Shown here one piece after another: positions 1 to 24,000 of a DNA stretch of 24,000 nt. Made by a program: the position numbers and the translations under genes. Where the stretch lies: positions 3,417-27,416 of the forward strand of contig JABMRD010000172.1 of NCBI GenBank assembly GCA_013202875.1, written 5' to 3'. This stretch comes from Actinomycetota bacterium (GTDB lineage: Bacteria > Actinomycetota > Humimicrobiia > Humimicrobiales > Humimicrobiaceae). Position 1 is the first letter of the stretch, and the number at the start of each line of letters is the position of its first letter. The notes beneath the pieces were generated by a model. That model ran no database searches and was not told the origin of the DNA. It was given only the letters and a program-made list of their open reading frames with translations.

Positions 1-60
1 AAAAATATAGATTTATTTTTTTATAAATTATTACAAATTTTAAATATGGGGGTGATTTAA

Positions 61-975
61 ATAGCCAGATTAATCAGTGGGACCAGAATCTCACAGGACA
101 TTAAAAATGAGATAACTGAAGAAGTAAAAGAGATGAAAAGAATAAAAGGAATTGTGCCGGGTCTTGCAACAGTACTTGTTGGGGATAATCCTGCTTCAAA
201 GATATATGTTGGAAGCAAACAGAAAGGATGCGAAGCGGTTGGTTTTAAATCTGAATCTATAAAAATGGATGAGACCGTGTCTACCGAAGATGTATTAAAA
301 GTATTAGATAGATTAAATAACAGGGAAGATATTAATGGTATTCTGGTTCAACTTCCATTGCCGGAACAAATAGATAAGGCAAAGGTTCTGGAAGCAATAT
401 ATCCTGAAAAAGATGTGGATGGATTTCATCCTGTAAATATAGGCAAGCTGGTAGCCCAGCAGGAGTGCCTGGTGCCGGCAACACCCTCTGGTATTATAGA
501 AATGTTAAAGAGGGAGAGTATAGATATAAAAGGCAAGAATGCTACTGTAGTGGGCCATAGTGAAATAGTCGGAAAACCTGTCAGCCTGCTCCTTTTAAAT
601 GAATGGGCCACGGTTACTATATGTCATATTGAGACAAGAGATCTGAAGATGCATACAAGCTATGCGGATATCCTGATTGTAGCTACCGGTGTACCATATC
701 TAATCAAGGGTGATATGGTTAAAGATGGTGCCGTGGTTATAGATGTAGGAATCAACAGGATTACAAAAGATAAGGCGAACCAGGAACTGCTGGAATGGAG
801 AAAAGAAGACTTTGAAAAAAAAGGCGCTACATTAATCGGGGATGTAGATTTCTTAAGAGTAGAACCTAAGGCCAGCTATATATCGCCTGTACCGGGCGGA
901 GTAGGACCTATGACCATTGCCATGCTTCTCAGTAATACATTAAAGGCAGCAAAGAATATTGTTGGTATGAAGTAG
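61..975 (+). CDS. folD: Bifunctional 5,10-methylene-THF dehydrogenase / methenyl-THF cyclohydrolase (FolD)
   Basis: The ORF from ATG 133 carries FolD hallmarks ([66 protein letters not shown]). In-frame codons 61-132 ([24 protein letters not shown]) still align with the FolD N-terminus (E. coli MAAKIIDGKTIAQQVRSEV) and are bounded by TAA at 58-60. That stretch has no ATG/GTG/TTG, so the start is either ATA 61 (SD GGGGGTGA 48-55) or, conservatively, ATG 133. Confidence 0.9.
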   Translation: [304 protein letters not shown]

Positions 976-987
976 CAATTAGTTCGA

Positions 988-2364
988 TTAAGAGTCATTC
1001 ATATATTTTTTCAGTATTTTTTCTCCCCTTAATCTTAAGAATGTATCCAGGACTTCCTGGTATCTCTCGCATATTGGTTTGCTGTTGTCTTTGTATATAA
1101 GTATAGAAGAATAAGCACAGCCGCCTCCGCAGAGAGGGGCAAACTTACAGGTCCTGCATTTTTCAATATTCAGTATGGTTCTTTCTGTCCATAACTTTTC
1201 TTTATCAGAGTAGAATTCAAGCTCAGGGCTGAATTTACCGATGGCATAATCGGGTTTACCTATGGATTCACCGCAGGCATATATATATCCATCAGGGCAG
1301 AAGACATTCAGTTCCAGTAAATTGCTCTCACAGTTAAAAAATTTGGGAGAGACATTTGGTGCACCGCTTGCTATATCCAATATGTGTCTTATTGGTTTGA
1401 ACATATAAAAACCAAATTTATCTTCCAGTGCCGGGTATTTATCATATAATTTAATCAACCTCTCAAGCAGTTCTTCCTCAGGGATTATTATATTATTGTA
1501 ATCCAGGGTGCTGTGATCTGTAACCAGTGCCAGCATAATGTTGAAATCTGGATGTTTTAGCCAGTTCTTCTTAGAAATATATTCATACAAATCAGGCAGA
1601 TAATCTATATTGGTATTATCAATATTTACCCTGACATTGGTATGTATATTGTTTTTTAAGAGCAAATCTATACTTTCGGATATTTTGCCAAAACTTCCTT
1701 TGCCGGAAGGAAATTTTCTGCGTTTGTCATGGATTTCCGGAGGGCCGTCAATGGTTATTTGAAGCATTTCTATTTTCTCTTTTACCGGCAGTAATATGTC
1801 AATGAAATCCTTAGCCATCACCCCATTGGTGACTATAGTTATAGGAGCATCTTTATCTCTGGCAAATTTAAGGATTTTCTTTATGAGTGGCTTATTCTTT
1901 AAAAGCAGTGGTTCACCCCCAAATAATTCTACAGAATCAACTTTGCCGGATTTTTCCTTTGATATTTCTTCCGCAGCATTTATGGTATCATCTAATATAT
2001 TACTGCTCATAAACTTGCTGGGATTAGAAGGCAGGTCTGTTTCAAAGCAGTAGATGCATTTCAGGTTGCATTGATAGGAAGGGCAGAATACAAATCTCAG
2101 CGGTCTTGAGGATGCTTTTTTAATATAATTGTCATAAAGAGTAACAAGTATTTTATCTTCTTTTTTTAAATCATAATATAAATAACCTCTCTCAATAAGA
2201 TTTGAGAGAGGTTCAGCATCAATACTATTAAATTTTTTACCTTCAACTAAACTCCAGATATAATTCTCTACAATATCCAGTGCTCCGGTTAAAGTATTGT
2301 TTATTAGAGTATATCTGGAATTTATCCTATGGAAGTAATTATAACTGCTTGGAAATAATTTCAC
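988..2364 (-). CDS. Radical SAM / SPASM-domain enzyme, peptide-maturase-like
   Basis: 458-aa ORF with a GTG start. It has the radical-SAM CxxxCxxC motif (CPSYQCNLKCIYCFE) and a C-terminal Cys-rich SPASM-type region (CESN...CPDGYIYACGE...CRTCKFAPLCGGGCAYSS...CERY). About 90 aa precede the cluster motif, as in peptide-binding maturases. Confidence 0.85.
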   Translation of the reverse strand: MKLFPSSYNYFHRINSRYTLINNTLTGALDIVENYIWSLVEGKKFNSIDAEPLSNLIERGYLYYDLKKEDKILVTLYDNYIKKASSRPLRFVFCPSYQCNLKCIYCFETDLPSNPSKFMSSNILDDTINAAEEISKEKSGKVDSVELFGGEPLLLKNKPLIKKILKFARDKDAPITIVTNGVMAKDFIDILLPVKEKIEMLQITIDGPPEIHDKRRKFPSGKGSFGKISESIDLLLKNNIHTNVRVNIDNTNIDYLPDLYEYISKKNWLKHPDFNIMLALVTDHSTLDYNNIIIPEEELLERLIKLYDKYPALEDKFGFYMFKPIRHILDIASGAPNVSPKFFNCESNLLELNVFCPDGYIYACGESIGKPDYAIGKFSPELEFYSDKEKLWTERTILNIEKCRTCKFAPLCGGGCAYSSILIYKDNSKPICERYQEVLDTFLRLRGEKILKKYMNDS

Positions 2365-2395
2365 TTTTAAATCTACCAGGGCAATTATTTTCTAC

Positions 2396-2443
2396 TCATA
2401 TACCACCAGCACCACCACCAGCAGCACATAGTACTAACGTCAT
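2396..2443 (-). CDS. Candidate 15-aa Gly-rich, single-Cys mini-ORF (MTLVLCAAGGGAGGI), possible precursor peptide for the adjacent radical SAM enzyme
   Basis: Hand translation of the minus strand gives ATG 2443 through TGA 2396. GAAAGGG lies 7 nt upstream of the ATG, and the stop is 31 nt upstream of the rSAM GTG on the same strand. It is too short for the ORF track, and there is no homology evidence. Confidence 0.3.
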   Translation of the reverse strand: MTLVLCAAGGGAGGI

Positions 2444-2548
2444 GTTTTAGCCCTTTCAGGGTCAGATCATTATTCCAGAGGCTTTTGGTTTTATTGATTG
2501 ATTTCAATTAGACTATCCCTTTCATAGTAAAAAATTTTTCTTGCTTTT

Positions 2549-2557
2549 ATTATATCA
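2549..2557 (-). promoter_or_regulatory. Extended -10-like element TGATATAAT upstream of the mini-ORF / rSAM gene
   Basis: The reverse complement of attatatca (2549-2557) is TGATATAAT (TGnTATAAT pattern), about 105 nt upstream of the mini-ORF ATG. Such matches are common in AT-rich DNA. Confidence 0.2.
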
Positions 2558-2634
2558 TATGAAATCAATACTAGAAAATAATTTTTTTTGGGGAAAAGAA
2601 AACTATTTTAATGAGTATAGTATGTATTTTAAAT

Positions 2635-3684
2635 CTATCTTAAATATATATAAAAATTATTTATGTTTATTGCAATCATTAGTTGAAGTAATAGAAGTAT
2701 TAAAAATAAAATACACATCAGTATTCTGGGAAAGATACGGCTGTAAATCTTATCTGGATTGGTTTTAAGAATTGAGTTAATCCTGTTTTTAAGTTTCATC
2801 CGGCTAAAAAAACTTATAGGTGAAAAAGTAAAACTATTTGCAGGCTCGAAAATGGGTTTTAATGCTGAAATAGATCTTATTTTTAAAATAATATTAAGAA
2901 TATTCTTAGCTATTTTTTTTGCTGGTGTCCCAGCATATTTAACCACGAGTTTATCACTGTCTTTTTCCTGCTCAGATTTAATCAGTGAATATGCAATATA
3001 GGAAAAAGGATTAAAAAAGAGTAAGTCTCTTAATATCAATGCAATCCAGCCGATAAGATTATCATTTCTTTTAATATGTGATAATTCGTGTTGAATTAAA
3101 ACCTCTTTTTCGCCAGTATTCAGTATATCTATTAATTTGGGAGACAGTACCAGTGCATAATTTCTAATTCCGATTATAAAAGGTGAGAAATAATGCCTGT
3201 GCGTTAAGCTTACATAAGGAGCTTTTGCTTTTGTTTTTTGGGTATAGTCATCTATGATGGTATAAATCTCAGGAATGTCTTTTCTGCCAACTATATCTTC
3301 ATGCGCTAAATTTCTGTAAAAGAAATAAAGAAGAATCCATCTTGTAATCAATACTGTGACTATACTAATTATTATTAATAATAGAACTAAATAGTTTATA
3401 TTAGAAAAAACTTCTGGACCAGTATCGAGTTCTTTAATCATATTAATAATATTATTTGGATCAGGGAATCTGGGTCCGATAGTAAAAAGTCTTGATGGGT
3501 GAGTCTTAATTTTTTCAAAAATAATTATAAATGGTTTTATAAGCGGCAGGAAGAAAAACAGGATCCTTATATTTGAGTCTTTTATCCTGAAAATAAATAG
3601 GAAAAATAAAACTAGAACCAGGCTCACAAAACTTGTATAAATAATAGGTACAATGTAGCCTGTCAGTATTTCTAAAAAAAACAT
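2635..3684 (-). CDS. BlaR1-like M56 family membrane zinc metallopeptidase, without penicillin-binding sensor domain
   Basis: 349-aa ORF with several N-terminal hydrophobic helices and the M56-type HExxH context (VLIQHELSHIKRNDNLIGW). It lies downstream of a BlaI-family repressor gene. At 349 aa it is too short to carry a C-terminal sensor domain. Confidence 0.8.
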   Translation of the reverse strand: MFFLEILTGYIVPIIYTSFVSLVLVLFFLFIFRIKDSNIRILFFFLPLIKPFIIIFEKIKTHPSRLFTIGPRFPDPNNIINMIKELDTGPEVFSNINYLVLLLIIISIVTVLITRWILLYFFYRNLAHEDIVGRKDIPEIYTIIDDYTQKTKAKAPYVSLTHRHYFSPFIIGIRNYALVLSPKLIDILNTGEKEVLIQHELSHIKRNDNLIGWIALILRDLLFFNPFSYIAYSLIKSEQEKDSDKLVVKYAGTPAKKIAKNILNIILKIRSISALKPIFEPANSFTFSPISFFSRMKLKNRINSILKTNPDKIYSRIFPRILMCILFLILLLLQLMIAININNFYIYLR

Positions 3685-3858
3685 ATTGATTAATACAGAT
3701 TATATAAAGTTTATTACTATTGTAATACTAAAAATAAAAAAAAAGCATCATTTAATTATACTAATATAAATCAGTATTTTAAAAGAAAAATATTTTTGGG
3801 ATTTTTTGATATAGTAACTTCTTCAACCTTTTTATAAAATATTGGTCAGGTTCAATTA

Positions 3859-3891
3859 AAATAGACAAATCTTTTTAAGATTTGTCTATTT
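3859..3891 (-). terminator. Perfect 15-bp-stem hairpin (AAATAGACAAATCTT-TTT-AAGATTTGTCTATTT) over the BlaI-family stop codon; putative intrinsic terminator or operator
   Basis: Arms 3859-3873 and 3877-3891 are exact reverse complements with a 3-nt loop. On the minus-strand RNA the stem is followed by UUUUAAUU. The stop codon (3875-3877) sits at the loop/stem junction (loop nt 3875-3876 plus the first base of the 3877-3891 arm). Confidence 0.45.
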
Positions 3892-4321
3892 CTCCCAATA
3901 ATTTTTCTATACCTTCTTTGGAAATGTTTTTACTGTCAGATAAAAATCTGGAAACCATGTTTTTTGTACTTTCCTCAAGCAATTTATCTGAAACTGATTT
4001 TATTATGCTTTTTGAAAGTTCTTTTTTATCAACTGCTGCAGAATAAATATAGGTTTTTGCAGTTTTATTCTGTGTCAGAAGCCTTTTTTCTGCCAGGGTG
4101 GTCATTGTTGACATTACGGTTGTGTAAGGAATAAATCCTTCTTCCTTACTTTCAATTTCTTTTCTAAGCATATTCTCATGTACTTCTCTTACTGTTACTT
4201 TGCCTTTTCCCCATACAATCTTCATTATTTCAGCTTCCAGATTGCTTATACTATTAAGGCCATTTATTCCAATTTCCTCTGATTTTTTCTTAATTTCTCC
4301 GGTCTTTGTCATTTTTATCAC
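3875..4321 (-). CDS. BlaI/MecI/CopY-family winged-helix transcriptional repressor
   Basis: 148-aa ORF with the family pattern LSNLEAEIMKIVWGKGKVTVREVHENM...YTTVMSTMTTLAEKRLL...KTYIYSAAV. It is paired with a downstream M56 peptidase gene. The N-terminal ~25 aa may be an over-extension. Confidence 0.8.
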   Translation of the reverse strand: MIKMTKTGEIKKKSEEIGINGLNSISNLEAEIMKIVWGKGKVTVREVHENMLRKEIESKEEGFIPYTTVMSTMTTLAEKRLLTQNKTAKTYIYSAAVDKKELSKSIIKSVSDKLLEESTKNMVSRFLSDSKNISKEGIEKLLGEIDKS

Positions 4322-4490
4322 CTACCTTTCTTAAAAATTTTAGCAATTCTCTAACTGTATTCTCTATCAAAAATTTGGAATACTTTATACTATTTTTAAG
4401 TAAAAATCAAATTAACTTATAAACTTATATTACTGGACAATATTTAAATGATTAACTATTTAATTGTAACATAAAACACAAATAAATACG

Positions 4491-4513
4491 ATATTAATAT
4501 TTAATATTAATAT
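4491..4513. repeat. 23-nt perfect inverted repeat ATATTAATATT-T-AATATTAATAT in the divergent intergenic region; possible operator
   Basis: Arms 4491-4501 and 4503-4513 are exact reverse complements. It lies between the divergently transcribed BlaI-family gene and the RACo-type gene. The sequence is pure A/T, so chance occurrence is plausible. Confidence 0.25.
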
Positions 4514-4706
4514 TTTATATTTCTTATTATAAAATATTATAAGCAGGAAATAAAATCTTTATTCGGGAAGCTGATTCGATAACTCTTTCTAAACGCTGCA
4601 AAAATTAATATAATATTACGAATATTGTTTAAGAAGGTTCATTTATAAGAAAATTAGAGCGGACCAATAAAATTTTCTTAAATGGATTACAGGTGAAGAG
4701 TATATT

Positions 4707-6614
4707 ATGGAAAATGGAAATATTAAAATAATTGTTGAACCTATAGGGAAAAGGATATTTCTAAACAAACCGGCAGGTGGACTTAAAGCAATTATTGATG
4801 CCGGGTTGGGTATAAAATCAGTCTGTGCTGGAAAAGGAACCTGCGGCAAGTGCAGAATAGTTATTCTAAATAAAGAAAAAAAGCCAGCCAGCAAAAAGGA
4901 ACAGAAAATATTAAGCACTGATGAGATCGACAATGGTGTTAGGCTGGCGTGTCAGCAAATTTTCGATAGGGACCTCATTATATATTTACCTTCATCGTCA
5001 ATGAGTGAGGAGCAGAAACTTCAGGTTGGGGGTGAGGAGAAGATTATTGAAGTAGATCCTGTCTGCAAGAAATATTTTGTAAAATTAACAGAGGCCAATC
5101 TCAGAGATTTAGAATCTGATTTTAACAGAATCAAAAGTTTTCTTAAGAATAAATATAATCTGAAGGTTAATTCTATTGATTACAGATCGTTGATTGAAAT
5201 GCCTTCCATTATCAGGAATAACTCATGGGAAATTACGGTTACAGTAAGAAATGATGAGATTATTCTGATTGAGGGAAAGGATAGGACAAAAAATAATTTT
5301 GGTCTGGCCATTGATCTGGGAACAACAAAAATTGCTTTTCTGCTTGTCGATTTGGTGACTGGAAAAACAATTGACAGTAAAGGAGTTATGAATCCCCAGG
5401 TTAGTTATGGGGAAGATATAATGAGCCGCTTAAATTTTGCTATACAGAGTCAGGATAATGCAAATAAGATTCAGAAGGTAGTGGTAACTACAATAAATGA
5501 AGCAGTAAGCGAACTTTGCAGGAAAAATAATTTAACGCATAAAGAAATAACCGAGATGACTATTGTTGGTAACACTGCTATGCATCACCTGCTGCTGGGA
5601 TTGCCTGTGAATCAGCTTGGGTTGTCTCCATTTGTTTCGGTGACCAAGGACTCTTTACAAATTAAAGCCATGGAAATTGGAATTAAAATTGCGCCCGGCG
5701 GATATATTTTTTTACCGTCTCCAATAGCAGGATTTGTGGGATCTGACCATTTAGCTGTGATCATGGCTACAGAAATACATAAAAAGAAAGGTAACTACCT
5801 GGGTATTGATATCGGAACCAATACTGAAATTGTATTAAAAAGCGGGAATAAAATCACCAGTGTCTCTACTGCATCAGGTCCAGCATTTGAAGGAGCACAT
5901 GTCAAATATGGTATGAGAGCAGCACCAGGTGCCATAGAGAGAGTATTAATTGATTCTAAGACTTGCATGCCGTCTGTCCGGACCATTAATGATATAAAGC
6001 CTGCCGGTATTTGTGGTTCCGGGATTTTAGACGCAATAGCGGAACTGTTAAAGGCTGGCATAATAAACAGGAACGGAAAATTTAAAACTGATTTGGATTG
6101 TGTGCGCAGAGATAGCAAGGGAGAGTTTAGCTATATGCTGGCGCCTTCAGGTGATGATAACAGGAGAAGAGAAAATAGTAATGTCCTGGAGAATGGTAAG
6201 TGTTTTACTAAGCGGTGCGGAGAAAAAGGTATTTCAATAAACCAAAAAGACATTGTAGAAATTCAACTGGCAAAAGGGGCAATAAGGGCCGGTATTGAAG
6301 TATTGCTTGAACATGCAGATATAAGCTTTAAAGATTTAGACAGAATAATAATTGCAGGTGCGTTTGGGTCTTATATAGATCCTAAAAATGTTATTGATAT
6401 TGGTATGTTTCCCGGTATTCCGTTAAGAAAGATTAGGCAGGTCGGCAATGCTGCAGGGGTTGGGGCAAAGATGATTTTAGTTTCAAAAAAGCAGAGAATT
6501 AATGCCGAAAAAATAGCTAAAAAAATTAAATATCTTGAATTGGCTGTATTTCCCGGTTTTAATAATCATTTCATAAACAGTATGCAGTTTCCTGCGCCTG
6601 ATGAAATCATTTAA
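4707..6614 (+). CDS. Corrinoid reductive activator (RACo / AcsV-like): N-terminal [2Fe-2S] ferredoxin domain plus ASKHA-type ATPase
   Basis: 635-aa ORF. It has a plant-type ferredoxin Cys pattern (CAGKGTCGKCRI...LACQ), ASKHA phosphate-binding motifs (GLAIDLGTTKIAFLL, LGIDIGTNTEIV) and GICGSGILD. The size and layout match reductive activators of corrinoid-dependent methyltransferases. Confidence 0.8.
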   Translation: MENGNIKIIVEPIGKRIFLNKPAGGLKAIIDAGLGIKSVCAGKGTCGKCRIVILNKEKKPASKKEQKILSTDEIDNGVRLACQQIFDRDLIIYLPSSSMSEEQKLQVGGEEKIIEVDPVCKKYFVKLTEANLRDLESDFNRIKSFLKNKYNLKVNSIDYRSLIEMPSIIRNNSWEITVTVRNDEIILIEGKDRTKNNFGLAIDLGTTKIAFLLVDLVTGKTIDSKGVMNPQVSYGEDIMSRLNFAIQSQDNANKIQKVVVTTINEAVSELCRKNNLTHKEITEMTIVGNTAMHHLLLGLPVNQLGLSPFVSVTKDSLQIKAMEIGIKIAPGGYIFLPSPIAGFVGSDHLAVIMATEIHKKKGNYLGIDIGTNTEIVLKSGNKITSVSTASGPAFEGAHVKYGMRAAPGAIERVLIDSKTCMPSVRTINDIKPAGICGSGILDAIAELLKAGIINRNGKFKTDLDCVRRDSKGEFSYMLAPSGDDNRRRENSNVLENGKCFTKRCGEKGISINQKDIVEIQLAKGAIRAGIEVLLEHADISFKDLDRIIIAGAFGSYIDPKNVIDIGMFPGIPLRKIRQVGNAAGVGAKMILVSKKQRINAEKIAKKIKYLELAVFPGFNNHFINSMQFPAPDEII

Positions 6615-6639
6615 ATAAGTGCATATTCTAATACGTAAA

Positions 6640-6725
6640 CCTCATCTTGAAAAAAAGATCTGGTTGATTCTTAAAGTCCTTATTTTGTAGCGGGTATATG
6701 TTGATAACTTATTTATTTGATTTAT
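6640..6725 (+). pseudogene. Decayed internal fragment of a family-3 solute-binding protein gene (paralog of 6884-7693)
   Basis: By hand alignment, 6658-6708 matches 7257-7308 of the intact gene at about 40 of about 47 positions (atctggttgatt 12/12, tccttattttgta 13/13, atatgttg 8/8, one 1-nt indel). It translates as DLVDS*SPYFVAG, against NLVDFSNPYFVME in the intact gene, so stops interrupt it. Confidence 0.45.
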
Positions 6726-6883
6726 CAGTTTGATATATCTAAGTACAGTATACCTGGCATTTACACAATTATAAGATTATGTAATGGTACAATCAAATAA
6801 TTACTTGGAAAAATAGTATATTTTTATTAAAATTTATATTACTAAAAAATAGCAAGGAAAATTTAGACTATAGATTTAAATAA

Positions 6884-7693
6884 ATGTTTTTAAATTTTAC
6901 ACCGAAAAAGAAAAAAGTTCTTTTAATTTTTATAAATATACTTATATGTGTTGCCATCATTTTATTAGTGTCTCCTTTAGCCAGCTGCGGAGTTTCCGGT
7001 ACAGTTGATGAGATGAAGATTGACACTGATAGTAAAAAACTTATAGTTGGAAGTGATACTAATAATAAGCCTTTTGGATTCAAAGAAGATGGAAATGTTG
7101 AAGGTTTCGATATAGATATTGCCAGAGAAATAGCAAAAAGAATGGATAAAGAGATAGAGATAATATCTATTACCTGGGACAGCACTTACCAGATTCCAGA
7201 AGATTTAAGGTTGGATATGATAATTTCAGCTGTTCCAATAATTGATGAAAAAGAAAATCTGGTTGATTTTTCCAATCCTTATTTTGTAATGGAATATATG
7301 TTGGTTACTTTAAGAGAAACTGATATTAAATTTAAAGAAGATCTAAAAGGTAAGGCTATCGGGATCTTAGAAACCGAAAAAAATTGCCTGAGCGAAGATT
7401 ATCTGCTTAATTATAAAATTGAAAGTTATGATGATATTTTGACAATGTTTGATAACCTCAGAAACAAAAATGTTGAGGGAGTCTTAATCTCACTGCCCAT
7501 CGGTGTTAATATGCTGTCTGAAAATAAAGGAATTTATAGTGTGCTGGAAGTTGTAAAATCTAATAAAGAATTTGGCATTGTTTTCAGTAAAGGAAGTGCT
7601 TTAAAGGAAGAAGTTGATAAAATCTTAGAGGAAATTAAAGAAGACGGCACTTATGATGATATTTACAATAAATGGTTTAATTATAGCTTTTAA
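6884..7693 (+). CDS. Family-3 extracellular solute-binding lipoprotein (amino-acid ABC-type SBP), orphan
   Basis: 269-aa ORF with a signal peptide and lipobox (LLVSPLASCG). SBP_bac_3-like motifs are present (LIVGSDTNNKPFGFKEDGNVEGFDIDIAREIAKRM, VDFSNPYF). No permease or ATPase partner genes are adjacent. Confidence 0.8.
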   Translation: MFLNFTPKKKKVLLIFINILICVAIILLVSPLASCGVSGTVDEMKIDTDSKKLIVGSDTNNKPFGFKEDGNVEGFDIDIAREIAKRMDKEIEIISITWDSTYQIPEDLRLDMIISAVPIIDEKENLVDFSNPYFVMEYMLVTLRETDIKFKEDLKGKAIGILETEKNCLSEDYLLNYKIESYDDILTMFDNLRNKNVEGVLISLPIGVNMLSENKGIYSVLEVVKSNKEFGIVFSKGSALKEEVDKILEEIKEDGTYDDIYNKWFNYSF

Positions 7694-7712
7694 GCGCCGG
7701 GCTATTTTTTTT
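7683..7712 (+). terminator. Weak putative intrinsic terminator after the SBP gene
   Basis: ATAGC 7683-7687 pairs with GCTAT 7701-7705 and flanks a GC-rich loop. The run of eight T at 7705-7712 starts at the last stem base. The stem is short, so support is weak. Confidence 0.3.
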
Positions 7713-7866
7713 ATTTTTCTAAAATAAAACAATTTTTCCATTCAGCGGCTGGTACAGCTGAAATTTTATTAAAATTATTTGGTTAAATCTCTATTAAATT
7801 ATTTTTATGCGGTGTTATAATTAGTTATTATTATATTGTAATTTTTTTATAGAATGGGGTAAAGAT

Positions 7867-8664
7867 ATGTTAGTAGTTGGCGAAAACATAAGTGTGGTGT
7901 CAAAAGTAGTAGGAGATGCTGTAAAAGACAGAAATGCCGAACCTATTATCAAGATGGCAAAGGAACAGAAGAATGCGGGAGCAGACTACATAGATATAAA
8001 TATTGGTCCGGCTACAAAAAAGGGTGAAGAACTTATGCAGTGGATAGTAAAAAGTATACAGGCTGAAGTGAACGCACCTCTCGTTCTGGATACTAAAAAT
8101 ATAAGTGCTATCGAGGCCGGTCTGGAAGTGCATAAGGGCACCGCTATGATTAATTCAGTTACCGGAGATAAAGATAAGCTTGATATTCTTATGCCGCTGG
8201 CAAAAAAGTATAACAGTAAAATTGTTGGAATTGCCCTGACTGAAAAAGGCGTGCCACCGGATGTTGATAGCAGAATAGAGATAGTTATGAATATAGTTAA
8301 TTCTGCTTTAGAATACGGCCTACCAATGGAGGACTTATACCTGGACCCTGTGGTGCTGCCGGTTGCAGTCCTTCAGGAACAGGTTTTTAATTGTATTAAT
8401 GCGCTGAAGGTTTTTAAGGAGCTTAAGGAATTAATGTCACTGCCTGATGAGCCCAGGACTATTGTGGGATTGAGCAATGTTTCCCAATCTTCCCCTCCGG
8501 GGCTTAAGAGTCTTCTTAACAGGGCATACCTGCTGATACTGCTGAGCAATGGCCTTGACAGCGCCATTGTTGATCCCCTTGATAAAGAGTTAATGAATGT
8601 TATAAAGACATACAATATATTAAACAATAAAATTCTGTATGCTCATTCCTATCTTGAACCATGA
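7867..8664 (+). CDS. Methyltetrahydrofolate:corrinoid methyltransferase (AcsE/MeTr-like pterin-binding domain)
   Basis: The 265-aa ORF aligns end to end with my recollection of AcsE: MLVVGENI, GADYIDINIGPAT, APLVLDTKN, AIEAGLEVHKGTAMINSVTGD, LYLDPVVLPV, IVGLSNVSQ, LDSAIVDP. Confidence 0.85.
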   Translation: MLVVGENISVVSKVVGDAVKDRNAEPIIKMAKEQKNAGADYIDINIGPATKKGEELMQWIVKSIQAEVNAPLVLDTKNISAIEAGLEVHKGTAMINSVTGDKDKLDILMPLAKKYNSKIVGIALTEKGVPPDVDSRIEIVMNIVNSALEYGLPMEDLYLDPVVLPVAVLQEQVFNCINALKVFKELKELMSLPDEPRTIVGLSNVSQSSPPGLKSLLNRAYLLILLSNGLDSAIVDPLDKELMNVIKTYNILNNKILYAHSYLEP

Positions 8665-9009
8665 TGGGAGACTGACTCTGAATTTATCTCCCTTCAATAG
8701 TAAGACATCTCCTATGATATCCCAATAATTTTGTGTGGCAGCTCTACGTTCCAGGAGGTGAGCATATTCTCTTCTCTTCTTGCCAGAATAAAGTTGTTAT
8801 AGAAAGGATATATTATAATTACCAATCCTATAATTATTAAAGCTATTCTTAAATATCTTATAAGTTTCCTTTTTTTATCCGGAAAGATTTTTTTGTATCC
8901 ATACTAGAAATACTGTCATTATTTTTTTATTTATAAAATTTATTTTTTCTATGTGGATTATTGGTTATAATTATTATAACAACCTGGCTTAATTAAAAAG
9001 GAGCGGAGA

Positions 9010-11944
<2,935 letters not shown>

Positions 11945-11979
11945 GTTTTTATAAGTTTTTAAATACGATTGGTAATAAA

Positions 11980-12729
11980 TTGAAAGAGGCAAATTCAACT
12001 GAAAAACAGAACAATGTTTTAAATATAAAGTGGAATACCCTTGATGCTGTAATCTCCTTAATATTTTTGATTGGTGCACTTGCAGGCATTTATTTTGGGT
12101 CTGCAAAACTGTTTGAAGTACTGGCCGGCGAGCAGTTCTTTAACTCTTCCAATATTAGCAATGCAAGCTTTACTGTGTTATATGGAATTCAGACAGTGCT
12201 TATGCTTGGGGTGGTCTGGTTTTTTGCCATATTCAGGAGGAAATCAAATTTAAGGGATCTCGGCTTTAGGTATTACAGTATAGCAAAAACTATCTGGTAC
12301 TCTTTTCTTTCGCTGCTTGTTATTTTTTTTGTCGGAATCCTGTATATGTTTTTAATGAATTCACTGTTTGGGATAGAAAACCCTGAGAGCAAGATTGAAA
12401 TACTTGTCGGAAACAGAAGCATATCAAGCAATATCCTGCTTGTAGTAGTGACGGCGATTGCCCCTTTTAGCGAAGAAGTTTTTTTCAGAGGATTTTTGTA
12501 CTCAGCATTTAAGAAAAGCTGGGGTGTCAATGTTGCACTGTTTTTGTCCTCTTTTTTATTTGCCATAGTCCACCTGCAATTATATAGTTTCATACCTCTT
12601 ATAATTATTGGGTGGCTTCTGGCTTATCTGTTCGAAAAAACAAAATCCCTGCTTATGCCAATCTTTTTGCATGGAGTGTACAACCTTATTCTAATATTGT
12701 TTTTACTGGGAAGGCTGGAAATTATATAA
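11980..12729 (+). CDS. CPBP family (CAAX-type) intramembrane glutamic protease
   Basis: Polytopic 249-aa ORF with a TTG start. It has the CPBP motifs EEVFFRGFLY, FLFAIVH and FLHGVYN. Confidence 0.8.
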   Translation: MKEANSTEKQNNVLNIKWNTLDAVISLIFLIGALAGIYFGSAKLFEVLAGEQFFNSSNISNASFTVLYGIQTVLMLGVVWFFAIFRRKSNLRDLGFRYYSIAKTIWYSFLSLLVIFFVGILYMFLMNSLFGIENPESKIEILVGNRSISSNILLVVVTAIAPFSEEVFFRGFLYSAFKKSWGVNVALFLSSFLFAIVHLQLYSFIPLIIIGWLLAYLFEKTKSLLMPIFLHGVYNLILILFLLGRLEII

Positions 12730-12760
12730 ATGTATTAATAGAAAAAAATATTTGTTAAAA

Positions 12761-12769
12761 TGTTATAAA
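12761..12769 (+). promoter_or_regulatory. Extended -10-like TGTTATAAA upstream of gatC
   Basis: TGnTATAAA pattern about 70 nt upstream of the gatC ATG. It is immediately followed by a GC-rich hairpin (12774-12802). Only weakly supported. Confidence 0.25.
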
Positions 12770-12841
12770 AACCCGCCAGGACCCTCCCGTCCGCTTGTGG
12801 CGTGAATGAATCGGCAAAAGATTTTCAAAAAAGGATAGTTT

Positions 12842-13129
12842 ATGGAAAGAATTTCTAAAGATGATGTGAAGCATGTAGCAGAACTGGCGGAACTGGAATT
12901 CAATGAAAAGGATATAGAAAAAATCACCTCTCAACTGGACAGGATACTGGACCACGTTGCAAATGTAAGCAGTGTAAATACCGAAGGAATTCCGCCGACA
13001 TCACATATACTGGATATAAAGAATGTTTTCAGGGAGGATATGGCAGAAAAATCAGTTACCCAGGAGTCCGCGCTTAAAAATGCCCCTGATGAGGCAAATG
13101 ATGGCTTTAAAGTGCCAAAGATAGACTAG
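12842..13129 (+). CDS. gatC: Asp/Glu-tRNA(Asn/Gln) amidotransferase subunit C
   Basis: 95-aa ORF with a typical GatC N-terminus (ISKDDVKHVAELAELEFNEKDIEKITSQLDRILDHV). It lies directly upstream of gatA. Confidence 0.9.
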   Translation: MERISKDDVKHVAELAELEFNEKDIEKITSQLDRILDHVANVSSVNTEGIPPTSHILDIKNVFREDMAEKSVTQESALKNAPDEANDGFKVPKID

Positions 13130-13149
13130 TAAACTAGTAAGGAGAAATT

Positions 13150-14607
13150 TTGGAAATTCATTATCTTACTGCTCACCAACTTAAAGACAGGCTGGAAAAA
13201 AGACAGATATCCTGCACTGAAATTGTTGAAGGTGTATATTTGAGAATTGAAGAGGTTGGGGACAGGCTAAATTCATATATCAGACTGGAGAAGGAAAGTG
13301 CCTTATCCAGGGCAGGGGAAGTAGATAAGCTTATAAGCGCCGGCAGTGATATAGAAGATTTTATGGGCATACCAATTGCCATAAAAGACAATATATGTAC
13401 CAAAAATATAACTACAACCTGTGCATCCAGAATTTTAGAAAACTATATCCCTATATATAATGCTACGGTAATTGACAGACTGGAAAGCCGGAATTATATA
13501 CTGGCTGGAAAGGCAAATATGGATGAGTTTGCAATGGGCTCGTCCAATGAAAACTCATATTTTGGGACTGTTAAAAACCCATGGGATACTGACAGGGTGC
13601 CGGGCGGGTCCAGCGGTGGACCTGCAGTCTGTGTTGCAGCAGGTGAGGCTGTATGCTCGCTGGGATCTGATACCGGCGGCTCAATAAGGCAGCCTGCATC
13701 TCTTTGCGGTGTTGTCGGATTTAAGCCCACATACGGAATGGTGTCCAGGTATGGACTGGTAGCGTTTGCATCTTCACTTGACCAGATAGGGCCGCTTACA
13801 AGAGATGTTGAAGATTGCGCAGCGATGCTTAATATAATCTGCGGCTATGACAGAAAAGATTCCACCTCTATAAATGTGGAGGTTCCGGATTATAAAAGCT
13901 TTCTTAAGGCAGACATAAAAGATATGAGGATCGGGGTTCCGAAGGAACTGATGGTTGAAGGTATCGACCGGGAAGTAAAAGAAGCAGTTTACAGGATCAT
14001 CAAACTGGTTGAAGATATGGGTGGTATAGTTGAAGAGATCTCATTGCCAAGCCTGGAATATGCGCTGAGCGTGTATTACATTATTGCCCCTTCTGAAGCC
14101 AGTTCAAACCTTTCAAGATTTGATGGAGTAAGATATGGATACAGGAACGTGGAAGCGGGGGCCTTAAGGGAAATGTACCGCAGAAGCAGGGCAGAGGGAT
14201 TTGGAGATGAGGTTAAAAGAAGAATAATGATAGGAACCTACTGTCTGTCAGCAGGATATTATGATGCGTATTATGAGAAGGCACAGAGAGTAAGAACGCT
14301 CGTTATAAATGATTTTAAAAAAGCTTTTGAAAAATTTGATGTTCTGATCTCTCCGACATCGCCTACTACGGCTTTTAAGATTGGAGAGAAGATGGAAGAT
14401 CCATTGACCATGTATCTTTCGGATATCTGCACTATACCGGTAAATCTGGCGGGACTGCCGGCAATTTCAATTCCTGCAGGGCTGTCAGGCAGTAAATTGC
14501 CCATTGGATTGCAGATTATTGGAAACGTATTGAGAGAGGATAATGTGCTTAAGGTAGCTTACAGCCTGGAGAAGGCAATAGGCTTTACCGGCAGGCCTGG
14601 GTTATAA
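13150..14607 (+). CDS. gatA: Asp/Glu-tRNA(Asn/Gln) amidotransferase subunit A
   Basis: 485-aa ORF with a TTG start 7 nt after AAGGAG. The amidase signature is present (GGSSGGPAV, GSDTGGSIRQPA, KPTYG). Confidence 0.93.
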   Translation: MEIHYLTAHQLKDRLEKRQISCTEIVEGVYLRIEEVGDRLNSYIRLEKESALSRAGEVDKLISAGSDIEDFMGIPIAIKDNICTKNITTTCASRILENYIPIYNATVIDRLESRNYILAGKANMDEFAMGSSNENSYFGTVKNPWDTDRVPGGSSGGPAVCVAAGEAVCSLGSDTGGSIRQPASLCGVVGFKPTYGMVSRYGLVAFASSLDQIGPLTRDVEDCAAMLNIICGYDRKDSTSINVEVPDYKSFLKADIKDMRIGVPKELMVEGIDREVKEAVYRIIKLVEDMGGIVEEISLPSLEYALSVYYIIAPSEASSNLSRFDGVRYGYRNVEAGALREMYRRSRAEGFGDEVKRRIMIGTYCLSAGYYDAYYEKAQRVRTLVINDFKKAFEKFDVLISPTSPTTAFKIGEKMEDPLTMYLSDICTIPVNLAGLPAISIPAGLSGSKLPIGLQIIGNVLREDNVLKVAYSLEKAIGFTGRPGL

Positions 14608-16193
14608 CAGATTACAGATGTTTTTATCAGCTTATGCAAGAATGGTTTTTTTAAATTAATAACTAGTATATCTGGACTGGAGAAGTCAACTACCTCTCTC
14701 TAAAGGAAGAGGCTTGAATAAAGTCTCTGGTTGACTAGGAGGCATAGTTATTATGCAGAAGTTAAAAGAAAGAAATACATACACACCTACAGTTATTCCG
14801 CAAGATTGTAGCAACTGTGGTTTGTCATTAAACAGTCCTTTTGAGGTACGGGACAGTGTGGCAAGCTTAAAAACTTCTTTTAACAGCTCCGATGCGGCTC
14901 TCACTGCCAGAGAACAGGCAGGACAGAACTTGCGAGTATCTGTCGTAAATGTTCTCAATAAAAGAGGAGTTCCCCTGATGCCTTGCAAACCTCAAAAGGC
15001 TAGAAGACTTCTTAAAGAAGGAAAAGCTAAGGTATTAAAGAGAACCCCGTTTACTATTCAATTGTTATATACAACTGGAGAATCAAAACAAAATCTTACA
15101 TTAGGGGTAGATGCTGGATACTCTAATGTAGGTTTGTCTGTAGTTTCAGCAGATAAAGAATTGTATTCAGCAGAATTAAAATTAAGAACTGATATGGTTA
15201 AGCTCAATTCAGAGAGGGCTACGTACAGAAGAACCAGAAGAAGTAGAAAGACGTGGTATAGAAAAGCAAGATTTCTTAATAGAAAGAAACCACAGGGATG
15301 GTTAGCTCCCTCGATCCAAAATAAGCTGGATACTCATTTGAAGATTATCGAAAGAATAAGGGGTATTCTTCCTATTTCTAATGTAGTTATAGAAGTAGCT
15401 GCGTTTGATACACAAAAGATCCAGAATCCAGAAATTACGGGAGTTGAATATCAGCAAGGTGAACTGGTGGGATATAAAATCAGAGAATACTTATTAGAGA
15501 AATGGAAAAGGAAATGTGCTTACTGTGGGGAAAAAGACATTCCTCTCGAAATTGAACATATTATACCAAAATCAAGAGGTGGCTCCAGCAGGATATCCAA
15601 TCTAACGATTTCCTGCAACAAATGTAATTTAAAGAAGGGCAACAAAACAGCAGAAGAATTTGGACATCAAGAAATACAGAAACAGGCTAAAGAATCCTTA
15701 AGAGCGACTGTATTTATGAATAACGTTAGATGGAAATTAGTAAATCTACTGGGTTGTAAATGGACTTATGGTTATATAACAAAACACAATAGGATTAAAT
15801 TAGGATTAAAAAAATCACATTCTAACGATGCTTTTATTATAGCAGGGGGTTCAACACAAAAAAGAAACGATCAAATATTTTGGATTAAACAGGTTAGAAA
15901 ATGTAATCGGAAACTTTTTAAAGGGAAAAGAAGTCATCTTAAAAATACTGCACCGAGGTTCGTTAAAGAGTTTCAACGTTTTGACAAAGTGCTTTGGAAA
16001 AATATTGAATGCTTTATCTTTGGAAGAAGAAGTACAGGATACTTTGATATTAGAATGTTAAATGGCCATAAACTTTCTTCGAGTGCAAAAGCTAAAGATT
16101 TAAAATTATTAGAGACCTTTAAAACATTATTAACAGAAAAAATGCGTTTCCTCCCCTACCTAAAGGATGGGGTCTCCGCACAAAGGATGGAAG
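14608..16193 (+). mobile_element. Non-autonomous IS200/IS605-type IscB (OMEGA) element filling the gatA-gatB spacer; ends approximate
   Basis: A ~1.6-kb spacer lies between genes that are normally adjacent in an operon. It contains a candidate omega RNA plus iscB and no tnpA. Exact ends cannot be set without an empty-site comparison. Confidence 0.6.
14640..14935 (+). ncRNA. Candidate IscB omega RNA (HEARO-type guide RNA scaffold); boundaries approximate
   Basis: This is the expected position, immediately 5' of and overlapping the iscB start. Nested stems are present: 14684-14690/14730-14736 and 14693-14697/14708-14712, plus 14787-14792/14806-14811. Possible long-range pairs are 14674-14679/14833-14838 and 14725-14730/14907-14912. 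It is more GC-rich than the other spacers. No covariance search was possible. Confidence 0.5.
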
Positions 16194-16210
16194 ATGAAAA
16201 ACGAATATGA
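14753..16210 (+). CDS. iscB: IscB RNA-guided endonuclease (PLMP, RuvC-I, RRXRR bridge helix, RuvC-II, HNH, RuvC-III, C-terminal TID-like tail)
   Basis: Motifs in order: VPLMPCKPQKARRLLKEGKAKV; LGVDAGYSNVGLSVV; YRRTRRSRKTWYRKARFLNRKKPQGWLAPSI; VVIEVAAFDTQKIQNPEITGVEYQQGEL; CAYCGEKDIPLEIEHIIPKSRGGSSRISNLTISCNKCNLKKGN; KSHSNDAFIIAG; FGRRSTGYFDIRMLNG. Coordinates are the maximal ORF. IscB homology starts near 14936, so TTG 14930 is an alternative start. Confidence 0.9.
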   Translation: MQKLKERNTYTPTVIPQDCSNCGLSLNSPFEVRDSVASLKTSFNSSDAALTAREQAGQNLRVSVVNVLNKRGVPLMPCKPQKARRLLKEGKAKVLKRTPFTIQLLYTTGESKQNLTLGVDAGYSNVGLSVVSADKELYSAELKLRTDMVKLNSERATYRRTRRSRKTWYRKARFLNRKKPQGWLAPSIQNKLDTHLKIIERIRGILPISNVVIEVAAFDTQKIQNPEITGVEYQQGELVGYKIREYLLEKWKRKCAYCGEKDIPLEIEHIIPKSRGGSSRISNLTISCNKCNLKKGNKTAEEFGHQEIQKQAKESLRATVFMNNVRWKLVNLLGCKWTYGYITKHNRIKLGLKKSHSNDAFIIAGGSTQKRNDQIFWIKQVRKCNRKLFKGKRSHLKNTAPRFVKEFQRFDKVLWKNIECFIFGRRSTGYFDIRMLNGHKLSSSAKAKDLKLLETFKTLLTEKMRFLPYLKDGVSAQRMEDEKRI

Positions 16211-17645
16211 ACCGGTTATAGGCTTAGAGACCCATGTTGAACTTTATACCAATACCAAGATGTTTTGCGGGTGCAGGCTTTCATTTGGTGAGGAGAAAAA
16301 TATATATACCTGTCCTGTATGTCTGGGACATCCAGGGTCACTTCCAGTTATAAATAAAAAGGCAATTGAATATGCCGTAAAGATTGCCCTGGCACTAAAT
16401 TGTAAGATTAAAAAATATACTATATTCCACAGAAAAAATTATTTTTATCCAGATATGCCCAAAAATTACCAGATTTCACAGTATGACATGCCTCTGGGAG
16501 TCGGAGGCTACCTTGATATTGATATGGGCAGCTATATAAGGAGAGTGGGAATAACCAGGGTGCATATGGAGGAAGATACGGGGAAACTCCTGCATAAGGG
16601 AACAACCGGAAGAATAAGTGAATCCGAAGCCAGTATAGTTGATTTTAACCGTGCCGGGACTCCTCTTATAGAAATTGTTACGGAGCCGGATATAAGATCA
16701 CCAGGGGAAGCAAAGGGATATATGATAACGCTAAGGAATTTAATTCTGTTTCTGAATGTCAGCGATTGCAGTATGGAAGAAGGGAGCTTGAGGTGTGATG
16801 CCAATGTTTCTGTAAGAAAAACATGCGAAGATAAAATTGGCACAAAGAACGAGATTAAAAATTTAAACTCCTTTAAATTCCTGCAAAAAGGGCTGGAATA
16901 TGAAGTTAAAAGACAGATTAAAGTTCTGGAGACAGGCGGTGAAGTAATTCAGCAGACAAGGCATTATGACAGCAAAACAGGAACCACCAAAGTCCTGCGT
17001 TCTAAAGAAGAAGCCCATGACTACAGATATTTTCCGGAGCCAGATCTGGTTCCTATTTATATAGAGGATAAGATGATAGAGGATATTAGAAAAACAATTC
17101 CCGAGCTGCCTTCTGTAAAAGCTAAAAGATTTGAGAAGCAGCACGGCCTACCCAAATATGACAGCAGCTTTCTGGCTAATAATAAAGATCTGTCAGATTA
17201 TTTTGAGCAGTGCTGCAGGCATTATAATAATGCTAAAAATATTGCCAACTGGATAATGGGTGACTTCAGCGCACTTCTAAATAAAGAAAAAATAATCATT
17301 AAAGATAGCAGGGTAACTCCTGAGAACCTATGCAAGATGCTGGAAATAATCGATAAGGGCAAAATCAATTCTAAAATAGCCAAGGCAGTATTTGAAGAGA
17401 TGTTCAGCACCGGGGGGGACCCACAGAAGATTATTGAGGATAGGGGGCTGGAGCAGATAAGCGATGAAGGTTTGCTTGAAGCCATTATTGAAGAGGTCGT
17501 TAAAGATAATCCCGGCGCGGTGGAACAGTTCAGGGAGGGAAAGGATAAAGCTATAGGCTTTTTAATCGGAAGAGTAATGGCTAAAACCAAAGGCAAGGCA
17601 AATCCCAGAATAGTAAATGATATTATAACTAAAAAATTAAGTTGA
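16194..17645 (+). CDS. gatB: Asp/Glu-tRNA(Asn/Gln) amidotransferase subunit B
   Basis: MKNEYEPVIGLETHVEL is the canonical GatB N-terminus, followed by CPVCLGHPGSLPV and a C-terminal YqeY-like tail. ATG 16194 sits behind AAAGGA. The 9 extra codons from ATG 16167 in the ORF track are not homologous. Confidence 0.93.
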   Translation: MKNEYEPVIGLETHVELYTNTKMFCGCRLSFGEEKNIYTCPVCLGHPGSLPVINKKAIEYAVKIALALNCKIKKYTIFHRKNYFYPDMPKNYQISQYDMPLGVGGYLDIDMGSYIRRVGITRVHMEEDTGKLLHKGTTGRISESEASIVDFNRAGTPLIEIVTEPDIRSPGEAKGYMITLRNLILFLNVSDCSMEEGSLRCDANVSVRKTCEDKIGTKNEIKNLNSFKFLQKGLEYEVKRQIKVLETGGEVIQQTRHYDSKTGTTKVLRSKEEAHDYRYFPEPDLVPIYIEDKMIEDIRKTIPELPSVKAKRFEKQHGLPKYDSSFLANNKDLSDYFEQCCRHYNNAKNIANWIMGDFSALLNKEKIIIKDSRVTPENLCKMLEIIDKGKINSKIAKAVFEEMFSTGGDPQKIIEDRGLEQISDEGLLEAIIEEVVKDNPGAVEQFREGKDKAIGFLIGRVMAKTKGKANPRIVNDIITKKLS

Positions 17646-17734
17646 TCATATGCCAAAAATTAATATAATCTTAATTTTGATAAAGATTGATTTTTTAAAA
17701 AATATTTAATTATAAGTTTATGACTGGAGTTGGT

Positions 17735-17762
17735 TTGACTGTGAATACCAGGCTTATATAAT
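17735..17762 (+). promoter_or_regulatory. Near-consensus sigma-70-type promoter (TTGACT-16 nt-TATAAT) upstream of pfk
   Basis: TTGACT is at 17735-17740 and TATAAT at 17757-17762, with a 16-nt spacer. It lies about 40 nt upstream of the AGGAGG SD and ATG 17801. Confidence 0.5.
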
Positions 17763-17800
17763 ACAAATAAATTATTATTTTATTATAGGAGGAGATAAAA

Positions 17801-18832
17801 ATGATAAAGAAAATAGGTGTTTTATCTGGTGGAGGAGACTCTCCAGCAATAAATGCAGCTATAAGAGCAATTTATCTAAAGGCATCACAATATGGATATA
17901 AAGTAATCGGGATTAAAAATGGATGGGAGGGCCTGGTTAAAGGCAATATAGTAGAACTGGACAGGGAATCAGTTTCAGGGATACTGGGAGAAGGCGGTAC
18001 CATAATTGGAACATCAAGGACCAATCCTTTCAAGATAGAAAATGGAGTTGAAAAGGTTAAAGAGAATATAAAAAAGTTTGAGCTGGATGCCATAATAACT
18101 ATTGGCGGAGATGACACTAATGGCGTTATAACCAGGTTGACACAGTATGGAATAAAAGGTGTTGGTGTTCCTCAGACCGTAGATAATGATATTGCCCATT
18201 CTGATTATGCTATAGGTAGTGACTCTGCGCTGGAAGTTGTAACGGATTGCCTTGATAAGCTTCACACTACAGCATCTTCACATAGTAGAATAATGATAGT
18301 GGAAATTATGGGAAGAGACGCAGGCTGGCTTGCCTTAAGTGGAGGGATTGCCGGTGGAGCCGATGTTATTTTAATTCCTGAGGTTGCTTTTGACTATGAT
18401 GAAATTGTAAATGTTATAGAAAAGAGAAGGGAAAGAGGCAAGGACTTTACTATAATCGCAGTTGCTGAAGGAGCAAAGCCTGCTGAAGGAGAAGAGCAGG
18501 TAACAGCTTCTTGTGCAATTGATAGTTTTGGCCATGTACAGCTTGGCGGGATAGGTAATGTTATTGCCAGGGAAATTGAGAAAAGAACAGGTTATGGAAC
18601 CAGAGTAGTCATACTTGGCCACTTGCAAAGAGGCGGAAGACCGTCCGCTTTTGATAGGATTGTTGCCACCAGGCTGGGAGCAAAAGCTGTAGAGTTGGTC
18701 CATGAAGGACAATTTGGCCAGATGGCAGTTATGGAAAATGGTGCAATAACATCAGTTCCTCTGGAGAAGGCTATAAAAGAAGAGAAGCCAATGGATCAGG
18801 AACTTTATGAATTATCCAAACTCTTACATTAA
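17801..18832 (+). CDS. pfkA: 6-phosphofructokinase (PfkA family; phosphoryl donor uncertain, ATP or PPi)
   Basis: 343-aa ORF with GVLSGGGDSPAINAAIRA, TIGGDDTNG, VPQTVDNDI, MGRDAGWLAL and LGHLQRGG. Confidence 0.88.
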   Translation: MIKKIGVLSGGGDSPAINAAIRAIYLKASQYGYKVIGIKNGWEGLVKGNIVELDRESVSGILGEGGTIIGTSRTNPFKIENGVEKVKENIKKFELDAIITIGGDDTNGVITRLTQYGIKGVGVPQTVDNDIAHSDYAIGSDSALEVVTDCLDKLHTTASSHSRIMIVEIMGRDAGWLALSGGIAGGADVILIPEVAFDYDEIVNVIEKRRERGKDFTIIAVAEGAKPAEGEEQVTASCAIDSFGHVQLGGIGNVIAREIEKRTGYGTRVVILGHLQRGGRPSAFDRIVATRLGAKAVELVHEGQFGQMAVMENGAITSVPLEKAIKEEKPMDQELYELSKLLH

Positions 18833-18856
18833 AAAATTTTATGAATGTCTGCCCGG

Positions 18857-19090
18857 TCATAAACTATAAGAGTTTGAGCCTGATTCGTTACAAATCGGGC
18901 AATGAAGCTCGAAGTATATATGCTTTTTTACAAGAGGAGCTAAATGTCCAACTACAGTAATGCCACAATTGATATCAACCATTCTTCTACACTCTGGACA
19001 TTTTGTATTTGGTATCTTGAAATATACCCCGGGATCTTTTCCAACATGACCATATGAGAGGTTGGAATAACTTTGCGTCATACTCAGCAT
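18857..19090 (-). CDS. Small zinc-ribbon protein (CPEC...CPIC), or the C-terminal part of a frameshifted larger gene
   Basis: 77-aa ORF with two CxxC pairs. The same frame stays open upstream to 19225 without a canonical start and overlaps the end of the HEAT ORF. Confidence 0.4.
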   Translation of the reverse strand: MLSMTQSYSNLSYGHVGKDPGVYFKIPNTKCPECRRMVDINCGITVVGHLAPLVKKHIYFELHCPICNESGSNSYSL

Positions 19091-19203
19091 TTTCTCGTAG
19101 GAAACCTCGCATCCACTTATACCAATATCTATAAGTGCCGAATATAGTTCCGGGTATTGCCTGGATACATACCGTATTACTTCCTCAGACTGTCGTGTGG
19201 GTA

Positions 19204-19461
19204 TTAGATCAACCCCAGATGGGGGCTATCGGAAAAATTGAAGCCAATTTTCTCCAGTGCGGTTGCTGCAGCATTGTTATGTGTATCATCCAACACACGC
19301 AAAAGAGGTCCTACTGCTCTCCCGTCTCTTATATTCCCGAGAGCTACTGCTGTTTCCCGTCGGACATCTTTATCCTCATACTTTAAAGTTCTTATCAATC
19401 CTTCAACATCTTTATTTACTCGTATCTTTTCCACATTTGGCTTTTTACCAAATATATCCAT
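19204..19461 (-). CDS. HEAT-repeat (PBS-lyase HEAT-like) protein, short or truncated
   Basis: 85-aa ORF with the HEAT-like pattern VEGLIRTLKYEDKDVRRETAVALGNIRDGRAVGPLLRVLDD. Confidence 0.55.
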   Translation of the reverse strand: MDIFGKKPNVEKIRVNKDVEGLIRTLKYEDKDVRRETAVALGNIRDGRAVGPLLRVLDDTHNNAAATALEKIGFNFSDSPHLGLI

Positions 19462-19558
19462 TTTAACACCTCCAACTTATGCGACTAATTGCGAATAACT
19501 CGTTTTTATACGAATTATTTTCATAAAAATACCAAGACCTTACTCTTATACGAAATAC

Positions 19559-19596
19559 GTATAGAATAATATCAATAGTATAGAATGATATCAATA
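19559..19596. repeat. Tandem 19-bp direct repeat x2 (GTATAGAATAATATCAATA / GTATAGAATGATATCAATA)
   Basis: Copies at 19559-19577 and 19578-19596 differ at one position. TTATACGAA also occurs twice, at 19506-19514 and 19546-19554. The repeat lies in a 400-bp divergent intergenic region. Confidence 0.6.
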
Positions 19597-19865
19597 CTTG
19601 GGACTCCTATATTTTAACAAAATCAGTAAATTAATCAATTATCCAAATTGGAAAGGAAGCATCTAAAAATATCAAATATAATGAATACGCGCTGATATTT
19701 TTATGGTATAATAATAACAATAGTAAGGTTATTGTTAGATAATGTGTTAATAAGATAAGTCTGAATTTTTTTTGGCTAACCTTGAAAATTAAAATCAGCA
19801 TTTTTATGCATTATTTATACTATTTTTGTTTAAAGATGATTTTTAATAAGTGAAAGGAAAACAAG

Positions 19866-20213
19866 GTGAATAAAAGACTATATGTAGGCAATCTGGAGTA
19901 CTCTACTACAGATAAAGAACTGGAGGAACTATTCTCCAGTGAAGGTAGTGTAACTTATGCAAAAGTAATTAGAAGTCTGGATGGTCGATCGAAAGGCTTC
20001 GGGTTTGTGGAAATGGGAACTGAGGAAGAAGCAACAAAAGCTATAGAAAAGTTTAACCAGGGTGATTTTAAAGACAGGAAACTTTTAGTAAATGAAGCAA
20101 GACCTCAGGAAAATAGAAGTTTTAGTGGAAATACAAGAAGCGGTAATTACCGGAATGCACCCAAAGATGATCTTAATTATAAGTTAAGAAAATTAAGAAA
20201 AAGATTTAGATAG
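19866..20213 (+). CDS. RRM-domain RNA-binding protein
   Basis: 115-aa ORF with a GTG start. It has RNP-2 (LYVGNL) and RNP-1 (KGFGFVEM) and a basic C-terminal tail. Confidence 0.85.
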   Translation: MNKRLYVGNLEYSTTDKELEELFSSEGSVTYAKVIRSLDGRSKGFGFVEMGTEEEATKAIEKFNQGDFKDRKLLVNEARPQENRSFSGNTRSGNYRNAPKDDLNYKLRKLRKRFR

Positions 20214-20515
20214 TTTTCTTAGAATTCTCAGTTATGGTAAGATTTTGCAAGCAATTTTATCCACAATCCTGAATTCGAGAGCCTTTGTAATTTTTTGGGT
20301 TTATACATTATCTAAGTTATGTAACTAAATTATAAATTCATAAGCTGATTATTTTAATTACCTTTAAATTTTAAGGGTTATTTTATTTAAATATGTTTTT
20401 TAAAATTATTATATTAATTTTTACCGGTAAAAAATCAAAAAGTTTAGATTATCTATAAGGATTAGGGTGATTAAAGATTAAAAGAGGATTAGAGTTTAAA
20501 TTAGAAGAAGTAAAG

Positions 20516-21577
20516 ATGCTGATCAGTAAAGGTAAAGTAGACGGTCTGCTTACCACGGAAGAAATTACTGAAACCCTTTCAGATATAGAGCTGACCAGTG
20601 ACCAGATTGAAAATATTTATGACGTTATTCAGAATCTGGGAATAGAGATTGTAAGTGAAGAAGATGAGGATATTGATACCAAAGTTCAAAATGTAAAAAC
20701 AGATAAGGGTCTATTAAAAAGGAAACCGGATCTTACTATAAAGTATCCTACTAATGACCCGGTAAGAATGTATCTTAAAGAGATCGGTAAAATAAGACTA
20801 CTTACCGCTTTTGAAGAAGTGCAACTTGCAAAGAGAATTGAAGCTGGAGATCCTATATCAAAAAAATTGCTGGTAAAGGCGAATCTGAGATTGGTGGTAA
20901 GCATTGCCAAAAAGTATATTGGAAGGGGTCTGCTTTTTTTAGACCTTATACAGGAGGGTAATCTTGGACTGATAAGAGCGGTAGAGAAATTTGATTACAG
21001 GAGAGGTTTTAAATTTTCTACATACGCAACCTGGTGGATAAGACAGGCTATTACAAGAGCTATGGCTGATCAGGCTAGAACTATCAGAATCCCGGTCCAT
21101 ATGATAGAGAACATTAATAAATTGATAAGGGTTCAAAGGCAGCTGCTTCAAGAACTTGGTAGAGATCCTTCACCTGAAGAGATTTCAGAGAAAATGGATT
21201 TTACCCCTAATAAGGTAAGAGAAATAATTAAAATAAGCCAGCACCCTATTTCATTTGAAACTCCAATAGGTGAAGAAGGTGACAGTCACCTTGGTGATTT
21301 TATAGAGGATTCGGAAGTAGAAGCACCTTCAGATGCTGCATCTTTCAAGATGCTTCAAAACAAGTTAAAAGAGACACTTAATACATTAGATTATAGGGAA
21401 AGAAAAATTATAGAGCTTAGGTTCGGTATAAATGATGGCCAGCCAAAGACACTAGAAGAAGTTGGAAGGGAATTTGGTGTTACGAGAGAAAGAATTAGAC
21501 AAATAGAATTTAAAACTCTAAATAAATTACGAAGCCCAAATAGAAGCAAAGCTTTAAGAGATTTTCTGGAAAGGTAA
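20516..21577 (+). CDS. sigA: Primary (housekeeping) sigma-70 factor SigA/RpoD
   Basis: Region 1.2 ([11 protein letters not shown]), region 2 ([48 protein letters not shown]), region 3, and region 4 ([19 protein letters not shown]). The coordinate uses ATG 20516. An ATT at 20477 behind GGGTGA may be the real start. Confidence 0.92.
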
Positions 21578-21724
21578 TTTGTGGCTTATTTATTCAATAT
21601 ATTAAGGTACTTATGATGTAGTTGTTTTAAATAATAAAGCAAATGGTGCGCCAGCAAGAGCTTCTAAAGTTTAAATTGTCATTAATCATTTTTATTGTAT
21701 TCTATCTCCGCAGGAGGGATAGTA

Positions 21725-22618
21725 GTGCCTTATAAAATAATAGGTATTGGAGAAATATTGTGGGATGTCTTTCCACATGTCAGAAAGCTAGGAGGAGCTC
21801 CGGCTAATTTTGCCTATTTTGTTAAAAAATTAGGACAGGATGGATTAGTTGCCAGTAAAGTCGGCGATGATTTCCCGGGAAAAGAGATTATGGATTCTTT
21901 ATTTAAGCTTGGTTTAGCCGGGGATTTTATACAAATTGATTCCGAACATCCGACCGGAACGGTTGATGTAAAAATAGATGATAATGGACAACCGGATTAT
22001 ATTATAAATAAAAATGTTGCCTGGGACTTTTTAGAATTTAGTGATAGATGGAAAAAGCTTGCCAGAGAAGCCGATGTTATATGTTTTGGTACGCTGGCAC
22101 AAAGGTCTTTAAAGTCCCGCAGGACTATTATAGATTTTTTAAAAATGGCACGGAGCAGTACTATTAAGGTATTTGATATAAACTTGCGGCAAAACTTCTA
22201 TTCCCTTAAAACAATTATCAGGTCACTGGAGCTTGCAACAATATTAAAATTAAATACAGAAGAACTTGTAATACTGAAAAATTTAATGGGTTACTCCAGT
22301 AAAAAAAATGATATTAATTTTTGCAGGAGGCTCATGAATGAACATGGTATAAAGCTGGTATGCCTTACCAGGGGAGAAGATGGAAGCCTTCTTATGGATG
22401 AAGGTGATTACTACGATCACTCTGGTTACAAGATTTCTGTTGCTGATACAGTAGGTGCAGGAGATGCTTTTACAGCAGCAGTGGTAATTAAATATCTTGA
22501 TGGCAGGACACTTGAAGAAATGAGCAATTCAGCTAACAGATTAGGATCATGGGTATCCTCACAAATTGGACCAACTCCGGTACTGGATGAAGAGATAAAA
22601 GAACTTTTTTATAAATAA
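21725..22618 (+). CDS. PfkB-family carbohydrate kinase (fructokinase-like)
   Basis: N-terminal IIGIGEILWDVFP...KLGGAPANFAYF and C-terminal anion-hole motif GAGDAFTAAV. GTG 21725 lies 6 nt after AGGAGGG and is preferred over the TTG 21695 of the ORF track. Confidence 0.8.
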   Translation: MPYKIIGIGEILWDVFPHVRKLGGAPANFAYFVKKLGQDGLVASKVGDDFPGKEIMDSLFKLGLAGDFIQIDSEHPTGTVDVKIDDNGQPDYIINKNVAWDFLEFSDRWKKLAREADVICFGTLAQRSLKSRRTIIDFLKMARSSTIKVFDINLRQNFYSLKTIIRSLELATILKLNTEELVILKNLMGYSSKKNDINFCRRLMNEHGIKLVCLTRGEDGSLLMDEGDYYDHSGYKISVADTVGAGDAFTAAVVIKYLDGRTLEEMSNSANRLGSWVSSQIGPTPVLDEEIKELFYK

Positions 22619-22639
22619 AACTGGATATATCCCAATTAA

Positions 22640-23431
22640 TTAAGCCTTCATCTTCCATCTGGTAAGGATATTTTCTCTGTTAAAAATCTTTATTGCAAGC
22701 CTTAAAACCAGTGGGCATATTACAAGCAGAATCAGGCAACCTATAAGCAGGTAAGTAATATTTAGAAGAAAAAACCCTGCCAGCTGTAGGCCAATAACCA
22801 GATAGATAGGCAATATTATTACTGAACCTATTCCCTGAGCGGCCCTTATATCGGTAGATTTTGATGAAACTATGATACTGGCCATGGTGAGAATAAAGGA
22901 CAGTATGGGGCTAAGAAGGAAAGCTACAATAACCCATTCCACAGTGGGGAGAGGAGCATAACCCAGTTTAATGAAAGCTGCTGTATCAACCACTATGATA
23001 AGTATAATGAAATTAATGGTGGAAATAACGAAAGCCGGTACCATAGCAGTAAGTGATTTTCCAAGCAGCAGTTCGGATGTTTTTATTGGTGTAGCCAGGA
23101 GCGGCTCGAGGGTGTTATTCTCCTTTTCCATAATTACCGAGGAGGGGGCAATAAGACTGGGGACCATAGCCGGAAGTATAAGCAGGAAAATAAGTAATTG
23201 TTTTAAGGCAAATCCTATAAGTACCTTAAGCGGATCGCCAACCTGGCCAAACATTTTATTTATAAAATTTATAGTATCCTCATCCTTAAGTATAGAACCA
23301 CTTCCAAGAATAAGCACAAGCGGCATAACAATTGAAAATATGGCAGTGATTATAAGGATTGGCATCCATATATTCTTATTCCTTATAACTTCTTTAATCT
23401 CTTTTTTAAAAATTACTGCAGCGTTTTTCAT
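22640..23431 (-). CDS. ABC-2 type transporter permease
   Basis: 263-aa polytopic membrane ORF. Its ATG overlaps the stop of the upstream ABC ATPase gene (ATGA overlap at 23428-23431). Confidence 0.75.
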   Translation of the reverse strand: MKNAAVIFKKEIKEVIRNKNIWMPILIITAIFSIVMPLVLILGSGSILKDEDTINFINKMFGQVGDPLKVLIGFALKQLLIFLLILPAMVPSLIAPSSVIMEKENNTLEPLLATPIKTSELLLGKSLTAMVPAFVISTINFIILIIVVDTAAFIKLGYAPLPTVEWVIVAFLLSPILSFILTMASIIVSSKSTDIRAAQGIGSVIILPIYLVIGLQLAGFFLLNITYLLIGCLILLVICPLVLRLAIKIFNRENILTRWKMKA

Positions 23432-24000
23432 TTTGCCTCTTTATCTTTTATTAAATCAAGATATATCTCCTCTAAGGTTGCCTTTATTTCGTTAAAATAA
23501 AGGACCCCGGCACCGCTATCAACCAGTTTTTTAATAATTATGGGATTTGAAATTTCAGGTTTTCCAATTACTAAAGTTGCCTTGTTTTTATCTGTCTGGA
23601 TATTTTTTATTTCATCAATTTCTTCCATCAATTTAATATATCTATCTGCATCATCTGTAAATACAATTTCAACCCTTTTATTTTTATCATCACTTTGAAG
23701 TTCTGAAAGTGTAGCAATCCTTATAATCTTTCTTTTTATTATGCATACTCTGTCAGACAGATTAGATGCTTCCTCAAGATTGTGGGTGCAGAGGAAAACA
23801 GTAGTTTTTTCTTTCTTCAGGCTCTCAATGAAATTTCTTACCATATGGGCACTTTCCGGATCAAGCCCTGCAGTTGGTTCATCTAAAAATAATATCTTTG
23901 GTTTATGTATCAGCGCGCGGGATAGTGCCAGTTTTTGCTTCATACCCTTTGAATAAGTACCAGCCAGGTCATCTTTTCTGTCCCAGAGATCGAACATCTT
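23428..24000 (-). CDS. ABC transporter ATP-binding protein (partial; N-terminus beyond window end)
   Basis: Signature-like YSKGMKQKLALSRAL, Walker B ILFLDEPTAGLD and H-loop LCTHNL are present. Walker A would lie beyond 24000. Confidence 0.85.
   Translation of the reverse strand, partial: KMFDLWDRKDDLAGTYSKGMKQKLALSRALIHKPKILFLDEPTAGLDPESAHMVRNFIESLKKEKTTVFLCTHNLEEASNLSDRVCIIKRKIIRIATLSELQSDDKNKRVEIVFTDDADRYIKLMEEIDEIKNIQTDKNKATLVIGKPEISNPIIIKKLVDSGAGVLYFNEIKATLEEIYLDLIKDKEAK

Follow-up and report, generated by a model that had tools for sequence, protein, structure and literature searches.

Positions 14669-14944 (+ strand) of the window, as the whole 24,000-nt stretch of DNA analysed here is called, very probably encode the omega RNA of an IscB nuclease, which is situated at one end of a 1,509-bp IS200/IS605-family element (14685-16193) inserted between gatA and gatB in a Candidatus Hydromicrobium-like actinobacterium. 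The sequence-only reading of this DNA had proposed an omega guide RNA of the HEARO type upstream of iscB, and the proposal is borne out by a full-length match to the HEARO model, above its gathering score, located 5' of an open reading frame (ORF) that carries RRXRR and HNH domains.

Identity and Fold of the Omega RNA

The Rfam covariance model HEARO (RF02033) matches positions 14685-14904 of the + strand over its full length (model positions 1-211 of 211), with an E-value of 6e-25 (cmscan). The score of 121.2 bits, to be compared with a gathering score of 83, settles in the affirmative the covariance-model search that had been named earlier as a check of the proposal. HEARO is the sole Rfam family above threshold in the whole 24-kb window, and of the 66 model pairs present in the window copy, 63 are canonical. 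The motif itself was reportedly described by Weinberg et al. in 2009 (in Nature). The earlier attribution to Weinberg et al. 2010 did not hold for the one 2010 paper that was checked (Genome Biol 11:R31), which makes no mention of HEARO.

In the predicted fold, helix P1 is formed by 14685-14692 with 14728-14735 and encloses two hairpins; it is followed by a pseudoknot (14738-14742 with 14886-14890, four of its five pairs being canonical in the window), a long central stem (14761-14771 with 14874-14884), and two scaffold hairpins (14783-14818 and 14820-14866), all on the + strand and all part of the HEARO model. Three of the five complementarities picked out by eye in the sequence-only reading are helices of this model: AGTCAAC/GTTGACT corresponds to P1, with only its outermost pair, A14684:T14736, falling outside the model; CCTCT/AGAGG matches, in a slightly shifted register, the inner hairpin (14694-14700 with 14705-14712); and CTACAG/TTGTAG is the helix of 14787-14794 with 14804-14811. 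The two long-range pairings that had been suggested are, on the other hand, chance complementarities and are rejected. The 5' partner of GGACTG (14674-14679)/CAGTCC (14833-14838) is host flank, which the empty sites of relatives also carry and which is unrelated at other loci, and the 3' partner has its pairing inside a hairpin that itself covaries, while in CTCTGG (14725-14730)/CCAGAG (14907-14912) positions 14728-14730 belong to P1 and positions 14907-14912 to the terminal hairpin TH1 and its loop.

The pairing is supported by covariation in an alignment of 35 relatives that was built from sequence alone, with the structure not being used. In this alignment 82.9% of the cells are paired, versus 37-43% with slid partners, and two-sided changes are seen at 47 pairs (372 cells); none of 500 shuffles attained the observed value. 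The pseudoknot helix is only 50% paired there, because two clades align poorly in that region. It has to be noted that, folded as a single sequence, the region surpasses its shuffles only modestly (z = -1.95, with 6 of 200 shuffles folding as well), and the support for the RNA therefore comes from the covariance model and the covariation and not from thermodynamics.

RF02033 does not include the downstream structural elements of these RNAs (Meers et al. 2023), and two terminal hairpins lie outside the model in the window: TH1 (14904-14908 with 14917-14921, + strand) and TH2 (14922-14930 with 14935-14944, + strand), the latter with a TTG (14930-14932) placed where its 5' arm passes into the loop. 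Both covary (in 15 sequences 88.7% of the cells are paired versus 35-51% with slid partners, with two-sided changes in 12 of the 14 pairs), and both are predicted independently by RNAfold in most relatives, the stem sequences differing. Taken with these hairpins, the segment 14685-14944 (about 260 nt) is, as judged from model match and covariation, the scaffold of a canonical IscB omega/HEARO RNA. It adjoins, on the same strand, the start of IscB homology at about 14945, where the Pfam RRXRR domain begins at residue 65 of the ORF. The interval 14608-14935 that had been described as structured holds for the scaffold from 14685 onwards, but 14608-14668 is host spacer and the real end lies 9 nt further, at 14944; likewise, the lower AT content ascribed to the interval is a property of the scaffold (GC 0.43 for 14685-14944) and not of 14608-14668 (GC 0.25), the other spacers of the window ranging from 0.17 to 0.35. 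The gatA stop had been placed correctly at 14607.

A second check named earlier, the comparison of the regions upstream of related iscB genes, agrees with these results: HEARO lies directly 5' of iscB in 34 of the 34 related loci scanned that had enough upstream DNA, its structure covaries, and the pair of RNA and iscB recurs in unrelated genomic surroundings in different phyla.

Element Boundaries and Ends

The limits of the element (14685-16193, + strand, comprising the omega scaffold and iscB) are given by the comparison of filled sites, in the window and in the sister strain L060, with the empty sites of relatives L140-L146, whose GatB proteins are 93-95% identical. The alignment reads ...CTGGACTGGAGAA/element/ATGAAAAAC, without target duplication; the junctions are ...GGAGAA/GTCAAC... 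and ...GGAAG/ATGAAA, and the empty site reads ...GGAGAA/ATGAAA. Across relatives L140-L147 the insertion is absent from the orthologous spacer, which measures 77-78 nt there. The left boundary, between 14684 and 14685, coincides with position 1 of the HEARO model, and conservation among relatives starts exactly at GTCAA, the 30 nt upstream being different at every locus.

Following the IS200/IS605 convention, a subterminal hairpin can be placed at each end on the + strand. That of the RE (14694-14712) lies inside the 5' end of the scaffold and consists of model pairs, and that of the LE (16150-16177, CCTCCCCTACCTAAAGGATGGGGTCTCC) lies within the 3' end of the iscB coding sequence. The two end hairpins (14694-14712 and 16153-16172) have the loop TAAAGGA in common and differ in their stems (CCTCTCTC vs CCCCTACC); in the relative L075 the hairpins of the two element ends are identical in sequence. 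The motif ...CCCC-N-CTNAAG-N-GGGGTCTCC is conserved at the position of the LE hairpin in relatives, and a GGAGG arm found upstream of the right-end hairpin in relatives is missing from the window element. The terminal 16 nt (16178-16193, + strand, GCACAAAGGATGGAAG), the boundary of which was taken from the empty-site comparison, are not conserved among relatives, and AAAGGATGG is present twice, at 16162 and 16182.

Besides iscB, no entry of the ORF list fits inside the 1,509-bp element. A Y1 TnpA gene (tnpA) was found neither in the element nor in the 24-kb window, and Y1_Tnp is absent from the Pfam-annotated gene calls on the 21-kb source-contig locus (L148); as it holds no tnpA, the element is filed as a non-autonomous IS200/IS605-family element.

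Guide and Adjacent Motif

Since the empty-site relatives place the start of the element at 14685, the guide is predicted to be the host flank 14669-14684 (+ strand, TATCTGGACTGGAGAA), directly 5' of the scaffold, which narrows the earlier placement in about 14610-14680 to the last ~16 nt before the scaffold. A length of 16-17 nt was assumed from OgeuIscB, the guide of which is ~17 nt long, with the 14 TAM-proximal nt being essential (PMC9640706). This segment shows no differences in L060 or in L151, another locus that carries the element. In the empty sites of L144-L146 the same 16-mer is directly followed by ATGAAA, and the L140-type variant of the empty site reads ...CTGGACTGAAAA and then ATGAAA.

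The putative transposon-adjacent motif (TAM), ATGAAA at 16194-16199 (+ strand; TTTCAT on the other strand), abuts the element and contains the gatB start codon. In all nine related elements with a recognisable hairpin ATGA is found 10-16 nt past the terminal hairpin, and in seven of these nine it extends to ATGAA; for GstIscB the wild-type TAM, in the reading 5' of the LE, is given as TTCAT (Meers et al. 2023). The predicted guide together with the adjacent motif is an exact match to the empty-site allele. A second match to the guide, at 19932-19947 (minus strand, three mismatches), is within chance expectation.

IscB Protein and Operon Context

The iscB ORF (14753-16210, + strand) encodes 485 aa when read from an ATG within the scaffold, and the IscB-homologous part, read from TTG 14930, comprises 426 aa. 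The frame ends only in host DNA, at a TGA (16208-16210) situated 17 nt inside gatB, the stop having been lost from within the element. Pfam assigns RRXRR to residues 65-236 and HNH to residues 255-298 of the 485-aa ORF, and solved IscB structures are matched at E-values of 1e-40 to 1e-46. Numbered from TTG 14930, the PLMP motif is found at residues 15-18 and the catalytic RuvC/HNH residues D61, E155, H210, H297, and D300 are present, of which D61, E155, and H210 align with D61, E193, and H247 of OgeuIscB. The PLMP, RuvC, and HNH catalytic motifs are thus intact in the predicted protein.

Upstream of the guide, the native gatA-gatB spacer (14608-14668, + strand) is host DNA of the same sequence as in the empty relatives L140-L146, and it would form the 5' leader of any omega RNA precursor made by read-through. 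The element sits between the native GGAGAA of gatB and its ATG; that the insertion parts the ribosome-binding site of an essential gene from its start codon is explained by the target motif ATGAA, which contains the ATG. A Shine-Dalgarno-like AAGGA is found in the last 16 nt of the element, 6 nt upstream of the ATG of gatB, and as read from the sequence the terminal bases of the element appear to replace the lost ribosome-binding site.

As the first base of the element is also that of the scaffold, about 16 nt of upstream host DNA become the guide, and as the guide lies outside the element, transcription must enter from outside. The transcript would most likely come from read-through of the co-directional gatC-gatA operon. 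A scaffold deriving from the RE, a guide outside the boundary, and transcription from outside have also been described for IscB elements, as have a bias of iscB orientation to match the upstream gene and an average omega RNA length of 242 bp (Meers et al. 2023). A search of the + strand between 14400 and 16400 for sigma-70-like promoters gave none, a result that is expected if read-through supplies the transcript and that proves nothing; a candidate TTGGTT-N16-TATTAT promoter noted by eye was rejected, being visible only in empty-site variants and leaving the guide too short. A search for tRNA genes in the window found none. Once assembled, IscB and its omega RNA would recognise a guide-complementary sequence followed by ATGAA, a combination that is exactly the junction of sites lacking the element or having lost it by excision. 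If this junction were cut and then repaired from an element-bearing copy, the element would be retained or would spread.

Alternative Readings: Immobile Relic, Coding Leader or Host Regulator

The element may have ceased to move or to be active. A different view of the same locus, which we regard as the less likely one, takes it as a fixed and immobile relic, in which the omega RNA and iscB are genuine by descent and the role in transposon maintenance is gone. It would account for the vertical persistence of the element by its location in an essential operon, for which it now supplies the gatB ribosome-binding site, the native GGAGAA being parted from the ATG and the AAGGA of the element standing in front of it. 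The view draws further on the missing tnpA, on the diverged stems of the end hairpins and the lost GGAGG arm, and on the distribution of the element, all copies found (L060, L148-L150, and L151) occupying the same gatA-gatB site in closely related genomes; no further copies were found in genome, metagenome, and protein collections, where the next relatives are at most 75% identical in protein. In addition, the L151 copy has a 1-nt deletion in iscB that truncates the protein, unless it is an assembly error. The absence of tnpA, however, is the rule among iscB genes, only ~1.5% of which have tnpA nearby and ~98.5% of which do not (Meers et al. 2023). The comparison with L060 also speaks against this view: among a total of 24 differences, none falls in the 276 nt of the omega RNA (14669-14944) versus 8 in the 61 nt of the spacer 14608-14668 (Fisher p = 8e-7), and of the 14 differences in iscB 8 are synonymous and 6 nonsynonymous, with the catalytic motifs all intact. 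These patterns point to continuing constraint on both the RNA and the protein. In this region L151 shows five differences, all compatible with the structure, two of them exchanging a pair for another standard one and three being at unpaired positions.

That the interval is nothing but the 5' coding region or leader of a 485-aa IscB, conserved for the sake of the protein, is very improbable. The iscB frame is indeed open for 65 codons upstream of 14930, and it stays open through 14735-14929, about 190 nt of scaffold, in the window and in 14 related elements, and gene callers report the long form of IscB for about 95 of the 120 closest homologues. The strong base-pair covariation, however, is not explicable by coding constraint, the clades in which stops close the frame keep the same RNA, and Pfam homology starts only at residue 65. 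Moreover, three-base periodicity is lacking in the overlap, the mean column entropy being 0.83, 0.96, and 0.82 at codon positions 1, 2, and 3, respectively, and no functional peptide is therefore claimed for the ~60-residue N-terminal extension. A host cis-regulatory RNA controlling gatB (a riboswitch, T-box, or attenuator), which the structured look of the interval and its place between two genes of the gatCAB operon might bring to mind, is a practically negligible alternative, given that the interval is absent from the 77-78-nt orthologous spacer of L140-L147, that HEARO is the one Rfam family above threshold, and that the same RNA occurs with iscB in unrelated contexts.

A Candidate Start Codon inside the Scaffold

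Within the omega RNA scaffold, a candidate ribosome-binding site and start codon are found at 14737-14755 (+ strand), consisting of AGGAGG (14737-14742), 10 nt, and ATG 14753, and a similarly placed purine-rich motif with an ATG is seen in 13 other members of the subclade. The Shine-Dalgarno-like AGGAGG includes the 5' strand of the pseudoknot, and for that reason guide folding and initiation of translation may exclude each other. We tentatively propose, at somewhat less than even odds, that the IscB proteins of this subclade are translated from the scaffold ATG at 14753, with the Shine-Dalgarno sequence holding a pseudoknot strand, so that a transcript would serve either as guide or as mRNA and IscB would be self-limiting. 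Under this proposal, a transcript that is folded and bound as guide would hide its ribosome-binding site, translation being its alternative fate, and this either/or choice would amount to a built-in negative feedback of IscB on its own synthesis. About 190 nt of the scaffold would then double as coding sequence, constrained only to remain in frame and free of stops.

In the sister clade it is TH1 whose 3' strand forms the Shine-Dalgarno sequence, the ATG being located in the loop of TH2; with start signals lying within hairpins there as well, their sequestration in the omega structure may be general. In the papers covered by a literature search no description of an overlap between the IscB start and the omega RNA, or of autoregulation, was found, and an earlier description is possible.

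Comparison with Known Systems

The closest structural reference is the omega RNA of OgeuIscB (PDB 7XHT, 7UTN, 8CSZ), which has the same order of a 5' guide, a hairpin-enclosing first helix, a pseudoknot, a long central stem, and two terminal hairpins, and which likewise immediately precedes iscB, on the same strand. Its scaffold is shorter than that of the window (206 nt vs ~260 nt), and the two proteins are distant, OgeuIscB matching the window IscB in two local segments (E 5e-40). A Shine-Dalgarno-like 5' strand of the pseudoknot (GGAGG) and an iscB frame that stays open over ~190 nt of scaffold further set the window system apart from OgeuIscB, which starts at the PLMP domain.

With the GstIscB element (ISGst family, Geobacillus stearothermophilus; Meers et al. 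2023) the window element shares the non-autonomous IS200/IS605 type, an RE-bounded scaffold with the guide outside, the orientation of the upstream host gene, an LE-adjacent TTCAT motif (in the window, ATGAA on the + strand), and an expected target that is the empty or excised junction. It differs from GstIscB in that neither a cognate TnpA nor extra copies were found for the window lineage, and in its location in an essential operon, between the gatB ribosome-binding site and start, with the iscB stop outside the element.

The omega RNAs of TnpB (reRNAs; IS200/IS605 and IS607) similarly combine a scaffold from the transposon end with a guide from the flank and overlap the nuclease coding sequence. 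TnpB elements, however, have a 3' guide, a scaffold that overlaps the ORF at its 3' end, and a transcription start within the element, while in the window both the RNA and its guide are 5' and any overlap would involve the start of the ORF. The tracrRNA:crRNA of Cas9, the descendant system, has in common with the window RNA a guide 5' of a structured scaffold, a nuclease with RuvC and HNH domains, and a motif 3' of the target; in contrast to Cas9, the window system has no CRISPR array, its guide is fixed by the insertion site, and its nuclease is much smaller.

Implications

With this locus, a family of omega RNAs that has already been described structurally and mechanistically gains a further well-annotated member, and in that the main finding is confirmatory. 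It is a clean natural example, in which filled and empty alleles coexisting in public metagenomes define boundaries, guide, and adjacent motif with single-base precision and together show, at the level of sequence, that the predicted guide targets exactly the empty allele. The scaffold-embedded Shine-Dalgarno sequence and ATG occur in a large subclade, and if the start is real, guide formation would be coupled to the synthesis of the nuclease, which would affect the annotation of the IscB proteins of this subclade and their expression for genome editing.

Identity and Structure of the Omega RNA

The interval between gatA, which ends at 14607, and iscB had been proposed in a sequence-only reading to be an IscB omega RNA, and the covariance-model search for which that reading had called bears this out, with a full-length match to the Rfam HEARO model (RF02033, positions 1-211 of 211) at 14685-14904 on the plus strand, scoring 121.2 bits against a gathering score of 83 (E 6e-25), which lies directly 5' of iscB and whose pairings covary. 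HEARO is the sole family to exceed its gathering score in the whole 24-kb window in the Rfam 15 scan. The locus is a canonical IscB omega RNA, and as such a further member of an already described kind. The HEARO motif is reportedly described in a 2009 Nature paper by Weinberg et al. The earlier reading had cited Weinberg et al. 2010; the word "HEARO" is absent from the text of one Weinberg et al. 2010 paper (Genome Biol 11:R31).

When the consensus structure of RF02033 is projected onto the window, 63 of its 66 pairs are canonical. Three of the five complementarities originally picked out by eye correspond to helices of the model, namely AGTCAAC/GTTGACT (14685-92 with 14728-35), CCTCT/AGAGG (the inner hairpin, 14694-14712) and CTACAG/TTGTAG (14787-94 with 14804-11). 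The two long-range pairings are unsupported and were rejected, as one uses 14674-79, which is host flank, and the other 14907-12, which is part of a separate terminal hairpin. The single-sequence fold is only modestly better than shuffles (z = -1.95), and thermodynamics alone would not settle the presence of a structured RNA.

Relatives' loci were retrieved with the IscB protein (59 from representative genomes, 80 from metagenomes), and 40 of them were scanned with Rfam; a full-length HEARO match (96-164 bits) stands directly 5' of iscB in all 34 scanned loci that have enough upstream DNA. Thirty-five of these RNAs were aligned with MAFFT, without fitting to any structure, and on this alignment standard Rfam pairs are found in 82.9% of cells versus 37-43% with the 3' partners slid by 1-3 columns, changes on both sides affect 47 of the 66 pairs (372 cells), and the observed pairing and covariation values were reached by none of 500 shuffles.

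Downstream of 14904, RNAfold predicts two terminal hairpins on the plus strand, TH1 (14904-08 with 14917-21) and TH2 (14922-30 with 14935-44), and does so independently in most relatives with differing stem sequences; in a 15-sequence alignment 88.7% of their cells are paired versus 35-51% when slid, with 12 of 14 pairs changing on both sides. Both agree with the two terminal hairpins of the OgeuIscB omega RNA (PMC9640706) and with the remark of Meers et al. that downstream structural elements are missing from RF02033. Because TH1 and TH2 covary, the scaffold comprises the RF02033 match together with both hairpins, i.e. 14685-14944 on the plus strand (about 260 nt). Of the interval first claimed, 14608-14935, the stretch 14608-14668 belongs neither to this scaffold nor to the guide.

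Boundaries, Guide, and TAM

Empty-site relatives, with GatB homologues 93-95% identical and contigs of the same gene order (ligA, Rce1-like, gatC, gatA, gatB, pfk), have gatA and gatB spaced by only 77-78 nt. Their junction reads ...TTATATCTGGACTGGAGAA/ATGAAAAACGAA... in L144-L146 (the slash marking the boundary), and the window has ...GTATATCTGGACTGGAGAA/GTCAACTACC... on the left and ...AAAGGATGGAAG/ATGAAAAACGAA... on the right. Comparison of filled and empty sites thus sets the insertion at exactly 14685-16193, 1,509 bp without target duplication, its first base being position 1 of the HEARO model. It follows from this boundary that 14608-14668 (plus strand; GC 0.25 versus 0.43 in the scaffold) is ordinary host gatA-gatB spacer, that the guide is the flank 14669-14684, and that the element adjoins ATGAAA, which holds the gatB start codon. 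The guide had been sought somewhere within about 14610-14680; the empty sites now place it directly before 14685, at a length of about 17 nt borrowed from the OgeuIscB structure (PMC9640706).

The 30 nt preceding GTCAA are unrelated between relatives' loci, and ATGA follows the terminal hairpin at 10-16 nt in nine of nine related elements (ATGAA in seven of nine). The wild-type transposon-adjacent motif (TAM) of GstIscB, next to the transposon end LE, is TTCAT (Meers et al.), the opposite-strand reading of the ATGAA found here. Joined together, the predicted guide and TAM spell the empty allele of L144-L146 exactly. The empty sites of L140-L143 (3488-3500) read ...CTGGACTGAAAA/ATG instead of ...CTGGACTGGAGAA/ATG, a mismatch to the guide at the seed (TAM-proximal) bases of the protospacer. 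This variant, in which no gatB Shine-Dalgarno sequence is obvious, could be a cleavage-immune allele or plain variation.

The insertion sits between the ribosome-binding site (native GGAGAA) and the start codon of gatB, an essential gene. A 9-nt direct repeat, AAAGGATGG, occurs at 16162-16170, in the loop and 3' arm of the end hairpin, and again at 16182-16190, in the last 16 nt of the element, where it sets AAGGA 6 nt before the gatB ATG. Related elements do not conserve this terminal segment, so selection after the insertion may account for it and its AAGGA.

The iscB Gene and the Fate of the Element

The next long ORF after gatA, 14753-16210 on the plus strand, has the IscB architecture in Pfam (RRXRR, residues 65-236; HNH, 255-298) and matches solved IscB structures (TbaIscB, OgeuIscB 7XHT/7UTN) at E 1e-40 to 1e-46. 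Numbered from TTG 14930, it keeps PLMP (15-18), D61, E155, H210, H297 and D300, with D61, E155 and H210 aligning with OgeuIscB D61, E193 and H247. A stop codon is absent within the element, and the ORF ends at TGA 16208-16210 with a 17-nt overlap with gatB, which suggests that gatB translation is possibly coupled to iscB; in related elements the stop lies 1-13 nt before the TAM.

The anatomy agrees point by point with that of published IscB elements. In the published account, the scaffold derives from the transposon end RE and the guide lies outside the boundary, transcription of the omega RNA has to come in from beyond the element's ends, iscB orientation tends to match the upstream gene, a nearby tnpA accompanies only about 1.5% of iscB genes, and mean omega RNA length is 242 bp. 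Homology suggests that the RNP would cut the donor joint or an empty sister allele, and that the break would provoke re-installation of the element by recombination.

The same insertion occurs in the sister strain L060 (DNA 98.7% identical), in three contigs encoding an identical protein, and in the Candidatus Hydromicrobium sp. MAG GCA_030692625.1 (97.7% over 4.9 kb); the searches that turned up these loci found no copy at any other site. Comparison with the sister strain shows 8 differences for the 61-nt spacer against 0 for 14669-14944 (Fisher p = 8e-7), and 14 for iscB, of which 8 are synonymous and 6 are not. All five omega differences in the MAG are compatible with the structure, two swapping one standard pair for another and three being unpaired. 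In addition, a G run of the MAG has lost 1 nt at the equivalent of window 15845, which truncates IscB to 435 aa and leaves the omega structure intact; this could be a real mutation, i.e. early decay, or an assembly error. In the window, the end hairpins have a common loop, TAAAGGA, on different stems, and there is no counterpart of the GGAGG arm that precedes the right-end hairpin in relatives. These diverged stems, the missing arm and the lost stop codon are signs of decay. We conclude that RNA and protein are under constraint and that mobility is doubtful.

Among the relatives' loci, L075 has one and the same hairpin sequence, CCCCACGGCTAAAGCCGGGGG, at the omega 5' end (3765-3800) and at the far end of the element (5215-5260), an illustration of the omega 5' hairpin being the transposon-end hairpin, and L073 holds a second HEARO copy on the opposite, minus strand (350-558), 3.2 kb away. 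Elsewhere in the window, the spacer of about 1 kb at 18833-19865 (GC 0.34), which precedes the gene for a small RRM-domain protein (19866-20213), holds short ORFs only, including a Cys-rich 77-aa ORF on the minus strand (18857-19090) and, among the gene calls on the source contig, a weakly HEAT-like gene of 85 aa; the Rfam scan found no family above threshold in this spacer.

Candidate Start Signals inside the Scaffold

The window's element belongs to an IscB subclade (15 distinct elements, IscB 52-68% identical) in which the open iscB frame reaches 54-80 codons beyond the PLMP start in the 5' direction (the IscB-homologous part begins at this start) and runs through about 190 nt of the omega scaffold, with no internal stops as against 3-10 in each other frame; the open-frame members beside the window (14735-14944) are L001, L002, L006, L007, L032, L061-L064, L066, L067, L070 and L083. 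Its 5' limit is an invariant TGA in the strand GUUGAC of the first helix, P1. A conserved ATG stands 65-94 nt into the scaffold (window 14753, MQKL...), preceded by a GGAGG-like motif that is also the 5' strand of the pseudoknot, and is separated from the PLMP start by 53-60 codons, in frame every time. The PLMP-start codon of open-frame elements is TTG, ACG, TCG, TTA or ATG, without a strong Shine-Dalgarno sequence; in all three closed-frame members of the subclade (L003, L068, L071) this codon is a canonical ATG (Fisher p = 0.006). In L003 (3700-4000) the embedded ORF stops directly before the canonical iscB ATG (TAAATG), which is more suggestive of an upstream ORF with translational coupling than of a fusion. 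A more distant clade has AAGGAGG-N7-ATG, the Shine-Dalgarno sequence being the TH1 3' strand and the ATG lying in the TH2 loop, and in clades whose PLMP start carries a canonical SD-ATG, stops interrupt the scaffold frame.

An N-terminal extension is called in about 95 of the 120 closest database homologues. Variability in the scaffold/ORF overlap has no three-base periodicity, and therefore the peptide sequence seems unconstrained, with only frame and openness being kept. These patterns tentatively point to translation that may start inside the omega scaffold, in which case guide folding and initiation would be mutually exclusive; TTG 14930 is a possible alternative start in the window. The papers searched describe the omega RNA as a 5' UTR, and Meers et al. 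accepted matches "overlapping" the ORF without comment; no description of a scaffold-embedded iscB start was found in the papers covered by this search. What the present locus adds to the known family is an anatomy precise to the base, an insertion that parts an essential gene's ribosome-binding site from its start codon, and candidate start signals embedded in the scaffold itself.

What the first reader, a model, noticed from the sequence alone, without database searches (positions are those of the whole stretch)
14608..16210. OMEGA element inserted between gatA and gatB, co-oriented, with its ORF terminating inside gatB
Seen: gatC (12842-13129) and gatA (13150-14607) are 20 nt apart, but gatA and gatB (ATG 16194) are 1586 nt apart, and the whole gap is the candidate omega RNA plus iscB on the same strand. 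The iscB frame does not stop within the spacer. It reads across the gatB ATG and ends at TGA 16208-16210, a 17-nt overlap. No tnpA is present. I saw no convincing hairpin-plus-T-run terminator inside the element. Established: the gatCAB genes are commonly transcribed together as an operon. Inference: gatB expression must now depend on transcription, and possibly translational coupling, through the mobile element. That would couple element expression to a housekeeping operon. The flanking gatA-proximal sequence should specify the omega RNA guide, so the predicted homing target is the uninterrupted gatA-gatB junction.
Basis: partly seen in the sequence, partly recalled or inferred. Interest (0 to 1): 0.65.

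Follow-up and report, generated by a model that had tools for sequence, protein, structure and literature searches.

The report
IscB transposon parked on gatB start codon
A 1.5-kb selfish DNA element that encodes a small RNA-guided nuclease (IscB, the ancestor of Cas9) and its guide RNA sits exactly between the ribosome-binding region and the start codon of the essential gene gatB; it is a textbook member of a known transposon family, and close relatives still have the empty site.

Summary
gatC, gatA and gatB are real (Pfam). Between gatA and gatB lie a full-length HEARO/omega RNA (Rfam, 121 bits, 14685-14904) and an IscB gene (RRXRR + HNH; matches solved IscB structures).

Relatives about 93-97% identical in gatA/gatB have an empty site with a 77-78 nt gatA-gatB spacer. 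This fixes the insert at 14685-16193 (1509 bp) with no target duplication. It starts 5'-GTCA and sits immediately 5' of ATGAA, which is the gatB start codon. That is the published ISC/IS200-IS605 target (N|ATGA) and the published GstIscB TAM (TTCAT on the other strand).

The first 77 nt of the "gap" are the native spacer. Its last 16-18 nt are the predicted guide, and they match one empty allele perfectly.

The 17-nt overlap with gatB comes from a stop-loss. Sister copies carry TAA/TAG at positions -4 to -2 from the element end, where this copy has GAA.

No tnpA and no plus-strand promoter- or terminator-like site lies in or near the element, so read-through expression is plausible but untested.

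This is a new member of a known kind. One possibly new point: across this clade, 21 of 32 elements abut a long co-oriented ORF start.

The parts
12842..14607 (+). gatC (12842-13129) and gatA (13150-14607), the upstream host genes. Their transcript is the likely source of the omega RNA.
   Evidence: Pfam GatC 8e-21 and Amidase 5e-155. The same gene order occurs in all related loci.
14608..14684 (+). Native gatA-gatB intergenic spacer (77 nt), retained upstream of the insert. It is not part of the element.
   Evidence: It aligns base for base with the 77-78 nt spacer of the empty-site loci L063-L072.
14669..14684 (+). Predicted omega RNA guide (TATCTGGACTGGAGAA, 16 nt; possibly up to about 20 nt). 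It is encoded by host DNA just outside the element.
   Evidence: It lies directly 5' of HEARO model position 1. The L067-type empty site has ...TATATCTGGACTGGAGAA|ATGAA, 18/18 identical. The guide-outside-the-RE rule is from Meers et al.. The 16-nt guide length comes from other IscBs, so the length here is inferred.
14685..16193 (+). The inserted non-autonomous ISC / IS200-IS605-family element (1509 bp). It starts 5'-GTCAAC and ends ...GGATGGAAG-3', with no target-site duplication.
   Evidence: Filled versus empty alignment...GGAGAA|GTCAAC...GGAAG|ATGAAAAAC against ...GGAGAA|ATGAAAAAC. Independent copies L154-L156 at other sites begin at the same GTCAAC.
14685..14904 (+). Omega RNA scaffold (Rfam HEARO, RF02033). 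The real scaffold may run on to about 14929. It contains the transposon right end.
   Evidence: cmscan 121.2 bits, full model 1-211, E 6e-25. The two stem changes checked in L062 (14694, 14699) are G-C/G-U preserving. RNA fold z-score -2.0.
14930..16210 (+). iscB coding sequence (426 aa from TTG 14930). The longest frame starts at ATG 14753. The last 17 nt (16194-16210) are gatB DNA.
   Evidence: RRXRR starts at residue 65 of the long frame. Solved IscBs align from their residue 2-3 to query residue 4. Homologue alignment. Motifs are intact by inspection: PLMP, GVDAG, IEVAAFD, EIEH...N and HSNDA.
16143..16180 (.). Subterminal imperfect hairpin of the transposon left end. Outer stem TGCG/CGCA; inner stem CCCCTACC-TAAA-GGATGGGG. 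It also encodes the C-terminal FLPYLKDGVS of IscB.
   Evidence: Fold. The architecture (outer stem, TTCCTCC, inner hairpin, GTCTCC) is conserved in about 25 related loci, with different arm sequences in different loci. The fold of this copy alone is not better than shuffles (z -0.1 to -0.3).
16183..16192 (+). Element terminus AAGGATGGAA. AAGGA is a Shine-Dalgarno-like motif 6 nt before the gatB ATG. GAA 16190-16192 occupies the position of the family's stop codon.
   Evidence: Sister copies end AAGGAGGTAGA|, AAGGAGTTAAG| and AAGGAGATAAG|, with TAG/TAA in the iscB frame. The window, L062 and L074 all have GAA.
16194..16198 (+). ATGAA. It is the target site / TAM of the element (TTCAT on the - strand) and at the same time the gatB start codon plus the first two bases of its second codon.
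   Evidence: Empty-site alignment. ATGA follows the element end in 35 related loci. N|ATGA is the published ISC target (PMC4810608). TTCAT is the measured GstIscB TAM.
16194..17645 (+). gatB, uninterrupted. Its own upstream region has been moved 1.5 kb away.
   Evidence: GatB_N 6e-118 and GatB_Yqey 9e-56. The N-terminus MKNEYEP... is identical in empty-site relatives.

Best explanation
The feature is a non-autonomous ISC-type IS200/IS605-family transposon (IscB nuclease plus omega/HEARO RNA, 1509 bp, window 14685-16193). It is carried by a Candidatus Hydromicrobium-like actinomycete.

Shown:
- The element was inserted without target duplication immediately 5' of the motif ATGAA (TTCAT on the transposon's top strand). 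That motif is here the gatB start codon.
- The native 77-nt gatA-gatB spacer now lies upstream of the element.
- The element is absent from relatives about 93-97% identical in gatA/gatB.

Inferred:
- Because the guide lies outside the element, the omega RNA can only be made from transcripts that start upstream, most likely the gatCA transcript. The same transcript would carry iscB and then gatB, since no terminator-like or promoter-like site intervenes.
- The IscB-omega RNA complex would recognise the empty junction (TATCTGGACTGGAGAA + ATGAA) and cut it. Repair from a filled copy then restores or spreads the element. This is the published 'peel-and-paste plus homing' logic.
- gatB translation now uses the element's terminal AAGGA motif and/or ribosomes that finish iscB 17 nt inside gatB.

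That overlap exists because the family's stop codon, 2-4 nt from the element end, has mutated to GAA in this lineage.
For: Identity:
- HEARO at 121 bits over the full model.
- RRXRR + HNH, and hits to solved IscB structures at E 1e-39 to 1e-46.
- Thousands of IscB homologues, the nearest annotated one being 'RNA-guided endonuclease IscB [Candidatus Hydromicrobium sp.]'.

Boundaries:
- Ten empty-site contigs in three lineages show a 77-78 nt spacer.
- The junction alignment shows no duplication.
- The copies L154-L156 have different flanks but start at the same GTCAAC. L154 is 95.6% and 92.7% identical over the two ends.

Target / TAM:
- ATGA follows the conserved terminal hairpin in 35 related loci.
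- The literature gives N|ATGA targets and 5'-GT(CA) termini for ISC elements (PMC4810608).
- TTCAT is the measured TAM of GstIscB, oriented 5' of the left end.

Guide logic:
- The guide lies outside the right end, transcription must read in from the host, and iscB is preferentially co-oriented with the upstream gene (Meers et al.).
- The L067-type empty allele matches the flank 18/18 and has ATGAA.

Activity state:
- The three alleles differ by 15 synonymous and 10 non-synonymous changes, a rough dN/dS of about 0.2.
- The catalytic motifs are present by inspection.

Expression:
- No + strand promoter-like or terminator-like hit lies between 14275 and 17033.

Stop-loss:
- Sister copies have TAG/TAA in frame at -4 to -2, where this copy has GAA.
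Against: - No expression data exist, and the promoter scan covers only sigma-70-like consensus sites. It may not suit this phylum, so an internal promoter for gatB cannot be excluded.
- No tnpA is in the window and no second copy of this element was found in the same population. Current mobility is unproven.
- One allele (L062) has a 1-nt deletion in a G-run that truncates IscB after RuvC-III. This is either decay or an assembly error.
- The left-end hairpin of this copy has two central mismatches and does not fold better than shuffled sequence.
- Nuclease activity, guide length and TAM are inferred from relatives, not measured for this protein.
Confidence: 0.85

Rival explanations
1. The element is an immobile relic. 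It is stranded at this site without a transposase, is slowly decaying, and is kept only because deleting it imprecisely would damage gatB. IscB and the omega RNA no longer do anything.
For: - No tnpA in the 24 kb.
- Only one locus was found for this element across genome and metagenome scans.
- The native stop codon is lost in all three alleles.
- L062 carries a frameshift.
- The left-end hairpin is weak.
Against: - Substitutions among alleles are biased to synonymous sites, with dN/dS about 0.2.
- The omega RNA scores far above the Rfam threshold, and the two stem changes checked preserve pairing.
- Catalytic motifs are intact.
- The iscB frame is intact in four of the five contigs that carry this insertion (window, L060, L061, L074).
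- A 93-96% identical copy sits at another site in another sample (L154), so the family moved recently.
Confidence: 0.25
2. The element is a domesticated, host-serving IscB. The nuclease and guide are retained for a host function, such as regulating gatB or the gatCAB operon, or excluding competing strains or incoming DNA that carries the empty allele. They are not retained for transposon maintenance.
For: - It is single-copy, embedded in an essential operon, and under purifying selection.
- Its end supplies a Shine-Dalgarno-like motif to gatB.
- The closest empty allele (L063 type) differs exactly in the TAM-proximal 6 nt of the target, as expected if cutting had selected escape variants.
Against: - The insertion is polymorphic within about 97%-identical lineages and is frameshifted in one allele.
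- The guide targets the element's own empty site, which is the selfish default.
- Nuclease motifs are intact, so it is not a dead repressor.
- The whole 77-nt spacer evolves fast, so the seed changes are not statistically special.
Confidence: 0.07
3. The filled allele spread among lineages by ordinary homologous recombination of a gatA-element tract. Neither TnpA transposition nor IscB-stimulated homing was involved.
For: Divergence between the window and L062 is 0.7-1.7% across gatA and about 1.3-2% in the element. It is 6% in gatC and 7.7% in gatB 16455-16755, where the empty L063 type is no more distant. The locus is therefore a recombination mosaic.
Against: A mosaic is also what IscB-triggered break repair with co-conversion would leave, so the data do not separate the two. 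The original arrival at N|ATGAA with exact ISC termini still needs a Y1 transposase.
Confidence: 0.3

Closest known systems
ISC2-type non-autonomous ISC transposons of the IS200/IS605 superfamily (Kapitonov et al. 2016, PMC4810608), e.g. ISC2-1_MS / ISC2-1_HM with N|ATGA targets
   Same: - About 1.3-1.7 kb and a single iscB gene with HNH inserted in RuvC.
- 5'-GT(CA) terminus and subterminal imperfect hairpins.
- Insertion immediately 5' of ATGA with no target duplication.
- No transposase of its own.
   Different: - The host is a Humimicrobiia actinomycete, which is not among the hosts in the passages of that paper read here.
- This copy has lost its stop codon and reads into the host gene.
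- It sits between two genes of an essential operon.
ISGst5 / GstIscB of Geobacillus stearothermophilus (Meers et al. 2023, 10.1101/2023.03.14.532601)
   Same: - TAM TTCAT, which is ATGAA on the iscB strand.
- Omega RNA upstream of iscB, with the guide encoded outside the right end.
- Need for read-in transcription, and co-orientation with the upstream gene.
- Predicted target is the donor joint / empty site.
   Different: - ISGst5 is multi-copy, with a cognate TnpA in the genome and measured activity.
- Here there is one copy, no TnpA seen, and nothing measured.
- Protein similarity to GstIscB was not measured here. The closest solved or characterised IscBs match at E 1e-39 to 1e-46 only.
HEARO RNA (Rfam RF02033) / OgeuIscB-omega RNA ribonucleoprotein (PDB 7XHT, 7UTN, 8CSZ)
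   Same: - Full-length match to the HEARO model, including the pseudoknot.
- The protein aligns to OgeuIscB from the PLMP domain onward.
   Different: - The OgeuIscB TAM is NWRRNA. ATGAAA happens to fit it, but the family motif here is ATGA(A).
- Sequence identity to OgeuIscB is low; only a domain-level alignment was obtained.

Membership tests
IscB (OMEGA) RNA-guided nuclease | N-terminal PLMP motif, arginine-rich bridge helix, and a RuvC domain split by an HNH domain | tested here: met
   PF14239 RRXRR 4e-67 and PF01844 HNH 2e-13. phmmer hits to TbaIscB, OgeuIscB, OrufIscB, HfmIscB and IsrB. The motifs VPLMP, GVDAG, IEVAAFD, EIEH..N and HSNDA are read in the translation.
IscB (OMEGA) RNA-guided nuclease | Cognate omega RNA (HEARO) directly upstream on the same strand | tested here: met
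   RF02033 at 14685-14904 +, 121.2 bits against a gathering score of 83, full model. It ends 25 nt before the predicted TTG start.
IscB (OMEGA) RNA-guided nuclease | RNA-guided, TAM-dependent double-strand DNA cleavage | not testable with these tools
   Only sequence-level support: intact catalytic motifs and a matching target plus ATGAA in an empty allele.
ISC / IS200-IS605 transposon | Exact insertion next to a 4-5 nt target motif without target-site duplication | tested here: met
   Filled versus empty junctions. The motif is ATGAA / TTCAT, as in PMC4810608 and Meers et al..
ISC / IS200-IS605 transposon | Subterminal imperfect hairpins at both ends instead of terminal inverted repeats | tested here: inconclusive
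   The 3'-end architecture is conserved in about 25 relatives, with different arm sequences in different loci. Both ends of this copy can fold, but the folds are not better than shuffles (z -0.3 and -1.3). The inner stem has two mismatches.
ISC / IS200-IS605 transposon | Mobilisation by a Y1 (HUH) TnpA transposase, in cis or in trans | not testable with these tools
   No TnpA in the 24-kb window. The rest of the genome is not available. Family mobility is implied by copies at other sites.
ISC / IS200-IS605 transposon | More than one copy, or presence/absence polymorphism, showing mobility | tested here: met
   Presence/absence polymorphism among lineages 93-97% identical in gatA/gatB. L154 is a second-site copy with 93-96% identical ends. 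No second copy was seen in the same population.

The most novel reading that the evidence does not exclude
The TTCAT-TAM IscB clade may behave as a 'start-codon-seeking' operon cassette. Its target read on the iscB strand is ATGAA, that is Met plus the start of a Lys or Asn codon. Retained insertions therefore sit preferentially right in front of a co-oriented host gene.

- The upstream host gene supplies the transcript that makes the guide.
- The element's last 12 nt can supply a Shine-Dalgarno motif and a stop codon (AAGGAGnTAR|ATGAA, or TGA shared with the host ATG). The downstream gene then stays translated.
- In 32 related loci, 21 have the flanking ATG opening an ORF of 60 codons or more, against 24% for control ATGA sites.
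- In several loci the ATG is a true N-terminus by Pfam.
- In some the iscB stop is the TGA of ATGA.
- In one the ORF fuses to the host gene.

I found no paper that describes this. The pattern itself is statistically solid. Whether it is an adaptation or only a survivorship effect of harmless sites is open.
Probability: 0.4. Interest if true: 0.5.

Novelty: new member of a known kind. Interest (0 to 1): 0.35.

Why it matters
The element itself is ordinary: another IscB/omega RNA transposon, with the published termini, target motif and TAM. Three things give this locus some value.

1. It is a clean natural test case. Filled, empty-and-cleavable (L067 type) and empty-but-seed-mutated (L063 type) alleles coexist among closely related uncultivated Humimicrobiia. 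The homing/maintenance model for IscB could therefore be examined in environmental populations.

2. It shows how such an element can live inside an essential operon at no obvious cost. It lands on the start codon, keeps the gene intact, and brings a ribosome-binding motif.

3. Annotation pipelines call a 485-aa protein that includes 59 codons of omega RNA and 5 codons of gatB. The exact boundaries given here correct that.

Tried and rejected
- Scans for further copies of the element. The genome contigs and metagenome-contig scans with the IscB protein returned only the same gatA|gatB locus at high identity (L074). Everything else was 60% aa identity or less. Second-site relatives (L154-L156) came only through the protein database.
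- Original HEARO paper (PMC4140389) and Altae-Tran 2021 (PMC8929162). Neither is held. My memory that the HEARO paper reported ATGA/GTGA insertion sites and that AwaIscB has an ATGA TAM could not be checked, so it is not used as evidence.
- Literature searches for IscB with 'start codon' or 'translational coupling' gave nothing relevant.
- Promoter/terminator scan. Nothing was found on the + strand inside or next to the element, and overall counts were no higher than in shuffles. This is weak negative evidence only.
- Folding the left end as single-stranded DNA gave a z-score near 0. The hairpin claim therefore rests on family conservation, not on this copy.
- Test of whether the element is younger than its flanks. 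Element divergence from L062 is 1.3-2%, within the range of the flanks (0.9-3.6%), so there is no clear signal.
- Sliding-window mosaic analysis shows recombination but cannot separate homing from ordinary recombination.
- I considered that the overlap with gatB arose from a 4-nt insertion at the element end. I rejected this because the sister copies have termini of the same length, and the difference is a TAA/TAG to GAA substitution.
- I considered ATG 14753 as the real iscB start, since it is preceded by AGGAGG. I rejected it as the main start for three reasons: that AGGAGG is a pseudoknot arm of the omega RNA, solved IscBs begin at the PLMP motif, and some homologues start there.
Full report
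**1. The observation**

The gene calls are correct. Pfam gives GatC for 12842-13129, Amidase (GatA) for 13150-14607, and GatB_N + GatB_Yqey for the frame starting at ATG 16194. The gatA-gatB gap is 14608-16193, 1586 nt.

One + strand frame runs from ATG 14753 to TGA 16208-16210, 17 nt into gatB. Rfam places a full-length HEARO RNA, the family now known as the IscB omega RNA, at 14685-14904 on the + strand. It scores 121.2 bits against a gathering score of 83.

The frame carries RRXRR (4e-67) and HNH (2e-13). It matches solved IscB structures at E 1e-39 to 1e-46 and has thousands of IscB homologues.

**2. Source and alleles**

The closest annotated relative is 'RNA-guided endonuclease IscB [Candidatus Hydromicrobium sp.]' from GCA_030692625.1. 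That contig (L062) is 96.7% identical to the window over 7.7 kb and has the same gatA-iscB-gatB arrangement. Ca. Hydromicrobium belongs to the class Humimicrobiia of the Actinomycetota.

Near-identical contigs come from a JGI metagenome and a Logan run (L060, L061). A third allele, L074, is 98.7% identical with iscB intact.

**3. Empty sites and exact ends**

GatB homologues at 92-95% amino-acid identity lie on contigs with the same neighbours: ligA, rce1-like, gatC, gatA, gatB, then pfk in most. In these contigs the gatA-gatB spacer is only 77-78 nt.

The junctions read as follows:
- Empty: ...ATATCTGGACTGGAGAA|ATGAAAAACGAA...
- Filled, left: ...ATATCTGGACTGGAGAA|GTCAACTACC...
- Filled, right: ...AAAGGATGGAAG|ATGAAAAACGAA...

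The insert is therefore 14685-16193, 1509 bp, with no duplicated bases. Its first base is position 1 of the HEARO model, and the base after its last is the A of the gatB ATG. The 77 nt at 14608-14684 are the native spacer.

Three related copies at other genomic sites (L154-L156) have unrelated left flanks but begin at the same GTCAAC. L154 is 95.6% identical over the first 780 nt and 92.7% over the last 427 nt. The boundaries are thus fixed in two independent ways.

**4. What family this is**

Kapitonov et al. (PMC4810608) defined ISC transposons. They are 1.3-1.7 kb, encode only IscB, and have 5'-GT(CA) termini and subterminal imperfect hairpins. They insert without duplication, some families immediately 5' of ATGA (N|ATGA), and are presumably mobilised in trans by Y1 transposases.

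Meers et al. measured the TAM of G. stearothermophilus IscB as 5'-TTCAT-3', located 5' of the left end. TTCAT is the reverse complement of ATGAA, which is exactly what follows this element.

In about 25 related loci the DNA after the IscB C-terminus has the same layout: an outer stem, TTCCTCC, an inner hairpin whose arms differ between loci, GTCTCC or GTATCC, the return arm of the outer stem, about 7-15 nt, and then ATGA. This hairpin region is what encodes the odd, variable 'IPPRAEARGL / FLPxLKDGVS' C-terminal tails seen in the protein alignment.

The copy in the window has this layout (16143-16180). Its inner stem has two mismatches, however, and its fold is not better than that of shuffled sequence.

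**5. Guide and target**

In IscB elements the scaffold comes from the right end and the guide is the host sequence 5' of it. The omega RNA therefore has to be transcribed from outside the element, and iscB genes are preferentially co-oriented with the gene upstream (Meers et al.).

Here the guide would be the last 16-20 nt of the native spacer (TATCTGGACTGGAGAA, 14669-14684). The empty alleles compare as follows:
- The L067-type allele matches 18 of 18 TAM-proximal bases and is followed by ATGAA.
- The L070 type has three mismatches.
- The closest empty lineage, the L063 type, is about 97% identical in gatA and gatB. It reads CTGAAAA instead of CTGGAGAA, one deletion and one substitution in the 6 nt next to the TAM.

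The seed change in L063 could be an escape variant. The whole spacer is fast-evolving, though, so I do not lean on that reading.

**6. The overlap with gatB**

The iscB frame leaves the element at 16193, and its last five codons (DEKRI) and its stop are gatB DNA. Sister copies end AAGGAGGTAGA|ATGAAC (L154), AAGGAGTTAAG| (L155) and AAGGAGATAAG| (L156). They have TAG or TAA in the iscB frame 2-4 nt from the end and termini of the same length.

The window, L062 and L074 all have GAA at that codon, 16190-16192. The overlap is therefore a stop-loss that predates the split of the three alleles. It is not a general feature.

Elsewhere in the clade the stop is often within the last 13 nt. In some loci it is the TGA of the flanking ATGA (L040, L018, L104). 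In one locus (L118) the frame runs 1326 nt into a downstream host ORF.

**7. Start of iscB**

RRXRR begins at residue 65 of the 485-aa frame. Solved IscBs align from their residue 2-3 to residue 4 of the 426-aa version, and several homologues start there. TTG 14930, preceded by AGGA, is the likely start. The 59 upstream codons are omega RNA, and the AGGAGG before ATG 14753 is a pseudoknot arm.

**8. State of the element**

Across the three alleles iscB has 15 synonymous and 10 non-synonymous differences, which is roughly dN/dS 0.2. The two stem changes in the omega RNA that I checked, at 14694 and 14699, keep pairing. Catalytic motifs are present.

L062 has a one-base deletion in the G-run 15845-15848 that truncates the protein after RuvC-III. 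This may be real decay or a homopolymer error.

No tnpA was seen among the window ORFs of 110 aa or more that were profiled or named via near-identical loci. No second copy turned up in the same population.

**9. Expression**

The consensus scan finds no + strand promoter-like or terminator-like site between 14275 and 17033. Read-through from gatCA into the omega RNA, iscB and gatB is thus the simplest model, but it is inferred.

The native gatB upstream (GGAGAA directly before the ATG) is now 1.5 kb away. The element end offers AAGGA 6 nt before the ATG, and ribosomes ending iscB at 16210 could reinitiate. Both points are inferences.

**10. Population structure**

Divergence between the window and L062 varies along the locus:
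- 0.7-1.7% across gatA and 1.3-2% in the element.
- 6% in gatC.
- 7.7% in gatB 16455-16755, where the empty L063 type is no more distant.

The locus is a recombination mosaic. The filled tract may have moved between backgrounds, by homing or by ordinary recombination. The data cannot tell these apart.

**11. A wider pattern**

In 32 related loci with room to judge, the ATG of the flanking ATGA opens an ORF of at least 60 codons in 21. Only 24% of 2172 control ATGA sites in the same loci do so (binomial p 6e-7).

Several of these ORFs start with signal peptides, or align to Pfam profile position 1-2 within their first 5-13 residues: Fe-ADH, Polbeta nucleotidyltransferase, DUF1648 and a weak, sub-threshold MazE match. 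They are real gene starts.

The gatB case is thus typical of the clade: the TAM doubles as a start codon. I found no paper that states this. It may be no more than survivorship of harmless insertions.

**12. Verdict**

The element is a new member of a well-described kind. Interest is modest: the value lies in the exact natural filled/empty pair inside an essential operon and in the start-codon pattern.

Noticed in passing
L154:58-1563 (protein P0003) versus window 15465-15765: A second-site copy of the same element is 93-96% identical at both ends. Its central ~300 nt, the HNH domain, are about 45% identical and encode a different HNH subtype (CQLCKGKSKD...HHIKSRQIGG). This looks like a domain swap between otherwise near-identical IscB genes.
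   Followed up: partly
window 14753-14929 and homologues P0002-P0070: In most close homologues the frame stays open through the omega RNA, so gene callers report proteins of about 470-500 aa with a 50-70 aa 'N-terminal extension' that is translated omega RNA. The conserved ATG (14753 here) follows an AGGAGG that is a pseudoknot arm. Whether this upstream frame is ever translated is unknown.
   Followed up: partly
L062:4115-4118 (window 15845-15848): The NCBI MAG allele has GGG instead of GGGG, which frameshifts iscB after the RuvC-III motif. This is why its annotated protein covers only 79% of the query. It could be real decay or an assembly error in a homopolymer.
   Followed up: no
L118:4233-5560: In this distant relative the IscB frame has no stop at the element end and continues for 1326 nt through a downstream host ORF. 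It is an extreme version of the run-off seen in the window.
   Followed up: no
L063-L066 around 3990-4000 (equivalent to window 14677-14684): The empty-site lineage closest to the window has CTGAAAA|ATG where the window flank and the L067 type have CTGGAGAA|ATG. The difference lies in the TAM-proximal seed of the predicted target and also removes the GGAG before gatB.
   Followed up: partly
L070-L072 versus window 17801-18832: The pfk gene that follows gatB in the window is absent in the L070 lineage, where gatB is followed directly by the RRM-domain gene. This is a gene-content polymorphism next to the locus.
   Followed up: no
window 17748 and 19304-19388 versus L062: L062 has a 40-nt AT-rich insertion in the gatB-pfk spacer. 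It also has three matches to the window segment 19304-19388 (one collinear plus two more nearby copies at 80-90% identity), which suggests a small intergenic repeat downstream of pfk.
   Followed up: no
L155:2240-2300 and L156:1750-1810: These two related elements are followed by ATAAT rather than ATGAA. They share about 50 nt of downstream sequence although their left flanks differ. Either their true left end lies further out or the target motif is relaxed (ATAA is a reported variant for a partner IS605B).
   Followed up: no
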